Both the position numbers and the translations under genes were made by a program. DNA of 64,000 nucleotides from Cenarchaeum sp. (lineage in GTDB: Archaea; Thermoproteota; Nitrososphaeria; Nitrososphaerales; Nitrosopumilaceae): NCBI GenBank assembly GCA_965206845.1, contig OZ242221.1, forward strand, positions 896,001 through 960,000. The letters run 5' to 3'. Below the pieces are notes generated by a model. That model did no database searches, was not told the DNA's origin, and saw only the letters and a list, made by a program, of their open reading frames with translations. Below, one piece after another: positions 1-64,000 of this stretch (position 1 is the first letter of the stretch; each line of letters begins with the position of its first letter).

Positions 1-479
1 ACCAGGTTCCCGTCGGCCGGTTGATGCGACGCGCGTCCCTGATAAGGTTGCCAGGGTCAGACAATCGAGGCATAACCGTAGATGACATAACCGGCTTTGA
101 GGACAGATCTGGTCCCATAAAGAGGGACGACACACTCATCTTCAATACTGGCTGGAGCGGGCAGGTTGGCCGCGCATCGTACTTTGAGAGGAATCCGGGG
201 CTGACGGCAGACGCCGCCATATACATCGCGGCAAAGGGGGTAAATCTGGTTGGAATCGATTCGCCCAGTATAGACTTGGGCACTGCCCGAGGCTTTCCGG
301 CTCACGGCATACTGGCGGAGAATGACATTCTGATACTGGAGAACCTGATAAACCTGGAGAAGATCCGCGGCGCGCACTTTGACCTGGTGGTGCTGCCGTT
401 AAAGATTCATGGAGCTACCGGTTCCCCGGTTCGGGCTGTTGCGGTTCAGCGCACAAACACGAAACGGTTGGATTTGTAG
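1..479 (+). CDS. Cyclase family protein (kynurenine formamidase-like), 5'-truncated by the window edge
   Basis: Motifs VGIDSPSID, AHGILAENDILILENL and LPLKIHGATGSPVRAVA; frame is open to the window start. Confidence 0.85.
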   Translation, partial: QVPVGRLMRRASLIRLPGSDNRGITVDDITGFEDRSGPIKRDDTLIFNTGWSGQVGRASYFERNPGLTADAAIYIAAKGVNLVGIDSPSIDLGTARGFPAHGILAENDILILENLINLEKIRGAHFDLVVLPLKIHGATGSPVRAVAVQRTNTKRLDL

Positions 480-1507
480 TTTCGGGAGAGTTCGCCGACT
501 ATGGGAAGCTGGTTTTTGCAGGACAGGCACCGGTTGTTCTCATCCAGGTTCCATGCCCGGATATCAAAGCCGAACCTCTCGATTGCCGTGGCGCCGCAGC
601 GGAAGCAGATCGTGTGCTCCAGGGGATGGCCGGGCACGTTTCCCAGATAGGCGTACTCTAGCCCCACCTCCTTTGCCACGTGGTGGTGCCTCTCCAGCGT
701 CCTAACCGGGGTCGCCTCCAGGTCCATCATCTTGTAGTCCGGATGAAACCGCAAAAAGTGGATTGGTGTATCAGAGCCCAGCTCGTCGTACACAAACTCG
801 CACAGTTTTCTTGCGTACCGCAGATCGTCGCCTACCTGCGGAACAATGAGATCGGTGATCTCGATGTGGATGTCTGTCTTGTCTCTTATCTCTAGGAGTG
901 TGTCAAAGATCGGCTGCGGGTCGGGCACCCCGATGTATCTCTTGGTAAAGCCGGGTTCTGCGCTGCCCTTAAAGTCCACGGTTATGCAGTCCAGAAACTC
1001 ACCCATCATCTCCACCGTCTGGGGTGTGTCGTACCCGTTTGAGACAAAGACGTTGTACAGCCCGTTCTTGCGAGCGATGACTCCAACATCCCTGGCAAAC
1101 TCGATAAAGATGGACGGCTGGTTATACGTATAGGCGATTCCGTCAGCCCCGTACTCCAGGGCGGTCTGCACCACCTCGCGGGGCGTCATATCCTGTCCCT
1201 CTACGCGCCTCCTCTGGCTGATATCATGGTTCTGGCAGTACCGGCATAGCCAGTTGCACCCGGTGGTGGCTATGGAGAGTACCCTGGAGCCGGGGTGAAA
1301 GTGAACCGCGGGCTTCTTTTCTATCGGATCAACGTGGCCCGCAATCACCTTGCCGTATACAAAGAGATCCAGCCTCCCGTCCGTGTTGCCGCGAATTCCG
1401 CACAGGCCAATCTGTCCTGGCGCCACCTCGCAGTATCTGGCGCATGCGGTACACCGCACCTTCTGCTGGGGCAGCTTCTCGTAAAGGGTGGCCTCCTTGC
1501 CCGTCAT
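446..1507 (-). CDS. amrS: AmmeMemoRadiSam system radical SAM enzyme
   Basis: N-terminal CTACARYC..GLCG, DPIEKKP, radical SAM motif GCNWLCRYCQN, C-terminal CxxC pairs. Confidence 0.9.
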   Translation of the reverse strand: MTGKEATLYEKLPQQKVRCTACARYCEVAPGQIGLCGIRGNTDGRLDLFVYGKVIAGHVDPIEKKPAVHFHPGSRVLSIATTGCNWLCRYCQNHDISQRRRVEGQDMTPREVVQTALEYGADGIAYTYNQPSIFIEFARDVGVIARKNGLYNVFVSNGYDTPQTVEMMGEFLDCITVDFKGSAEPGFTKRYIGVPDPQPIFDTLLEIRDKTDIHIEITDLIVPQVGDDLRYARKLCEFVYDELGSDTPIHFLRFHPDYKMMDLEATPVRTLERHHHVAKEVGLEYAYLGNVPGHPLEHTICFRCGATAIERFGFDIRAWNLDENNRCLSCKNQLPIVGELSRNYKSNRFVFVR

Positions 1508-1714
1508 CCATTCTACTACAGGCTGTTCGCATATAAGATAGTACGGGTTGTTGCGCCATCCTGGCCGCAGTCACTATCTGCGGTTTGGCCCCTCCTGCTC
1601 GTGTGTGCGGGAGCCGTGTCTGGCAGTGCGCCGGCCGGTTCGGCCGTGAAAGCGTTGCGACAACCCCCAAGTGCCACAGCAACCCTAAAAGCGTGGCAGG
1701 ACCACCACGTATCG

Positions 1715-2209
1715 ATGAGCAAGGCAGGGAATGCGTGGCGAAGGATGCACGGACGGATCACAAAGAAACCCACCAATTTTTCATGGCTCATCGAGGAGAG
1801 GCTGGCCGGTTCAGGAATGCCCACCACGTACGACGAGTTTGACTGGGTAATGCAGCAGGGCGTCCGAGCCGTGGTGACCATGACCGAGAACCCGCTGCCC
1901 GACCGGTGGACGTCGAACGTGGACTATCTCCACGTTCCGACACAGGATCTTGCGGCCCCCAGCATAGACGGCATAGACGCGGCAGTGGATTTTGTGCACC
2001 GGCATGTGTCAAAGGACCAGCCAGCCATGGTGCACTGCGCCGCGGGTCTGGGCAGGGCGGGAACCATACTCGCATGCTATCTGATTCGACACAAAAATTA
2101 CTCTGCGCGGGAGGCCATATCCGAGATAAGGCAGAAGCGGCCGGGATCCATACAATCAGACGCGCAGGAGCTTGTCGTGTCGTTTTATGAGAGGCACGTC
2201 AGGGGCTAG
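1715..2209 (+). CDS. Dual-specificity protein phosphatase
   Basis: Active-site motif VHCAAGLGRAG; start trimmed to ATG 1715 (MSKAGNAWRR). Confidence 0.9.
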   Translation: MSKAGNAWRRMHGRITKKPTNFSWLIEERLAGSGMPTTYDEFDWVMQQGVRAVVTMTENPLPDRWTSNVDYLHVPTQDLAAPSIDGIDAAVDFVHRHVSKDQPAMVHCAAGLGRAGTILACYLIRHKNYSAREAISEIRQKRPGSIQSDAQELVVSFYERHVRG

Positions 2210-2362
2210 TTATTCTGGAATCGACTCTGAGACCATCTTTCCGTCAACTATTCTGATCTTTAGGAACCTGTTGTCCTTGAAGACCAGCGTCAGGCCGCCC
2301 TCACTGTCCGGATCTTCCACCTTTACCAAATCCTGCATTCTGATTCCGTCAAACTTTGCCAT
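2210..2362 (-). CDS. 50-aa small protein, paralog B of a tandem pair
   Basis: MAKFDGIRMQDLVKVEDPDSEGGLTLVFKDNRFLKIRIVDGKMVSESIPE; similar to the upstream 50-aa ORF. Confidence 0.75.
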   Translation of the reverse strand: MAKFDGIRMQDLVKVEDPDSEGGLTLVFKDNRFLKIRIVDGKMVSESIPE

Positions 2363-2366
2363 TGTA

Positions 2367-2519
2367 TCACTCCGGAATCGAGACCGTCTCGATCTTGCCA
2401 TCGACTGGCGTGATAAAGAGAAACCGGTTGTCTTTGAAGATGATGGTTATTCCGCCCTCCTTGTCGGGCTCCTCTACCTCCAATACCGGCTGTCCCAGCA
2501 GCCCATCATACTTTGCCAT
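2367..2519 (-). CDS. 50-aa small protein, paralog A of a tandem pair (not in the ORF track)
   Basis: Manual translation MAKYDGLLGQPVLEVEEPDKEGGITIIFKDNRFLFITPVDGKIETVSIPE*. Confidence 0.75.
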   Translation of the reverse strand: MAKYDGLLGQPVLEVEEPDKEGGITIIFKDNRFLFITPVDGKIETVSIPE

Positions 2520-2550
2520 CGAGTTATCCAAGCTGCAGTGGGCCATAACC

Positions 2551-3081
2551 CTAATTTATGATTAGCTCGATCTCCGGGCTGTTGTTCTTGCAGCTCTGGG
2601 AGGGGATAAACTCGTGCTTCTGCCACGAGGCCTGCACCTCGGCGGATATGGCGTGTCTTCCAGATCCCAGCTCGGATGCCTGGAAGGAGATCCCCTCGTC
2701 AAAATCAAACAGCTCCTCCCTCACCTCCTCCTCGGTAAGCCGGATAAACGGCTTGAAGTTCTTTGCAACCTGAACCCAGACCCGCCGCTCCTTCATGGGA
2801 TTGACAAGCAGGGGATTTCGGGTCCAGAAGATGGATGCCTTTCTGTAGGAGTCTATCTGGCTGCCCAAGGTCCGTTTTCTGAACCCCCCGACCTGCAGCT
2901 TGATGCCGTACTTTAGCTTGAAGACGACATCGTTTTTGTCGTATGCCTGGGTCCATCGCTCCTCGGTGAAGGAGGCCCGAATCTGGCCCACCATGGAGAA
3001 TTTGACGTTGATTGTGATACGCTCGTCTGCGGAAAACCGATCCTTTGAACCCACCAGCTCCATGTTTGAAATCTGACTCAT
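2551..3081 (-). CDS. Hypothetical protein (176 aa), first gene of a probable operon with the two small paralogs
   Basis: ATG start, protein-like composition, 31-bp gap to the next gene. Confidence 0.75.
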   Translation of the reverse strand: MSQISNMELVGSKDRFSADERITINVKFSMVGQIRASFTEERWTQAYDKNDVVFKLKYGIKLQVGGFRKRTLGSQIDSYRKASIFWTRNPLLVNPMKERRVWVQVAKNFKPFIRLTEEEVREELFDFDEGISFQASELGSGRHAISAEVQASWQKHEFIPSQSCKNNSPEIELIIN

Positions 3082-3620
3082 GCATGCCAGCTGTTTTGTA
3101 TCCCTGTAATATTCCTACAGGTTCGGATCTCGGGCCGTGGGGCTCGTGCGTGGACTGGGAGGTTTGGGGATGCCGGGGTACGGCGCGGGCCGCACCCGGA
3201 CGTGCCCGTGCGTTCTGCATTAGGCACGGATACGTGAGTGGGCGCCTAGCCTCCGTGCGACCGGTGCACGCCATGGTGGCCACCTGCCAGGCTCGTCTGG
3301 AATCCCGCGCCGCGTGGGGGTTGACCCAGAATCCGGCTGCGTGTGCGCGCACGCCTCGCCACACAGAGCGGCCAGAGTGGGAGTCACGGCAGCCGCGGCG
3401 TGCCCGGCCCACAGGGACAAACCAGGGAGGCATGAATCGCGGCAGGCAGGCCGCCGCAGTCTCACGGCGGTGTCCAGATGTACCGGCTCCCGGCTCAGGT
3501 ATCCGTATTCTGGCGGTGACGCCAGACGGCGCCGCTGGCTGGAGCACTTCTCAGCCCTGCAGCAGGTCAAAAGATTTATTGTCTCTTGCAATACGGGATT
3601 AATGGAGGCAATAGACAGGT

Positions 3621-4382
3621 TTGACGTTTGTAGCAAAGACTGGTGGTTCAGATGGGATAAAGGCAATCACCTCTGCCATATCCACTCTAGTAGAGGAGGC
3701 CACCTTTGTCGCAAACGCCGAAGGAATTACATTCCGCGGAATGGATCCTTCGCATGTGGCCCTGATAGATATTCTATGGCCCAACTCCGCCTTTGAGAGA
3801 TACGAGTGCGACAGCGACATAAAATTCGGGGTGCGGGTAGACGAGTTCTCAAAGCTGATCAAGAGGGCAAGCAAGAAGGACGACATTGAGATAAGCATCT
3901 CAGAGAACAACATGCTTTTAGTCACAATAGGCAAGAACAAAAAGTACAAGATGCGGCTGATTGAGAGCTCCGTCACAGACACTCCGCTACCAAAGATTAC
4001 CTTTGACGTAAAGATTGGGCTTACCACGGGCACCTTTGACAAGATACTGGGCGATGTGCATGTGGTGTCTGACTATCTTACCATATCCACCACCGAGTCT
4101 GGCGCCGTGTTCTCGGGAAAGGGAGACGCAGGCGAGGTAACAATCGGGATGAGTCTGGGGAAGGAGGAGGACGATGCAGACTCGATAAAGAGCATGGATG
4201 TAAAGGCCGACGGCACCGGATCCTACAGCCTCGAATACCTCAATCCCATAGTAAAGGCGGTGGGATCCACCGCCGAGATCATCACATGCGAGTACTCGGA
4301 GTCAAAGCCGCTCCGCATAGAATTCATGGTGGCAAACATCGGCAGAATCCACTTTTACCTAGCACCCCGCGTCGACAACTAA
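3621..4382 (+). CDS. pcn: DNA polymerase sliding clamp PCNA
   Basis: GMDPSHVALI motif and C-terminal FYLAPR. Confidence 0.97.
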   Translation: MTFVAKTGGSDGIKAITSAISTLVEEATFVANAEGITFRGMDPSHVALIDILWPNSAFERYECDSDIKFGVRVDEFSKLIKRASKKDDIEISISENNMLLVTIGKNKKYKMRLIESSVTDTPLPKITFDVKIGLTTGTFDKILGDVHVVSDYLTISTTESGAVFSGKGDAGEVTIGMSLGKEEDDADSIKSMDVKADGTGSYSLEYLNPIVKAVGSTAEIITCEYSESKPLRIEFMVANIGRIHFYLAPRVDN

Positions 4383-4416
4383 AGATTTAAGTTAATTCGG
4401 GCAATTAGAGCTGAAA

Positions 4417-5835
4417 GTGAAGATTGTCATAAAATATGGTGGTACCTCACTTTCCACCGCCAAACAGATCAAAGACATAGCCGGGTTTGTGTCAGACAAT
4501 TCAAAGAAGAATGATCTGGTGGTGGTGTGCTCTGCGATAAAAGAGACCACCGACCGCCTGATCGAGATATCGGCACAGGTCAACCGGGGCAACAGAGCTT
4601 GCGCAAAGCAGACGGTTACGCAGCTCATCCGTACCCACAGAAGGCTTGCAAGACAAACTATCACAGACCTTCAAAACAGGAACAGTCTGCTGGACTCGCT
4701 GAAGGACGACTTTGTCGAGCTTACCGAGCTGGTCGACGGCATAGTGCTGCTAGGCGAGATCACGCCGCGCTCCAAGGATTATCTTCTCTCGTTTGGCGAG
4801 AGGCTCTCAATAAAGATAGTTGCCCATGCAATAGCCGATCGGGGAACACGGTCACAGTCCATCACCGGCAGCGATGCGGGGATCGTTACCGATTCGAATT
4901 TTGGGGAGTCAAAGCCCCTGATGGATACCACCACACTGCGGGTCTCAAAGACGATCGGTAAGATACTGGCCGGAGGAATGATACCGGTGATAGGTGGGTT
5001 TGCCGGGGCAGACCAACATGGCCACATCACCACGTTTGGCCGCGGCGGCTCGGACTACACGGCCACCATAATAGGGGTGTGCATGCAAGCAGATGAGATA
5101 TGGCTGATGACCGATGTGGACGGATTGATGACTGCGGATCCCAGCATCGTAAAAGATGCCATACTACTCCGGGAGGTTTCATACGTAGAGGCGACGGAGA
5201 TGGCGCTGTTTGGGGCAAAGCAGATCCACCCCCGTACGTTTGAGCCGCTGCTGACAAAAAAGATACTCATGCGGGTGCGCAGTACCAGCAATACGTCAAA
5301 CCCCGGAACGCTGATAACACCCTCCCCGAGCACGCGGGAAGAGAAGACGATCAAGTGCGTCAGCGTGAGGCGGCACAACGGGCTTGTCGACATCCGGAGC
5401 GGCAATATGGTGGGCGCCCGGGGCACCGCGGCCAAGATCTTCTCCACCCTGGCAAAGGCCGGCGTCAACATCACGATGATCTCCCAGAGCCCATCGGAGT
5501 CCAGCATATCCGTAGTGGTAAATAGTACCGATCTGGACGGGGCGATAAACGCGCTCGAGACTGAGCTGCTGGGCGGGATAATCAAAAGGCTGGAAGTCAC
5601 CGTAGATGTTGCGGTTGTTGCCCTGATAGGCTCCGGCATGAGGGGCACCGTGGGCATCGCCGCGAAGGTGTTTGGGGCGGTTGCCAGGCACAACATAAAC
5701 GTGGCAATGATCGCTCAGGGTTCGTCGGAGCTGGATCTGGCCTTTGTGGTAAAGGACGAGGATGCCGAGTCCGCCGTAATGGCCCTTCATGAGGAGTGCG
5801 AGCTCTCCTCGATCAACCAGCGTTTCGGAGTGTAG
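4417..5835 (+). CDS. lysC: Aspartate kinase
   Basis: KYGGTS, TFGRGGSDYTA, DVDGLMTADP and two C-terminal ACT domains. Confidence 0.95.
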   Translation: MKIVIKYGGTSLSTAKQIKDIAGFVSDNSKKNDLVVVCSAIKETTDRLIEISAQVNRGNRACAKQTVTQLIRTHRRLARQTITDLQNRNSLLDSLKDDFVELTELVDGIVLLGEITPRSKDYLLSFGERLSIKIVAHAIADRGTRSQSITGSDAGIVTDSNFGESKPLMDTTTLRVSKTIGKILAGGMIPVIGGFAGADQHGHITTFGRGGSDYTATIIGVCMQADEIWLMTDVDGLMTADPSIVKDAILLREVSYVEATEMALFGAKQIHPRTFEPLLTKKILMRVRSTSNTSNPGTLITPSPSTREEKTIKCVSVRRHNGLVDIRSGNMVGARGTAAKIFSTLAKAGVNITMISQSPSESSISVVVNSTDLDGAINALETELLGGIIKRLEVTVDVAVVALIGSGMRGTVGIAAKVFGAVARHNINVAMIAQGSSELDLAFVVKDEDAESAVMALHEECELSSINQRFGV

Positions 5836-6008
5836 GTTGGCAACAGGCTTCTAGCGCCCGCCTGTCCCTTATGGCGGATGGCCGCGGGGCCGGCATGCCG
5901 GATGCGGTAGAGGTCGTGGCACGGCTGAGTCTGCCCACAGGACGGACACGGGCCGGATCAGGTCTTTTGCCGCACCGAGTTCGGGCCTTGAAAAGTTGAC
6001 AAATTTTG

Positions 6009-6042
6009 TTATAGAATTGCCATTTATATTATAGAATTGCCA
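6009..6042 (+). promoter_or_regulatory. TATA box (TTTATA, 6023-6028) flanked by a 14-bp direct repeat TTATAGAATTGCCA
   Basis: Exact repeats at 6009-6022 and 6029-6042, upstream of tfb. Confidence 0.6.
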
Positions 6043-6084
6043 CTATCTGTTTCCTTTTATCCTAATTTGTGTAACTGTATATAA

Positions 6085-7002
6085 ATGGTAAGTAACTATG
6101 CTAGTGATTATGATGCCGAATGTCACCTAGATGCCTGCAAGACACAACCCGCAGTAACAGACTCTGAGCGGGGTGAGGTGTTTTGTGGCGGCTGTGGCCT
6201 TGTTCTGGTTCAGAGCGCGCCGGATGTATTAACTGACGGCCGCCTGTACATCCAAGACAGGCAAGCAGAAAGGACAAGAGTCGGTCCTGCCAGCTCGCTT
6301 ACAATGCACGACAGGGGCCTATCAACTGTGATAGGAAAGGATGTGGACGCAACCGGCCGTGCCGTATCTTCCAGCACAAGGGAGACATTTAACAGGCTGA
6401 GGATCTGGGATCAGAGAAGCAGAACGCGTTCTTCCTCATCGCTGGCTAAGGCACTGACTATTTTGAATGCGACAAAGACCAAGCTGGGAATTCCCAGCCT
6501 CATACTTGAAGACGCGGCATCAATATACCGGAAGGCTGTTTCTGCCAAGCTTACCAGAGGACGCACAATGCAATCGCTGGTTGCCGCCTCGCTCTATGCA
6601 GCATGCAGAAGAACCGGCACGCCCAGAAGTCTGGATGATGTGGCAGGTGCGGCAAATGTCGCAAAGAGGGTGCTCTCAAGGGATCTCCGCATGTTGATCA
6701 GGAGTCTTGACATGGATCTGAACCAGTATGATACGTCTGCATTTGTTGTGAGGCTTGCCAACAACCTCAACCTCCGGGAGAGGATAAAGCGAGACGCCCT
6801 AGACATCTTGGCAAGGTCGGAGAAGGAGAGAATTACGGTGGGGAAGCACCCTGTGGCGCAGGCCGCCGCGTCACTGTATCTGTCGTGCATTATGAACGGG
6901 GAGAAGATAACCCAGAAGGGATTCGCGCAGGCAGCGGGCGTAAGCGACGTCACCATAAGAAACAGAATGGCACAGATCAGAGAGACTCTCCAGATGCGCT
7001 AG
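6085..7002 (+). CDS. tfb: Transcription initiation factor IIB (divergent paralog)
   Basis: Zn ribbon (TDSERGEVFCGGCG), HDRGLST, two cyclin repeats, VSDVTIRNR. Confidence 0.93.
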   Translation: MVSNYASDYDAECHLDACKTQPAVTDSERGEVFCGGCGLVLVQSAPDVLTDGRLYIQDRQAERTRVGPASSLTMHDRGLSTVIGKDVDATGRAVSSSTRETFNRLRIWDQRSRTRSSSSLAKALTILNATKTKLGIPSLILEDAASIYRKAVSAKLTRGRTMQSLVAASLYAACRRTGTPRSLDDVAGAANVAKRVLSRDLRMLIRSLDMDLNQYDTSAFVVRLANNLNLRERIKRDALDILARSEKERITVGKHPVAQAAASLYLSCIMNGEKITQKGFAQAAGVSDVTIRNRMAQIRETLQMR

Positions 7003-7225
7003 TGGCACCCGCCAATCTGCCGTAACAATACAACTGCCGGGATGGCGCGCCGGAGTTTGTGCCTGGATCTCGTACCGGCGGCAGTGATGTTGGCTCCAGT
7101 GTTCCGATCAATAAGACCGTGCCTGTGATGGGATGGTTCATGCCACGTGTGGCGCTGATGTGCGGACGGGTCACTGCATGTTGGGTCTTTTATCGGTTTG
7201 CGACGGGTCACGTCCGTAGCGTGAA

Positions 7226-7537
7226 CTAGGAGTAGTTCCGCCAGGTGTATTTGCATTTTACGCACCGGTAAAACTGGGTGGTGGGCTCGTCAGCGCTGCG
7301 CGTCTGCAGCATCCACCAGACTGCCTCGTCATGCCCGCACTTGCCGCAGTCGATCTTTATAGTAGGAAGGACCTCCCGTCCCTCCGACTCGTCTAGTACA
7401 TTGAATCCGGAATCGCTAGTATCCGTGCTGGGCGCATCGACATGAACCGCGGCGGCCTCTGAGTAATCGCACTTGTTACACCTCAGCCCAGTGAGTCCCG
7501 TCTTTAGACGCGTCTGACACACGGGACAGAACTTCAT
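7226..7537 (-). CDS. tfs: Transcription factor S / RNA polymerase subunit M
   Basis: MKFCPVC and LQTRSADEPTTQFYRCVKC. Confidence 0.93.
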   Translation of the reverse strand: MKFCPVCQTRLKTGLTGLRCNKCDYSEAAAVHVDAPSTDTSDSGFNVLDESEGREVLPTIKIDCGKCGHDEAVWWMLQTRSADEPTTQFYRCVKCKYTWRNYS

Positions 7538-7539
7538 AG

Positions 7540-7821
7540 CTAGCTCTCCCGTATCGTTAATTTGAACAAACTCTCCAACTCTTCGATGTTTTTGGCTGCT
7601 ACATCCGCTGCATCGGTAACTGCCTTGACGGGTTCGCTCTCGTTTGTGCTTACGCGCATCCAGCATTCCTTGGTGAGGGGATGCTTAACCATGACTCCAG
7701 CAAAGTTTATGTCCTGATTCTTGAGAAGTTCGTGCTGAATTATGTACAGTGCCCCTATATCGGACTCCTTAACTGACAGATTGATCTCGTCAGAAGAAGA
7801 GCTTAGTTTTTCGACTTTCAT
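7540..7821 (-). CDS. rpoL: RNA polymerase subunit L (Rpo11)
   Basis: Size, FAGVMVKHPL motif and synteny with tfs. Confidence 0.85.
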   Translation of the reverse strand: MKVEKLSSSSDEINLSVKESDIGALYIIQHELLKNQDINFAGVMVKHPLTKECWMRVSTNESEPVKAVTDAADVAAKNIEELESLFKLTIRES

Positions 7822-7867
7822 ATGTTTCTGGCAGTCCACTTTATGGATATAAATCAAGAGGTGTATG

Positions 7868-9592
7868 CAGTTAACCCAAAAGTTAGGTTAACCTAATGCC
7901 TGCAAATCAAGCAATGCCCGACAATCCCCCGTATTTTGGTAAAAACCACGTTCAACTAACATGGCAGACGATCCAGAACACCGTCATCTGTAACGGTAAT
8001 GCCGACGCGTACGGAATCAAAATCCGTACCGTGCATCCATGCCATGTTTGGAAAAACAAGGGACGCTCCACGCACGCTAAATTCGTGCCTGAACCAGAAA
8101 ATTTCCCCAGACGGCGAGAACGGATACCGACATTCCAAACGCGGTGGCACGGGTCTTGCAGCATCATGTTGCCCGAAAGGGATTGCGGCCAGGCGCGTCA
8201 CGCGCGGGATCCGCTGCTCAGTACAGAGGCAGATAGTCTGGATCCGGCGATTCTCCGGGATCGGGCCCGTGCCGGGCAAGTACAAATGTCAGGTTGACCT
8301 TCAGCTGCGTCTGCGTCATGCGCCGCTTGCCTGCCCCGGCCTGTTTGGACGTGACTGACAGCAGCATGTTTATCGCCACCCATGCATTGAACATCACCAC
8401 CGAATACAGGAAGCAGAATATGCGGGCCGCGGTGTGCTTGCTGCACGTCTTTGCCCTCATGTTCTCTATCATGCGGTAGCCCGTCTCTATGCCCCACCTT
8501 TTGGAATACAGTTCGGCATCTGCCTGCGGCATGTTGGTGGCAAACCCGATGAACTTTTCCTTCGGGGGCAGGTCTTCTGACTCTCCGCCCTTGCGGCTTT
8601 TCTTCTTTCTCTCGGTTATAATCATGGTGTATTTTACCGAGACGCCGTCGGCGTTAGTGATGTACATCTCGGAGACTGCAGGGCGAATGCCTGCGGCAAA
8701 CTCGTCGATGGCGCTTACCACGGGATCCGTGTTCTTGCACGGCACGATGTAGCCTGCATCCAGCTCGTCAAACATGGCAAAGACGTCTGCAGAAAAGAAT
8801 TCCCGGTCAAGCAGGACTGCCCTGACGTTGGCGCCTGCATGGCGACACTCCTCGACCAGACTGCGCACGGATCTTGGAACAAAACCAAACGCCCCCATGT
8901 GAATGGCTCCCAGCACCAGGCGCGGCCCGCCCTCGACGCACTGCGCGGTGGCGTACCGCTCGAATGTTCCCGTCCCGTTCTTTCTTTTTGAGCGTGTCAG
9001 GTCGCTGTCGCGCTTTTTGTCCCACCGCGGAATCAGGTGCATGTCAATGGCAATTACCATCCCGTCGCCGGACAGCTGTCCCAGACCACGTGCCACATCC
9101 ATCTGCAGGCGCACCGATCTGGCAAAACCGTCCATCAGATCGTTCTTGTCCGTCTTGGAAAGAACGCCATTGAACCATTCGTCAGTCGGGGAGGCGCGGT
9201 GGTTGGTCTGCGCCCCGACGATCCCCTCGATCCGGCCCCGCACGGCAGAGGCCACCGAGCCGACCGAGGAGCCAAGCGTCACTGCCCACAGCATGCCACG
9301 GTTAAAGTCGTCCAGCCCGTATGTCGCGTTTGCCTTGTCAGATACCTTGATGCATGAGAGGATGTTCTCCTCTGCTGCCATTCGCGATGCTTCGTCGCGC
9401 ATTTTGGGGTTGTTCATCAGGTCCCGGCCCATGATGTTTGGCATGATGACTTGTTGTAAAAGATGTCTTTATGGTACGGTGCCATGCATTGCGCGAGATT
9501 GTGTAAAAAATTGCGCATGTGCAGGGTGCCGACGAGCCGCAAAAGGATTGGTCAATCAATGCATTAGAGCAGCCTAACTTTTGGGTTAACTG
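7868..9592 (-). mobile_element. Complete insertion sequence, ISH3-like (IS4-related)
   Basis: Perfect 20-bp TIRs CAGTTAACCCAAAAGTTAGG (7868-7887 and 9573-9592); 5-bp TSD GTATG (7863-7867 and 9593-9597); DDE transposase inside. Confidence 0.95.
8218..9444 (-). CDS. DDE transposase (ISH3-like)
   Basis: IAIDMH, LLDREF and YSKRWGIETGY catalytic motifs; intact 408-aa frame. Confidence 0.92.
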   Translation of the reverse strand: MPNIMGRDLMNNPKMRDEASRMAAEENILSCIKVSDKANATYGLDDFNRGMLWAVTLGSSVGSVASAVRGRIEGIVGAQTNHRASPTDEWFNGVLSKTDKNDLMDGFARSVRLQMDVARGLGQLSGDGMVIAIDMHLIPRWDKKRDSDLTRSKRKNGTGTFERYATAQCVEGGPRLVLGAIHMGAFGFVPRSVRSLVEECRHAGANVRAVLLDREFFSADVFAMFDELDAGYIVPCKNTDPVVSAIDEFAAGIRPAVSEMYITNADGVSVKYTMIITERKKKSRKGGESEDLPPKEKFIGFATNMPQADAELYSKRWGIETGYRMIENMRAKTCSKHTAARIFCFLYSVVMFNAWVAINMLLSVTSKQAGAGKRRMTQTQLKVNLTFVLARHGPDPGESPDPDYLPLY

Positions 9593-9993
9593 GTATGTAA
9601 TCGGCCGGCGGCAACAGTTGCGGGGTTTCCCCGTTGTTCCCTCCGACATATCCTAGAACTTACCACCACGCCGTAGAGAACCCGACACGGACGGCAGCGG
9701 GTGCGCCAACCCGGCTCGTGTCCGGCTCCGCCGCCCACAGCATCTGCCGGCCCGGCATGGTGCCATGGTTTGCCACGCTCGGCGCGGCCGGACGGGCCTT
9801 TCGGCATGCGCAGAATGGCGCCGGACCCCAAGGGCCATGACGGTGGTGCCAAGCCCGGATCTCGTGCAGCCGGAGGGGTACGGGGTTGTAAAGGCGGCCA
9901 TGCCATGCTGTATTCTCTTCGAGCAGGAAGCCGAAGCCAGGGTCGGGCAAGCCGAGTAGTATGTTTTTATAGTTTTTTTATTGATGAACAGGT

Positions 9994-10188
9994 GTGATAA
10001 TCAAACTAGAGTGCCAGGACTATGGTTTTGAGTGTGATTTTGTTCTGCAAGAAGAAAAGACCTTCACCATGATCAAGCAGCTAAGGGAACACTTTGAGGA
10101 GGAACACGGCATCGACTACTCTGTTGATGCGGTGATCCAGATGATTGTAAATCGGGGCCATTCCCGAGACTCGATCACGAAGGATTAG
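9994..10188 (+). CDS. DUF1059-like small metal-binding protein
   Basis: LECQDYGFECDF and EHFEEEHG pattern. Confidence 0.75.
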   Translation: MIIKLECQDYGFECDFVLQEEKTFTMIKQLREHFEEEHGIDYSVDAVIQMIVNRGHSRDSITKD

Positions 10189-10500
10189 ACACGCGAGTCT
10201 CGCTTCACGTTCCGCACGCTGGCGCTGCCGGAAACCCGTTCCTGTTGCAAGTCCGGCATTTTATGGAATGATGCACGCGGCCAGTGTCGCAATCCATGCG
10301 ACGAATCCGGAACTGTGAAACATGGTGGCAGGGGCTGGCCTTCGTGTCACAGAGTGCGGTGGTGCACGCTGTGGGCTTCTTGGCCGGATCGTATACCAGA
10401 TCGCCACGCCGGCTGCATTGGCCGTCGCTAGCTCAGATACCCCGCTCTCGGTTCGGCCATCACAGGACTTTTATTTTCCCGGTACGCCACGTACTGTACA

Positions 10501-11019
10501 ATGAAGATGTCTGCAAAGATGAAGAAGATGCTAAACGACCAGATAGGCATGGAGGGTTACGCTTCGAGCTATTACCTCTCGATGGCGTCGTGGTGCGACA
10601 CCATGGGCTACGAGGGAGCGACCAGCTTCTTTTATGCCCAATCCGACGAGGAGAGACAGCACATGCTGAAGATCGTCTTACACCTGAACAGCATAGGGGC
10701 CGCCGTGACGATTCCAGCGATAAAACAGCCCCCCAAGGACTACAAGTCTCTAGAAGACCTGTGCAAGGCCGCGCTGGGAAACGAGCAGGCTGTCACGGTA
10801 GCGTTTGCCAGAATGGCCGAGTACGCCCAGAAGGAGGGGGACTACAGCACCTTTGCGTTCCTGCAGTGGTATGTGAACGAGCAGGTGCAAGAAGAGACGA
10901 AGTTGGAGACAATACTGCAAAAGTTTGAGCTGGTCGGCAGGGACAAGCTGGCTCTGGTGGAGATCGACCGGATAATAGGCTCCATGGCCACTAAGAGCAA
11001 CAAAGCTGATGCGACCTAG
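10501..11019 (+). CDS. ftnA: Non-heme ferritin
   Basis: Ferroxidase residues E..ASSYY, QSDEERQH, LQWYVNEQVQEE. Confidence 0.92.
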   Translation: MKMSAKMKKMLNDQIGMEGYASSYYLSMASWCDTMGYEGATSFFYAQSDEERQHMLKIVLHLNSIGAAVTIPAIKQPPKDYKSLEDLCKAALGNEQAVTVAFARMAEYAQKEGDYSTFAFLQWYVNEQVQEETKLETILQKFELVGRDKLALVEIDRIIGSMATKSNKADAT

Positions 11020-11046
11020 ATTTTGTTTGTGCTTTTTTTTAATTTT
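11020..11046 (+). terminator. Oligo-T archaeal terminator after ferritin
   Basis: TTTTGTTTGTGCTTTTTTTT directly after the stop codon. Confidence 0.5.
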
Positions 11047-11087
11047 CAATGCCCTCCATACGGAGTGGGCAGCATGTTTTGAGAGAA

Positions 11088-11306
11088 TTATTTGAAAAAG
11101 TCGTATTCCTGGCGTTTCTTCTGTTTTGGCAGGTCGTTCATTACTGCCCGTACCACTTCTGGATGGGCATAAGTCAGGTGCCTCAGAAACTTTGCCGATT
11201 CGTCCTTTCGCGTGCCTTCGTCAGCGAAGAGTATTTGTGGGTTGGAGAGTGCGTCCATGATCGTGGTACACTCGTCACATGGTTCAAAGTCAAGATAGAG
11301 CTTCAT
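11088..11306 (-). CDS. Small CxxC hypothetical protein, co-transcribed with cdc48
   Basis: MKLYLDFEPCDEC; starts 3 bp after the cdc48 stop. Confidence 0.75.
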   Translation of the reverse strand: MKLYLDFEPCDECTTIMDALSNPQILFADEGTRKDESAKFLRHLTYAHPEVVRAVMNDLPKQKKRQEYDFFK

Positions 11307-11309
11307 TCC

Positions 11310-13520
11310 TCACACATGATGGCCAGAATGAGTCTTTATACCTTCAGGATCGGACTTCGCGTCTGTCCGGGCCGGGGGAGCCGTGGACGCGGAATACAGA
11401 CCCGAAGCATGCCTTGCCGGTCTCCTCACCTTTTTGATGGCACCCTCCAGATCCTGCTGGGCAATAATGATCTCACTCACGTTCGAAGACCCGGATGCAA
11501 TGTGGCGCCGCAACACATCCTTGGCTGCCCTGTCTGCAACCGCGGCAAGCTCGGCACCACTCAGTCCGCCTGTTAGTTCGGCAAGTTTTGCCATATCCAC
11601 GTCGCCTGCCAGCGGCTTCTTTTTGGCGTGTATCCTTAGGATCTGCTCCCTTGCCACCGCATCCGGATTCGGAACCTCCACGATGTAGTCAAACCGCCCT
11701 GGGCGCAGCATCGCCTCGTCCACAATATCCAACCTGTTTGTTGCGCCGATGATCAGTACGCCGTGCAGTTCTTCCAGACCGTCAATCTCGGTCAGTATTT
11801 GGGACACCACATTCTCGGTCACATGGGACGAGTCGCCGCCGCCTCTTCTTGGAGCCAAGGCATCAATCTCGTCAAAGAAGATTATGCACGGGGCCGCTTG
11901 GCGGGCCTTTCTGAATATCTCCCTCACCCCCTTTTCAGACTCGCCGACCCATTTTGAGAGCAATTCGGGGCCCTTTATGTTGATAAAGTTGGACTCGGTC
12001 GTCTTTGCCAGAGCCTTTGCGATAAGGGTCTTTCCCGTTCCCGGCGGGCCGTAAAGCAGAATTCCTTTGGGGGCCCTGACCCCGGCATGTTCACAGGCAT
12101 CCCTATACTGCAGCGGCCACTCTACAGCCTCCCTGAGCTCCTCCTTTGCCTCCCCCAGCCCGCCCACATCGTTCCAGGACACATCGGGTATCTGAACCAA
12201 CACCTCGCGAAGGGCGGAGGGTTTTATCTCCCTCAGCGCGCTCCCAAAGTCATCATGTCCCACCTTGATCTTCTGCAGCGCACTGCCGGAGATCTTGTCC
12301 TGGTCAAGATCAATCTCTGGCAGGACCCTTCTGAGCGATCTCATGGCGGCCTCTCGGGAGAGCGCCGCCAGATCCGCGCCCACAAAACCGTGCGTGATCC
12401 TTGCTATCTGCCGCAGATCTACCCCATCCCCCAGTGGCATTCCACGTGTGTGAATGTTCAAAATCTCAAGCCTTCCGCCCTCGTCGGGAATTCCTATCTC
12501 AATCTCCCTGTCAAACCGCCCCGGCCTTCTCAGCGCGGGATCAATGGAGTCGGGCCTGTTGGTGGCGGCGATCACTACCACCTTTCCTCTGTCCTTTATC
12601 CCGTCCATCAGTGCGAGAAGTTGTGAGACGACTCTCTTCTCTACCTCGCCGGTGACCTCCTCTCTTCTGGGCGCAATGGAGTCGATCTCGTCTATGAAGA
12701 TTATGCTGGGCGCATGCTCTTCTGCCTGCCTGAATATCTCCCGAATGCGCTCCTCGCTCTCGCCGTAGTGTCTGCCCATGATCTCCGGACCGCTAAGGGA
12801 AGTAAAGTGGGCGCTAGTCTCGCCCGCCAGCGCCTTTGCGATAAGTGTCTTTCCCGTCCCCGGCGGACCGTAAAGCAACACGCCCTTGGGCGCCTCGATG
12901 CCGATCTGCTCAAACAGCTCCGGATGTCTCATGGGGAGCTCGACCGTCTCACGGATCTTCTGCACCTCGTTCTTCAGGCCGCCCAGCTCGTCATACGTTA
13001 TCCTTGGAACGTATGGGTTTACGGCCTTGGTCATACTTCCCAGTTTGAAGATTGTCCTTTCGGTAACGATGGCCGGTTTTGCGGGCTTGGTGCCGGTTAC
13101 AAAAAACTGGGCCCGGCCGCCCAACCTGGTGCCTGCCGTTATCGAGTCGCCTGTTGTAAAGACATGGTTGGCGTAATTGCGCAGCATGTACTCCTGCAGG
13201 CCATCTACCGTGATGTTCTCGGTGGGCGACAGCACGATCTGCTCTGCGTCGACGGCCTCCACCGCCCTGACGCTGATCTTGTCGCCAATCCCCGCGCCGA
13301 TGTTATATCTGGTAACTCCGTCGATGCTGATGCCGTCCGTGTCGTGCTCCTTTGAAGACCCGGGCCACAGTTTTACGTGCGTCTTTTTGTTGTAGACGAG
13401 CTCGAGGATCTGGCCGGCGGCCCAGCCGTATCGGCGGATAACACCGGGGTGCAGAACGGCCACGCCATTTCCAACATGCTGCTGGGCGGCCTCCTTAACC
13501 TTTAGCTCAGTTTTGCTCAT
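11310..13520 (-). CDS. cdc48: CDC48/VCP family AAA+ ATPase
   Basis: N domain plus two AAA modules (GPPGTGKT twice, RRPGRFD). Confidence 0.97.
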
Positions 13521-13550
13521 AACACATCACCATAAAAAAGGGCAGGGAGG

Positions 13551-14042
13551 TTACTCTACCTCCACCATTCTGCCTTTGGGTTTTTCCGGCCCGAGCTGCT
13601 TGAAGGTCAGCTCAAGAATGCCGTTTTTGTAGCTGGCTTTTGCCGAGCTGGTGTCAATTCTGGGCTTTAGCGGCACCGCGGCGTGGTATTTCTTCTTGCC
13701 ACGCTCTGCGTCTATGTTCACGGTCTTGCTCTCCACCCTGATCTTGACGTCGGACTTCTCAACGCCGGGCATCTCAGCCACCATCTTTACCAGCTTTTGA
13801 CCATCGTCCACGATGGTCTCAACCGAGAGGTTCTGGGAGTCGACGGCGTGCACCTGCTCTGGCCTGATGTTTCCATACTCCCTTGCCACGGGCCTGCCAT
13901 CGGGTCCAACGGACACTGTGTAGCCGTAATAAAACGGCCCCAAGGTGTCGCTCGTCCTTTCGACCTCGTCAAACACAGAGTCCGTGTCCGTCAGGAGTCG
14001 GGCCATGTGTCTGAAGCGTCGATCTATCTCGTTGTTGTACAT
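13551..14042 (-). CDS. hsp20: Small heat shock protein Hsp20
   Basis: GPFYYGYTVSVGPDGRP, AEMPGVEK, AKASYKNGILE. Confidence 0.93.
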   Translation of the reverse strand: MYNNEIDRRFRHMARLLTDTDSVFDEVERTSDTLGPFYYGYTVSVGPDGRPVAREYGNIRPEQVHAVDSQNLSVETIVDDGQKLVKMVAEMPGVEKSDVKIRVESKTVNIDAERGKKKYHAAVPLKPRIDTSSAKASYKNGILELTFKQLGPEKPKGRMVEVE

Positions 14043-14149
14043 GTCATATTCACCTATGTAATGTAATGTATATTACACTATATATACATTTTGTCATAAT
14101 GTACTGCTTATTACATAATGTTATTATTACTGATGTGTGTTATGCCTGT
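14043..14149. promoter_or_regulatory. AT-rich divergent promoter with palindrome TGTAAT-N4-ATTACA
   Basis: Palindrome at 14062-14077; CATAATGT at 14095 and 14114; TATA-like TATATATA. Confidence 0.55.
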
Positions 14150-14803
14150 ATGAGAGCCTCGGTGCCCGCTGTGGTTCGGGAGATAGTAACCCGGAACAGA
14201 TCGATTCATGACTGCATGCGGATGAATGTCATAAATTACACCGCCTTGGCCATGAAGATCCGGCCAGAGGTAGAGAGACTACTGGGGAGTCCGGTAAACC
14301 TGAACACAATAGTGGTAGCCATCAAGAGACAGGCGGACTCCTTTGGGCAAGCGGAGGATGTGCGGGAAGGCACGGTCCTGAAGAACGCTAGGCTGTCCCT
14401 GATCGACGGCATCGTGGATGTCAGAATACCTGCTGGCGACTTTGAACCAGAGGCTGCCGCCCTGCTGTTTGACAGGTTCTCCCGTAGCCCCCAGGATTAT
14501 GATCTGTTTAGGATGGCAGGCACCATTAGGGTGCTGGCGGAGGATGCCGGGGATATAAGGAGTATGTTCGGGTCGCTTTTGGGGGATTTTGAACCGTCCA
14601 GCTCCGGGCTTGTCAAGATCAAGATAACTGCCCCTGAATACAGAAACAGGTCTGATGTGGTCTCGTATGTGGTCGAGACCCTCCATTACAACGGCATCGA
14701 GCTGGTCAACGTCTCGTTTGACCGGGGCAACGTAGTTCTGATCCTAAACGAGGACGATGCGCCAAAGGCGTATGAGGTTCTACGCTCCAAGACATCCGTC
14801 TAA
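14150..14803 (+). CDS. ACT-domain protein with N-terminal HTH-like region, probable regulator
   Basis: INYTALA..I..EVE..LG..VNLNTIVVAIKR N-terminus; C-terminal ACT-like fold. Confidence 0.7.
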   Translation: MRASVPAVVREIVTRNRSIHDCMRMNVINYTALAMKIRPEVERLLGSPVNLNTIVVAIKRQADSFGQAEDVREGTVLKNARLSLIDGIVDVRIPAGDFEPEAAALLFDRFSRSPQDYDLFRMAGTIRVLAEDAGDIRSMFGSLLGDFEPSSSGLVKIKITAPEYRNRSDVVSYVVETLHYNGIELVNVSFDRGNVVLILNEDDAPKAYEVLRSKTSV

Positions 14804-15379
14804 GACACGTGTCAGGCCGCATGTCATGCCGTGTATAGAGGGAGACGGAACGCGATGCAAAAAACACCTCATCCCGCTGGTAGCAAAGGTGTCCGGAACC
14901 ATGGCCTTGTGTCGAAGGTGGGGAGGTGCGCCGGACTTTGGGGGATCGCGAGTCTGATAGTCTGGCGCGCACCGAGCATCCTCGGATCAGCCGCCGACCG
15001 AAGAGATGCCGGGGGGTTTGGCGCGCGGGAGACCTGCATGTCTGTCCGTGCAGCAGCACAACTGCCGCCGGGCCGCGCGCACGGCCCAACAGACAAGAAC
15101 TTCCAAGGTGCATCTGCTCAAACGGCTCTGGGTGCTAGATCACGTCTTCCTTCAGGCACTAAAAACACGCACCCGAAAGAACCTTCACGGCAGTCCGGCG
15201 TAGCAGGCAGCCTTGTGCACCTTCAAAGGCGAAACTATTATTGGCTGGCAGACGGAGGAAAACGTCATGCAATATGAGCGGAGAGTTGTTTTTGGGAACC
15301 GGCTGCCAGTCGTGACTGGCCCCGTGGTCGGTATGCGCCCCCCAGCCGAGCCGGGACGCCTGAGCCGGGGTCGTTGCAG

Positions 15380-16720
15380 ATGACGGAGAGGAAGAAAAAG
15401 ATCCTGGTTCTGGGTGGGGGATTTGCCGGGGTTGAGTGCGCCAGAAGGCTGGAGTCATACTTTGGCGATGACCCGGATATCGAGCTAACCTTGGTGTCAG
15501 AGTCCAATTTTTTGCTGTTCACGCCGATGCTGCCACAGGTGGCCTCTGGCATGATCGAGACTAGGCACATCGTGATACCCATCCGCGGCATCTGCAAGAA
15601 GACCATATTTTATGAGGAACGGGTAAAGAACATAGATCCCTACGGCAAGGTTGTAACCCTCTGGGGCACCCAGAGCAAGAGAAGCATCAGCATCAGTTAT
15701 GACTTTCTGGTTATTGCCCTAGGAAGCGAGACCAACTTTTTTGGTTTGGGGGATGTGAAACGTAATGCGTATACCATGAAGACGCTAGACGACGCCGTCC
15801 TGTTGCGCAACCAGATAATAGACATGCTAGAGCATGCGGAGAACGAGTCCGACCCCATCCTACGGAGGAAGCTGCTCACGTTTGTGGTGGTGGGTGGTGG
15901 TTTTGCCGGGATCGAGACGGCAGGTGAATTGCTGGATCTCCTAGTGGACGCAAAGAAGCACTACCCCCACATTAACAGGGATGATGTTCGGGTGGTGGTC
16001 TTGGAGGCGGGACCCGCGATACTGCCCGGATTTAGCAAAAAGCTGGTAGAGTTTGCGCATGAGAAGCTCAAGAACGGGGGGATTGAGATTATGCTGTCGG
16101 CCGCGGTTACCGGTTTTGACGGCGATGAGGTCACTGTCAAAAACTTTCAGACCAACAAGCCCTGGGATCGGGGAATAATATCAAAGACGCTGATCTGGAC
16201 CGCCGGGGTAACGCCGCCCAACACGATAAAGCGCTCGTTGTTCAAGACGGTGGGGGGCAAGATAGCCGTCGACGATTTTCTTGGGGTGCCTGGCTATCCG
16301 GGGGTCTTTGCCGTTGGGGACTGTGCCATGTTTGTGGAACCTAGCACCGGGAAGCCCCTTGCCCCCACTGCGCAGGCCGCAGAGGCGCAGGCAAGGGTTG
16401 CAGCATACAACCTGCACTCACTAATACGAAACAGGGCAAAGCGAAGGTTTGTGTTCCGTGGGAAGGGCCAGATGGCGATCATAGGAAAACGGACCGGAGT
16501 CGCAACCATTTTTGGCATCAACATGTCTGGTTTCCTAGCGTGGTTCCTGTGGAGAAACGTCTATCTCTCAAAGATTCCCAATCTGGAGAAGCGTGTCAGG
16601 GTTCTGCTTGACTGGACCATAGACCTGTTTTTTGACAGAGACATCTCCCGATTGCGGACGTTTAAGACGCGGGTCGAGAAGGAGTATCAGAGCTTGGATG
16701 CGGTGGATGATGTGTGGTAG
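15380..16720 (+). CDS. ndh: Type II NADH dehydrogenase-like FAD/NAD(P) oxidoreductase
   Basis: Two GGGFAG motifs, FLLFTPMLP, AVGDCA, PTAQAA. Confidence 0.88.
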   Translation: MTERKKKILVLGGGFAGVECARRLESYFGDDPDIELTLVSESNFLLFTPMLPQVASGMIETRHIVIPIRGICKKTIFYEERVKNIDPYGKVVTLWGTQSKRSISISYDFLVIALGSETNFFGLGDVKRNAYTMKTLDDAVLLRNQIIDMLEHAENESDPILRRKLLTFVVVGGGFAGIETAGELLDLLVDAKKHYPHINRDDVRVVVLEAGPAILPGFSKKLVEFAHEKLKNGGIEIMLSAAVTGFDGDEVTVKNFQTNKPWDRGIISKTLIWTAGVTPPNTIKRSLFKTVGGKIAVDDFLGVPGYPGVFAVGDCAMFVEPSTGKPLAPTAQAAEAQARVAAYNLHSLIRNRAKRRFVFRGKGQMAIIGKRTGVATIFGINMSGFLAWFLWRNVYLSKIPNLEKRVRVLLDWTIDLFFDRDISRLRTFKTRVEKEYQSLDAVDDVW

Positions 16721-18324
16721 CGTCTCCACTGGTAGATGACCGCCCCCGGAATGCCGGCGTACAGTCCTAGGCTCAGCAGTATGACGCCCATGCCGTATCC
16801 GAGCATCTCTGCCTCAGAGTTAATCTCTGCATGGTTTAACAGGGAGAGCGTCGATACCAGCGGCGTGATTGTAGCCCTGACTAGCTCCCGGAACGCGGGA
16901 TGCTCCCTCTCGAGATCTGCCACAGCAGGCGAGAACGAGTAGTACAGCTGGTTGAATCCGGTCATGAATGTCTGGCCCGTACCGGTCTGCAGCAGCACCT
17001 CGTCCCGGAGCTCCCTCAGTTGTTGAATCTGGGGAGCCATCTCGGTTCCAAAGGCGGCAGTCGCAATCAGGCAGCCGCCACCGCCCTCCGGGGCTTCAGC
17101 AACCGGTGTGCCGGGTTGGTCTGACCCCGAATCAGGCATGCTATCACCGGAGCCGTCTTCTCCAAAGGCGACCGTGTCTAGCAGCGCATCATACCTGTCT
17201 TCAAACTGACCAAAGGCCTGCGCATCGGCCGCGTATGTGATGACAAAGAATGTGTTCTCATTCAGAGTGGTGGTCTCCTTGAACTGCATGGTTGTTGTGG
17301 CGCCGGTGTTGGTTACAAAACTGCTCACCACGTTTCTTACATAGGCATCCCTCTCGCCCAGTGTAGTCGCGCCCTCAGATATTATCTCCATCCGGTTCCC
17401 CTCGACCAGTTGTTGAATAAGCTCATCCCCCCCTGCTACGAACTCATCCAGGGTTCTTCCGTCGGATGGCGATGTAACGAGGTGGATCGATGCCGGTACG
17501 GCCCCCGCTATAGGGCCTATGATCACCAGGTCTGGGGCGTCCGAACCCGTGCCCCAGCCGCTCTGTGCGTCCCAGCCTTCCGGTATGGTAAATGAGATGC
17601 CAAGCTCGTCGTTGCTGTATTCTGAGCTGGAGGTGGCAAGCACCGGTGTTGTATCCGTCGTCCTCCCCGGCTCTGACCACACCATAAGATCAGGCACGCT
17701 GGCGCGGTCTACAATCTCGACCGTCTCGATCTCCGTGTCCTGCCAGTTGATCGGCACTGTAGAGCCCGTGCCTCCCTGAAGCGAGGCCGGTGTGTCCATT
17801 GCCGCTATGGCGTCCAGCGTCACAAAACTCTCTTGTGTAGCAAGCCTGCCAAATACGGTATACGCCCCGTCAAGGAAGCTGGAGTCACTGTGCACTATGA
17901 AGAACTGGGATCCTGCGCTGTTGGGATCTGCGCTACGCGCCATGGACACAATGCCGCGATCGTGCCGTATGCTGTTGAACTCTGCGTTTATCGTGCCAGC
18001 AGGGCCGCCGGTGCCCCACCTCTGGACGGTCTCCTCACCTTCCCGGGTCAGCGGGTCGCCACCCTGAATCATAAATCCCTCGATTATGCGATGAAACACG
18101 GTTCCGTCATAAAAGCCGCTCCGGGACAGCTCCAGAAAGTTCCGGACATGTTCGGGCGCATCGTCCGGGAAGAACTCGATTACAATCTCGCCGGACTTTG
18201 TATGCAAGATTGCCACCGGCTCGCCGGACTCCGCGTCCGTCGCCAAGCCGGGGCTCTGCGCAAAGGAGGCAGGAACCAAGGTGACCACAATCAGGAGAAC
18301 GGCCGGGATCAGTGACTTTTTCAA
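16687..18324 (-). CDS. Secreted cyclophilin-type PPIase with a PsbP-like middle domain and a CFI-box-CTERM domain
   Basis: Signal peptide; FHRIIEGFMIQGGDP, SAGSQFFI; GGGGCLIATAAFG followed by a C-terminal TM helix. Confidence 0.88.
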   Translation of the reverse strand: MKKSLIPAVLLIVVTLVPASFAQSPGLATDAESGEPVAILHTKSGEIVIEFFPDDAPEHVRNFLELSRSGFYDGTVFHRIIEGFMIQGGDPLTREGEETVQRWGTGGPAGTINAEFNSIRHDRGIVSMARSADPNSAGSQFFIVHSDSSFLDGAYTVFGRLATQESFVTLDAIAAMDTPASLQGGTGSTVPINWQDTEIETVEIVDRASVPDLMVWSEPGRTTDTTPVLATSSSEYSNDELGISFTIPEGWDAQSGWGTGSDAPDLVIIGPIAGAVPASIHLVTSPSDGRTLDEFVAGGDELIQQLVEGNRMEIISEGATTLGERDAYVRNVVSSFVTNTGATTTMQFKETTTLNENTFFVITYAADAQAFGQFEDRYDALLDTVAFGEDGSGDSMPDSGSDQPGTPVAEAPEGGGGCLIATAAFGTEMAPQIQQLRELRDEVLLQTGTGQTFMTGFNQLYYSFSPAVADLEREHPAFRELVRATITPLVSTLSLLNHAEINSEAEMLGYGMGVILLSLGLYAGIPGAVIYQWRRYHTSSTASKL

Positions 18325-18637
18325 TAATAGCCCGCCGCATTACTGGGATAAAAGCTGTTAGTAGCGGGAATCACATAAAACCGCACAAACCGCCGGCGCG
18401 AACAGATCCTCCGGCAGGTTCAACGGCACCGTGGGCACATGCCGGGTTTTGCATGACAACCCGGTGGGTGTGTACAGGTACACGTACGCATGCTCAGCCT
18501 TGAGCGGCCGCCCCTCCGTCACCTAGCTATAGCGACACGCAAAAATTCGCGTAGGGTGTAAGCAGACCGTAAGACTTTGACGCGCTCAAAATCCGCTTAT
18601 GGAATCAAATCCTTCATAGAATACACTGTTTTTTTGA

Positions 18638-18839
18638 CTATGGCGCCGATCGAAAGTTCCTGCAGAGTATATCGCTGGCTTCGATCACGTTTGTCTCAAA
18701 CATGGACACCAGCCATTGACAATTGCCGCCTAATCCGTTCCTAATCTTGACAGACATAACGTTCTGGTATGTGGCTTTGCAGGGAAGCCTAACTGAAATG
18801 ATTCGTGGATTCTGCAAGAACTTTTAGTCGGCGCTATAG
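18638..18839. mobile_element. MITE-like element (202 bp), with an additional degenerate left end at 18527
   Basis: 29-bp imperfect IRs CTATGGCGCCGATCGAAAGTTCCTGCAGA (18638-18666) vs reverse complement of 18811-18839; AT-rich non-coding interior. Confidence 0.65.
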
Positions 18840-19061
18840 TTGTGATCGATTCTAGTAGGTGCTGGTTAATGCTCTGCACAAACTTATGCTCTTAGCTATA
18901 CATCAGCCGTCTGGGACACCAGCAACTACGCGCGCACGGCGCGCCGGAATCCGGCTGGATCTGAATGCCCGGGTAAGCAAACGCCGTGGCCGCTTCGTGC
19001 GTCCCAGCCATGCCAGTCGCGGCGCGTTCGTTTGTGGAAATTTAAAGCCGGCGCGCTGGAT

Positions 19062-19709
19062 TCAGTCGAGCTCAAATTTCGTGTGGTGTTTGTCCTTTGG
19101 GATCTTGACCACGATGACGCCGCCCCATCTGGAAAAGATCCTCTGGCGCGTGTCCCTGGCAAACATCAGCCCGAGTATCAAGTCAATCGCAAGGGGGAAT
19201 GTCTTGCCGAAGTTGCTGAGAAGGAGGCCGCGGCTGGACGGCCTTTGGCCATCGATGCCCGTTACCCTGAGCCGCAGGGCGCGCCGTCCGACGGTAGTCA
19301 TGAGGGCGCGCTCCATGCCGACAAAGTACGCCGGCGTGATGGCATACGGGAGGAGGTTGAACACCACAGCCTCAAAGGAGCACTCAGAACACGTCAGGTA
19401 TTCGAGGGACAACAGACCCGTCATGACATTAGCCGTAACAACGACGACGGCAAGTTCTGGATTATCCTCCGCGGCGGCAGATATTGGACCGTACGGCGGC
19501 ACCCCAATAAATTCCGTAACCGACAACCCCGTGTACCCGCCGCCTTGATTCGAAAAGCCATACCATTCGCCATAATAATCGGTGTCGCTAAACGCCACCG
19601 TCTCAATTGTAAAGATGATGATCACGACTATGATCATATCGATCATAAACGCCACGAAGCGTTCGCTCCAGCGGGCGATGGGGTATATGGCCATACGGCG
19701 CAGGTTCAT
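19062..19709 (-). CDS. RDD family membrane protein
   Basis: ARWSERFVAFMID, TTVGRRALRLRV, RQRIF motifs. Confidence 0.8.
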   Translation of the reverse strand: MNLRRMAIYPIARWSERFVAFMIDMIIVVIIIFTIETVAFSDTDYYGEWYGFSNQGGGYTGLSVTEFIGVPPYGPISAAAEDNPELAVVVVTANVMTGLLSLEYLTCSECSFEAVVFNLLPYAITPAYFVGMERALMTTVGRRALRLRVTGIDGQRPSSRGLLLSNFGKTFPLAIDLILGLMFARDTRQRIFSRWGGVIVVKIPKDKHHTKFELD

Positions 19710-19901
19710 CACCTGGTATAAATATGAAAAACGTCCGGCTTTGCACAAACCGCACGGACAGGTGCGGCAGGCATCAAATACCCTGCAATTGTGGGGCCTA
19801 TTGAGCCATCCAAGCATGATCCCGAGGCGTTGGCCGCCGGGGCATATGTTTTTGCTGGGCTCCTGCAGACCCGATAGAGACCTTCTCGCAGATGCGGGCC
19901 G

Positions 19902-20426
19902 TCACGGTTTGCGGGAACCGTCAAGATCCGCCGAACGCGCCGGTGACCGCTGGCTCTTGCCGCCTTGTCGCGCACAGAGCCGCTCTCCAACCTCATGCCA
20001 ATTGGTGCATATCTCCCCTTGTACGCAAGCCCCCACTTGGATGTTTATCTTTGAGTGTATGCTGTCGCCGGCAGACCTAAAATCGGATCTGTATCCGATG
20101 ACCGGAATCCCCCTGCCAAAGGCATAGCCAATCTCGCAGGCCACCCCGGAGTCGACATCTGAACCATCCAATACGGCCACCACAAGATCGCTGTCCCTTA
20201 TCATCTCAAAGTTTTTGCCGGGCGCTTGGGAGCCAACTAGGTTCCACTCCTTGGCGGCTCTCGGATCGCTAGCGGTTTTGAGACACCACGCATAGTCAAA
20301 TCCCTCAACACCCCAAGGGTCGAGGAGCTCAACCTTCCAACGGTCTCTTGCCAACGCCCTTATGCCGTGCAAGTACTCAACGCCAGACTGTGTAAAGCCG
20401 TAGGGGGACGCGAGATAAACCTTCAC
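19902..20426 (-). CDS. Nucleoside 2-deoxyribosyltransferase family protein
   Basis: VYLASP, DGSDVDSGVACEIGYA, YRSDFR; GTG start inferred. Confidence 0.85.
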   Translation of the reverse strand: MKVYLASPYGFTQSGVEYLHGIRALARDRWKVELLDPWGVEGFDYAWCLKTASDPRAAKEWNLVGSQAPGKNFEMIRDSDLVVAVLDGSDVDSGVACEIGYAFGRGIPVIGYRSDFRSAGDSIHSKINIQVGACVQGEICTNWHEVGERLCARQGGKSQRSPARSADLDGSRKP

Positions 20427-20535
20427 GATTGTACGTCTGTCTTTCGGTAATAAAACCCATCGTGTAGATACATCGGGTAAGCGGTACCGCTTGTGTACCA
20501 TATTAGTTTTTAATATGTACTGCCAGACCACAAGC

Positions 20536-21027
20536 ATGAGCCAAGATGAAAGAATCCATGCGCATGTGGTCTCGGTATGGCGTGAAGGCAAGAAGTTCTT
20601 TACCATCGGTGGCAAGGAGGGAATGCTGGTGCTGACCGACAGAAGATTGGCATTCATCCACAAAACCAAGGCCAAGATGAAGTGGTGGCAATCCGTCGTT
20701 CCGCGCCAGGCGCTGACCTTTATGAAATCAAAAAACACCATGATACGACATGATGGATATGACGAAGAGAGCTTTCAAGAGGACCTGCAGAATGAGAAGA
20801 ACGTGGCGGTGACCTTCAACAATATCACAAAGATCACCACCAAGGAGGAGGTGTGGGGCAGCGTGTTGTACCTTGAATATATGCAAGGCGGAAGCACGGA
20901 AAAGTACCAGTTTTCTGTCGCGCAGGACTGGGTCAAGTATCCTGTAAAGGATCCCACCAAGTTCATGAAGGTTGATTGGAAGCCCTTTGTTGACTTTATC
21001 GCGGAGAGGCGGGTTCTGGTAGAATAG
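20536..21027 (+). CDS. Hypothetical protein with PH/GRAM-like fold
   Basis: EGMLVLTDRRLAF pattern. Confidence 0.7.
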   Translation: MSQDERIHAHVVSVWREGKKFFTIGGKEGMLVLTDRRLAFIHKTKAKMKWWQSVVPRQALTFMKSKNTMIRHDGYDEESFQEDLQNEKNVAVTFNNITKITTKEEVWGSVLYLEYMQGGSTEKYQFSVAQDWVKYPVKDPTKFMKVDWKPFVDFIAERRVLVE

Positions 21028-21028
21028 G

Positions 21029-21754
21029 TTGGCCCGGGTTTATGCAGTAGGCGTCGGGCCGGGCTCGCCGAGGTATGTTACCGGAGTGGTGGCTGACTTG
21101 GTAAAGGAATGCGATGTTGTTGTGGGCTACAAATACACACTGAATATAATAAGGGACTACATTGCCGGAAAGGACGTCTACGAGGTAACCATGAAGAACC
21201 AGGAGGACATATACCAAAAACTCGCAAAGGACGCCGGAAAGAAGATCCTAATCCCATTTACCGGTGATGTCAACTTTTCAGAGTCAGAAGTAGTAGACAG
21301 GCTAGTAGAGATTTTTGGGGACGTGGAGATCGTTCCCGGAATCAGCTCGATCCAGGTGGCCGCCGCGAAGGCGGCCGTGCCGCTGGACAAGTCACGGGTC
21401 ATCACCATGCATGTGACCTCGGCCATAGAGGGGAAGAAGGAGGAATTAAAAGCGGCCATAGCCGATGGGTGTAGTGTTATTTTGGTTCCAAGGCCGTGGC
21501 CCAAAAGGCCTGACAAGCACTTCATGCCCTCTGAGATCGCTCACTATCTGGAGGACAGTGGTTTTGATGTCAGGCACCTGCAGGTCAAGGTCTTTGAAAA
21601 GCTCACAACCGATGAAGAGAGTGTGTTTGAGGGAATGGTGGAGGATCTAAAGGGGATGGAATTCTCCGATATGTGTGTGATGGTATTTGGCCAAACCAAG
21701 CCGGATTCATACATGAATTACCGGTGGCAGTGGGAGCGGAACCGCCAGCCTTAG
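21029..21754 (+). CDS. cbiE: Cobalt-precorrin-7 C5-methyltransferase
   Basis: AVGVGPG, GDVNFS, VPGISSIQVAAA. Confidence 0.85.
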   Translation: MARVYAVGVGPGSPRYVTGVVADLVKECDVVVGYKYTLNIIRDYIAGKDVYEVTMKNQEDIYQKLAKDAGKKILIPFTGDVNFSESEVVDRLVEIFGDVEIVPGISSIQVAAAKAAVPLDKSRVITMHVTSAIEGKKEELKAAIADGCSVILVPRPWPKRPDKHFMPSEIAHYLEDSGFDVRHLQVKVFEKLTTDEESVFEGMVEDLKGMEFSDMCVMVFGQTKPDSYMNYRWQWERNRQP

Positions 21755-22326
21755 ATATCAATAAAGTCGGATTCGCGAAAGATGTGATGAAACTCGCTGT
21801 TTTGCCTGATGTTCTCCTTGTCCTTGTTACCTCCCCGAAATATGATCGACAGGATGGCGCGGCACTCGCACCCTGCCCCCCTTATAGTGTCTGCCGCAAG
21901 TATCGCCGACGCCCCGCTGGTTATCACGTCATCAACCACTACAGCTGGCGATCTGAGAACTCCCTCTATCTGGTTTTTGGTTCCGTATTTTTTTGGATTC
22001 TTCCTAACATAGAACGAGGTAAGGGGCCGGGTCGGATTCTCGATGTGGCTTAGTTGGGATATTGCCGTGGCTATGGAGATTGATCCAGACTCCAAGCCAC
22101 CCACCGAATTCACCCCGTCCATCTTTTTGATCATGTTGTGGAAGATTTTGGCAACGGTATGAATGCCTTGCGCATCTCCGTTTAGCCTCCGAAGGTCAAA
22201 GTAGTAGTGTGATTTCAGCCCGGAAGCCAGCACAAAGGGCTCGCCGTCGGATCGCTGAAATGCGCCGGTCGTTCTGACGAGCTTGGCTAGCTCTGTTTTA
22301 TCCGAGTTTGATGATATTTGTGACAG
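21751..22326 (-). CDS. pyrE: Orotate phosphoribosyltransferase
   Basis: FVLASG..S.YYFD, YVRKNPKKYG, VVDDVITSGAS; frame extends to CTG 22326 with an in-frame stop 3 codons upstream. Confidence 0.9.
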   Translation of the reverse strand: MSQISSNSDKTELAKLVRTTGAFQRSDGEPFVLASGLKSHYYFDLRRLNGDAQGIHTVAKIFHNMIKKMDGVNSVGGLESGSISIATAISQLSHIENPTRPLTSFYVRKNPKKYGTKNQIEGVLRSPAVVVDDVITSGASAILAADTIRGAGCECRAILSIIFRGGNKDKENIRQNSEFHHIFRESDFIDI

Positions 22327-22406
22327 TGTGCCTTACCAAGTGAGAGCCCGCTTCTGTCATTTTTAAACTGTCGCAGTGGATCCGGGTCTGTTGAGGCATC
22401 TTCGGA

Positions 22407-22937
22407 TCATACGCTGGGCATCTGCAGGCCGCCCTGCCATATCATCTCAATCATATAAAACTCGATAAAACCGGCAGCCAAAAGCAGCGCCATTGCGACT
22501 GCAATCTCGATCAGTGTTGCTTTGATGTGGGGGCGCACTTCCTGCTTTCTGACAATCAGAGAGATCAAAATGAAGCTCCGGGACATCCCCAAGGAATACG
22601 CCGCCAGCTCGAGTATCCCAAAGGGTGAGAAGTACAGGATGGACAGTGGTGATACCGTGACGGCTCCTGGCATTATTGTGGCAATGGAAGCAAACGCCAC
22701 CCCGGTAGACCACGCGGAGAATAGCCCCCACCCAACACCAAACCCGGGTACAAACATGAGTAGGGCTAGGGTGGCGTTATGAACAAAGATTTTCAGCGCA
22801 TCTATATCCAACAGCAGATCGTCAAACTCGTCCAGAAGCTTTCTGGCATCATCTACGTCTATCTCGATTAAAGAGCCCAGTTGGTAGGCGACGGTGAACA
22901 GCGCCATAAAGATCAAAAATGTCCAAAGCCGTCTCAT
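22407..22937 (-). CDS. Stage II sporulation protein M family membrane protein
   Basis: IFVHNA, PFGILELAAY, LLLAAGFIE. Confidence 0.75.
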   Translation of the reverse strand: MRRLWTFLIFMALFTVAYQLGSLIEIDVDDARKLLDEFDDLLLDIDALKIFVHNATLALLMFVPGFGVGWGLFSAWSTGVAFASIATIMPGAVTVSPLSILYFSPFGILELAAYSLGMSRSFILISLIVRKQEVRPHIKATLIEIAVAMALLLAAGFIEFYMIEMIWQGGLQMPSV

Positions 22938-23162
22938 TGTGTTTGGGCGTGCCTTGTGTTTAATATGTTGGTGGGTACGCAGGTCGCCTGCGATACCGGC
23001 CAAGATGCGAGAACCCGCCTTGGTGCCTGAGCGATGCCAGAAACCGGCCTCGTGTGAGTGGTTTTTGTGGTTCGGGTTGAAGCCTATTTGGTGTTAGGGA
23101 GCATGCTCATAAAGAGTTTGAGTGAGGGCAGATTTAATAAAAACGTGGATCTGTTTTTGGTA

Positions 23163-24593
23163 TTGAGGAAAGAGGTCGCCGTAGCCTTAAAGTACGCATT
23201 AAATCTTGGTTTTCAGATTCATCCTGCCGCGCTGCAGGTATTGGAAGAGCTTGAGACAGGTGACCTTAATACCGTAATCAAATACATTGTTAAAAAAAAG
23301 ACCAGAGAGGGGACGCGCCTGATAAGCCGGGAAGACGCCGAGTCGTTTCTGGGCATTGGCCAAGATGTGTCACTGGAGGCAAATCTGGTGGTGTTGTTTG
23401 ACCCCACCGACAAGGTGACCACGGCAGAAGGGTTGAGTGGGTATGATGCTCTTTTTGCCAGCAGGTTTGCAAAGATGAAGCAGATTATTAGTGCACGGCC
23501 GGAAGCCAAAAAGCTCAGAGCGATTGGAAACGTCGCCAAGATGTCTGGTTCTAATAACGACGTGTTTGTCTGCGGTCTTGTCACCAAGAAGAGCACGGGA
23601 CCGGATTCTGTAAAAATTGTTTTGGAGGACACCACGGGGAGTCTTGAGGCGTGGGTGTTTGAGGAAGGCATTCGGACAGAAGCAGAGATGCTCTTGCTTG
23701 ATCAGTTTGTAATGATCCGGATCGGCAGGGCCAAAAACAACAGATTTGTTGTGAAGGAATTGGTTCTGCCGGGGATACCGGGGCACACGATCAATCATTC
23801 TGAAACTGAGTCCTTTGCCGTGTTTATTTCAGACTTGCATGTTGGCAGTGACTTCTTTATGGAGGAGGCTTTTTTGGAGTTTGTTTCGTGGTTATCCAGT
23901 ACCGACCAAGTCGCTAAGAGAGTACGATTTGTCGTTATCGGTGGTGATCTTATAGATGGTGTTGGGATATACCCCAACCAAGATCGGGGACTGGTATACC
24001 AAACGGTGGAAGAGCAGCTGCGGCGGGCAGAGGCGTTACTCTCCCAGATCCCACAGAACGTCAAGGTTGTCATATCCCCAGGAAACCACGACCCGGGAAG
24101 GCGCGCTCTGCCGCAACCGGCCATTCCAAGAAAGTACGGCGCTGGGCTCTGGGAACGCGAGAATTTTTTCATGGTTGGAAACCCCTGTGTCGTGTCCCTG
24201 AACGGTGTCAGGGTGCTGGTGTTTCATGGCCAAAGCATCGACGACATTGTAAAGACCACCCCGGGCTTGAGTTACGGCAAGCCGGCAGATGTCATGAAGC
24301 ATCTGCTTCGGGCACGACACCTCAGTCCTATTTACGGCAGCCTGACGCCTATTGCGCCGGAGAAGGAGGACATGTTGGTAATTGAAGATGTCCCAGACGT
24401 CTTTCATGTCGGACATGTACATGTAATGGCCCTAGAGATGTACCGGGGGGTGTTGTTGGTAAACTCGGGCGCCTTCCAAAGCCAGACGCCCTTCCAAGCC
24501 AGTGTTGGTCTGGAACCGACGCCGGGCCTAGCCGCGGTTGTAAATCTGAAGACATTTGAAGTCAGAACTATGAGTTTCGGTTCTGGGAGCTAG
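23163..24593 (+). CDS. polB: DNA polymerase D small subunit DP1
   Basis: ISDLHVGS, GDLIDG, PGNHD, FHGQS, RHLSP, GHVH; TTG start inferred. Confidence 0.95.
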   Translation: MRKEVAVALKYALNLGFQIHPAALQVLEELETGDLNTVIKYIVKKKTREGTRLISREDAESFLGIGQDVSLEANLVVLFDPTDKVTTAEGLSGYDALFASRFAKMKQIISARPEAKKLRAIGNVAKMSGSNNDVFVCGLVTKKSTGPDSVKIVLEDTTGSLEAWVFEEGIRTEAEMLLLDQFVMIRIGRAKNNRFVVKELVLPGIPGHTINHSETESFAVFISDLHVGSDFFMEEAFLEFVSWLSSTDQVAKRVRFVVIGGDLIDGVGIYPNQDRGLVYQTVEEQLRRAEALLSQIPQNVKVVISPGNHDPGRRALPQPAIPRKYGAGLWERENFFMVGNPCVVSLNGVRVLVFHGQSIDDIVKTTPGLSYGKPADVMKHLLRARHLSPIYGSLTPIAPEKEDMLVIEDVPDVFHVGHVHVMALEMYRGVLLVNSGAFQSQTPFQASVGLEPTPGLAAVVNLKTFEVRTMSFGSGS

Positions 24594-25804
24594 AGCACAT
24601 CTTCCAACACTAGATCGTCTTGGAATGTTTTTTTCACAGTATCGGCAGAGATGGTCAACCTGTGTTTCTTTGTCCGGCCGTGCGTTCCTTGATGTATTAT
24701 TCTGCTAGAGATGATGCCGGACATCTCTATTTCGCTGAGTATTTGGGTTATTCTTCTTGGAGTAAGATGGTCTTGTCTGACACCCGTACAGAGGTTTTTG
24801 TAGGAGGTGTATATCTCCCCTGTGGAAGAGCCGGCGGATCTCATAACGGCTAAAATAACTAACTTTTCATGTAGTGGATATGTCTTGAGCGCCGTGACCT
24901 CCTTGTTCTCCTCTATTTTTTGAGATGCATCCCTGACCTGCTGCTCTGTAACCTCGTTCTTTTGTTCCCGTTCGGCGATCTCTCCGGCTACCCGCAAGAG
25001 ATCAATGGCCCGTCTTGCGTCCCCGTGCTCGCGGCCGGCCATTGCGGCACACAGGTTCAGGGCGGCCTCTCCCACCGCTCCCTTGACAAACGCTTGTTCC
25101 GCTCTCTCCCCTAGGATTTTGTGTATCTGTTCCACGGTATAGTTTGTAAACACGATCTCCTCCTCCCCCAAACTGCTGATCACACGCGGATCCAGGTTCT
25201 CTTTGAAGGAAAGGTTGTTTGATATCCCCACCAGGGTCAGACTGCCGCGAACCAGCAACTCGTTTGATCTGGTAAGTTGGTAAAGAACGTCCTTGCCGGT
25301 TTTTGACACTAGTTGCGCCAAGTAGTCGATCTCGTCTATCACAAAGATCGCGTTCAATCTGTTTTTGTTTATTGCGCCAAGTAGGCGTTTGAAGACCTCG
25401 CTGATTGCCAGGCCGGCGGATGGAAGATCCCTGTCCGTCAGATCTAATTGCCGTCCAAAACTCACCAAAAGCCCATAGAGCGTCGTTTCTTGTTTGGAGT
25501 TAGCATACAGCAACCGGATTGGAAAGTTGCTCAACTCCACCTTTTTTTGGATTTTTGCCAAAACCTTCCTGACTACCAACGTCTTGCCGGTCCCTGGTTT
25601 GCCGTAGACTAGAAGGTTTGATGGCCTGGATTGTTTTAGTATTGGTAATAGTGATTGTGCGACCTGTTTTTGCTCCATATCACGGTGGTGTATCACATCC
25701 GGAATGTAGGTAAAATGCAATATCTCTCGGTTTTGGATTAGTGACATGCCTGTCTCAGCCGCATCCAAGATTCTGTCTATCGGATCGATTATTGACGCAT
25801 CCAT
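24590..25804 (-). CDS. cdc6: Orc1/Cdc6 replication initiator
   Basis: YGKPGTGKT, IDEID, HGDARRAIDLLR and a C-terminal wHTH. Confidence 0.97.
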   Translation of the reverse strand: MDASIIDPIDRILDAAETGMSLIQNREILHFTYIPDVIHHRDMEQKQVAQSLLPILKQSRPSNLLVYGKPGTGKTLVVRKVLAKIQKKVELSNFPIRLLYANSKQETTLYGLLVSFGRQLDLTDRDLPSAGLAISEVFKRLLGAINKNRLNAIFVIDEIDYLAQLVSKTGKDVLYQLTRSNELLVRGSLTLVGISNNLSFKENLDPRVISSLGEEEIVFTNYTVEQIHKILGERAEQAFVKGAVGEAALNLCAAMAGREHGDARRAIDLLRVAGEIAEREQKNEVTEQQVRDASQKIEENKEVTALKTYPLHEKLVILAVMRSAGSSTGEIYTSYKNLCTGVRQDHLTPRRITQILSEIEMSGIISSRIIHQGTHGRTKKHRLTISADTVKKTFQDDLVLEDVL

Positions 25805-25989
25805 ACTAGGATTTTTAGATCCTATATCAACACTTGAATGTGTTTGTGAATGTTTTCAACGAACCAGATCGTTTTTGGTTAGCTTTTATCAACATGTCGT
25901 CTAGATCATGGTTCGGCCGGCTGCAGGCCTAGCCGCCTGCTGCACACCTCCCAGAACCGCCCAACAAGCTCGCTCTAGACTTGCAACAA

Positions 25990-26295
25990 GACCCCTCACA
26001 CCATAATTTCCATTCTGGAACAAGACATCGTGTGTGGTGTGTGGTACATGGTAATCGGATATGGTATATACCACATGTTCATATTCATACCCTCATAATA
26101 AAAAATTGAAAGAAAAAGGAGTGGAAATGTTGGTGTGTGGGTTATGGTGTAGTATTGTGATTAACAAATTGTTAAGATTTTGTAAATGTGATCTTAAAAC
26201 ACCCGATATTGACCCCTTTATTTCCACTCTGGGTGTGAAGATGGGCGTTAACATTGTTAAGACCCCGATATTGACCCCCTTATTTCCACTCTGGG
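25990..26295. other. Replication origin oriC with four ORB-like elements
   Basis: ORB-like boxes at 25990-26021 (-), 26119-26143 (+), 26211-26233 (-) and about 26273-26295 (-; CCCAGAGTGGAAATAAGGGGGTC); AT-rich stretch 26144-26200 between inward-facing G-strings; adjacent to cdc6. Confidence 0.88.
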
Positions 26296-26451
26296 CATGA
26301 AACAGGCTGATCCGCCACCAGGCCTGCAGACGGCCATGTTAACCACTACAAACACTACATACCAAACCAGGCGGTGAATATTAACAACGTTGATTGTTAA
26401 CAACTTTGAGCATAATGGTTGAATTGTTAACAAAAAGACCACTATCTGTAT

Positions 26452-26829
26452 TTGGGTAGTAAAAGGCTTCGTATCAACATCGAGGATTCGGAAGGCGCTA
26501 GATATGATATCAAACTGGATGGAAACATCAACCGGCAGAAGGTGCTTCGGTTGTTTGAGATAATGGATCTGGTAGATATTGAGGAAGGACCGAAGGCACC
26601 AAAACTGGACTCCATCAACGCCAAAATATGGCATATTGTGGACAAGTACTATCCCATGGGGAAATTTACCTCCTCGACCGTTCTGGAAAAATATGAGGAC
26701 GAGTACAACGAGCCAATAAAACTCAGCGTGATATCCACATACCTATCACGGTTCTCGATTCGTGGTAAGGTGCAGCGCAACAAAACAGGCCGGGAATGGA
26801 CATACCAAGCACCCAAAATCCATCACTAA
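26452..26829 (+). CDS. Origin-adjacent protein with a C-terminal winged helix
   Basis: KFTSSTVLEKYEDEY.EPIKLSVISTYLSRF...GKVQR.KTGREWTY wHTH-like pattern. Confidence 0.75.
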   Translation: MGSKRLRINIEDSEGARYDIKLDGNINRQKVLRLFEIMDLVDIEEGPKAPKLDSINAKIWHIVDKYYPMGKFTSSTVLEKYEDEYNEPIKLSVISTYLSRFSIRGKVQRNKTGREWTYQAPKIHH

Positions 26830-27045
26830 CTCACAAGAAAAATCACCTACAACATCTCATTGCGTTAACAACACAAAACAACCACAATTTACCCACCTAA
26901 TACCCAACACAAACCATCACTGATAGATCCCCTTTAACCACCAACCATTGGCAACCAGGCATTACTCACGACACCATGAGTGTAAGATACTTGGCAGAGT
27001 CATGGCACAACCGCAAACACCCCACACACACTAAAATGGTGACAA

Positions 27046-27654
27046 TTATACCACACCACCAGAAGATTCCAACCGCACCCTTCCCTTGTCCGTAATTGAG
27101 TACGTGTATGGCTTTGCGTCCGTGTTTCTTTTCACATACCCATCCTCAAACAACCGTTTCATTAACCGTGATGTGTGCTCCCTTGTACGCCCGATCGTGG
27201 TCCGTATGTCACGTGATGTCACATCCCCATCTGTGATTAACTCTAACACTTGATTGACAACACCTTGGGCGTTCCGCCTCTGCCCAGCCGGCTCATTACG
27301 AACGGCTGTCTTTTGGGCATTTGGGGCCGTCGTCGGCTCAGAGCTTCTGGCCATAATCACCAAGGGTTCAGCGCCAGTTGATTTGGGTTTATTGAGCGCG
27401 GACTCACTATCCCCAACAGCTTGGTGCTTACCAACTCCGGGCCCATCACTTACCAAGGCATCCAATTGCAGTTTCATACCTATGATCTGCTTCTCATAAT
27501 ACTCCAAACGGTTGAGAATTGTGGGGTCAATACCCTTGCTTTTTGGGTCGGCGTACGACCTTACCCTGCTAAACGCAAATAATGAGAACAGACCAACGGC
27601 AAACGCCAGCACCCAGCCCAACAGAACCACAGCATCTGGGATTTCCACTAACAT
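27046..27654 (-). CDS. Membrane-anchored winged-helix protein (N-terminal TM, short coiled coil, linker, MarR-like wHTH)
   Basis: Hydrophobic N-terminus; TSRDIRTTIGRTREHTSRLMKRLFEDGYV, YSITDKG. Confidence 0.8.
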   Translation of the reverse strand: MLVEIPDAVVLLGWVLAFAVGLFSLFAFSRVRSYADPKSKGIDPTILNRLEYYEKQIIGMKLQLDALVSDGPGVGKHQAVGDSESALNKPKSTGAEPLVIMARSSEPTTAPNAQKTAVRNEPAGQRRNAQGVVNQVLELITDGDVTSRDIRTTIGRTREHTSRLMKRLFEDGYVKRNTDAKPYTYSITDKGRVRLESSGGVV

Positions 27655-27858
27655 CACACTTTATGATGCCGCCTGTGATATATCATGCTCGAATAAACTT
27701 TGTTCACACATTGCTTAACATTGCGGTACTAAAATCACAACACAATCTCACAAAAACACTCACTGGATGATAAAGTCATAACCAAGTCTCATAAGAATAC
27801 CCAAAAGAACGAAAAATCACACCCAACCTCACAAACCAGCCCCGAAAGAATAAAAAAA

Positions 27859-28221
27859 TCACAACTTACAGGCTTGGCGGATCAACGCATCTATCACATT
27901 AATAACATCACGCTCGTTGTTGGAAGACATGTCATTACCACTAATCACAGAAACCCGTTCTGCTACCTTGACGATCGTGTCCATGTCATCTGGTGCAAGA
28001 ACGCCTAGGCTACGAAACATCACCAACGCATAACAAAACCTGACCAACTTGTCTCTTGTCTGGCCCAACTGCCGGTAGTATGCCCCCCTTGATACGTCAA
28101 ACTGTGTTTCTAGGACACCCCGGCGATCTAAAATAATCCTGAGCTGTCGTTCTGTAAACGATGATTTTTTTATAATTTCTTGGATAATGTTATTGAAATT
28201 GGACGACTCAAACCCCACCAT
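27859..28221 (-). CDS. Hypothetical HTH-like protein
   Basis: SSFTERQLRII and VSRGAYYRQLGQTR HTH-like pattern. Confidence 0.7.
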   Translation of the reverse strand: MVGFESSNFNNIIQEIIKKSSFTERQLRIILDRRGVLETQFDVSRGAYYRQLGQTRDKLVRFCYALVMFRSLGVLAPDDMDTIVKVAERVSVISGNDMSSNNERDVINVIDALIRQACKL

Positions 28222-28284
28222 AGCTATACAAAACTGTATCTTTATCCCAATTAAACTTTAAAGAGACGCCCTCAAACCCGCTGT

Positions 28285-29037
28285 ATGAGCAGAAGAGTTG
28301 AAGAGTATCTAAAATCAGAAGCAAAGAAGGTAAACGCCTTGGTGTTTGTGCTCATAGACTCTGAAATCTCCAATATGGACGCATCGATCAAGCTGGCAAG
28401 AGGCGTAGAGCAGGCCGGCGCCTCGGCCATTTTGGTGGGCGGTTCGTCCGCCACGGACCAGATGGGCATGTCCCAGACCGTCCAGGCCATCAAAAAGTCG
28501 GTTAAGATACCGGTGATACTGTTTCCTGGTAATATCACAGGCATAGTGCCAGAGGCAGACGCAATCTTCTTCAGCTGCCTTATGAACTCCGACAACCCGT
28601 ATTTCATTACACAGGCACAGGCATTAGGAGCCCCCAGCGTGCTCAAATTCGGTTTGGAGGCGCTACCCACCGCATACCTGATAATTGGCCAGGGCACCTC
28701 TGCGTGGTTTGTGGGCTCCGCCAGGGGGATTCCCCTTGGGAAGCCAAATATTGCCGCAGCCTACGCTCTGGCGGCTCGGTTCTTTGGCATGCGGTTTGTG
28801 TATCTTGAGGCTGGGTCTGGCGCCGCAACGAACGTAAACCCGGAGATGGTCAGGGCCGTCCGACGGGCCTTTGACGGGTTTTTGATCGTGGGTGGCGGAA
28901 TACGCGATGCCGGAACGGCAAAACAACTAGCTGATGCTGGCGCCGATGCCTTGGTGATTGGAACCCTGCTAGAGCAAGACGGCAAGCTGGAGACCTTGGT
29001 AGAGATAACAAAAACAATTCAAGGCAGAACGGCTTAA
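28285..29037 (+). CDS. pcrB: Geranylgeranylglyceryl phosphate synthase
   Basis: ILVGGS, ILFPG, YLEAGSGA, VGGGIR. Confidence 0.93.
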   Translation: MSRRVEEYLKSEAKKVNALVFVLIDSEISNMDASIKLARGVEQAGASAILVGGSSATDQMGMSQTVQAIKKSVKIPVILFPGNITGIVPEADAIFFSCLMNSDNPYFITQAQALGAPSVLKFGLEALPTAYLIIGQGTSAWFVGSARGIPLGKPNIAAAYALAARFFGMRFVYLEAGSGAATNVNPEMVRAVRRAFDGFLIVGGGIRDAGTAKQLADAGADALVIGTLLEQDGKLETLVEITKTIQGRTA

Positions 29038-29044
29038 ATCTGTC

Positions 29045-32000
29045 ATGTCCGAGGATGATACCTCCACCAAACTGAGGGATACTGACATGCCCCCGTACTA
29101 CTTTGACTACTACACCTCTCTGTCACAAAAATCATACAAGCTTTTTGAGACCGCGGCGGGTCCTAAATCCTCGCTGGCAGACTCGTCAAGCGGCGTGGAG
29201 CCGAAGATCGCCTTTGATCTTGCCGATCGCGTGGCCAAAATGCACGATATCGACATCGCCGCTCCGATAAGAGATCTGTTAGAGACCAACGGAAAGGAGA
29301 TCACCGCCCTGCTTCTCTCAAAGGAGCTTGCCTTGGGCAAATACCTTCCCAGCGACGCAAGCCTAGAGGAGCGGTTGGACGCGGCAGTCAGGGTGGGTTT
29401 GGCAATAGTGACCGAGGGGGTTACCATCGCGCCACTGCAGGGAATATCCGATGTCAGAATAAGGCAGAACGCAGACAACACGGACTATCTCTCCATATCC
29501 ATTGCCGGGCCGATGCGCTCGGCGGGCGGTACAGAGTCTGCCGTCACAATGCTGATTGCCGATCATGTGAGAAAGGCCGTCGGCCTGTCGACATACAAGG
29601 CAAACTCGTTTGATGATGAAACCGGACGCTTTGTCGAGGAGCTTAGAATCTATGAGCGAGAGGCCAGTAACTTTCAGTACCACGTGCTAGACGAGGACAT
29701 AGTCCGAACAATCTCCAACCTGCCAGTTGAGCTGGATGGGGTGGATACGGATCCATATGAGGTTGTAAACCACAAGTCGATGCGTCGGATTAAAACAGAC
29801 CGGGTTCGGGGCGGCGCCCTGCGCGTGCTCAACGACGGCCTGATCGGCCGTGCCAAGAAACTCCTCAAGAGGGTAGAGGTATACGATCTAGACGGGTGGG
29901 AATGGCTCAAAGACCTCAAGGGCGCCGTCCAGACCGGCGACAAGCAGGAAGATGCAGCTACAAAGCGGATGAGCGAGGTAATTACCGGCCGTTCCGTGTT
30001 GTCCATGCCAAAAAAACTGGGCGGATTCCGGCTCAGATATGGCCGAGCTTGCAATACGGGCTTTGCGGCCGTGGGGTTCCACCCCATCATAGGGGAGATT
30101 CTTGACCACACGATAACCGCGGGAACCCAAATCAAGATCGACATACCCGGCAAGGGCGCCACCGTGGCATTTGTGGACTCGCTGGAGACACCCGTTGTGC
30201 GCCTTAGGGACGGAAGCGTCGTGAGGATCAGGGACATCAAGCACGGGCTTGAGCTAAAGGCCGACATAGAAAAGATACTCCACCTGGGGGACATCTTGAT
30301 CTCCTTTGGCGACTTTCTTGAGAACAACGCGCAGCTGGTTCCGTCGGGGTACGTAGAGGAGTTCTGGATCGAGGAGCTGAGACACATCATAAAAAACACC
30401 ACAAGCCCCATACCCGCACAGTTTCTACTGCGGGAGCCTGATCTGGCCGAGTCGTTCCAACTGGCAGAAGACTTTGGCGTTCCCCTGCACCCAAAATTCC
30501 TCTTTTACTGGGATCAAATTACAGCAGATGAGTTTGGACTGATCTTGGAGCCTACTAGCGCGCAAGAGAACACAATCTGCTATGAGATGCGTTGCAAACC
30601 CGTGCTGGAGAAGATGGGGGTGCCGCATACAGTCTCTGACGGGCAGGCCGTCCTAAAGGGCAGCGAGGCCGAGATATTTCACAGGCTGCTGTTCAGGAAC
30701 ACAATCGACACAAAATCCGGCTCTGTTCTTGAGACCATCTCAAGGCACTCTGGAATAAGGATTCGGGCCAAATTCTCCACTTCCATCGGAGCGCGCATAG
30801 GACGGCCCGAGAAGGCTTCCCCCCGGGTAATGAAACCACCAATCCACACACTCTTTCCGGTGGGGCACTGGGGCGGGGCCACCAGGAATCTCATCAAGGC
30901 ATCAAATAACCCGGACTTTGCCACCAGAATCTCAGACCGTACGTGTCCTAAATGCGACTTTCCCTCCTTGGGCATTAGGTGCTCAAAGTGCGGTAGCAAG
31001 ACGCTGCTAAGGTACACATGCCCGTCCTGCCATAGCAAGCTGGACACAAGGTTCTGCCAAAGGTGCAAAAAGACCGCGAGAGGTTACGTGCACAAAAAAT
31101 TTCCATTAAAGGAGATGCTGTTTGATGCCCAGAAGAGGACAGGGATCCGTGCCCAGGAACCATTCAAAGGCGTGATGGAGATGATCAACCAAGACAAGAT
31201 CTCCGAACCTCTGGAGAAGGGACTTATCAGACAGAGCAGGAACCTGACCGTCTTCAAGGACGGAACCGTAAGATTTGACGCAACAAACTGTCCGCTGACC
31301 CACTTCAAACCCGCTTGGATCGGAACACCGGTCTCAAAACTCAGGGAGCTTGGATACCTGACAGACGCCGACGGTCAGCCTCTGGAGAGCCCCGAACAGA
31401 CAGTGGAGCTGCTCATGCAGGATGTTGTCATACCACACACCGCCGGACGATACCTGACCGAGGTCTGCAGATACGTAGACCAGGAGCTTGAGCATTTCTA
31501 CGGGGGGCAGCCATTCTACCACGTGAAAGGAACCGACGATCTGGTGGGTCACCTCATAATCGGTCTGGCTCCCCACACCTCGGTGGGAATAGTCGGGAGG
31601 GTTATCGGGTTCGCAAACACACAAGTCTGCTTTGCAACACCCAACTGGCACTCGGCCAAGCGGCGGGACGCGGACGGCGACGCCGACTCGATAATGCTCC
31701 TGCTGGACACGCTGCTTAACTTCTCCCGCAGGTTTCTCTCAGACAAGATCGGCGGCCTGATGGACGCCCCGCTTCTGATACAGCCGCTGGTCTTCCCTCA
31801 CGAGTCACAGTCCCAGGCGCACAACCTTGAGGTAGTGCGGCGCTACCCTCTGGAGTTCTTCGAGTCCACCATGTCCGAACCCAAGGCCGCAGACATCTCA
31901 TCGGTTGAGATGATTAAATCAAGGCTGGATACCTCCGAGCAGTTCCACGGGTATCACTTTACCCATCCCACTTCATCCCTTGTCACCTCCCAGTCCCGCA

Positions 32001-32416
32001 GCGCCTACTCGACGCTGAACTCCATGCTCGACAAGCTGGATCTTCAGATTAGAAACGCAGACATCATCAATGCGGTGGACACCAACGAGATCGTATCAAA
32101 CCTGATCTCGACCCATCTGATCCCGGACATAATGGGCAACCTGCGTTCGTATGCGAGGCAGAGCTTTCGTTGCACCCTGTGCAGGGCCAGCTACAGGCGG
32201 CCTCCCCTGATCAGAAGATGTAACTGCGGCCACCAGCTCATTCAGACGATCACCCGCTCATCGGTGGAAAAGTACCTCAAGCTGGCAAAGAGATTGGTCG
32301 AAAAATATCACGTAAGCCGGTATCAAATGAACAGAATTCTTGTGCTGTCTGACGAGATTGACTTGGTGTTTGGAAAGAGCCGAGGGGATCAGGCGCTGCT
32401 GACCGATTATGCGTAA
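29045..32416 (+). CDS. polC: DNA polymerase D large subunit DP2 (no intein)
   Basis: AGPMRSAGGT, GGFRLRYGR, FKDGTVRFD, catalytic RRDADGDAD, Zn fingers. Confidence 0.97.
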   Translation: MSEDDTSTKLRDTDMPPYYFDYYTSLSQKSYKLFETAAGPKSSLADSSSGVEPKIAFDLADRVAKMHDIDIAAPIRDLLETNGKEITALLLSKELALGKYLPSDASLEERLDAAVRVGLAIVTEGVTIAPLQGISDVRIRQNADNTDYLSISIAGPMRSAGGTESAVTMLIADHVRKAVGLSTYKANSFDDETGRFVEELRIYEREASNFQYHVLDEDIVRTISNLPVELDGVDTDPYEVVNHKSMRRIKTDRVRGGALRVLNDGLIGRAKKLLKRVEVYDLDGWEWLKDLKGAVQTGDKQEDAATKRMSEVITGRSVLSMPKKLGGFRLRYGRACNTGFAAVGFHPIIGEILDHTITAGTQIKIDIPGKGATVAFVDSLETPVVRLRDGSVVRIRDIKHGLELKADIEKILHLGDILISFGDFLENNAQLVPSGYVEEFWIEELRHIIKNTTSPIPAQFLLREPDLAESFQLAEDFGVPLHPKFLFYWDQITADEFGLILEPTSAQENTICYEMRCKPVLEKMGVPHTVSDGQAVLKGSEAEIFHRLLFRNTIDTKSGSVLETISRHSGIRIRAKFSTSIGARIGRPEKASPRVMKPPIHTLFPVGHWGGATRNLIKASNNPDFATRISDRTCPKCDFPSLGIRCSKCGSKTLLRYTCPSCHSKLDTRFCQRCKKTARGYVHKKFPLKEMLFDAQKRTGIRAQEPFKGVMEMINQDKISEPLEKGLIRQSRNLTVFKDGTVRFDATNCPLTHFKPAWIGTPVSKLRELGYLTDADGQPLESPEQTVELLMQDVVIPHTAGRYLTEVCRYVDQELEHFYGGQPFYHVKGTDDLVGHLIIGLAPHTSVGIVGRVIGFANTQVCFATPNWHSAKRRDADGDADSIMLLLDTLLNFSRRFLSDKIGGLMDAPLLIQPLVFPHESQSQAHNLEVVRRYPLEFFESTMSEPKAADISSVEMIKSRLDTSEQFHGYHFTHPTSSLVTSQSRSAYSTLNSMLDKLDLQIRNADIINAVDTNEIVSNLISTHLIPDIMGNLRSYARQSFRCTLCRASYRRPPLIRRCNCGHQLIQTITRSSVEKYLKLAKRLVEKYHVSRYQMNRILVLSDEIDLVFGKSRGDQALLTDYA

Positions 32417-33742
32417 CTATCGGAGCTTCACGTATTCATACGCGCCAAGGCTGTCATCAAAACAGAACCTTACCTTCTGATATGCCTTTCTGAACAACTC
32501 GATGTCGGATCGTACCTCTTCGGGACGTTTTTTATCTATTATCACCCGTCTGATGAACGATGCCAGCTCCCTCATCTCAGATTCGCCCATGCCCAGTCTT
32601 GTGATCTCTGACACCCCTATCCGGATGCCGCCGGGCTGGAGGTAGTTTCTGCCCGCCTTGATGTCTCCCGGTATCAGCTGCCTGTTTACTATGATGCCGG
32701 CCCTCTCCAGATCCTCTTCTACGCGGCCACCGTCGGCAAACTCCAGCACATTGACGGCGATCTGATGGGACTCCGTAAAGCCGCGGCTCTCACCTAGTAC
32801 CTGAAACCCCATCTCGTTTAGTGCTCCGGCAAACGCCCGGGCGTTTCTGATTATCTGCCTGGCATAGTCCCTGCCAAACTCCAAAACCTCAGCAAACGCA
32901 ACGGCCTTGGCGGCCACTAGATGAATGTGGTGACTGCTCGTTAGCCCGGGAAAGACGGCTTTTTTGATCTGCTCTGCGTGCTTCTCGGAGCCCAGAACCA
33001 GACCGCCCTGCGGTCCAAACAGCGTCTTGTGCGTGCTCATGGTCATCGTGTCGGTCCCCTCACGCAACGGATCCTGAAACCTGCCCCCGGCAATCAGCCC
33101 GGCGACATGGGCGGCGTCATAGTTGACATGCATGCCATGCTCCTTCATAAAGTCCGACAGCTCCCTTACCGGATGCGGAAACAGAAACAACGAGCCCCCG
33201 AACATGGCCAATTTAAGCGGCCGGCCGGCCTTCTCAAGCTCCAAAACCCTTGCCTTTGTCTTATCGACATCAATGGCCAGCTCCTGCGTATCAAAAGGGT
33301 AAAATTCGACGTTCAGGCCGTGAACCAACCCGGCCGTTCCAAATTTCTCCTTCCTGCCGTGGGAGATGTGTCCACCCGCGGGAATGGATGCGGCCATCAT
33401 CACATCACCGGGATCTGTAAAGGCTGAGTAGATTGCTAGATTGGCGACAACTCCGGAGATGGGCCTTACATCGGCAAATCCGGCACGGTAGATCTTTTTT
33501 GCGAGATCCATGCATATGAACTCCACCTCATCTATGTGAGCGCAGCCTGCGTAAAGCCGCTCACCGGGCCAGCCCTCTGCGTACCTGTTACCAAAGTCAG
33601 AGGCCATGGCCTCTCGGACTGCAGGGCTCGGGATATTCTCGCTGGCAATCAGCGGAATGGAGTTTTCAAACAGCCGGTGGTGCCGCTTCAGCGCAGAGAA
33701 TATCTTCTCATACGACTCTTTGTTGGTAGAGATCTCTGCCAT
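32417..33742 (-). CDS. glyA: Serine hydroxymethyltransferase
   Basis: LIASEN, RYAEG, DAAHVAGL, STHKTLFGPQGG. Confidence 0.97.
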   Translation of the reverse strand: MAEISTNKESYEKIFSALKRHHRLFENSIPLIASENIPSPAVREAMASDFGNRYAEGWPGERLYAGCAHIDEVEFICMDLAKKIYRAGFADVRPISGVVANLAIYSAFTDPGDVMMAASIPAGGHISHGRKEKFGTAGLVHGLNVEFYPFDTQELAIDVDKTKARVLELEKAGRPLKLAMFGGSLFLFPHPVRELSDFMKEHGMHVNYDAAHVAGLIAGGRFQDPLREGTDTMTMSTHKTLFGPQGGLVLGSEKHAEQIKKAVFPGLTSSHHIHLVAAKAVAFAEVLEFGRDYARQIIRNARAFAGALNEMGFQVLGESRGFTESHQIAVNVLEFADGGRVEEDLERAGIIVNRQLIPGDIKAGRNYLQPGGIRIGVSEITRLGMGESEMRELASFIRRVIIDKKRPEEVRSDIELFRKAYQKVRFCFDDSLGAYEYVKLR

Positions 33743-34022
33743 CTGCTCTGCCTTTCCGCCGTCCCAATTTAAAAACACCGTTAATGCGTAGCGCACCGCC
33801 GTTCCACCGTGCCCAACCCAGACATCTATCTGGCAAGTGCCGGGATTTGCCGCATCTGTCAGGCACGCGCGCCTGTCTTGGTTCGCCGTACGAAGGCTAA
33901 ATCACCGCTATCCGGGGCGTCGGGTATCTCCAGCAATCCATCCATGCACTCAGATCTCATACACCATGCTGCTAGGCACACCCACAATAAGATATAAAAT
34001 AGGGATTGCGGGATTTGCGTGT

Positions 34023-35717
34023 ATGAGCATGAGAGTGGCATCACAGGGAAACATGCCAGTAGTCTTGCTGAAGGATGGCGCCTCTGAGACAAAAGGCAGG
34101 GACGCGCAAAAGAACAACATCCAGGCAGCCAAAATTGTTGCCGAGATAGTTCACTCAAGCCTAGGTCCTAGAGGAATGGACAAGATGCTCGTCGACTCGC
34201 TGGGCGATGTTACCATTACCAACGACGGAGCCACCATCCTGAAGGAGATAGATGTACAGCATCCGGCCGCAAAGATGCTGGTTGAAATTTCAAAGACCAC
34301 AGATAACGAGGTAGGCGACGGCACCACATCCGTGGTTATTCTAGCGGGCGCCCTTCTTGAGAACGCCGAGAGCCTCATATCCCAAGACGTTCATCCCACC
34401 ATAATAGTAGACGGATACCGCAAGGCCACAAAGAAGGCAAGGGAGTGTCTTTTGGAGATCGCCGAGACGGTTACCGCTGACGACAAGGCAATCCTATCCA
34501 AGGTTGCAAGAACCTCGATGCAGACAAAACTGGTAAGAAAGGACTCCGATCTACTGTCTGACATGGTGGTAAGTGCCGTTACCAGCGTCGCCCGCAAGGA
34601 CGGCAAGAGGTTTGCCGTCGATGTTGATGATATCAAGGTGGAGAAGAAGGCAGGCGGTTCTGTCAAGGACTCTTCCATCATTCAGGGCATAGTGCTCGAC
34701 AAGGAAATTGTAAACAACTCGATGCCAGAAAGGATCAACAACGCCAAGATCGCCCTGATCAACTCACCGCTTGAGATCACAAAGACAGAGACAGACGCCA
34801 AAATCAACATCTCAAACCCCCAGCAGCTAAGATCATTCCTTAACGAGGAGCACAGAATGTTGAAGGGCATGGTTGACACGATCCTTGAGACGGAGGCAAA
34901 CGTGGTTCTCTGTCAGAAAGGAATAGACGACATGGCACAGCACTATCTAGCCAAGGCCGGGGTCTTGGCAGTGAGAAGAATCAAGGAGAGCGACCTAGCA
35001 AAGCTCGCAAGAGCCACAGGCGCCAAGATAACTACAAACCTTAACGATCTGCGACCCAAAGATCTGGGTACCGCAGAGTTGGTGGAGCAGAGAAAGATAG
35101 AGGAAGACAAGTGGGTCTTTGTCGAAGGCTGCAAGCAGCCCAAGGCCGTAACACTGCTTCTCCGCGGCGGCTCCCAGAGGGTGGTCGACGAGGTTGAGAG
35201 GTCTGTTCACGACGCAATAATGGTAGTAAGGGATGTGATGGAGGAACCCACCGTGGTCGCAGGAGGCGGAGCCCCAGAGACGTATGTCTCAACTAAAATA
35301 AGAACTTGGGCAAAGTCATTGGTTGGCAGGGAACAACTGGCGGCAGAAAAGTTTGCCGATGCCCTAGAGGTGATTCCACTGACGCTGGCAGAGAACGCGG
35401 GCATGGATCCCATCGATACGCTGACCGCACTGCGCTCAAAGCAGAACAAGGGCGAGAAGTGGACCGGCATTGATGTCATGGCGGCCCAGATTGCCGACAT
35501 GAAGGCAAGCGATATAGTTGAGCCGCTATCGGTAAAGAATCAGGTGGTGTCTGCCGCGTCTGAGGCCGCCTGCATGATCCTGAGAATCGATGATGTTGTC
35601 GCCGCAGCCAAGTCTGCTGGTCCCCCGCCGGGGGCCGAGGGTGGCATGCCCGGAATGGGCGGCATGGGTGGCATGCCCGGAATGGGAGGAATGCCGGATA
35701 TGGGCGGCATGATGTAA
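34023..35717 (+). CDS. ths: Thermosome (group II chaperonin) subunit
   Basis: [24 protein letters not shown] and a C-terminal GGM tail. Confidence 0.97.
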
Positions 35718-35760
35718 ATTTATCAAAAGTTTATTTCACGACCCCTATCAAGACAAACCG

Positions 35761-36039
35761 TTGAGCACAACAAACTCCCGCGTGTTTTTGGGCGCCAAAT
35801 ACGCCTACATCATAATATTCTTTGTGCTGATGGCCGGATTCTTTCACCCGCTGATTACAGACCAGCCAGGCGACCAGGTAGTATACGGGACACTGAGCCT
35901 TCTTGTGGGGCTTGTGGCGGCATGGCCGCTGTACAAGGCGGCAACAGATGAGAAGAGCAGGCCCTTCTATCTGGGTGTCGGAATCGGCTTGGTTGCGCTG
36001 TCCCTAATCTTTGTCCTCTCTCTCACGGGCCGGTTTTAG
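35761..36039 (+). CDS. Small membrane protein (3 TM)
   Basis: Three hydrophobic segments; upstream TATA-like sequence. Confidence 0.7.
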   Translation: MSTTNSRVFLGAKYAYIIIFFVLMAGFFHPLITDQPGDQVVYGTLSLLVGLVAAWPLYKAATDEKSRPFYLGVGIGLVALSLIFVLSLTGRF

Positions 36040-36079
36040 TCATCCGGCGTGACACAGCGACCGCATTCCGGCGACTGCC

Positions 36080-37540
36080 CTATACATCAAAGTACAGGTA
36101 GAACTCGTGCGGATGGGGACGGACGGCGATATCTCTCTGATCCTTTCTCTCCAGCTCTATGATCTTGTCTATCACCTCGTCCTTAAAGATGGGTTTCAGA
36201 AAGATCCTGTCACTTTCAAGCTCAAGCAGCGCCTCGCCTAGGCTTGCAGGCAGCACGCCTATTCCGTGCTTTCTCCTCTCCTCCTTTGTCATCTTGAAGA
36301 TGTCCTCCTTTACTTGGTCTCCCGGGTCGGTCTTCTTCTTGACGCCGTCAATACCTGCTGCCAGCACCGACGAAAACACGAGATAGGGGTTTGCAGACGG
36401 GTCTGGCGCCCGGAACTCCAGTCTCTTGAGGTGCGCATAGTCCCTTCCCTCAAAATGTCTGGGTATCCTCACAATAGCAGATCTGTTGCTGCCGCTCCAG
36501 GCAACATACACCGGTGCCTCGTACCCAGGCACCAGTCTGTGGTAAGAGTTTGTGGTGGGGTTTGAGATCGCACACAGTGCATTTGCGTGATCCAGAATTC
36601 CGCCACAAAAGTACCTTCCAACCTGGCTCAATTCGCCATCCTGGCCCTCCTCAAAGAAGACGTTCTCGTCATCCTTCCACAGGCTTACATTGGTGTGCAT
36701 TCCCGAGCCCGAATCCATGGAGATGGGCTTGGGCATCATGGTTGCAATCTTGCCAAACCGCTTTGCAACGTTCCTTATTACAAACTTGTAGGACTGTGTG
36801 GCATCGGCGGAGTTTGTCAGGTAGTCATACTTTATGTCGATCTCACACTGGCCGGCGGTGGCCACCTCGTGATGGTGATTATCGCACAGGATGCCAAAGT
36901 TTTCACTCAACACGTTCACACACTCATTCCTAAACGGCGTAAGCGTATCAGACGGCGTACTGGGATAGTAGCCTTCCTGCAGCCCCATGGGATATCCGGT
37001 GCCTTCTTGGGACCACGGGGCCTCTACGGACTCGATCGAGTACGACTGTCCCTTGTAGGGAGTCAGAACATCCCAATGAACCTTGTCAAACACGAAGAAC
37101 TCCACCTCGGGGCCCCAGGCACTGTAATCAAAACCGGCGGTCTTTACCCACTCCTCGGCCCCCTGTGCTATCCCGCGTGGGTCGCGCGAGAGCCTTCCCC
37201 GGCCTGCGCCCCAGTACACATCGCAGAGGAGTCGGGCGGTCTTGTTTTCCTCATACCATGGAATGACCGCAAAGGTGCTGGGATCCGGCTTTAGGATCAG
37301 ATCCGAGTCGTCTATACTGGTAAATCCCAAAATGGACGAGCCGTCCAGCTTTGGCAGGCCATCCTTCATCTGTTTGGGCGTGAACATGTTGGTCGAGATG
37401 GTGGTGTGATGAAACCTGCCGGTCAGGCCGGTAAACTGCAGATCTAGAAACTTGATGTTCTCTTCCTTGATCTTTGCAAACACATCTTCTGACGAGAACG
37501 ACACCTGAACCGGCTCCCCATCTATTACTCTATACGGCAA
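36080..37540 (-). CDS. glnA: Glutamine synthetase type I, paralog 1
   Basis: LDGSSI, GPEVEF, HHEVATAGQCEI, GSGMH, PGYEAP, RLEFRAPD. Confidence 0.95.
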   Translation of the reverse strand: MPYRVIDGEPVQVSFSSEDVFAKIKEENIKFLDLQFTGLTGRFHHTTISTNMFTPKQMKDGLPKLDGSSILGFTSIDDSDLILKPDPSTFAVIPWYEENKTARLLCDVYWGAGRGRLSRDPRGIAQGAEEWVKTAGFDYSAWGPEVEFFVFDKVHWDVLTPYKGQSYSIESVEAPWSQEGTGYPMGLQEGYYPSTPSDTLTPFRNECVNVLSENFGILCDNHHHEVATAGQCEIDIKYDYLTNSADATQSYKFVIRNVAKRFGKIATMMPKPISMDSGSGMHTNVSLWKDDENVFFEEGQDGELSQVGRYFCGGILDHANALCAISNPTTNSYHRLVPGYEAPVYVAWSGSNRSAIVRIPRHFEGRDYAHLKRLEFRAPDPSANPYLVFSSVLAAGIDGVKKKTDPGDQVKEDIFKMTKEERRKHGIGVLPASLGEALLELESDRIFLKPIFKDEVIDKIIELERKDQRDIAVRPHPHEFYLYFDV

Positions 37541-37591
37541 TTCTCTCTATCTTAACACAAAAATATCCTTCATTTAAGGATTAAGCAAGCA

Positions 37592-38149
37592 ATGCCAGAT
37601 ACAACAGAGACTAGCATGAGATCCCTGTACACCACAGTACTGAGAGAGGCTGAGAGCGACATCATCCAGGAACTGCCTACAAACCTCTACCTGGCCTTCT
37701 CCTCACATCTGGGAGATCTGAAGCGGGCCAAGTATGACAACATCGAGGCCAAAATCAAGGAGGAGCTCATTGAAATGACCGTCGGGCTAGTGGGATTGTT
37801 GCTCCGGCTCAGGCTTGGGAAGGCATCGGCCGGGGGATCGGCCGGACACCACAACCTGCTGGATGAGGAGAAGTACATAATCGACTCTGCTGGCGAGATG
37901 CAGGAGAGGCAGAAGATGATCCTCTCGGCCATACTGAACGGCAAGTCAAAGCTCCTAGAGTCCATGTCTGAGAAGCACAAGACAAGGCTGATTGCCGTAA
38001 GATTTCTCAAGGAGATAGATCAGTTTGTGGGTGCCGATCTGGAGGGATACGGGCCCTTTGCGGCAGAGGATGTTGCCAGCATACCGTACGAGAACGCCCA
38101 GGCGCTCATATCCCAGGAGATTGCGGCGAAGATCCGGTGGGAAGACTAG
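37592..38149 (+). CDS. GINS complex subunit (Gins51-like)
   Basis: Helical A domain and B-domain motif VRFLKEIDQFVGADLEGYGPF..EDVASIP. Confidence 0.85.
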   Translation: MPDTTETSMRSLYTTVLREAESDIIQELPTNLYLAFSSHLGDLKRAKYDNIEAKIKEELIEMTVGLVGLLLRLRLGKASAGGSAGHHNLLDEEKYIIDSAGEMQERQKMILSAILNGKSKLLESMSEKHKTRLIAVRFLKEIDQFVGADLEGYGPFAAEDVASIPYENAQALISQEIAAKIRWED

Positions 38150-38177
38150 AAATTATCGCTCCTAAAAACAACGGCAG

Positions 38178-38453
38178 TTGTCTCACCTGGATGTAGACGT
38201 AGTCGACTTTCTCTTGCTGGCCATCTATCCGGTGGCGGCGCTGTTTCTGATAGAGATGGTCAGCAGGGCCGGCAAGATCCCCACATGGATAAAGCTGTCG
38301 GCCCAGGGTGTGGCCACCGTGGGTTTTGCGACAGCTTATGTCACCCTGATTACGGCACACTGGCTTACGTCCCTGGTTCTGGTCGCACTGGCCATTGCGC
38401 TATTCTACCAAGCAAAGCGGGCCAAGATAGACCCCAGCAAGACCATCTACTAA
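38178..38453 (+). CDS. Small membrane protein
   Basis: Hydrophobic 91-aa ORF. Confidence 0.7.
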   Translation: MSHLDVDVVDFLLLAIYPVAALFLIEMVSRAGKIPTWIKLSAQGVATVGFATAYVTLITAHWLTSLVLVALAIALFYQAKRAKIDPSKTIY

Positions 38454-38677
38454 CCCTTTAGCCGCTTGAAGACCTTCTTGAAGAAGCCGCCTCCTTTCCT
38501 TCCGCCATCGCGGATCACGCCCTTCTTGCCGAACTTTCCCGCCCTTATCTGCGTCAGCTTAACGCAGCGGTGCTCCTCTGGCAGTCTGTGTTCGGGGCAG
38601 AACGGATCCTTGCAGTACGTGCACTCAAACGGCATGTCAGTCATGTCACCACAGTAGCAGCACTTCTCTGGCTTCAC
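38450..38677 (-). CDS. AN1-type zinc finger protein
   Basis: CCYCG, FECTYCKDPFCPEHRLPEEHRC. Confidence 0.88.
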   Translation of the reverse strand: MKPEKCCYCGDMTDMPFECTYCKDPFCPEHRLPEEHRCVKLTQIRAGKFGKKGVIRDGGRKGGGFFKKVFKRLKG

Positions 38678-38959
38678 AGCTGCAATATGGTGCGTACTTT
38701 TAATAAAGCCTATTGCTTTTGTGAGACGAACCATTCCGTAGGCGGTTAGGCTGCTTCACCATACTCATAAGGAGCCGGTTGGGCATGGGCCAAACCCTCG
38801 CATTCTGTCGCATCCATCGTCGTTTGTGCCTAAATCTGCACGGAATGGCCAGAAATATCCGTGTAGAGCCGATTCCCTACCCCCTCAAACGATGGCGGCC
38901 TAGCCCCCTATCCTCTCCCCCTGATAACATATTTACAGCGAGGCCGGAGAGAGCAACTG

Positions 38960-39706
38960 TTGTCTACGCTAAAGGGCAAGGTGGCTCTTGTCACAGGGGC
39001 AAGCAGCGGGATAGGCAGTGCGACCGCGCTGGCACTGGCAGGAGCGGGGGCCCGGGTCGCTTTGGGCGCAAGAAGAACCGACCGGCTCGCCCAGCTGGAG
39101 GCCAAAATCAGGGCCGAAGGGGGAGACGCTATATCTTGCGGGCTTGACGTTGCTCAAAGGCCCCAGTGTGAGGCATTTGTCAAGGCGGCCATGGATCGCT
39201 GGGGCGCCATCGACATACTCGTAAACAACGCCGGTCTCATGCCGCTCAGCTTTCTCAAGAGTCTCAAGGTTGACGAGTGGGAACAGATGGTGGATGTCAA
39301 CATCAAGGGCGTTCTCTTCTGCACGGCAGCGGTGCTTGAGCACATGCGCAAAAGAAAGACGGGACACATAGTGAACATCTCGTCCGTGGCCGGGCGGGTG
39401 GTGTTTCCCGCCGGAAGCGTCTATTGTGCGACCAAGCACGCGGTTAACGCCTTTACCGAGGGACTGAGGCAGGAGCTCAGCGCGCGCTCAAACATCCGGG
39501 TCACCTGCATCGAGCCGGGAGTCGTCGCAACAGAGCTCGTCAATACAATCACGGATCGATCCCTGCGGGAGTTTGTCGAGAACACAAAGAGAATGGAGGC
39601 GCTGCGGGCAGAAGACATTGCAGACTCGGTTCTTTACGCGGTGGGTTCGCCGCCGCATGTCAACGTAAACGAGATTCTCATAAGGCCCATAACACAGGAG
39701 CGCTGA
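38960..39706 (+). CDS. SDR family oxidoreductase
   Basis: TGASSGIG, NNAG, YCATK. Confidence 0.93.
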   Translation: MSTLKGKVALVTGASSGIGSATALALAGAGARVALGARRTDRLAQLEAKIRAEGGDAISCGLDVAQRPQCEAFVKAAMDRWGAIDILVNNAGLMPLSFLKSLKVDEWEQMVDVNIKGVLFCTAAVLEHMRKRKTGHIVNISSVAGRVVFPAGSVYCATKHAVNAFTEGLRQELSARSNIRVTCIEPGVVATELVNTITDRSLREFVENTKRMEALRAEDIADSVLYAVGSPPHVNVNEILIRPITQER

Positions 39707-39708
39707 AG

Positions 39709-40863
39709 GTGTCATCTGGAACCCCACACATACTCGTGCTGGGGGGCGGGTTTGGCGGACTGTCCGTGGCAACAGAGATACGCAAAAGACTGCCGCCGTC
39801 GCGGGCCAAGATCACCGTCATAGACAAGAAGGACTGGTTCATGGTGGGCTTTGCAAAGCTGTGGATCATCCGGGGAACCAGGACGTTTGAGGAATCAGTC
39901 GGCTCGCTCCACAGGCTGACAAGAAACGGGATCAGCTTTGTCAAGGCAGAGATCGAGGTAATCGATCCGGAGAAGAGGGAGGTAGCTACCTCCCAAGGCG
40001 GGTTTACATACGACTATCTTGTTGTTGCGATGGGAGCCAGGCTGGCCCCGCAAAAAATTCCCGGCCTGGTCGAGAACGGGCTGAACCTGTACGATCACGA
40101 TCATCTGGAAGCCATAAGGGAGAAGCTGACCGACATCACATCCGGAAGCGTTGCCATTGCCATAATGGGCATGCCCTACAAGTGCCCCCCGGCCCCCTTT
40201 GAGGCCGGTCTGCTAGTCGACTCGCTGCTGAGGGAGGCGGGAACCCGGGACACGGTCCAGATACACCTCTACAGCCCCGCCCCGCTTACCCTGCCCGCCG
40301 CTGGCCCCGCCGTGAGCCGGAAGGTTCTGGAGATGGTGCAGGCAGAGGGTATCGAGTTCCACCCCTCCTGCAGGGTAAGGTCGGTGCGGCGCAACAGGAT
40401 GGAGTTTGAAGAAGGCGGCGCGGACTTTGAACTGTTGCTGTCGATCCCGCCGCACATCGCGCCACAGGTGATCTACGATGCCGGACTGGCAGAGGAGGGA
40501 GGATTCATCACCATAAACCGAGACTGCCAGACGCCGTACGGGCGCGTGTACGCCATAGGGGACGTTACCAGTATGCCTGCAGGCGGCTCCATGGCGGTTC
40601 CCAAGGCCGGCGTATTTGCAGAGGGCCAGGGCCTGACTGTCGCCCGGAGTATAGTTGCCGGAATTGAGTCCAGGCAGGAGGAGTCCATATTTGACGGTAG
40701 GGGCGCGTGCTTCCTTGAGTCGGGCAGGGGTACGGCATCTCTGGTGGAGGTTGACATGTTCTCAGGCGACCGCCCCACCACCAAGCTGACCGCTGCGTCC
40801 AGGGACACCCTGGAGGAGAAGCTGGCATTTGAGAGGGACCGGCTCAGCAGGTGGCTCGGCTAG
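39709..40863 (+). CDS. Sulfide:quinone oxidoreductase-like FAD oxidoreductase
   Basis: GGGFGG, YKCPPAPFE, AIGDV, PKAGVFA, ACFLESG. Confidence 0.8.
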   Translation: MSSGTPHILVLGGGFGGLSVATEIRKRLPPSRAKITVIDKKDWFMVGFAKLWIIRGTRTFEESVGSLHRLTRNGISFVKAEIEVIDPEKREVATSQGGFTYDYLVVAMGARLAPQKIPGLVENGLNLYDHDHLEAIREKLTDITSGSVAIAIMGMPYKCPPAPFEAGLLVDSLLREAGTRDTVQIHLYSPAPLTLPAAGPAVSRKVLEMVQAEGIEFHPSCRVRSVRRNRMEFEEGGADFELLLSIPPHIAPQVIYDAGLAEEGGFITINRDCQTPYGRVYAIGDVTSMPAGGSMAVPKAGVFAEGQGLTVARSIVAGIESRQEESIFDGRGACFLESGRGTASLVEVDMFSGDRPTTKLTAASRDTLEEKLAFERDRLSRWLG

Positions 40864-41069
40864 GCTTCCTCTTCCTTCTTCCGTGTCATGTGTTCCAGCA
40901 GTGCCTTTATCTCGATGCCCAAGTTTTGCGGATCCCCGGCCATGCCCAGCTTTTCTGGCAGCTTCTGCTTCCACTCCTCGCCGCCCATCTCTACCCGCCT
41001 CTTCTGAACGCAGTCCAAGTGATCCTCGCCGTTCCCGGATATTCTGTGGCATATCGAGCAGATCTTCAT
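40860..41069 (-). CDS. Small Cys/His (Zn-finger-like) hypothetical protein
   Basis: MKICSICH..DHLDC. Confidence 0.65.
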   Translation of the reverse strand: MKICSICHRISGNGEDHLDCVQKRRVEMGGEEWKQKLPEKLGMAGDPQNLGIEIKALLEHMTRKKEEEA

Positions 41070-41122
41070 ACGTATACGACAGAACACTACGATTTAATAA
41101 TTTCATCTTCAGACCACCACTG

Positions 41123-41200
41123 GGGACCGTCGTCTAGCTTGGCCATGATGCTAGCCTGGGGTGCTAGAGGTCGCAGGTTCAAATCCTGCCGGTCCCACCA
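41123..41200 (+). tRNA. tRNA-Pro(GGG), intronless, CCA encoded
   Basis: Acceptor GGGACCG/CGGTCCC, anticodon arm CTAGC-CTGGGGT-GCTAG, T arm GCAGG-TTCAAAT-CCTGC. Confidence 0.96.
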
Positions 41201-41333
41201 TCTGGGTTCTTGTGTATGACTGGCGCTCTGCGGTGGTTGCGGCGATGCACATCTGGGAACGGGCTCGCCAGAATCCGGGTACGGCACACGGCCGGTCTGA
41301 AGGGACATATACAGGCGACAGCTCTGCCGGGAT

Positions 41334-41852
41334 CTACTCAAAGAGGCCCCGTGATCTCAGGCTGTCCTTGATCTTGGTTACAGTCTCCTGAAGGGTCTCG
41401 TGCTCCGTGTCAAGCAACATGTCGGGGCTGTCCGGCTCCTCGTACGGGTCATCAATGCCGGTAAACTTGGTTATCTCGCCCCTTCTGGCCTTGGCGTACA
41501 TTCCCTTTACGTCGCGCTTCTCGCACTCCGCAAGAGAGCACCTCACATACACCTCAAGGAACTGCTCCCCTTGGTCTATGATGCCCCTAGCGTCGCTCCT
41601 GTTCTCCTTGTAGGGGGATATCAGCGATACCGCGCTGGGAACACCATGCCTGAGCAGAAGCTTTGCCAGGTGGGCCACCTTTCTGTTGTGCTCGTCTCGT
41701 CCATTCTTTGTAAAGTCCTTGGGTGAGAACCACTCGCGGAGCTCGTCCCCGTCCAGCATGGCCAGATTCGGCACATCCTTCCGAAGTTCCCGAACCAGCG
41801 TGGACTTGCCAGAGCACGGCAGACCCGTCATCCACAGCACAAACGGCTTCAT
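41334..41852 (-). CDS. cysC: Adenylyl-sulfate kinase
   Basis: WMTGLPCSGKST, LDGDELR, RDVKGMY, FTGIDDPYEEP. Confidence 0.95.
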   Translation of the reverse strand: MKPFVLWMTGLPCSGKSTLVRELRKDVPNLAMLDGDELREWFSPKDFTKNGRDEHNRKVAHLAKLLLRHGVPSAVSLISPYKENRSDARGIIDQGEQFLEVYVRCSLAECEKRDVKGMYAKARRGEITKFTGIDDPYEEPDSPDMLLDTEHETLQETVTKIKDSLRSRGLFE

Positions 41853-41877
41853 CACAACGGGAACCCGGCTGCGCGTA

Positions 41878-42426
41878 TTAAGAGCTTTCTGAACACCACG
41901 GCTGCCGCTCAAGGCGGTCTATCTCCCGCACCATCGCGTCCATCTTTCTGGAGACGGCCACCACAGCACGAAACTGCTCGTACATCTCCCGCTCCTCCTC
42001 GGGCTGGAGGACGGACTCTGAGGCCGCATCAAAGAACGCATCCTCCTTTGACAGGTGGTCTGCCAGGTATATCGAGTAGGTTCTCAGAAACCGGGCCACG
42101 GGCTCTCTGGAGTCGTGTCCCTGCCCCCATCGGTTCAGGTGTATCGTTATGCTCCTAGCTATCCTTCTGCCGAACTCGTGCTCGATCATGAACTTTCTGA
42201 TCTCCTCCTGCAGGGTGCCGTACCCGGCAACGCAGGCAAAGTACGAGTTCTCCTCCCGCGAGTAGTGTACCGCATCCAAAAACTCTGCGATGACGACGGT
42301 AATTCTGCGTATGTCCTCCAGCGGGACATCCCCGCCTGCATACAGCCTCCTCTGGCAGACATCTACAACCTTTCCCAGCCTGCGAATCTGCCGGTGATCC
42401 TCCCTCAGAGTGTCGGTGGCGCTCAA
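41878..42426 (-). CDS. Hemerythrin/HHE domain protein
   Basis: REDH, HYSREE, IEHE, DHLSKED; TTG start inferred. Confidence 0.85.
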   Translation of the reverse strand: MSATDTLREDHRQIRRLGKVVDVCQRRLYAGGDVPLEDIRRITVVIAEFLDAVHYSREENSYFACVAGYGTLQEEIRKFMIEHEFGRRIARSITIHLNRWGQGHDSREPVARFLRTYSIYLADHLSKEDAFFDAASESVLQPEEEREMYEQFRAVVAVSRKMDAMVREIDRLERQPWCSESS

Positions 42427-42476
42427 CAGTGCCCGTTGATCCGGCCGGTTTATTTCATTTTGCCGGGGAGGCGGGC

Positions 42477-42608
42477 CTAGAGGAGCTCTTCCTGCTGGTC
42501 CGAGCACGCCGCATGGACCCACTTGCCGCCGGAGTTCTTTGAGATCTCCTTTCCGCGCCTGATCTCTGCGCCGCACTCGTCACACTTTCCTGCGAATCTG
42601 GCCTTCAA
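42477..42608 (-). CDS. 43-aa zinc-finger microprotein (not in the ORF track)
   Basis: Manual translation MKARFAGKCDECGAEIRRGKEISKNSGGKWVHAACSDQQEELL*; CxxC plus HxxC; TATA-like TTAAAT about 27 bp upstream. Confidence 0.75.
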   Translation of the reverse strand: MKARFAGKCDECGAEIRRGKEISKNSGGKWVHAACSDQQEELL

Positions 42609-42882
42609 GTCATCTTTGTCCAGCTTTCGGCACATTTAACTTGATCCGTGCGCCGATCGGGAATTATATTCTTGAGTGGACTTTCAAGACTTTTTCTGGC
42701 GCTCCGGCGATCCCTCCCACGCTTGGCTCTTGCGTGCCCCCAAGCCGGTTGAATGTGCTGTCATACGAGGCGCAGACATGGGAATAGTCCACAACGCAAC
42801 GACGGTGGACCTCGGCACCGGATACGCGGGGTTCCATGACATGCCCAAGGACTGCCAGAGGGCAAAGAACGACGGGATATCC

Positions 42883-43344
42883 CCGATTCTACTGGCAATT
42901 CTTGCAACACATTGAATCGAGTCGGTTACCGGCATCTTCAGTTCCAGAGACTTGATTCGTAATTAGCGCCCGGGCATAAAATAGCGCAATCTTCGGCATA
43001 ATCACGCAAAATTTGTTTATTTCGAAACACATCTCTGTAAGTGTTGGACGAAAAAGGCTCGATCTTTAATTACGGATCAAGTCCCAGCTCCTTTACCAGC
43101 AGCCTGTAACACCTGGCGATATCCTTGCGCTTGATGTTGGCTGCCTGCTCCACGTCCTTGAGGTTTCTTGGCGTAGCCGTGTCCCTGCATGCGACGTACA
43201 GCGCCGAGGCCATGAGTGCGGAGCTGGATCTTCCCCTGACCAGGCCCTTCTCCAACGCCTTTCTGTATATGTATGCCGCCTTTTCTATCACCGCATCAGA
43301 TATTGCCAGCTTGTCCTTGAGCCTGTTCAGCTCCGAGAACGCCT
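42883..43344 (-). pseudogene. tfb: Partial tfb copy (322 bp matching 43596-43917) split by a MITE
   Basis: 42883-42947 plus 43088-43344 match the intact tfb with 8 mismatches (manual count). Confidence 0.9.
42948..43084. mobile_element. 137-bp MITE
   Basis: 18-bp TIRs AGACTTGATTCGTAATTA / GGACTTGATCCGTAATTA (16/18); 3-bp TSD CAG defined by comparison with the intact tfb. Confidence 0.85.
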
Positions 43345-43366
43345 CACTCAAGAATATAATTCCCCA

Positions 43367-44278
43367 CTAGACGTCCAGCGATTCCTTGAGGCCCTTGTAG
43401 CGGTTCCGTATTGTTACCTCGGTAACGTTGGCCGCCTCGGCAATGTCCCGCTGCGTCTTGTCCTCACCGTTCTTTACGCAGGACAGGTACAGCGCTGCGG
43501 CGGCAAGTCCCATGGGGTCCTTGCCCGCAGAGACCTCGTGCTTCTGGGCCTCCTTGAGCACCTTGATTGCGTACCGCTTTGTCTTTTCGACTATGCCGAT
43601 TCTACTGGCAATTCTTGCAACACATTGGATCGAGTCGGTTACCGGCATCTTCAGATCCAGCTCCTTTACCAGCAGCCTGTAACACCTAGCGATATCCTTG
43701 CGCTTGATGTTGGCTGCCTGCTCCACGTCCTTGAGGTTTCTCGGCGTGGACGTGTCCCTGCATGCGGCGTACAGCGCCGAGGCCATGAGTGCGGAGATGG
43801 ATCTTCCCCTGACCAGGCCCTTCTCCAACGCCTTTCTGTATATGTATGCCGCCTTTTCTATCACCGCATCAGATATTGCCAGCTTGTCCTTGAGCCTGTT
43901 CAGCTCCGAGAACGCCTGCCGGAAGTTACGGTCTACCGGCTCATGTACCTGGCTCCTGCTGTCCCACGTTCTCAGCCTCTCTATGGTGGACTTCATCGAC
44001 GTCGTGAGGGGCCTGCCCGACGCGTCCTTGTTTATCGGGTTTATTATGGTGGCAAGTCCCATGTCGTGCATCGTAAGCGAGGTGGGGGCTCCAGCCCTGG
44101 CACGGTCCCCGCGCTCATCCTGGGTAAACGAGCGCCACTCAGGACCATACTCTTGGAGCTTCTCAGACAGAACGAAACCGCAGTTGGAGCAGAACGTCTC
44201 CCCTGACTCAGTGTCTGTTACCATCTTTCCCTTGGCGCACCTTGGGCACTGCTCCTTGGGATTCTGTTGCTTTACCAT
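43367..44278 (-). CDS. tfb: Transcription initiation factor IIB (conserved type)
   Basis: CPRC..CSNC Zn ribbon, GPEWRSF, HDMGLAT, GKDPMG, VTEVTIRNRY. Confidence 0.97.
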   Translation of the reverse strand: MVKQQNPKEQCPRCAKGKMVTDTESGETFCSNCGFVLSEKLQEYGPEWRSFTQDERGDRARAGAPTSLTMHDMGLATIINPINKDASGRPLTTSMKSTIERLRTWDSRSQVHEPVDRNFRQAFSELNRLKDKLAISDAVIEKAAYIYRKALEKGLVRGRSISALMASALYAACRDTSTPRNLKDVEQAANIKRKDIARCYRLLVKELDLKMPVTDSIQCVARIASRIGIVEKTKRYAIKVLKEAQKHEVSAGKDPMGLAAAALYLSCVKNGEDKTQRDIAEAANVTEVTIRNRYKGLKESLDV

Positions 44279-44456
44279 ATCACCACGATTTTAGGATACT
44301 TGTAATGAGCTTATTTATGAATCAACAACTTTTTGGTTCGAACTGTGCGATTTTGTCAGCCTCGTTCTTGTCCGCCCTGAAAAAGGCGGATCCCACGACT
44401 CCGGCACAATTCCCAAAGGTAGAAAAACCAAGCCTACCAATACCTACTGATCCAGA

Positions 44457-45371
44457 TTGAGAGGCGCGATGATACTGACGGCATTTGCCCTTTCTGCCTG
44501 CTTCTGCGCGGCGTACGGCGAGACGGTAAGGCAGACCATGGAAGGCGGCATGGATGTGGAGATTACCCATGCCGACAGCGTGGTCGCCGGCAGAACATTT
44601 CCCATCACCGTCCTGATCCAGAACAACGGATGGGAGGACAAACAGAATGTCAGCCTGACGTTTGATGCTGGCAGTGCCTTCACACCGGTGCTGGATGACT
44701 CGATTCTGGTACCAATAATGCACCAAGGCGGCTCCTACGGCCGTACGCTAGAGTTTGCGGCTCGCCCCGACGCGTCACCGGGCATACACTTTATCAACGT
44801 GGACTACTCCCAGGTTCTTCTTGCCGGCAACAACGATCCGCAGGAGCCCACCAAAACGAGCATCGCCATACCGATAACGGTGCAGGAGAGGGCCAGGGTG
44901 AGCATACACACCACCATTCCCGAGTCGATCTTCACGGGAGCGGAGTTTCCGGTCACCGTGGAGATCATCTCAGATGACGCGGACATATCTGATGTGGAGC
45001 TGCAGATTCTCCCGCCACAGGACATCCAGTTTCGTGGAGAGACCCTGCACACCTTCTCGTCCATCCAGAAGGGCAGCTCCGTCAGCGTCACCTCCAGAAT
45101 CACAACCCCCGACCAAGAGATAGCAGAGGAGTACCGGGTGCCGTTTCAGATCCATCTGACATACAGCGACGACGCAGGGGATCTGGTTACGGACTCCGAG
45201 ACGGTCTCCACAACGCTGCGGCCTAGGACGTTCATGGAGCTTACTACGGACGGCGGAATATGGGTGGGCAGCTTCTTCATCGCTCCCTATGTCAGCTTGG
45301 GAACACTAATCGGGATCCCCGCAGGGGCGATCTTGACGCTGATAGTCCGAAGAAGGACCGGAAGAAGATGA
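44457..45371 (+). CDS. Secreted, membrane-anchored Ig-like (S-layer/COG1361-like) protein
   Basis: Signal peptide, two beta-rich domains and a C-terminal TM followed by RRR; start may be ATG 44469. Confidence 0.7.
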   Translation: MRGAMILTAFALSACFCAAYGETVRQTMEGGMDVEITHADSVVAGRTFPITVLIQNNGWEDKQNVSLTFDAGSAFTPVLDDSILVPIMHQGGSYGRTLEFAARPDASPGIHFINVDYSQVLLAGNNDPQEPTKTSIAIPITVQERARVSIHTTIPESIFTGAEFPVTVEIISDDADISDVELQILPPQDIQFRGETLHTFSSIQKGSSVSVTSRITTPDQEIAEEYRVPFQIHLTYSDDAGDLVTDSETVSTTLRPRTFMELTTDGGIWVGSFFIAPYVSLGTLIGIPAGAILTLIVRRRTGRR

Positions 45372-46906
45372 GGACTCTGTGGCCGGTTCTGGTGTGCGCC
45401 GTCTTGGCCGTCTCGTTCTCTGCTGCCTACGGGCACGGGGTAGGCTCTGAGGTTCTGGATCCCGTCCAGCTGGGTGACAGGGAGGTTGCACTGGAGATCA
45501 GCTCATCGAGATACGATCCTGACAACCCCGAAAAGGAGATCACCTTCTCCCTTGCCGATGTGGATACCGGCGTTACCGTGCGGGACGTGACCTTTGAGAT
45601 TACGGGGTACAAGGGGGATACCTTCCTGTTTAACGGAACGTTTCGGGCGCCCGACGGGATCTTTGTCTTTGCCCTGCGGCCAGGCGACTCTGAAGAGGTG
45701 ACCCTGGAGAAGGCCGACCGTTCCGGCCTCTTCGGTTCCCTGCTGGGACTAAAGGAGGAGATCATATACGCAGACAGCAAGCTCTTCGGCACCGGCGGGC
45801 TGTACAAGTTTGATGTCAGGATTACCACCGCAGAGTCGTTCTCGAATCAACTGGATCCGCCGATCGAGTACAAGGTCGGCCTCTCTATACCGCAGAAGAC
45901 CTTCTATGAGATCGACGATCCAAACTTTGGCACTACAGAGGTGAGCATCATCACATACTATGACGAGGTTACCGGCTTTCGGTATGACCCGAGCGTCAAC
46001 GGGGTGTCATTTCACATGCCCTTTGACTGGAGCGCAGGGAACATCAACGAGACGGTGGCGGTTCACGAGGAGTTTGCGTTTCCAAAGACCTTTGGCGATC
46101 TCCTGTTTGCCGAGTATTCCGCAAGCGTCAACGGCCTGTCCGTGCCGGGGCGGGTGATTACCGTGGACAGCTTCATGGAGAACCAGACAGTAGTACATGT
46201 AGTGCTGGGCCAGAACGACCTGTTTGATCTGAGCGAGAGGCAGGCAGACGATATAGAGGGTATGGATCTTGTTTTGAGGGCAAAAGAGGGCAGCCCCCGG
46301 GGCACCATAACTGCCAACGGCCAGTTCCAGGTTACCCTTGACTGGGAACCCAAAGACATCCGCTCTGGCCAGGAGACGGTGTTCCACTTCCGCATCAGCG
46401 ATGTGTTCCTGCGGAACACGCCGGTGGCAGTAGATTATGACGTGTCGTTAGTCAGAGACGACATCGTCATCTACTCGGGTACCGGAACAAGTACGGACTC
46501 GCAAGAGCAGCGCAACGAGTTTGTCGTATCCATCCCGGAGAACTCGTCTGGTCCCGTAACGGTGCGCTTTGAGAACTTGGCAGACAACCGCTTTGCCCGA
46601 ACCGCAATACCGATAATAGTTGACAGGGTACAGCCGGAAGTGGCGATTCCCGGGTGGGTAAAGGCCTCCGCCGGGTGGTGGGCTCAGGGTGTGATAGACG
46701 ACCAGACATTTGTTGCCGGCATCGAGTATCTGGTCAGGCAGGAGGTTATACAGGTGTCTGGCATCCAAGAAGCCGGCGACAGTTCGGCGGCAATCCCCGG
46801 GTGGGTAAAGGCCTCCGCCGGGTGGTGGGCTCAGGGTGTGATAGACGACCAGACCTTTGCAAACGGAATAAAGTTCCTGATCGAGGCCGGCATAATATCT
46901 ACCTGA
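45368..46906 (+). CDS. Secreted surface protein with a duplicated C-terminal IPxWVK..AGWW domain
   Basis: Signal peptide ending AYG-H; two IPGWVKASAGWWAQGVIDDQTF repeats of the type common in thaumarchaeal surface proteins. Confidence 0.8.
   Translation: MRTLWPVLVCAVLAVSFSAAYGHGVGSEVLDPVQLGDREVALEISSSRYDPDNPEKEITFSLADVDTGVTVRDVTFEITGYKGDTFLFNGTFRAPDGIFVFALRPGDSEEVTLEKADRSGLFGSLLGLKEEIIYADSKLFGTGGLYKFDVRITTAESFSNQLDPPIEYKVGLSIPQKTFYEIDDPNFGTTEVSIITYYDEVTGFRYDPSVNGVSFHMPFDWSAGNINETVAVHEEFAFPKTFGDLLFAEYSASVNGLSVPGRVITVDSFMENQTVVHVVLGQNDLFDLSERQADDIEGMDLVLRAKEGSPRGTITANGQFQVTLDWEPKDIRSGQETVFHFRISDVFLRNTPVAVDYDVSLVRDDIVIYSGTGTSTDSQEQRNEFVVSIPENSSGPVTVRFENLADNRFARTAIPIIVDRVQPEVAIPGWVKASAGWWAQGVIDDQTFVAGIEYLVRQEVIQVSGIQEAGDSSAAIPGWVKASAGWWAQGVIDDQTFANGIKFLIEAGIIST
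46649..46854 (+). repeat. 59-bp exact intragenic direct repeat
   Basis: 46649-46707 is identical to 46796-46854. Confidence 0.9.
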
Positions 46907-46907
46907 G

Positions 46908-47576
46908 CTATCTTCTTGTTATGGCTATGGCGGCGACGGCTATTCCGATGCCGCCTAGGGCGATTGCCACGTACGTGAGGCTGACACCCTGGCCTGACCT
47001 GGCCGCGTCCTGCACCACATCAAGTTCTTCGCTGATCTCCAAGGTCTGGTTCCTGAGGGCGGCGATCTCCGCCATGATGGCAACCTGCGCCTCAAGGATA
47101 TCTTGGTTCTCTCTCTCTGGAAACTCGATGTACCCCCGCTCGTCCACCTTGGGCGGGTGCATCGACAGGCTGACCACGGTGTCTGAGATCTTGCCCAGCA
47201 CGTTGACTTGGTAAAAGCCTGCCACCGTGGGATCCACAAAGGCATAGTACTTGCCGTCTATATTGTGGTCTGCCCTGAGCGGCAGGGTAATCCTGTCGGT
47301 CTTGTAGACCATCTGGATCTTGAGATCCTTTTCAAGGCCCGCAATTCCGTCATGAAAGCTCTGGGCTCCCGCACATGTGATGGGCTCGACGCCGGGGCAC
47401 TGGACCAGAGGGCTGATGAACAGCTCTATGCCGTTGGTCTCCCCGCTCACCACAGGCTCGTTCATCCAGCCGATCCCAATCCTGTACTTGTCGTCGATGG
47501 CATCAACCGTGTGGGCATGCGCCCCGGACAGCGGGGCAAGCGCCAACGCAAACACCACAAGCATCCAGATGCGCAT
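46908..47576 (-). CDS. Secreted membrane-anchored hypothetical protein
   Basis: Signal peptide AHA-H, IGWMNEP and a C-terminal TM. Confidence 0.75.
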   Translation of the reverse strand: MRIWMLVVFALALAPLSGAHAHTVDAIDDKYRIGIGWMNEPVVSGETNGIELFISPLVQCPGVEPITCAGAQSFHDGIAGLEKDLKIQMVYKTDRITLPLRADHNIDGKYYAFVDPTVAGFYQVNVLGKISDTVVSLSMHPPKVDERGYIEFPERENQDILEAQVAIMAEIAALRNQTLEISEELDVVQDAARSGQGVSLTYVAIALGGIGIAVAAIAITRR

Positions 47577-47649
47577 ACAGCGTGCTTGAACCCCCTTGAT
47601 ATAAAAAATTAGAGTGGTTTTTTTTGCGTTATTTCATTGGGTGTCCCAC

Positions 47650-49095
47650 TCAGCTGTCGGCATACATCGAAACCTCCCACGGTGTGGGGGTCTGGGCAAA
47701 CGCGGTGTATTCGTCGTACTTGAGCTCCATGTACCTGTCCAAGAAGTCCTTGGTAAACGTGGATACCAAAAACCCGTTGTCGCTTGAGAGCGAGTCCAGC
47801 GCCCCCTTGAGCGACAGCGGCAGGGCACCTATGCCGTATTCCCGCCTCTTGCCTGCAGAGAGCTTGTAGACGTTCTCATCCACCGGATCGCCGGGATCCA
47901 GCTTCCGTGTTATCCCGTCCAAGCCCGCCAGCAGAAGCGCCGCCTCCAGCAGGTAGATGTTCGCGGTGGGATCCGGCACCCTGTACTCTATCCTCTTGCT
48001 CCGCTCCTGGTTCCTGTTGTACATGGGAACCCGGATTGCGACGGATCTGTTGCCTATCCCCCAGCACAGGTGCACCGGGGCTTCAAACCCAGGCACCAGC
48101 CTCTTGTAGGAGTTGGTGGTGGGGTTTGAGATCGCACACAGCGCCCTTGCGTGATCCAGAATTCCGCCAATGTAGTAGCGCCCCGTCTGGCTGAGCTGCG
48201 CCACCGGATCATCGGGGTCAAACATGACGTTGATGTTGTCGTTCCAGAGGCTCTGGTGCGTGTGCATGGCAGAGGCGTTGTCCCCGAAGATCGGTTTTGG
48301 CATGAACGTTGCGACCGTATTTCTTCGCTTTGCCTTTACCTTGACGACGTTCTTTACCGTGATTATGCTGTCTGCCATGGCCTTCATCTCACCGTATGCC
48401 AGATTGATCTCGCACTGGCCCGATGTCGCAACCTCGTGGTGCTCCGCCTCGATCCTGATCCCGAAGTACTTGTAGAGATCGTCACAGACGTCCTTCCGGA
48501 ACGTCTCCAGTGTGTCCTTTGGCTGCGACGGGTAGTATCCCTCCTTGATGGCTATGGCGGTGCTTATGTTTCCCTTGGCCCAGGGCGACTCCTTTGACTC
48601 GATCGAGTAACCCGAGCCGCCGTAGGAGTGGGTGGCGGCAAAGGGCGACGGGTACACGTTGATCGCATCAAACACAAAGAACTCGAGCTCCGGCCCCCAA
48701 TTGGTGTGTGTTATTCCCTTCTGGGAGAACGCCTCGGCCGCCTTGTGGGCTATGCCCCGGGAGTCCCTGTTGTAGCGCGACGTCGACGATGTGTTGCTCT
48801 CGTACAGATCACAGATCATGCGCGCGTTCTTTCTCTGGCCGTTGTCGTAATCCGGAGGCAGGATCTGAAAAGTGCCCGGATCCGGCTTTAGTATCATGTC
48901 TGAGTGGTTGATCTGCTTGAACCCCACTATGGAGCTGGCATCCAGCTTCTCAAGGCCGTGCCGGAAGCTCTCCTCGTCTATTGCATACGACGGCATCCCT
49001 ACGCGGTGCAGCTCGCCGAAGATGTCCACAAACCAAAAGTCAAAAAACGTGATGTTCTGTTTCTCGGCAGCATCCAAAACACCCTTGGCGTCCAC
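47650..49095 (-). CDS. glnA: Glutamine synthetase type I, paralog 2 (divergent active-site loop)
   Basis: LDASSI, GPELEF, HHEVATSGQCEI, DNASAMHTHQSLW, PGFEAP, RIEYRVPD. Confidence 0.93.
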   Translation of the reverse strand: MDAKGVLDAAEKQNITFFDFWFVDIFGELHRVGMPSYAIDEESFRHGLEKLDASSIVGFKQINHSDMILKPDPGTFQILPPDYDNGQRKNARMICDLYESNTSSTSRYNRDSRGIAHKAAEAFSQKGITHTNWGPELEFFVFDAINVYPSPFAATHSYGGSGYSIESKESPWAKGNISTAIAIKEGYYPSQPKDTLETFRKDVCDDLYKYFGIRIEAEHHEVATSGQCEINLAYGEMKAMADSIITVKNVVKVKAKRRNTVATFMPKPIFGDNASAMHTHQSLWNDNINVMFDPDDPVAQLSQTGRYYIGGILDHARALCAISNPTTNSYKRLVPGFEAPVHLCWGIGNRSVAIRVPMYNRNQERSKRIEYRVPDPTANIYLLEAALLLAGLDGITRKLDPGDPVDENVYKLSAGKRREYGIGALPLSLKGALDSLSSDNGFLVSTFTKDFLDRYMELKYDEYTAFAQTPTPWEVSMYADS

Positions 49096-49205
49096 TAGTG
49101 CAACACCCCCGTACGGCAGCTACCGGATCCCGCGTTCACGTGGTTGAATTGCCGCATCATACCCTGCACACGAATGATTCCTACCCGTCCCAAACCACTA
49201 CGGAG

Positions 49206-50567
49206 CTAGCTCTTCTCCAAGGTTCTTGCACCCGAGTATCTTGTCTTCAGCTCGTCCTCAAAGAAGAACTTGTCCTCAAACGCTGGCTTGAGGTCGTCCA
49301 GCCAGATCGCGCCCTCGTCATACTCTGCATAAAACGGCCTTTGTACCCAGTCCGGGTTACGTCCCTGCAGGAACCGCAGGGCTATCACGCGCTTGCCTGC
49401 GACCACCGGCGTGCCCTCCACCTGTACCTTTCCCGGGGTGGCAGACATGCTGGGGCCTCTGACCGTCCTTCCCAACCCGCTTACCTGCTTGTATGCGTCC
49501 CTGAAGATCTGGTGTGCCCTTGTCAGCGATATGCCAAAGTAGTGCTGGGCGCCGGTGTCCCTTACCACAAACATGTAGTAGGGTATGCATCCCAGCTGAA
49601 CCTGGTCCCTCCACATCTTTGCCCAGACGCCGGCATCGTCATTGATGTGGGACAGCAGGGGCGACTGGGTTCTGATCTCGGTTCCGGTCGCCCGGACCAC
49701 CCTTATTGCGTCCTTGACGGCGGGAGTGGACAGCTCGACGTGGTGGTTAAAGTGTGCCATGAGCGCCAGGTGTAGCCCCCTGCCGGTGACCCTCTCAAAG
49801 AGCCCCAGCGTCTCCTTTGCGTCATTGTCTGTAATGAACTTGTAGGGCCAGTATGCCAGAGCCTTTGTCCCTATTCTGATCGTCTTGAGGTTTGGAAGGT
49901 TGGCGTCAAGCAGCGCGTCTATGTATGTCTCAAAGATGCGGGCCTTCATTATCATGGGGTCGCCCCCGGTAAACAGGACATCGGAGATCTCTGGATGCTC
50001 TGAGATGTACTGAACCATCTGGTCTGATTCCCTCATGGCAAATTTCATCTCATCCATTCCCACAAACTGCGGCCACCTAAAGCAGAAGCTGCAGTATGCG
50101 TGGCATGTCTGGCTCTGGCTGGGAAAGAACAGGCAGGTCTCCTTGTACTTGTGCTGCATTCCATAAAGCTGGGTGCCGTCCTTTAGGACCGGCACGTTGA
50201 GCTCCAGCTGACCTGCGGGGTGGGGATTTAGCTGCAGGCGTATCTCGTTTGCAACGGCCGCCACGGTCTTCTTGTCCGCCCCGTCCCTGAGCGTCTGGGC
50301 CATCCTTTCAAAGTGGCGCTCCTTGAGCATGTTTCTCTGCGGAAACGTCAGGACAAATATCGGGTCATTGGGTACGTCGTTCCAGTCTATCAGCTGCTCT
50401 ACCACGTAGTTGTTTGCCTTGAAGGGAAGGACGTTTCCGACCACCTCCATCTCAAAGCGCTGCTCCTCTGTGAGCTTTTGGATCTGGGGCAGGCCGCGGA
50501 AGTTGCCTAGGGTGTACGATTTTATCGAGGGGGGCTTGCCGGTGTCCCATACCGTTTCCTGTAACAT
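49206..50567 (-). CDS. kamA: KamA family radical SAM/PLP 2,3-aminomutase (substrate uncertain)
   Basis: QHKY.ET, CHAYCSFCFR, VLFTGGDP, IRIGTK, HFNH, QSPLL, PYYMF, SATPGK. Confidence 0.88.
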   Translation of the reverse strand: MLQETVWDTGKPPSIKSYTLGNFRGLPQIQKLTEEQRFEMEVVGNVLPFKANNYVVEQLIDWNDVPNDPIFVLTFPQRNMLKERHFERMAQTLRDGADKKTVAAVANEIRLQLNPHPAGQLELNVPVLKDGTQLYGMQHKYKETCLFFPSQSQTCHAYCSFCFRWPQFVGMDEMKFAMRESDQMVQYISEHPEISDVLFTGGDPMIMKARIFETYIDALLDANLPNLKTIRIGTKALAYWPYKFITDNDAKETLGLFERVTGRGLHLALMAHFNHHVELSTPAVKDAIRVVRATGTEIRTQSPLLSHINDDAGVWAKMWRDQVQLGCIPYYMFVVRDTGAQHYFGISLTRAHQIFRDAYKQVSGLGRTVRGPSMSATPGKVQVEGTPVVAGKRVIALRFLQGRNPDWVQRPFYAEYDEGAIWLDDLKPAFEDKFFFEDELKTRYSGARTLEKS

Positions 50568-50955
50568 GTCATTATGTTGTAAAGTATCAGTTGTTAAATG
50601 TTAAGATCGGCGGGCGGCGGAGAACTGGGCCTGTCTGGACGCTTCTGTCCGTTTCGTGAAGATCTGGATGTAAATAATGACAGATGCGACAATGTGGTAT
50701 CTTGGTGCGCATGCGGCCTGGCCGTACACTGCAGACGGTGCCAGACTGCTGGCCGCGCCAGACATGGGAACCATGGCAGGCGCGCATGCCCGTGCCCAAA
50801 TGGAAGCTTTTGGCTGCACGCGCCGCGCATATGGGACATTGCCCGTCTTCTGCGCGGGCGTGGCATGCGAAGGATATTGCAGGACGCGCAAGGCTCTGCG
50901 GAGTTGTAGCCACACAGTTGATATTTTAGTGTGGCGGCACACAGGTGATAACATC

Positions 50956-52701
50956 ATGGCTGAAGACGACGTAATTGGAACCGTGGCGCAGCAGGCAAGC
51001 GAGTTTGCCGGCCTCTGGCAGCTGGTTACCGCCTCTGAGTCGCTTCAGGTGGCTCTTGGCGCACTGATATTGGGGCTGTTGGGAATCGCCGTGGCGTACA
51101 GAAAGTTTTCGAAGCGGCTCAAATCGCGCAAGATCAGCTATGCCCGCCCGCACCTCTCCAAGTTCATCATGGTTCTGGTGATGCCCCTCTTTGCAATCGC
51201 CCTGTTCTCATCCATCAACGCCTACATTCAGTTCTTTGAGCTCTTCAGCACTGCGGCGCTCGGGACAGGGGCGGACGCGGCGGCCACAGAAACCTTTGCA
51301 AGGATACTCAACAGCGTGAACGTGCTGGTAGTAGGGTATACCGTGGCCCAGCTGATTCCCATCATACTCAACAAGAGAACAAAGTCGATACTAGAGCAGG
51401 AGGACTTTGCCAGCTGGCGGGGTCTGCGGGGGTTCAGGGACGACGACGGGGATCTCTTTCACCGGCTGTTCAGGTGGAACCCCCCGGCGCACGCCCCATC
51501 AGAGATCGCCGCAGAGGAGTTTGCCGAAAAACTGAAGACCGAGGAGGGAAGAAGATCCCTAGAAGCGTTTCACACCTCAAAAGGGCTCCAGATCGGAAGC
51601 TACACAAAACTTACAGACGATCCCTTTGAGGAATGGAAGAAGTCAGAGAGGGTCAAGTACAACAGGTATCTTGAGGACTGCCTCTCGGACAACAACGAGT
51701 CAGGCCGCAAGCTGAAGATGGGCCAGGATCCGGAAGAGATCTATCCGATAGACACCTGGCGCGAGGAGAAGCGCATTGGCGGTTTTGGGCCGATCGTGGC
51801 GGCCTACAGGCCACCAGGCTATGCGTTCAAGATACGCAAGGATCTGCCCAAGTCGATCGGCCAGATACTTCCCATAGCGATCTTTGCGGCGGTCATTCTT
51901 GGCGTGGTGAGCTCGTGGGGGGTGGATCTGTTCGTGCTGGCCACGGCCACCGGAGGCTTTGCCATTGGGCTGGGCTTGGCGCTACAGGAGACCATGCAGA
52001 ACTGGTTTGCGTACATCATGATCAGAAAGGACAAGATCGTCGGCGAGGGTGACCGGATTCAGCTAGAGAGCGGGTATAACGGCTACGTCCACAAGATCAC
52101 CGCCAGGGTCACGTACATACGCCACGGCCTCAACGAGTCCTTTGCCATAATTCCCACACGGCAGCTGGTCAGCGCCCAGATCATCAACTACACCAAGGAG
52201 TTGAGAATGGTGCCGGCAGTTGTGGACGTCGGGGTATCGTACCTGAACAACCCCCGGGGGGTTGCGGCGATACTGGTCAAAGTCGGCAGGCGGGCCATGA
52301 AGGAGGCAATCGACTACAAGGGGAGGCACCTCGTAGTGCAGAGAAGGTGTCCGTACCTGGATGAGAACAAGCCCAGCTGCGGCTGTGACAAGGGCATAGT
52401 GGTGGATATCGACCACCCGGTGGTGAGATTCAACGCGTTCAACGACTCGTCACTGGACTTTTCGGTGTGGGTGTTCGTCCGCGACTTTGGCTCCCAGTTC
52501 AAGGTCAAGACTGACCTGCGCATGATAATGTACGAGGAGTTCAAAAAGTACGACATCAGGATACCCTGGCCCATCAGGACCATATACCAGGGCGACGAGA
52601 ATCGTGAGGCCGAGGAGATCGCCCGCCTCAAGGACGAGCGCACGCAGGTAAGGGATGAGTATGGCTACGGAGACATAGGCAAGGGAGGAGACGACGAGTA
52701 G
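50956..52701 (+). CDS. mscS: Small-conductance mechanosensitive channel family protein
   Basis: GLGLALQETMQNWFA, GDRIQL, IINYT, VGVSY, FNDSSLDF, IRIPWP. Confidence 0.88.
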   Translation: MAEDDVIGTVAQQASEFAGLWQLVTASESLQVALGALILGLLGIAVAYRKFSKRLKSRKISYARPHLSKFIMVLVMPLFAIALFSSINAYIQFFELFSTAALGTGADAAATETFARILNSVNVLVVGYTVAQLIPIILNKRTKSILEQEDFASWRGLRGFRDDDGDLFHRLFRWNPPAHAPSEIAAEEFAEKLKTEEGRRSLEAFHTSKGLQIGSYTKLTDDPFEEWKKSERVKYNRYLEDCLSDNNESGRKLKMGQDPEEIYPIDTWREEKRIGGFGPIVAAYRPPGYAFKIRKDLPKSIGQILPIAIFAAVILGVVSSWGVDLFVLATATGGFAIGLGLALQETMQNWFAYIMIRKDKIVGEGDRIQLESGYNGYVHKITARVTYIRHGLNESFAIIPTRQLVSAQIINYTKELRMVPAVVDVGVSYLNNPRGVAAILVKVGRRAMKEAIDYKGRHLVVQRRCPYLDENKPSCGCDKGIVVDIDHPVVRFNAFNDSSLDFSVWVFVRDFGSQFKVKTDLRMIMYEEFKKYDIRIPWPIRTIYQGDENREAEEIARLKDERTQVRDEYGYGDIGKGGDDE

Positions 52702-52766
52702 GTGCGCCTGTGCCGCATCGCCGCCGATTCTCAAAATTTAAGAGTGTCCTCATAACCGTTGTAACA

Positions 52767-53651
52767 TTGGACGGCGTGACAGTTGTTGCCGGAGACGCAT
52801 CGGCCGGCTTGGCAGAAAGCCTGGCGACGGGACTCGGCGCACCGCTCATCAGGGCCGGCCTGAGAACATTTCCCGACGGTGAGGGCAAGATCACCTTTGG
52901 CGCAACGCCGGAGAGCGGAAGGGCGGTGGTGGTACAGTCCCTGTGCCCGCCCGTTGACTCGAATTTGGTCCAGGCGCTGCTCATGATTGCAAAGGCCAGG
53001 GAGTTCTCCTCTGATGTTACGGCCGTAATCCCATACATGGGATACGCCAGGCAGGACAGGGAGTTTCTTCCCGGAGAGGCAGTGGCAATCCAAACCATCG
53101 CAAGGCTCTTCAGGGCAGTCGATGCATCAAGGCTGATCGTGGTGGACATCCACAGCAAGACCGCCTTGGATCACTTCGGGGCCGGTGCCAGAAACGTCAC
53201 TGCCATACCCGAGCTGGCAAGGCACTTTGAGGAGATGAGCCTGAAGGACCCCTTGGTGGTATCACCTGATGCCGGGGGCGCCGCCAGGGCAGAGGGGTTT
53301 GCCGGACTGTGCGGCCATGATTTTATCGCGCTTGAAAAAAAACGGGACAAGAACACCGGCAGCGTCAGCGTATCTGTTCCGGTTCCCGACATAATCCAAG
53401 ATAGGGATGTGATACTGGTGGACGACATGATAAGCACCGGGGGCAGCATAGCCAAGGCGGCAGAACTCCTCCGGGGGCGCGGGTGCCGGAGAATCTTTGC
53501 GGCGTGCACCCATGCGCTGCTGGTGGGCGATGCCCGGCAGCGGATAATGGATGCGGGCGTCTCTGAAATTGTCGGCACCAACACGGTTCCCGGCCCTGCC
53601 GACGTGGTGGACGTATCCGGGGCGATCATAAAAGGGATGGCGCATTGCTAG
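52767..53651 (+). CDS. prs: Ribose-phosphate pyrophosphokinase
   Basis: FPDGE, PYMGYARQD, VSPDAGG, VDDMISTGGS. Confidence 0.95.
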   Translation: MDGVTVVAGDASAGLAESLATGLGAPLIRAGLRTFPDGEGKITFGATPESGRAVVVQSLCPPVDSNLVQALLMIAKAREFSSDVTAVIPYMGYARQDREFLPGEAVAIQTIARLFRAVDASRLIVVDIHSKTALDHFGAGARNVTAIPELARHFEEMSLKDPLVVSPDAGGAARAEGFAGLCGHDFIALEKKRDKNTGSVSVSVPVPDIIQDRDVILVDDMISTGGSIAKAAELLRGRGCRRIFAACTHALLVGDARQRIMDAGVSEIVGTNTVPGPADVVDVSGAIIKGMAHC

Positions 53652-53669
53652 GTTCGGCCTTGTAGAGGT

Positions 53670-54578
53670 GTGACGGAGACGAGACTCATATTCCTGGGAA
53701 CTTCGGCTGCCCTGCCCACTCGGGGGCGCGGACTGTCGTGTGTCTGCCTTGAAAGGGAGGGCGAGGTGCTGATGTTTGACGCCGGCGAGGGGGCGCAGAT
53801 GGCATACCTGCGATCCGGCCTGGGCTGGAACAAGCCCATGAAGATCTTTGTGACGCACCTGCACGGCGACCACTGCATCGGCATACTGGGACTGCTGCAG
53901 ACCATGTCTCTAAAGAAGCGGAGCCGGGGGCTGGAGATATACGGCCCCGCCGGCATAGACGAGTTTCTGGCCGCAAACATCCGTATACTGAACTTTGGGG
54001 TGTCGTTTCCCGTAATCATCAATCCCGTCAGCGACGGCGTTGTGGCAGACGAGACATCCTACGTGGTATCTGCGTGCAGGGCGGCCCACTCTGTCGAGGC
54101 GTACTCGTACGTCTTTGAGGAGCGACAGAGGCCGGGAAGATTTAACCGCGAACGGGCAGAGGAACTCCAGGTGCCCCGGGGGGAGCTGTGGGGACGGCTG
54201 CAGGCCGGGCAGCATGTTACGGTGGACGGCCGTGTTGTAAAGCCCGGGGACGTCCTCGGGCCGTCTCGGCGCGGCAAAAAGATCGGAGTCTCCGGCGATA
54301 CCAGACCCACCGGCCCCCTGCAGGAGTTCTTTCAGGGATGCGACTACCTGGTCTTTGACTCCACCTTTATGGATGATATGGGGGACAAGGCGCTAAAGAC
54401 GTTTCACTCCACGGCCAGAGAGGCGGCCACCCTGGCAAGGGATGCGGGCGTGTCCAACCTGGTTCTGACACACTTCTCGGCAAGGTACGACGACGCGCAG
54501 GCGCTAGTTGATGAGGCGGGTGCGGTCCACGGCTCGGTGGTCGCCGCCGAGGATCTTCTGGAGATCGAGATAGAGTAG
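53670..54578 (+). CDS. rnz: Ribonuclease Z
   Basis: [31 protein letters not shown]. Confidence 0.95.
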
Positions 54579-54680
54579 ACTGGCCCGCATCCGGGTGCCC
54601 GAACACGGACATGGGTATCATCTTGCGCACACAAGATTAATTCCCCAAGCTTACATGTGGCAGGGATCCGGAAGGCGCGC

Positions 54681-54986
54681 CTAGCTGTCCGGCGCGGCAT
54701 CGCCGCTGGCATCTCCAGAGAGCGCATCCTGTATGGGGTCAATCAGCCACTCCTGCACCCCAATGTCCTCCACAAACGCCGCCGTATCCTCCTGCAGGAC
54801 GACTGCCCTCTCATCGACCGTATCAAGCGAGGTTACTATCCCGTCTTCCATCTGGCTCGCAACGTCTGCGATCTCCTGCCTGTCATCAATATCCTCCACG
54901 CTGATACCCGCTATCACGTCTGTGAGCGGAAAGAAGACGAACGCGCCTACAACCAACACCACACCTATAATTATCCAACGGAGCAT
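54681..54986 (-). CDS. Acidic membrane-anchored hypothetical protein
   Basis: N-terminal TM, D/E-rich. Confidence 0.6.
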   Translation of the reverse strand: MLRWIIIGVVLVVGAFVFFPLTDVIAGISVEDIDDRQEIADVASQMEDGIVTSLDTVDERAVVLQEDTAAFVEDIGVQEWLIDPIQDALSGDASGDAAPDS

Positions 54987-55139
54987 CTTTTCATCCCCAA
55001 TTCGGCAACTTTCTTTTTTACTCTAGAGCTAAAATTTTTGGTCAAACTTGCTTGATTTTTGTTGAGCTGGTTCCACTTGGGGATGTGGCGGCCCTTTGCG
55101 CATACGCCACCGGTCTTTCGGGCCTGCCAAGTCCGGAGG

Positions 55140-55547
55140 CTACGGCGCGGCCGGGTCAGAGGCCAGCCACCGGATTACCTCTTCAATGTCAGGCGACTGT
55201 ATCGTGACCTTGATCGGGCCCAGCGGAGACTCGTCGACGCCAGAACAGAGCGCTATCGTGCCGGCACAGGCCGCCTGCTTGTTGAGATAGAGCCAGGTCG
55301 AGTCGCCGTGCAGGTTTGATTCAAGGTGCCTCCTGTACAGCTTGTGGCTTCGCCGGGAGTTTGTGGCATCCCGTATCTTCTGCAGGATCTCGAGCCCGTC
55401 GGATCTGAATCCGGCGCCGTCCGGGCCAGCCGTGACCGTGACACCCTCAAAGATCTGCGATACCGCGCGCACCACCTTCTGCGGATCCTCTGACGGGTAC
55501 ACCGGGCAGTGGCAGGACACCACACAGCTACACTCTGGCATCCTCAT
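55140..55547 (-). CDS. UPF0201-like RNA-binding protein
   Basis: VYPSED..KV, LNKQAA..G, ESPLGPI. Confidence 0.82.
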   Translation of the reverse strand: MRMPECSCVVSCHCPVYPSEDPQKVVRAVSQIFEGVTVTAGPDGAGFRSDGLEILQKIRDATNSRRSHKLYRRHLESNLHGDSTWLYLNKQAACAGTIALCSGVDESPLGPIKVTIQSPDIEEVIRWLASDPAAP

Positions 55548-56097
55548 CCCGTCTCACCCAGCGTAAAATTATGCCGTGAACCATCTCGACCAGCCCGTCG
55601 ACGCTCATGTTGTTGTTTGAGACGGTCTCGTCTGCCAGCGCAATGGAAGTGCTGATGCCTACCCCCAGCTCCCTGTCGTCCCTATTCTGAAAGCCCGCAC
55701 GAGTCTTGGGATCGTCTGCTCTTCTGCGCCTGGTAAGAAAGCCAAAGCGGGTGTCTGTGGACGCGTGAACCGAGAGAATCCTGACGTTGCCAAGCCTCCG
55801 GAGCACCTCGATCTCGGCGTTGGATCGAATTCCATCCACTATGACTGTATCTGTTCCGGCCTTCCGGATCTGGGGCGCTATCAGCATGGCCACCGCTCCA
55901 GGCCCGTCCCTCTCCCGGAGCTCTAGCATGAGCGATCCCAGATTCTCTCCCGTCGGCTCCAGGTTCCGCCTTCTGGCCTCTGCCCTTACGGCGTTGCCCA
56001 TGTTTGCCACCTCATAACCGCGGGCCTGCAGCCCGTCTGCAATCGTAGACTTGCCCGCCCCAGGCATCCCGGTAAGGCAGACGATCAGTTTTGGCAA
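55528..56097 (-). CDS. UPF0200-like P-loop kinase
   Basis: TGMPGAGKS, VDGIRS..E, RDDREL..G. Confidence 0.85.
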   Translation of the reverse strand: MPKLIVCLTGMPGAGKSTIADGLQARGYEVANMGNAVRAEARRRNLEPTGENLGSLMLELRERDGPGAVAMLIAPQIRKAGTDTVIVDGIRSNAEIEVLRRLGNVRILSVHASTDTRFGFLTRRRRADDPKTRAGFQNRDDRELGVGISTSIALADETVSNNNMSVDGLVEMVHGIILRWVRRDEDARV

Positions 56098-56151
56098 GTT
56101 GACTAGTGCGCTAACCGTAAATCATTATAAACATATACCCTTAGGCATTTC

Positions 56152-56685
56152 ATGCGCGCCTTTGTAGCGGTGGAGGTGTCCGATCCGGACATCCGGGACG
56201 CCATCGCTGAGTTCCAGGACGGGTTTCCTGTCCGAGCCAGGGCCATCGGGCCCGACAGCCTGCACTTTACGCTGATATTCTTGGGGGAGATCTCAGAGTC
56301 GCAGAACCGGCAGGTGCAGGACTCGCTGGGCACGATAGCCTTCGAGCCCTTTGAGATCAAGCTTGCTGGCGTGGGCGCGTTCCCAAACACACGATCCCCC
56401 AGAATCATCTGGATCGGCACCGACCCCATAGGGGGCCGCAGACTGACATCCCTTGCGGGAGCAGTCTGCGACAGGCTGCTGCCCCTGAACTTTCGCAATG
56501 ACAGGCCGTTTGTGCCGCATGTTACCGTCTTCAGGGTCAGGAACCGGGTCGACGTCTCGGAGGATCTGGCCGGGTACGGCGATGCCGGGTTTGGGGCCTG
56601 CATAATAAGCGAGATAAAGCTCAAGCAGAGCGTGCTGACCCCCCAAGGCCCCCGATACTCGGATCTGCAGGTGATAAGTGCATGA
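56152..56685 (+). CDS. thpR: RNA 2',3'-cyclic phosphodiesterase
   Basis: Two HxT motifs (LHFTL, PHVTV). Confidence 0.92.
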   Translation: MRAFVAVEVSDPDIRDAIAEFQDGFPVRARAIGPDSLHFTLIFLGEISESQNRQVQDSLGTIAFEPFEIKLAGVGAFPNTRSPRIIWIGTDPIGGRRLTSLAGAVCDRLLPLNFRNDRPFVPHVTVFRVRNRVDVSEDLAGYGDAGFGACIISEIKLKQSVLTPQGPRYSDLQVISA

Positions 56686-58022
56686 GTGTCGAGTCGATCA
56701 TAGCGCGGGCCCGCAGGATCGTCGAGCCGTCTGCCGCCAGCCAAGACGAGAAGGAAAAGATCGCCGGGCTGGCCCTTGATCTGATAAACAGAGAGACCGC
56801 GAGGTACCCGGAGATACAGGAGGTTGCGCTAGGGGGCTCGCTCTCAAAGGGCACATGGCTGTCTGAGATGGCAGATGTAGACATACTTGTCAAGTTCGAC
56901 AGGTCCACTCCCAGAGACAGGTTCACAGATGCCGCGCACGATGTGGGTTTTGCGGCCTTGGACGAGTTCGGACCGTACGTGAGATACTCCGAGCACCCCT
57001 TCGTCGAGGCCGTCATACGGGGCACGAAGATAAACGTCGTCCCGTGCTTTGACGTGCAGGAGGGCCAGTGGCAGAGCGCCGCAGACAGGACCCCGTTCCA
57101 CACCAGGTTCATGCAGGATCGACTCTCAGAGCCCATGAAGTGCGAGATCAGGCTGCTGAAGCAGTTCCTCAGGTGCAACGGACTGTACGGCTCTGAAATC
57201 TCCAAGCAGGGCTTCAGCGGCTACGTGACCGAGGTGCTGGTGCTGCACTTTGGCAGCTTTGAGGGCGTCATAAGGGGGTTTGCCGGTGCCTGCCCCGGCT
57301 GGACAGTCGGGAAGACGCCCAAAAAATTTGACACACCCGTTGTGATCATCGACCCTGTTGATCCACAGAGAAACCTGGCGGCCGCCATATCCAACGGGAA
57401 CATGGGCAGGTTCGTCCTGCTGTGCAGGGCATTCTTGAGGGGCCCCTCGGCATCCTTCTTTGAGGCGACCAAAAGGAGGACGGATGTGGAGATACTCAAG
57501 AACTGCATCACGATCAGGTTCCGGTACAGGGCACGGAGCCCGGACATGATCTGGGGCCAGATCAAGAGGGCATCAAACGCGGTTGCCGTCCAGCTTGACC
57601 AGGGCGGATTCAACGTGATCAGAAGCGGCGCGCTGACTGACGAGCAGGGTCTGGGGGTTCTCTTCTTCCTCCTCGAGTCGTTGCAGCTCCCGGGGTACCG
57701 CGTAAGGGAGGGCCCGGAGTTCTTCTGCGACTCGGATGTGGGCAGGTTCGTCTCGAAGAATGCGGCGCGCTCCAAGCTGATGTGGCTTGCCGAGAACAGG
57801 CGGGTCTGCTCGCTTGAGCGTCGCGCGGGGGGCAACGCAAAAAACTTCCTGAGGCGACTGCTTACCGGCGGCCTTGGAAAGTCCGGCGTGCCTGAGGGCC
57901 TCCAGAGGGACGTCGCGGACGGGTTTGAGATATCTGTCGGCGGGATCCGGCTGCCAAAACCAATTAAAGCGTCACTGATGGAGTCCCTGTCAACTGATGC
58001 TGCGATATTTTGTTCCCGTTGA
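56682..58022 (+). CDS. cca: CCA-adding enzyme, class I
   Basis: GGSLSKGTWL..ADVDI, SEHPF, SAADRTPFH, GFSGY. Confidence 0.95.
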   Translation: MSVESIIARARRIVEPSAASQDEKEKIAGLALDLINRETARYPEIQEVALGGSLSKGTWLSEMADVDILVKFDRSTPRDRFTDAAHDVGFAALDEFGPYVRYSEHPFVEAVIRGTKINVVPCFDVQEGQWQSAADRTPFHTRFMQDRLSEPMKCEIRLLKQFLRCNGLYGSEISKQGFSGYVTEVLVLHFGSFEGVIRGFAGACPGWTVGKTPKKFDTPVVIIDPVDPQRNLAAAISNGNMGRFVLLCRAFLRGPSASFFEATKRRTDVEILKNCITIRFRYRARSPDMIWGQIKRASNAVAVQLDQGGFNVIRSGALTDEQGLGVLFFLLESLQLPGYRVREGPEFFCDSDVGRFVSKNAARSKLMWLAENRRVCSLERRAGGNAKNFLRRLLTGGLGKSGVPEGLQRDVADGFEISVGGIRLPKPIKASLMESLSTDAAIFCSR

Positions 58023-58761
58023 TGGCCTGTCCGAGGAGCCGTACTCGGGAATTCTCGGATACCCCCGGGCCGCCAAAAGGCAGATCGCATCCAGGATCCG
58101 CGAGCTGAAGCGGCTGGGCATCTCCGGCGTCTCCTTTGAGGGGGGCACCCGGGTAGGAAGGGTGTCCATCTTGGGAAAGGGCTACGTGGGGCTGGTGGTG
58201 CTGGCAGAGACCGCACCAGGCGACGCGGTGGCGCTGAAGATCAGGCGCCTCGACTCCCAGAGGGACGGGCTGCAGGAGGAGGCCAGGCTGCTGAGGGAGG
58301 CAAACCGTGCGGGCGTCGGACCCTCCCTGCATTCTGGCAGCCGGGACTTTTTGGTCATGGAGTTTCTGGACGGTGAGAGGATAGGCCGGTGGGTGCAGAA
58401 CCTCTCGGGCAGGGGGGTCGTTGCGGCGCTCAAGCGGACGGCGCGCCAGGTATTGGAGGACTGCTTCAGGCTGGATCAGGCGGGCCTGGACCACGGCGAG
58501 CTGAGCAGCCTCCTCAAGCACGTGATTGTGGCGGGAACCAGAGCCACCATGATAGATTTTGAGAGCGCAAGCATGCACAGACGCGTATCAAACGTGACCT
58601 CGGCGACACAGGGGATCTTTATCGGCTCTGCGATATCAAAGAGTGCGCGCAGGCTATACCGGGTGCCGCCACAGGAAGAGATCATCGCAGGACTGCGCAG
58701 ATACAAGCAGCAACCCACAAGAAAGAGTTTTGATGCCCTGCTCTCCATCCTGAAGCTATGA
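57997..58761 (+). CDS. RIO-like/archaeal Ser/Thr kinase
   Basis: LGKGYVG, ALKIRR, DHGEL, IDFESA. Confidence 0.85.
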   Translation: MLRYFVPVDGLSEEPYSGILGYPRAAKRQIASRIRELKRLGISGVSFEGGTRVGRVSILGKGYVGLVVLAETAPGDAVALKIRRLDSQRDGLQEEARLLREANRAGVGPSLHSGSRDFLVMEFLDGERIGRWVQNLSGRGVVAALKRTARQVLEDCFRLDQAGLDHGELSSLLKHVIVAGTRATMIDFESASMHRRVSNVTSATQGIFIGSAISKSARRLYRVPPQEEIIAGLRRYKQQPTRKSFDALLSILKL

Positions 58762-59357
58762 CGCATCAGGAGGCAATCAGGCACCTGAAGGGAGATCCCA
58801 CGCTGGCAGGGATAATAGACCGGGTCGGCGCATACAGCCTGAAGACAAGGCCAAACAGATTCCGCGCCCTGGTGGAGGCGATAGTGTCCCAGCAGCTCTC
58901 GGGGCGTGTGGCAGACGGGATTCTAAGGAACATGCGCGGCATCTACTCGGGAAGGTTTCCCAGCCCGCGCCAGGTCATCGCAACCCCAGACTCGAGGCTC
59001 CGGGAGGCAGGGCTCTCGGGAATGAAGATCGGCTACATCCGGGACATCTCCGGCCGGATCGAGTCGGGGGATCTCAGGATGCGATCCCTCTCCAGAATGT
59101 CTGACGAGCGGGTCATCGACAAGCTTACAGGCATCAAGGGAGTCGGGGTGTGGACCGCGCAGATGTTTCTGATCTTCTCGCTGGGCAGGCAGGACGTGCT
59201 GCCTACAGGGGATCTGGGCATAAGGAAGAGGTTCCAGGCGCTGTACGGCATTACCGACGAAGCGGGGATGATAAGGCTGGCAGAGGGATGGAGGCCCTAC
59301 CGAACCGTGGCGGCATGGTACCTGTGGAAGAGCGCGCACTTTGAGAACATAGGGTAA
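58758..59357 (+). CDS. alkA: DNA-3-methyladenine glycosylase (AlkA/HhH-GPD family)
   Basis: IVSQQLS, IKGVGVWTA, LPTGDLG, WRPYR. Confidence 0.9.
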   Translation: MTHQEAIRHLKGDPTLAGIIDRVGAYSLKTRPNRFRALVEAIVSQQLSGRVADGILRNMRGIYSGRFPSPRQVIATPDSRLREAGLSGMKIGYIRDISGRIESGDLRMRSLSRMSDERVIDKLTGIKGVGVWTAQMFLIFSLGRQDVLPTGDLGIRKRFQALYGITDEAGMIRLAEGWRPYRTVAAWYLWKSAHFENIG

Positions 59358-59405
59358 CGGCCCCGCCGGACAACCCAAGATTCATTTAGAATATTTCACC
59401 CGGGT

Positions 59406-60461
59406 ATGTCGTACATGGCAGACGCGCAGCCGATAAGGACCATCCAGTGGAGGGACAACAGGGTGGTGATGATAGACCAGACAAAGCTCCCGACCAAGCT
59501 TGCGTTCGTCGAGTATGACGACTACAACCAGGTGGCAGATGCCATACGGAACTTGGTGATCCGTGGGGCGCCGGCCATAGGGGTGGCCGGAGCCTTTGGC
59601 CTGGCCCTGGCGGCGCTGCACAGCGATGCCGCAACCAAGGATCTGCTGGTTGAAGACATGCAGACTGCGCAGAGGACGCTCTTTGAGACAAGGCCCACGG
59701 CCATAAACCTCAAGTGGGGCCTGGATCACATAATGGCAGTAGCCAGACGGGGAACCGGCGTGGATGACACCCGCAGCTCCGTCTTGGACGCCGCAAAGCA
59801 GATGGCAGAGGACGACATCCGAATAAACAAGAGCATGGGGAGGCACGGCGCGGGACTATTCGGGGACGACACCATAATGACACACTGCAACGCTGGCGCC
59901 CTGGCGACCGTGGCATACGGTACCGCCCTGGGTGTCATCCGCGCCGCCAGGGAGTCAGGAAAGAAGATCAGGGTCATCGCTACTGAGACAAGGCCAGTGC
60001 AACAGGGCTCCAGGCTTACGGCATTCGAGCTCAAACACGATGGCATAGACGTCAGCCTGATCCCAGACACGGCGGTGGGCTACTCGATGGCAAACCACCT
60101 GGTGGACAAGGTCATAGTGGGAGCAGACCGCATACTGAGAACCGGCCACGTCTACAACAAGATTGGCACCTACCAGGTGGCCACCATGGCAAGACAGCAC
60201 GGTATACCGTTCTACGTGGCGGCGCCGCTCTCCACCTTTGACATGGAGAGCGATCCTGCCGACGTGGTCATAGAACAGAGGCGGCCAAGTGAGGTGACCG
60301 GGACGGGAGATAGGATGACCGCCCCCGAGGGCATAGACGTCATAAACCCCGCATTTGACATGACCCCGCCGGAGCTGGTCTCGGGCATCATAACCGAGAG
60401 GGGCGTGGTATCCCCACCCTACGAGCGATCCATCCGGGAGCTGTTCGGGCGCAAAAACTAA
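59406..60461 (+). CDS. mtnA: S-methyl-5-thioribose-1-phosphate isomerase
   Basis: IRGAPAIG, RPTA, THCNAGALAT, ETRP, NKIGTY, NPAFD. Confidence 0.93.
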   Translation: MSYMADAQPIRTIQWRDNRVVMIDQTKLPTKLAFVEYDDYNQVADAIRNLVIRGAPAIGVAGAFGLALAALHSDAATKDLLVEDMQTAQRTLFETRPTAINLKWGLDHIMAVARRGTGVDDTRSSVLDAAKQMAEDDIRINKSMGRHGAGLFGDDTIMTHCNAGALATVAYGTALGVIRAARESGKKIRVIATETRPVQQGSRLTAFELKHDGIDVSLIPDTAVGYSMANHLVDKVIVGADRILRTGHVYNKIGTYQVATMARQHGIPFYVAAPLSTFDMESDPADVVIEQRRPSEVTGTGDRMTAPEGIDVINPAFDMTPPELVSGIITERGVVSPPYERSIRELFGRKN

Positions 60462-60488
60462 AAATTTTTATTGTTTTTTTTGTAGACT

Positions 60489-61127
60489 ATGGGTGTGGTA
60501 ACAACTAAAGCAGTGAGAGACTCCCTCAGGCAGTGCATGGATCCCGAGGTTCCAATCAATATAGTGGACATGGGGCTCATATACGGAATAGACGTGGCAG
60601 CCGACAACAACGTGAACATAAAGATGACCATGACAACCCAGAGCTGCCCCCTTCATGACACGATGGTGTCTGATGTGACCAGGTACGCAAAAAAGGTTCC
60701 CGGCGTGAACGCAGTCAATGTGGATGTAGTCTGGGATCCGCCATGGACCATGGACAAGATGTCAGATGCAGCCAAGGATACCCTGAAGCAGATGGGCGGC
60801 GGAATGGCCACGCCGGCCCCCGTGGACTACAAGACCGCAATGCCCCAGGGAGTGGGCAAGCTGGTCAAGCAGGAGGACGGCTCGATGGTGCTGACAAACG
60901 AGCACGAGCAGGGATTCATGGTAAACCAAGCCATCGTGGACTTTTGGAAGTCGTGCAACGGCAAGAGGAGGATCACAGAACTGGTGGACGTGTTTGCAGA
61001 GCGGACCGGCCTGCGGCGCAACCAGGTGGAGAAAGAGGTGATGCAGCTGGTTCAGCAGATGCGCGACGGCGGGCTTGTGGTGATATCCACCAACCATGAC
61101 GCGCCAAACGTAGAGTTCAGAAAGTAG
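60489..61127 (+). CDS. DUF59/SufT Fe-S assembly domain fused to a PqqD-like domain
   Basis: DPEVPINIVDMGLIY, TMTTQSCP, VWDPPW; C-terminal VNQAIVDFWKSCNG..L..MRDGGLV. Confidence 0.82.
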   Translation: MGVVTTKAVRDSLRQCMDPEVPINIVDMGLIYGIDVAADNNVNIKMTMTTQSCPLHDTMVSDVTRYAKKVPGVNAVNVDVVWDPPWTMDKMSDAAKDTLKQMGGGMATPAPVDYKTAMPQGVGKLVKQEDGSMVLTNEHEQGFMVNQAIVDFWKSCNGKRRITELVDVFAERTGLRRNQVEKEVMQLVQQMRDGGLVVISTNHDAPNVEFRK

Positions 61128-61201
61128 CAACGTAATTTTTCAGATTTTTGGTCGAACCAGGCCACAGCTCCAGCTCAAGATCCACCGCCGTGCGGCCGCC
61201 A

Positions 61202-61849
61202 TCAAAAGATGTGCCCCGAGTCTGCGCCGTCAAAGTTTATGGTGACGCCTGACAGGTATCCTATCTTGCTCTGCACTATGCCCCGGACAAAATCCCCGAT
61301 CTCCGACGGCCTGCCCATCCGTCCCATGGGGAGGGATGCGGCGCGCCCGCTTACATCCTGGAACAGTTCCCGGGTGCGGTCCGTGTCGATTAGGCCGGGG
61401 GCGATGTTTATGCAGCTGACGCCCCTCCGGGCAAACTCCCTGCTGAGCACCTTGAAGACGCTGGAGAACGCGGCCCTGTAGGCGCCAGATATCACGAGCT
61501 TGGGGTTCGGCTCCTTGATGACGCCGGAGCTAATCAGGAAGATGTATCCGCCGTCCCTCACGGCGATGCCCTTTAGCAGCAGGCAGAATCCCACGAAGAG
61601 CTGGTTGTGGTACTTGAGCCAGTCCTCCTCTGTGACATCGCCAAACTCCTTGGGGGGCGGCCCGCCCGTATTTAGAACCAGGATGTCGGTCTCCGGGTGT
61701 TCCCCGGCAAACCGCCGTACGCTGTCAAGATCCGATGTGTCCAGCTGGCTCCTGGAGGTGGCCAGCACGCTGCATCCCATGGACCGGAGGGACGCGGCGA
61801 TGGCCTTGCCGATTCCCCGGGAGCCGCCCGCCACTATGGCATCAGTCAT
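61202..61849 (-). CDS. SDR family oxidoreductase (atypical)
   Basis: GGSRGIG, NTGGP, APGLIDTDR, DG. Confidence 0.88.
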   Translation of the reverse strand: MTDAIVAGGSRGIGKAIAASLRSMGCSVLATSRSQLDTSDLDSVRRFAGEHPETDILVLNTGGPPPKEFGDVTEEDWLKYHNQLFVGFCLLLKGIAVRDGGYIFLISSGVIKEPNPKLVISGAYRAAFSSVFKVLSREFARRGVSCINIAPGLIDTDRTRELFQDVSGRAASLPMGRMGRPSEIGDFVRGIVQSKIGYLSGVTINFDGADSGHIF

Positions 61850-61875
61850 ACGGGTATACCGGGCACGGTACGGGA

Positions 61876-62115
61876 TTAAATCTCTTTAATCTCGGTGATG
61901 GTGGCAAATACCGAGTCCATTCTCACCACCGCCTTCTTGCCGGGCCAGCCCAGGGCCACGTACCAGTCGCCGGTCTCGTCGTGGTATTTGGTCTCCAAGG
62001 CCTTGATGTCCTGCGGACCGACGTCATACATTTTGGCGATGCCTGCCATTCCCAGAGATATGGCGCTCTTCTCGTTCTCCAACCGTCTCTTCATCAGGCC
62101 GATGCCAGGAGTCAT
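61876..62115 (-). CDS. Small hypothetical protein
   Basis: MTPGIGLMKRRLENEK; protein-like 79-aa tail of a longer ORF. Confidence 0.65.
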   Translation of the reverse strand: MTPGIGLMKRRLENEKSAISLGMAGIAKMYDVGPQDIKALETKYHDETGDWYVALGWPGKKAVVRMDSVFATITEIKEI

Positions 62116-62192
62116 GATGTGTGGCGCGGCTATGTGTCTAATAAACTGGTTGGACGTGGATCTCTCCAAGCCGGCAGGTATTGCAGGATCGC

Positions 62193-63392
62193 CTAGATGC
62201 TGATCCAGCCAGACTTCCAGTAGGAGAGCGCGATATTCAGGATGAACAGGGCAAACGTGAACGCGTAGATCCCCAGCATTATGCCGTTTACGCTCTTCTC
62301 TGGAACCTTCTGGTCTATTATGCTGTGGATGAACTTGCCGCCGTCCAGTATGGGTAGCGGCAGCATGTTGATAATTCCAATAAAGAACGAGATCATCCAC
62401 AGCCACAGCAGAAACAGCGAGAGCTGGGCGTTGTCCCACTGGATAAAGTCGTAGATGGGCTTGTAGGCAAAGGAGCTGTCCCTCATGATTCCGATGAGGC
62501 CGCGCCCGGAATCGTCGGGGGCCGGCATTATCTCCACAGGAAACTCCAGGGACTCCTCTCCCCTCAGCACGGTAATATCCACGGTCTGGCCTGGCGACAG
62601 ATCAAGCCCCGCAAAGTCCGCCGGCGTTGCAATCCGGGCATCGTCTATCTGGATTATGATGTCATTGGCAAGCATGCCTGCGCTCTCCGCGCCAAAGCCC
62701 TCGATGATGGAGAGCACCATCATGCCGTCAGGAGACTCGTAAAAGGCCCCCACGACAGGCTCCGGCAGGACGATGGCAAAGATCGGATTGGTGAGCAGCA
62801 GCGCGGCCAGAACCATGGAGAATGCCACGTTCGCGGTTGCGCCCGCGCCGATTACCCGCAGCTTTGAGATCTTCTTTGCCTTGGCGAACTCCTCCTCGTC
62901 GGGCTCCACAAAACCCGCAAACAGAGCTATAAAGATGGCAAACCCGCCCGTCTTGATCTTGATCTTCTCCAGAGTGGCCACTATGCCGTGCGCCCCCTCG
63001 TGCATCACCAGCACTATAGGAATGGAGAGAAGGAAGTACAGGATCGCAGTGGACGATGTCAGAGTGACGCCGGGAATGAGCACCGTCACCTCTGCAAAGG
63101 CACTAGGCTCTACAAAGAAGTTTGATATGTTTGAGAGCAGAAACCAGAACGCAAAACCCATCATCGCAAACCCCGCCACCACGCTGAGGTCGGCAAAGAC
63201 CGCGATGCCTCTTCTGGTCCTGGACAGTACCTTGGTCAGCAGATCCTGGATCCCCCGGTTCTTGTAGACCAGGCTGTATGCCTTGATCTCAAAACCGTGC
63301 CTGTCCAGCCGCAGCCCCTTGGCCGTTACGACCATCACCACCCAAGCTATGAGCACATAGATGATGGCATTCTCCGTGATGAAATCGAGCAC
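62193..63392 (-). CDS. Site-2 protease (M50) with PDZ domain
   Basis: HEGAH, GFVEPD, PDZ segment, NMLPLPILDGG. Confidence 0.93.
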   Translation of the reverse strand: MLDFITENAIIYVLIAWVVMVVTAKGLRLDRHGFEIKAYSLVYKNRGIQDLLTKVLSRTRRGIAVFADLSVVAGFAMMGFAFWFLLSNISNFFVEPSAFAEVTVLIPGVTLTSSTAILYFLLSIPIVLVMHEGAHGIVATLEKIKIKTGGFAIFIALFAGFVEPDEEEFAKAKKISKLRVIGAGATANVAFSMVLAALLLTNPIFAIVLPEPVVGAFYESPDGMMVLSIIEGFGAESAGMLANDIIIQIDDARIATPADFAGLDLSPGQTVDITVLRGEESLEFPVEIMPAPDDSGRGLIGIMRDSSFAYKPIYDFIQWDNAQLSLFLLWLWMISFFIGIINMLPLPILDGGKFIHSIIDQKVPEKSVNGIMLGIYAFTFALFILNIALSYWKSGWISI

Positions 63393-63436
63393 TGGTAATC
63401 TGTTACTTTTTTTAACTGCGTCATTTATCGTTTTGT

Positions 63437-63748
63437 ATGAAGCCTGCCATCATACTCTCCACGTATCCAGACAGGGAGTCCATCACCAAGATCGCAGACA
63501 GGCTGGTCCGGGACAGGCTTGCCGCCTGCGTCAACATATCCCGGGTTGAGTCGATATATTCGTGGCAGGGCAAGATAGAGAACGCGCCGGAGTTTCTGGC
63601 CCTGTTCAAGACCACGCAGGCAAACAAGGACAGGCTCAGGGAGCAGATAGAGAAGACTCACCCGTACCAGGTTCCGGAGGTAATCGAGATTGCCGCCCCC
63701 TCGATAAACGAGCCTTACCTAAAGTGGTTGGCAGAGTCCACGCTCTAA
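63437..63748 (+). CDS. cutA: Divalent-cation tolerance protein CutA
   Basis: LAACVNI, SIYSWQG, HPYQVPE. Confidence 0.93.
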   Translation: MKPAIILSTYPDRESITKIADRLVRDRLAACVNISRVESIYSWQGKIENAPEFLALFKTTQANKDRLREQIEKTHPYQVPEVIEIAAPSINEPYLKWLAESTL

Positions 63749-64000
63749 GATACGGAGAACCTCAGGAGCGCCACCACGCCCCCCAGGCCGTCTACCCTCA
63801 GCCCCACGTCGGTGCTTGAGTCCACGCTGTATGTCTTGGCCCCTTGGGCCTGAACCTCGTTGATGAGGCCGATGGCCGCGTCCTCGTCTGTCTCCTGCAG
63901 GAGCTTTTCGGAGAATACCAGGGAGTCTACGGCCCCAAGGCGGCCGGCCCTCTTGGTCTCCTCGATCCCCATGGCAAACCTGGCGCTCTTCTTGCTTGCC
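63745..64000 (-). CDS. pelA: Pelota/Dom34, C-terminal part (truncated by the window edge)
   Basis: eRF1 domain 3 pattern GAVDSLVFS and LGGVVALLRF. Confidence 0.8.
   Translation of the reverse strand, partial: ASKKSARFAMGIEETKRAGRLGAVDSLVFSEKLLQETDEDAAIGLINEVQAQGAKTYSVDSSTDVGLRVDGLGGVVALLRFSVS

Follow-up and report, generated by a model that had tools for sequence, protein, structure and literature searches.

The window, i.e. the complete stretch of 64,000 nucleotides of Cenarchaeum sp. DNA that was analysed, carries the gene for the small subunit of DNA polymerase D (DP1) on the forward strand at 23058..24593, with the domains DNA_pol_E_B and Metallophos both over cut-off when translated from 23109 and the start codon uncertain. 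It is followed on the reverse strand by the gene for the Orc1/Cdc6 initiator, cdc6 (24590..25804; TIGR02928, 352 bits against a cut-off of 181.3). Beyond an intergenic gap lie P1 (26452..26829, forward strand, 125 aa), P2 (27046..27657, reverse strand, 203 aa) and P3 (27859..28221, reverse strand, 120 aa), the latter two being transcribed in the same direction. On the forward strand these are succeeded by the gene for GGGP synthase (GGGPS; 28285..29037), with a full-length match to the group II model TIGR01769 (230.1 bits against a cut-off of 161.55), and by that for the large polymerase subunit, DP2 (29045..32416; PF03833, E 6e-98). A previous sequence-only reading had placed the four open reading frames from P1 to GGGPS between DP1/cdc6 and DP2, and their positions have been confirmed. 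Metatranscriptome contigs from three runs give thin coverage of P1 (from 26457-26492), cdc6 and GGGPS; that of P2 and P3 is also thin and comes mostly from one run, the RNA status of which is a guess. A sigma-70 promoter scan, using a model that does not fit archaea, gave chance-level results, and a scan for tRNA and Rfam RNAs in the gaps of 23 loci and the window returned none.

The gap between cdc6 and P1 (25805..26451) is the putative oriC. It contains ORBs, motif 1 sites and the repeats D3, D4 and I1, and has an archaeal oriC1-type layout, with ORBs flanking an AT-rich stretch and adjoining cdc6. ORB matrix matches occur on both strands, at 25999 (+, score 12.8), 26116 (-, 11.2), 26213 (+, 23.3) and 26275 (+, 21.4), the last two being the top two of 28 genome-wide. 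The extremes of genome GC and AT skew do not point to this gap. A single replication origin has been reported for N. maritimus in the available text of one study (PMC4010727). Among the loci compared, P1 and an ORB cluster are no more than 700 bp apart in 78, 13 of which have no cdc6 equally near (two of these at contig ends). ORB clusters remain at P1 where cdc6 has moved off, and in four genomes with displaced cdc6 none was found within about 3 kb of eight cdc6 genes.

The order DP1-cdc6-oriC-P1-P2-P3-(Elf1)-GGGPS-DP2 recurs in Nitrososphaeria and Bathyarchaeia, and P1 is adjoined by cdc6, P2 and P3 in 50 of 99 loci (16 families), a hand-picked set of related genomes in which kin are not independent. 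P1, P2 and P3 are single copy, intact and syntenic in the two classes, and they outlast insertions, inversions and PolD loss at the locus. P1 was found in 112 of 121 class genomes, with relatives also in Helarchaeota (Asgard) and Syntropharchaeia. The genes have been kept beside oriC across both classes, as the sequence-only reading would lead one to expect, and gene order indicates that the arrangement is ancient. The three genes have been lost independently of one another in different lineages, and for eight of the families sampled in the phylum none of the three was found above marginal scores, so none appears to be universally needed. The notion of the trio as one system is therefore too simple, although its conservation beside oriC has been borne out. 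No published description of the module was found in freely readable main texts.

Domain architecture of P1, P2 and P3

P1 comprises an N-terminal beta-beta-alpha domain, a linker and a BlaI/CopY-like winged helix (model pLDDT 79). In the model its C-terminal half forms a winged helix, with Fur as the best fold match (Z 10.9, rmsd 2.0, 70 residues aligned). Penicillinase_R (PF03965) is matched by 31 of 67 P1-family members at E<=0.01 (best 3.6e-8); the window protein scores 16.5 bits, below the cut-off of 22.6, and covers only positions 9-64 of the 115 in the profile. P1 has the winged helix in common with the BlaI/MecI/CopY repressors (PF03965); unlike these, it has an additional domain at the N-terminus and no C-terminal dimer domain. 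It is regarded as a candidate origin accessory factor.

P2 is predicted to consist of an N-terminal transmembrane helix, a short coiled coil, a linker and a C-terminal winged helix (residues 136-192; HTH_27, 30.5 bits against a cut-off of 22.2). The hydrophobic helix is the only one at its N-terminus (19-residue hydropathy 2.5), and a transmembrane helix is predicted in 66 of 87 relatives, the remaining 21 (9 families) being without it. The heptad score is z -0.8 in the window protein and at least 2 in 44 of 82 relatives, and both the topology and the dimerisation of P2 are predicted. The recognition helix, R-E-H-x-x-R, is CRP-like and includes invariant residues, with R, E and R aligning with those of Vfr, which has the same R-E-x-x-x-R pattern. 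CRP-family proteins read TGTGA using such R, E and R residues. Unlike CRP and Vfr, P2 has no cyclic-nucleotide domain (only HTH matches were obtained), and the spacer between its half-sites is 2 bp, compared to 6 for CRP. P2 is a candidate membrane tether.

P3 is all-alpha (model pLDDT 87), and fold searches gave no match at E<=0.001 or Z>=8. Matches to the Tfx-like structure 8hno are weak (E 0.3 and 0.84), the best Foldseek E-value is 2.9 and the Atlas lead is at 0.84. Sigma70_r4 is matched by 2 of 49 members, and P3 may at best be a sigma4/Tfx/YlxM-like HTH protein. A predicted complex of two P2(30-203) and two P3 chains scored 0.01, which speaks neither way. With regard to the protein types first proposed, the winged helices of P1 and P2 and the predicted transmembrane helix of P2 have held up, whereas the coiled coil of P2 is short and the HTH of P3 tentative.

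Two motif clusters and their candidate readers

Motif 1, TGT(T/G)AA, is present in the putative origin as a cluster of TGTTAA/TTAACA sites at 26161..26432 (26161, 26170, 26248, 26255, 26337, 26381, 26395, 26397, 26425 and 26427), within which 26395 and 26425 mark palindromes, TGTTAACA; an extra site lies outside the cluster at 26865. Its density is 11 per kb at oriC and at most 3 in other 1-kb windows of the genome, and a search within 40 kb of the origin for a parS-like spread found no 7- or 8-mer that stood out except this motif. In 85 origins of P1-bearing families 523 occurrences were observed against 147.2 expected, compared with 6 against 7.7 in 7 origins from families without detected P1, a control of two families only. 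The motif is strong in a family with P1 in which P2 and P3 were each found in 0 of 6 (f19), and weak despite P1 in six others (f18, f35, f36, f44, f45 and f47). The wing residue K111 of P1 was considered as the reader of the T/G change, with a leave-family-out accuracy of 0.81 on a quick tree, and was rejected; the link is not specific, since columns of Cdc6, DP1, P2 and P3 reach 0.82-0.85. Overall, the distribution suggests that motif 1 is probably bound by P1.

Motif 2 forms an array of TGTGA/TCACA half-sites at 27645..27950 that covers the start of P2, the gap separating it from P3 and the 3' end of the latter. The YGTGAY / TGTGAYRTCACA array at this junction lies 1.5 kb from the ORBs. Within P2, a perfect YGTGAYRTCACR palindrome (27212..27223) is one of two genome-wide. 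A candidate word for the P2 site is TGTGATATCACA. The array holds 10 half-sites per 300 bp, the genome maximum, the next window having 5 and the genome mean being 0.4. At least 5 per 300 bp occur in 58 of 87 P2 loci and in none of 17 loci of P2-less families, with weak arrays in four families, f7, f17, f24 and f45, in which the median is 2-3 per 300 bp. Among the matches listed (38 genomes), 50 of 52 perfect 12-mers fall within 3.5 kb of P2/P3; those listed for the window's own family are scattered, with none at the locus. The 66 loci with anchored P2 and P3 contain 145 near-palindromes against 14 reversed controls, and genome-wide, in this genome, near-palindromes have no bias towards the origin. 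The array also keeps synonymous codons in P3, with 33 of 42 fixed against 37 of 287. Perfect 12-mers were sought in lineages having P2 but no P3 and were found in 0 of 22 (f18) and 0 of 4 (f37), so P3 may be needed. Taken as a whole, these patterns make it quite likely that motif 2 is bound by P2.

Proposed mechanism, competing explanations and known systems

The module would be an ancient origin accessory with two arms, P1 at oriC and P2 at the array. Soluble winged-helix P1 would bind TGT(T/G)AA sites between and beside the ORBs, where it may shape or time Cdc6/MCM assembly, and it would probably also repress its own promoter. P2 would be seated in the membrane by the single helix at its N-terminus, with hardly any of the protein outside, and would dimerise via the coiled coil, while the flexible linker would let it reach the array of YGTGAY half-sites and TGTGAYRTCACA palindromes, which is about 1.5 kb away from the ORBs. 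This contact would keep the origin region attached to the membrane, sister origins being positioned or separated with envelope growth. P3 would serve as a cofactor or co-reader, and GGGPS would be a passenger of the neighbouring operon. The membrane tethering or segregation of the origin suggested by the sequence-only reading is plausible, since the genes are conserved beside oriC and the origin-side arrays track P1 and P2. A probability of roughly 0.45 is assigned to P1 being an origin accessory factor and anchored P2, with P3, binding a centromere-like array and linking the origin region to the membrane. A role of the module in origin positioning or segregation is itself put forward tentatively. 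It is a more doubtful proposal that this was an ancestral Thermoproteota module, in which P2 (with P3) on the centromere-like TGTGAYRTCACA array would tie oriC to the membrane and segregate sisters without a ParA motor, and P1, with its Asgard relatives, would be a co-initiator and a more faithful origin mark than cdc6.

It is rather unlikely that P1, P2 and P3 are instead transcription regulators that act mostly on their own genes and on cdc6/PolD, with their place at the origin serving cell-cycle timing and the P2 anchor serving sequestration or regulated release rather than tethering. The BlaI/CopY-like and CRP-like helices and the P2 forms without an anchor would suit such regulators, as would the overlap, typical of operators, of motif 1 with the P1 promoter/start and of motif 2 with the P2 promoter/start. 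However, motif 1 goes with the ORBs and not with the P1 promoter upon separation, remaining at the ORBs where these are separated from P1 by 2.5 kb, 5.8 kb or as much as about 500 kb, and motif 2 is densest at the stop codon of P3, falls within coding sequence and extends across unrelated inserted genes (10 sites over 7.3 kb in one locus, L105). No regulon was seen: of the 35 near-palindromes of this genome, 9 touch non-coding DNA, the coding fraction being 0.88. P2 also lacks an outer sensor domain, in which it differs from ToxR and CadC, described in the accessible sources as one-pass membrane DNA binders, as predicted for P2.

Still less probable is that Cdc6, chromatin proteins or, in the case of motif 2, P3 are the readers of the motifs, the three genes persisting by gene-order inertia near the origin. 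Motif 1 is weakest at origins without adjacent cdc6, its T/G change co-varies as well with the Cdc6, DP1, P2 and P3 columns as with P1, and anchored P2, P3 and palindromes co-occur in all 66 such loci, all of which would agree with other readers. Against this, motif 1 is not enriched in a family with cdc6 at the ORBs in which P1 was not found (f13), five loci with P3 and without P2 contain no near-palindromes, and inertia would hardly carry the genes through insertions, inversions and PolD loss.

The coupling of initiation to ether-lipid synthesis through GGGPS, as first envisaged, is not supported by the comparison and is very improbable. The gene lies within 10 kb of P1 in 39 of the 50 loci keeping cdc6, P2 and P3, 38 of the 58 GGGPS loci have P3 no more than 1.2 kb away, and in one family (f9) GGGPS relocated jointly with P3-P2. 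Nevertheless, in 11 of the 50 it is farther away or beyond the DNA that was fetched, and among the 58 loci it goes with Elf1 in 40 and with DP2 in 45: it is the first gene of a GGGPS-DP2 unit here and part of Elf1-GGGPS-DP2 in most relatives. P2-type palindromes occur in 5 of 46 gaps facing GGGPS, with none in Nitrososphaeria and 0 in the window, and early doubling of the gene is already given by origin proximity. GGGPS is probably outside the P1-P2-P3 module. A domesticated plasmid or virus replicon or partition cassette, now inert, would match the plasmid-partition layout of a binding-protein gene adjoining its own site array, and is very unlikely given single-copy, intact genes syntenic across two classes, synonymous selection on motif 2 and the lack of a P2 match in 72,556 plasmid records.

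The tether reading recalls bacterial systems. RicO-ricS of Staphylococcus aureus, RocS of Streptococcus pneumoniae and RacA-ram of Bacillus subtilis combine an HTH and a coiled coil with attachment to the membrane and with specific origin-proximal sites, as in the predicted parts of P2, according to the available text (10.64898/2026.03.06.710092). The order is reversed in P2, which has the anchor first and the winged helix last, whereas their MerR/MarR-type HTH is described as N-terminal and followed by the coiled coil; a profile search of P2 gave no MerR-type match. P2 also has a predicted true transmembrane helix in place of their reported C-terminal amphipathic helix, and one local array of less than 10 kb in place of the 9-25 ram or ricS sites described over about 600-700 kb (10.64898/2026.03.06.710092). 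Among archaea, SegAB of Sulfolobales includes a site-specific binder with palindromes just upstream of its own gene and foci near the cell periphery, as outlined in the accessible text (PMC12284271). As described there, SegB is a ribbon-helix-helix protein with a ParA-type ATPase partner and no described anchor, whereas P2 has a winged helix and a predicted anchor. A search of this genome for a ParA/SegA partner (PF13614) gave a single match, of 40 residues and distant from the locus, and none was present among the recurrent neighbours scanned.

UBP and its motif ucm at Sulfolobales and Desulfurococcales origins constitute a second, non-ORB motif with its own binder, as motif 1 and the candidate P1 may do (PMC12141716, in the part available). 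According to that source, UBP has the shape of a saddle and hundreds of sites, and its motif lies inside the unwinding element, whereas P1 has a modelled winged helix, its gene at the putative origin and a candidate motif that is clustered in a single part of the genome; UBP was absent among the matches listed in PDB sequence and fold searches of P1 and P3. The same source considers UBP a recent gain of the two orders and asks about analogues in other lineages, additional origin-acting proteins there being an open question (PMC12141716), as chromosome segregation in archaea outside Sulfolobales is in the text available from another (PMC7617429). Three proteins and two precisely defined DNA words from this locus can be tested in a cultured ammonia oxidiser. 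If the proposed reading is true, P1 would be an origin factor in the role held by UBP in Sulfolobales, and ammonia-oxidising archaea and Bathyarchaeia would have a RicO/RacA-like origin tether built from unrelated parts, which would be the first archaeal origin-to-membrane tether.

Gene order at the origin side

P1, P2 and P3, three small unnamed genes, form a real, ancient and unnamed module on the side of the origin. They are contained in a 1.65-Mb genome in one contig, for whose proteins named relatives are known from Nitrosopumilus and Nitrosarchaeum. The order in the window is DP1 (+, small subunit of DNA polymerase D), the initiator gene cdc6 (-), a 647-bp gap, P1 (26452-26829, +), P2 (27046-27657, -), P3 (27859-28221, -), the GGGP synthase gene GGGPS (28285-29037, +) and DP2 (+, large polymerase subunit). 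ORB-like origin repeats are present in the gap, and both top genome-wide matches to an ORB matrix derived from the cdc6-P1 gaps of relatives (consensus CCCCTTTATTTCCACTGGAG) fall there. From this layout of ORBs and genes we infer that the gap is probably the replication origin; genome skews give no confirmation of an origin at this place.

Conservation of the genes beside oriC, a check set by the sequence-only reading, is borne out by the synteny survey. Among 99 P1-centred loci, hand-chosen for long contigs and family spread and hence no random sample, 66 have cdc6 at most 1.5 kb from P1, 64 have P2 and 57 have P3 at most 5 kb away, and 50, from 16 families, have all three genes beside P1. 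In family f2, DP1 and DP2 are absent from the locus and P1-P2-P3-GGGPS is still kept. When the 26 of 118 loci without an ORB cluster are dropped, P1 is found within 700 bp of 78 of the 85 ORB clusters of P1-bearing families; 13 of these 78 have no cdc6 that close, two of them being contig-end cases. In four genomes whose ORBs lie by P1 without cdc6, no ORB cluster occurs within about 3 kb of the eight cdc6 genes. The origin keeps company with P1 even where cdc6 has moved off. The converse, departure of P1 from the origin, is seen in f20, f26 and f38; in f20 and f26 the departed P1 lies next to or near PCNA (loci L074, L075, L082, L083, L118-L120).

Proximity of GGGPS had suggested a coupling of the module to lipid synthesis, for which no support was obtained. 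Of the 50 loci keeping cdc6, P2 and P3, 39 have GGGPS at a distance of 10 kb or less; its usual upstream neighbour in relatives is the Elf1 gene, and it adjoins Elf1 in 40 and DP2 in 45 of 58 loci, so that it reads as a member of an Elf1-GGGPS-DP2 unit. Palindromes of the kind described below occur in only 5 of 46 gaps facing GGGPS or Elf1, none of them in the window's class.

Several other genes have been observed around these loci. The side of the ORBs towards cdc6 is occupied, frequently at loci that cdc6 has left, by a further candidate origin factor, a small helical protein without a name or a Pfam match (cluster c37; L105:8978-9322, L071:11234-11602, L135:2922-3230, L131:9416-9787). In some Bathyarchaeia (L078, L079, L094, L095, L097, L098, L122, L124) P1 and P2 are separated by two inserted genes, an unnamed one of 340 aa and a HerA-like one (DUF87). 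Many lineages have an HTH_3-CBS protein next to P1 or in the P2-P3 interval (24 loci, among them L071:8353-9006). DP2 is directly followed by an ArsR-like winged helix of 90-110 aa in several Bathyarchaeia (L085:16642-16944, L095:19609-19887, L131:6457-6780) and by the cytoskeleton-linked Arcadin-1 gene, beside the origin cluster, in f5 (L041:3942-4313). A GINS51 gene (window 37592-38149) lies about 11 kb from the origin; in f2 and f7, too, such a gene is close to the cluster. Window 16687-18324 encodes what we take to be a cyclophilin-like membrane protein with a thaumarchaeal CLIATAAFG-type tail at its end.

The three proteins and their range

The model of P1 shows two strands with a helix and, joined to them by a loose linker, a winged helix, which matched a Fur domain in a fold search of the model (Z 10.9; rmsd 2.0 for 70 aligned residues); BlaI/CopY proteins are alike in the DNA-binding part only. 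P2 carries a single hydrophobic helix near residues 9-28, followed by three basic residues and preceded by none, an arrangement that most likely places its winged helix on the cytoplasmic side and leaves no outer domain. In its recognition helix, with which SREMVGR of Vfr aligns, E160, H161 and R164 are invariant in 49 of 49 aligned members and R159 is present in at least 90%. P3 had been described as HTH-like; its confidently predicted model is all-alpha, and it is at most a tentative HTH protein, the matches in question being non-significant. Neither P1 nor P3 matched a family above the cut-off in Pfam or NCBIfam.

P1 was detected in 112 of 121 class genomes (a tally that takes in the unpublished genome G114, which no other result depends on) and in 97 of the 98 of high quality. 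In a phylum sample of 251 genomes, with different thresholds per gene, P1 occurs in 171 (four marginal, E near 1e-4), P2 in 140, P3 in 131 and DP2 in 158. By source names, members reach Bathyarchaeia, Caldarchaeum, Methanosuratincola, Nezhaarchaeales and Infirmifilum, and among 10 proteins chosen for divergence, full-length P1 relatives come from Helarchaeota, Syntropharchaeia and Halobacteriota (P0503, P0497, P0480). The genes have been lost independently of one another: in the phylum sample P1 alone is found in f19, f36 and f44, P1 with P2 in f18, P1 with P3 in f30, f38 and f41, P2 with P3 in f13 and f15, and P2 alone in f37, with nothing above marginal matches in f14, f21, f23, f28, f29, f32, f33 and f40.

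Two DNA motifs

The window's origin has 11 copies of TGTTAA/TTAACA in 1 kb, and no other 1-kb window of the genome has more than three. In relatives this motif 1 is TGTTAA or TGTGAA, with 523 sites observed against 147.2 expected over the ORB clusters of P1-bearing families, compared to 6 against 7.7 in seven origins of f13 and f37, the two families that make up the control in which P1 was not found. It is retained in f19, where P1 is the sole module gene (8, 8 and 12 sites, with about 1.2 expected), and falls below twofold in 18 of 85 origins, chiefly in f18, f35, f36, f44, f45 and f47, where cdc6 is not adjacent. Motif 1 remains by the ORBs with P1 2.5 kb (L031, L032), 5.8 kb (L149) or about 500 kb (G142) away, and the regions upstream of the displaced P1 genes hold 0-2 TGTTAA. 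Since it follows the ORBs and not displaced P1, motif 1 is an origin element, of which P1 is the best candidate reader, with a probability of roughly 0.65. Against P1 as reader stand the origins below twofold, the restriction of the control to two families, and the co-variation of P1 residues with changes in motif 1, which was not specific.

Motif 2 marks the P3-P2 junction, where 27645-27945 is the densest TGTGA/TCACA window of the genome (10 versus 5 in the next best). Across relatives it takes the form YGTGAY, often as the palindrome TGTGAYRTCACA, and at least five half-sites per 300 bp are found in 58 of 87 P2 loci versus none of 17 loci from seven P2-less families (family-level p 2e-4, overstated through kinship). 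The perfect 12-mer occurs in 58 of 251 genomes of the phylum sample. Among the matches listed, 50 of 52 perfect 12-mers lie within 3.5 kb of P2/P3 (38 genomes with both), a count that leaves out three listed sites in P2-less genomes and the window's family, whose perfect 12-mers, among the matches listed, are scattered. In the 66 loci where P3 occurs with anchored P2, near-palindromes number 145 versus 14 reversed controls; the figures are 13 versus 3 where P2 lacks the anchor (21 loci), and there are none in five loci with P3 alone. They are most frequent at the P3 stop codon, which is part of a YGTGA word in 32 of its 77 instances; for the stop codons of five other genes the figure is 10 of 352. 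Within the last 55 codons of P3 in f1-f3, 33 of 42 Val-Ile/Met/Thr pairs carry the full word versus 37 of 287 in control genes, a bias absent outside these families (5 of 29 pairs). Asp-Val-Ile-like repeats at the P3 end (window 27862-28030) are apparently set by the DNA motif, not by protein need. In L105, ten sites extend over 7.3 kb and span unrelated inserted genes, and the P3-P2 pair of G142, with its single perfect site, still lies about 15 kb from the cdc6 that has the ORBs.

A possible link between origin and membrane

By geometry, a one-pass membrane protein P2 binding a single local array by oriC would link the locus to the membrane, and P1 may act at the origin proper. The main rival explanation is that P1, P2 and P3 are self-regulating transcription factors, as the covering of both the P1 and P2 starts by motif sites would allow, together with the missing membrane anchor in 21 of 87 P2 relatives, although a short hydrophobic-basic stretch opens some of the 21. 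Motif 2 sites occur within coding sequence, at the ends of genes and over passenger genes, which suits a positional element more than an operator, and no motif 2 regulon is apparent in the window's genome; the tether is the likelier reading, at a little under even odds, and self-regulation a serious second. For a P2 tether, no ParA/SegA partner was found in the window's genome, so that force might be supplied by the growing envelope or by another partner.

RicO, RocS and RacA have the same parts list as P2, in reverse order (10.64898/2026.03.06.710092), and UBP works at the origin in Sulfolobales (PMC12141716), as P1 may do. By analogy, the module would resemble bacterial origin tethers and UBP in its working, being a member of neither family. 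No description of it was found in the articles searched; supplements might carry neighbourhood tables naming the genes. The module offers two protein-DNA pairs that are open to testing.

Follow-up and report, generated by a model that had tools for sequence, protein, structure and literature searches.

A most likely misnamed 'lysine aminomutase' of Cenarchaeum sp. as a candidate source of beta-glutamate

Beta-glutamate is reported as the largest small-molecule pool of AOA, and according to a passage of PMC8269262 no identified metabolite of N. maritimus is more abundant than beta-glutamic acid (730 mM), yet no gene for AOA beta-glutamate is assigned in the literature that we searched. A locus of Cenarchaeum sp., in which a gene publicly annotated as 'lysine 2,3-aminomutase' lies between a second glutamine synthetase (GS) gene and a mechanosensitive channel gene, raises the question of whether this enzyme is the source of beta-glutamate and whether its neighbours act on the same solute. 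In our reading, the 'lysine aminomutase' is most likely misnamed and makes beta-glutamate. Beta-glutamate synthesis by this KamA-like enzyme, combined with an MscS release valve, is well supported by comparative sequence data, with a probability of roughly 0.65.

Locus layout and transcription signals

The window, that is, the whole stretch of DNA that was analysed, comprises 64,000 nt of Cenarchaeum sp. (GCA_965206845.1, OZ242221.1 positions 896,001-960,000, forward strand). The following features are relevant here:

36080-37540, minus strand: GlnA1, housekeeping GS orthologue, outside the module (context only)
47650-49095, minus strand: glnA2 (GlnA2, type I glutamine synthetase paralogue, 481 aa; TIGR00653 match)
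49096-49205, minus strand: 110-bp spacer between the aminomutase and glnA2 open reading frames
49206-50567, minus strand: KamA-like radical SAM/PLP aminomutase, candidate glutamate 2,3-aminomutase (453 aa; CxxxCxxC motif)
50568-50955, no strand: divergent aminomutase/mscS intergenic region, bounded by the revised MscS start
50591-50602, plus strand: conserved motif TTGTTAAATGTT, upstream of the aminomutase ATG
50956-52701, plus strand: large MscS-type mechanosensitive channel (581 aa; PF00924 and PF21082; start taken from orthologues)

The gene content is directly observed, and it agrees with the first-pass annotation, which had placed a kamA-like gene 110 bp upstream of a co-oriented glnA2, with mscS divergent, and had noted another glnA in the neighbourhood; the latter encodes GlnA1, 46% identical to GlnA2. 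The presence and orientation of the channel gene also stand, but its listed start at 50677 is better placed at 50956, giving a protein of 581 aa, because all 16 orthologues compared begin at the equivalent of residue 94 (MAE...). The expected conservation of the linkage in related genomes was borne out: it recurs across 20 genera of Nitrosopumilaceae and therefore goes beyond chance.

The aminomutase/mscS intergenic region is 76-304 bp long in 22 related loci. Here it contains TTGTTAAATGTT, 24-35 nt ahead of the aminomutase start codon, which becomes AACATTTAACAA when read along the strand of that gene and is likely the TATA-box region. The 64-kb window holds a single copy of this motif, where 0.02 would be expected, and 13 of 23 intergenic regions from related loci share its core TTGTTAAA. 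On reading the sequence of the 110-bp spacer (49096-49205), no T run longer than three and no TTTAA-like box were found, and one contig (48365-49244), from a run only presumed to be RNA, bridges the spacer; the aminomutase gene and glnA2 may be co-transcribed. Contigs of two sponge-metagenome RNA libraries cover the aminomutase, glnA2 and mscS genes, those over mscS beginning at 50970-51022, and 50696-50867 has no such cover. The aminomutase contigs have a higher word depth than those of glnA2 and mscS, a kind of depth that cannot rank genes by expression. An Rfam scan of 44000-56000 at E<=1 gave a single chance-level match and no Na+ or c-di-AMP riboswitch, and a scan of 11 bacterial aminomutase loci at the gathering threshold gave 0 matches; the lack of a salt-sensing riboswitch in both scans counts against an osmolyte role.

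The aminomutase and its probable substrate

The predicted structure of the aminomutase (pLDDT 90.9) has the lysine 2,3-aminomutase (LAM) fold: its best structural match is 2A5H (E 1e-17, TM 0.61-0.68 over 389-393 columns), the second-best fold reaching only E 7e-6, and the sequence matches the 2A5H profile at E 1e-35. The radical SAM motif CxxxCxxC is formed by C155, C159 and C162 and is followed by the carboxylate-binding Arg164, all four being invariant in the alignment (30/30 AOA, 71/71 bacterial and 11/11 outgroup rows). K380, invariant in all 112 rows of aminomutase homologues, would be the counterpart of the PLP-binding Lys337 of LAM, judging by the ungapped register past the end of the profile alignment. 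Fold and motif bear out the KamA-family label given in the first-pass annotation, but the curated scores do not, in that all six NCBIfam KamA models score the protein under their cut-offs, including TIGR00238 (KamA family; 133 bits, cut-off 199.2), TIGR03820 (lysine 2,3-aminomutase; 108 bits, cut-off 525) and TIGR04368 (clostridial glutamate 2,3-aminomutase; 84.9 bits, cut-off 650). Ten relatives likewise fall under the TIGR00238 cut-off.

The substrate-binding positions differ from those of LAM, a replacement that is directly observed in the alignment. Arg336 takes the place of LAM Asp293 in every orthologue aligned (30/30 from AOA, 71/71 bacterial) and in none of the more distant relatives (0/11), and Ser373 takes that of Asp330 if the alignment is continued without gaps to the PLP lysine. 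We take the two aspartates to be the ligands of the lysine epsilon-ammonium group; a cationic Arg336 in the pocket would thus suit an acidic side chain and not lysine. The clostridial glutamate 2,3-aminomutase presumably carries Lys and Asn at these two positions, versus Arg and Ser here.

Gene contexts of the relatives point in the same direction in part. The aminomutase is approximately 50% identical to the aminomutases of incednine-type macrolactam clusters. Among these relatives, a Streptomyces plasmid homologue (49% identity over 396 residues) keeps the CxxxCxxC motif, the Arg-Asp-Thr (R-D-T) motif and the PLP lysine, and is surrounded by type I PKS genes, a proline iminopeptidase-family hydrolase, a PLP-dependent 'aminotransferase' and an AMP-binding protein. 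In the incednine cluster, which has the same layout, IdnL4 turns glutamate into beta-glutamate and IdnL3 then decarboxylates the beta-glutamate, according to a passage of a review. The proposed kinship with IdnL4 is an analogy drawn from cluster architecture and that one passage, the sequence compared being that of the plasmid homologue and not IdnL4 itself. Of 48 plasmid records that match the aminomutase, 19 align over 86% or more of the query, with 47-54% identity. A plasmid homologue from Amycolatopsis lies beside a PLP aminotransferase, a CoA transferase, MaoC dehydratases and CoA ester lyases, a context that would fit C5-dicarboxylate metabolism. Some relatives that keep Arg336 occur as fusions with Lys/Orn-type N-hydroxylases or in clusters with them, a Rhodococcus plasmid being one example, and substrates within the Arg336 family may accordingly differ.

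The nearest protein clusters are mostly from Pseudomonadota, and Marinobacter, Halomonas or Billgrantia account for 24 of the 71 bacterial loci within the best 80 relatives. Bacterial orthologues (51-64% identical) are stand-alone genes: no Pfam family occurs more than four times among 76 flanking ORFs of 38 loci, and this lack of recurrent neighbours is expected of a one-enzyme pathway. The gene was also found in a Nitrosotalea-labelled genome and is therefore not restricted to marine lineages.

From these data, we infer that the gene product would be a glutamate 2,3-aminomutase of 'IdnL4 type' that uses radical SAM chemistry and PLP, converting L-glutamate to beta-glutamate in one step, and that beta-glutamate would accumulate in Cenarchaeum sp. 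as the cell's main organic osmolyte. This step, already proposed in the first-pass annotation, is now well supported by the replaced lysine-binding Asp, the incednine-type relatives, the N. maritimus pool and the status of the gene as the sole KamA-family match in the closed genome, which leaves no rival gene for the role. The beta-lysine acetyltransferase gene ablB, earlier noted as not adjacent, moreover has no TIGR03827 match anywhere in that genome, and control genomes responded to the search.

Two other substrates have to be weighed. Source annotations say 'lysine 2,3-aminomutase', an enzyme that would make beta-lysine, and LAM is the best PDB match, but the TIGR03820 score, the substitution of both lysine-binding Asp positions and the failure to find AblB in the genome make this very improbable. 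It is also unlikely that the enzyme acts on some other non-basic amino acid and that AOA obtain beta-glutamate by another route, given that Arg336 indicates an acidic substrate, that the incednine-type context favours glutamate, and that the genome holds only one KamA-family gene. A 2,3-shift on aspartate would, chemically, only return aspartate. What speaks for a substrate other than glutamate is that the protein falls under every curated cut-off, that family members occur in diverse NRPS, PKS and N-hydroxylase clusters, and that methanogens were at one time proposed to reach beta-glutamate without an aminomutase, as a passage of PMC1224877 records.

The channel and the second glutamine synthetase

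The channel scores above the cut-offs for both the PF00924 beta-domain (31.4 bits, cut-off 20.2) and the PF21082 C-terminal domain (28.8 bits, cut-off 21). In the ISME J 2026 paper on hypo-osmolarity, mechanosensitive channels are mentioned only as constitutively expressed, and the paper is silent on beta-glutamate. Synteny and phyletic pattern were observed directly over 20 related KamA-bearing genera, 4 KamA-less genera and 16 genomes of other families. The large MscS gene is divergent and adjacent to KamA in 16 of the 20 KamA-bearing genera and was not found in any of the 4 KamA-less genera, in a search in which 5/5 positive controls matched. The conserved divergent pairing and the joint absence lend support to the link to MscS that the first-pass annotation had drawn. 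We infer a functional coupling in which the large MscS would serve as a matching emergency valve, releasing solutes at osmotic downshift, and in which the two genes would be inherited and lost together.

GlnA2 scores above the TIGR00653 cut-off (505 bits, cut-off 429) and, in alignment to Salmonella GS 2gls (with the residue numbering of the catalytic ligands that we assume for that enzyme), keeps the canonical metal, ATP and glutamate ligands. In the GS tree GlnA2 sequences group together as a separate clade (SH-aLRT 99) with a long stem, and GlnA2 branches outside the GS clade of the order in a tree with only two bacterial outgroup rows. It carries a 4-residue insertion, and its glutamate-binding DNxSxMH loop reads DNASAMH in 18/18 sequences, with a private Ala where 32/32 other GS carry Gly; the Gly-to-Ala change at the first loop glycine is also seen in the sole GS of other families. 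An orthologue of GlnA1 is present in all 24 other Nitrosopumilaceae genera searched. GlnA2, in contrast, is tied to KamA both by position and by phyletic pattern: it occurs in 13 of the 20 KamA-bearing genera, next to KamA in 12 of these 13, and in none of the 20 KamA-less genomes (0/4 KamA-less genera of the family, 0/16 genomes of other families). We read GlnA2 as a probable additional glutamine synthetase, specific to the lineage and linked to the aminomutase gene. That it is a dedicated beta-glutamine synthetase, as the first-pass annotation proposed, is only possible, because all of its catalytic residues are canonical, and we hold this assignment tentatively.

For both partners, a plainer account is available. 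The MscS/KamA pairing might be inherited gene order that carries no functional coupling: all AOA copies form one clade, so the AOA synteny counts are not independent, MscS is found in only 2 of the 76 bacterial flanking ORFs, and the channel, which accounts for the genome's sole PF00924 match, may be nothing more specific than a general valve of the cell. Nevertheless, the large MscS and KamA are jointly missing in 4/4 genera, in at least three separate places on the GlnA1 tree, smaller MscS genes persist in three of these four, and the pairing is kept in 16/20 genera despite rearrangement of both flanks, which renders mere inheritance of order improbable. The plain account of GlnA2 is a stronger contender, with nearly even odds: it would be an ordinary alpha-glutamine synthetase isozyme, for instance one that is differently regulated or tolerant of very high beta-glutamate, leaving beta-glutamate as the only special product of the module. 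Such an isozyme would explain the retained catalytic residues and the TIGR00653 score, as well as the 7 of 20 KamA-bearing genera that lack GlnA2, the 4 of 5 loci titled Nitrosopumilus with no GlnA2 beside KamA, and the sharing of the first-glycine substitution with the sole GS of other families. It fits less well with the restriction of GlnA2 to KamA-bearing genomes, its adjacency to KamA, the private loop substitution (18/18 vs 0/32) and the insertion. Furthermore, GOGAT was not found in the closed genome (14/14 controls responded), and the second GS is thus not accounted for by glutamate supply.

Significance and comparison with known systems

If the preferred reading, beta-glutamate synthesis by the KamA-like enzyme, is correct, naming the gene would make beta-glutamate traceable in metagenomes and metatranscriptomes, and would put right the 'lysine 2,3-aminomutase' label now widespread among AOA and in hundreds of bacteria. 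It would also indicate an aminomutase functional in aerobes, a kind of enzyme that pathway designers are reported to seek, and would allow a clean test of whether the second GS forms beta-glutamine. Should the tentative reading of GlnA2 also be true, a subset of AOA would run a two-step osmolyte system from anionic beta-glutamate to zwitterionic beta-glutamine, adjoining its own release valve and potentially doubling as a large intracellular nitrogen reserve in ammonia-dependent organisms.

With the LAM KamA/AblA of C. subterminale (2A5H), the enzyme shares the fold, the radical SAM motif, the alpha-carboxylate Arg and the PLP lysine; however, identity is only 21-22%, Asp293/Asp330 are replaced by Arg/Ser, TIGR03820 scores the protein too low for its cut-off, and an AblB partner is lacking. 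The linkage of an osmolyte biosynthesis gene to an MscS-type valve in marine AOA recalls the ect-mscS arrangement in N. maritimus, reportedly described by Widderich et al. in 2016, although the solute and the channel are different and the genes are divergent here and co-transcribed there; a search of the genome for ectoine synthase, run without a positive control, gave no match. In Methanohalophilus portucalensis, a GS makes beta-glutamine downstream of beta-glutamate, as a review passage states, and a GS would likewise act after beta-glutamate here; the ordinary GS does the job in that organism, whereas in Cenarchaeum sp. it would fall to the dedicated paralogue GlnA2. The proposed reaction is shared with clostridial Eam (TIGR04368) and with the enzyme reported from a methanogen by Tunckanat et al. 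2022; for methanogens, the osmolyte role proposed is reportedly shared as well. The aminomutase nevertheless represents a lineage separate from clostridial Eam, because its TIGR04368 score is far under the cut-off (85 bits against 650). A parallel in both reaction and subfamily is IdnL4 of the Streptomyces incednine cluster, one of the 3-aminobutyrate-starter macrolactam clusters: it would belong to the same KamA-like subfamily, judging by the Streptomyces plasmid homologue (which has Val where Ser373 stands here), and a review passage assigns it the conversion of glutamate to beta-glutamate. Unlike IdnL4, the aminomutase of Cenarchaeum sp. lies beside a channel and a GS rather than a PKS, with no IdnL3-like decarboxylase nearby, and its beta-glutamate would accumulate rather than be consumed.

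Gene content of the locus

The locus lies in a closed archaeal genome (G000, the window's own; 1.65 Mb, 99.99% complete), archaeal amoA, TFB, thermosome, and GINS genes are all carried by the window or this genome, and close homologues of the window's proteins are labelled Nitrosopumilaceae. The arrangement described in the first-pass annotation, namely a second glutamine synthetase (GS) gene, a co-oriented KamA-like gene, and a divergent MscS gene, with another glnA about 10 kb away, is real in every part:

36080-37540, minus strand: GlnA1, the housekeeping GS, 46% identical to GlnA2
43367-44278: TFB gene, syntenic with the next two ORFs in several related loci
44457-46906, plus strand: two overlapping ORFs, a CARDB-like protein (304 aa) and a 548-aa ORF without family
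46908-47576, minus strand: 222-aa ORF carrying a signal peptide and, at its C-terminus, a membrane anchor, without a Pfam match
47650-49095, minus strand: GlnA2, called from its ORF and GlnA equivalog score
49206-50567, minus strand: KamA-like radical SAM gene, 110 bp upstream of GlnA2 in the same orientation
from 50956 (listed ORF from 50677), divergent from the KamA-like gene: MscS-type gene, start taken from orthologues

The MscS ORF as listed has a 93-residue head that lacks support. As all 16 orthologues displayed start at the equivalent of residue 94 and RNA-library contigs on this gene start at 50970-51022, we place the start at 50956, which would give a protein of 581 aa. Two RNA-Seq libraries labelled sponge metagenome contain contigs that match the window at 95-99% and cover all three genes; being contigs, they are informative on neither expression level nor transcript ends. 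Near-identical DNA to 47600-52750 is present in many sequencing runs, including these two libraries, so sponges may be the habitat of this organism or of a close strain.

Class, active site, and descent of the aminomutase

Assignment of the radical SAM protein to the KamA family stands by fold and by its CxxxCxxC motif, but not by curated scores: all six NCBIfam KamA-related models remain below cut-off, among them the generic KamA model (133 bits, cut-off 199), the lysine 2,3-aminomutase model (108, cut-off 525), and the clostridial-type glutamate 2,3-aminomutase model (85, cut-off 650), and ten relatives score in the same way. The family profile matches lysine 2,3-aminomutase of C. subterminale (LAM, 2A5H) at E 1e-35, and a structure search with the AlphaFold model (pLDDT 90.9, pTM 0.90) places 2A5H far ahead (E 1e-17, TM 0.61-0.68; next fold E 7e-6). 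Profile and predicted structure, taken with the sub-cut-off scores, thus indicate an enzyme that has the KamA fold but belongs to a separate subfamily.

In LAM, Asp293 and Asp330 bind the epsilon-ammonium group of lysine. Asp293 corresponds to Arg336, gapless in the profile alignment, and Asp330 to Ser373 when the ungapped register is extended to the conserved K380 (Lys337 in LAM). Arg336 is found in 30/30 rows of ammonia-oxidising archaea (AOA), in 71/71 bacterial orthologues, and in none of 11 more distant relatives; a cationic residue at this position argues for an acidic substrate and against a basic one. The absence of an adjacent ablB (beta-lysine acetyltransferase), reported earlier, extends to G000 as a whole, where the window's gene is the only KamA-family match. 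A methanogen glutamate 2,3-aminomutase was reportedly described in 2022.

An exhaustive search with the protein yielded 319 representatives at E<=1e-30, and a species-genome scan 597 relatives. The best 80 of the 597, ordered by likeness to the window's query, comprise 9 Nitrososphaeria and 71 bacteria, the latter 51-64% identical to the window's aminomutase; 24 of the 71 belong to Marinobacter, Halomonas, or Billgrantia, and many further genera among the 80 have saline-sounding names, habitat being read from names only. A quick maximum-likelihood tree unites the 30 AOA rows in a single clade (SH-aLRT 99), next to which stand three Gammaproteobacteria (support 90), and a search of 16 genomes from 16 other families of the same order did not find the gene. 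Clade and absence together would fit an ancestor of the family that acquired the gene once, whichever the direction of transfer. The bacterial genes are solitary: the 76 ORFs that flank them at 38 loci include 2 of MscS type, and none of the Pfam families present occurs more than 4 times.

Linkage to MscS and GlnA2

The linkage to MscS, on which the earlier proposal of an osmolyte release valve relied, is conserved in related genomes. Across 20 other genera with the aminomutase, the large MscS gene is divergent and adjacent in 16 (15 of the 20 fetched loci and one further genus across a contig break); in the remaining four it is nearby but rearranged, elsewhere in the genome, fragmentary, and not found, respectively. 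Among nine named Nitrososphaeria loci, it adjoins the aminomutase gene in eight (7 divergent, 1 upstream on the same strand) and in the ninth (L089) lies divergent at 1.6 kb. It was not found in any of the four aminomutase-less genera (97-99% complete), although that query matched 5/5 positive controls; a smaller MscS-type ORF (312-336 aa) is retained in three of these. Joint absence is probably repeated, because these four genera occupy at least three places in the GlnA1 tree. The window's channel is the only PF00924 match in G000. Comparative evidence supports MscS as a putative valve linked to the aminomutase.

The aminomutase ATG is preceded, at a distance of 24-35 nt, by the motif TTGTTAAAKGTT, which occurs once in the window (0.02 expected) and whose core recurs in 13/23 related intergenic regions. 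In Nitrosopumilus-like loci (L029, L031, L033, L081, L086, L098, L101), AACCTTTGTATTC is present on the MscS-proximal side and shares an AACCTTT core with the aminomutase-proximal motif, the latter read on the aminomutase gene's strand; the window's divergent region has no MscS-side copy.

GlnA2 orthologues (at least 67% identity) occur in 13/20 aminomutase-bearing genera, 0/4 aminomutase-less genera, and 0/16 genomes of other families, and the linkage recurs, GlnA2 being directly downstream of the aminomutase in 12 of the 13. In the GS tree, GlnA2 forms its own clade with a long stem (SH-aLRT 99), outside the clade of GlnA1 and most GS genes of other families. Its score exceeds the GlnA equivalog cut-off, and the residues that bind metal, ATP, and glutamate line up with those of Salmonella GS. 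Private to GlnA2 are an alanine at the second glycine of the DNxSGMH loop (18/18 versus 0/32), an insertion of 4 residues, and about 20 further fixed differences. The GlnA1 of this family (the window's own and loci L124-L141) has an unusual active-site loop, D[S/A]GSGMHTN, whereas other GS, GlnA2 included, have DN[G/A]SGMHxH, the Asn and second His of which are conserved elsewhere and replaced in GlnA1. The 222-aa ORF follows GlnA2 in many related loci and directly follows the aminomutase where GlnA2 is absent.

No GOGAT domain (glutamate synthase, PF01645) was found in G000, 14/14 control genomes having responded, so that, judged by gene content, a GS-GOGAT cycle would not account for the second GS. 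The beta-glutamine step earlier proposed for GlnA2 is chemically reasonable, because in Methanohalophilus, according to a review, GS turns beta-glutamate into beta-glutamine at high salt; for GlnA2 the step is a hypothesis, somewhat less likely than not.

Beta-glutamate and comparison with known systems

Conversion of glutamate to beta-glutamate by the KamA-like enzyme is the best-supported explanation of the locus (probability about 0.65). In its favour are Arg336 and Ser373, kinship with an aminomutase from an incednine-type cluster, and beta-glutamate in Nitrosopumilus maritimus; the scores below the KamA cut-offs count against it. In Heal et al. 2021 (PMC8269262), beta-glutamic acid ranks first in abundance among the identified metabolites of N. 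maritimus SCM1 (730 mM) and rises with depth in ocean particles. Within the searchable literature, beta-glutamate and AOA were found together just in that study, in one paper citing it, and in an archaeal-phylogenomics review with a single mention of the term; no paper tying an aminomutase to AOA in this sense was found among matches that, by titles and abstract openings, mostly concern cobalamin or cobalt. Ectoine synthase had no match in G000, in a search run without a positive control.

A plasmid search matched 48 records, 19 of which have a query coverage of 86% or more and an identity of 47-54%, and seven contexts were examined. An Amycolatopsis homologue (L157) neighbours a PLP aminotransferase, a CoA transferase, MaoC dehydratases, CoA ester lyases, and a Glu/Leu/Phe/Val dehydrogenase, a catabolic-looking cluster that could be a beta-glutamate utilisation route. 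Three more homologues adjoin NRPS or PKS genes, and one from Nocardia has a GNAT gene and an MFS transporter gene close by. In Rhodococcus (L162), the neighbours are a cupin, a SidA/IucD-type N-hydroxylase, a class I tRNA-ligase-like gene, and a saccharopine-dehydrogenase-like gene, and in the metagenomic protein P0129 such an N-hydroxylase is fused to the aminomutase; both presumably resemble N-N bond-forming pathways. These varied contexts and the fusion show that the family serves several pathways, so its substrate may not be uniform.

The homologue of Streptomyces sp. NBC_00334 (49% identity over 396 residues, R-D-T and the lysine kept) neighbours type I PKS genes, a proline iminopeptidase-family hydrolase, a PLP-dependent 'aminotransferase', and an AMP-binding protein. 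The likeness to incednine clusters runs through this architecture, by which alone the IdnL4 lead was tested. According to a review (PMC11350588), incednine-type macrolactam clusters have the same architecture, and in them IdnL4 converts L-glutamate to beta-glutamate, which is decarboxylated by IdnL3, a beta-glutamate-specific PLP enzyme.
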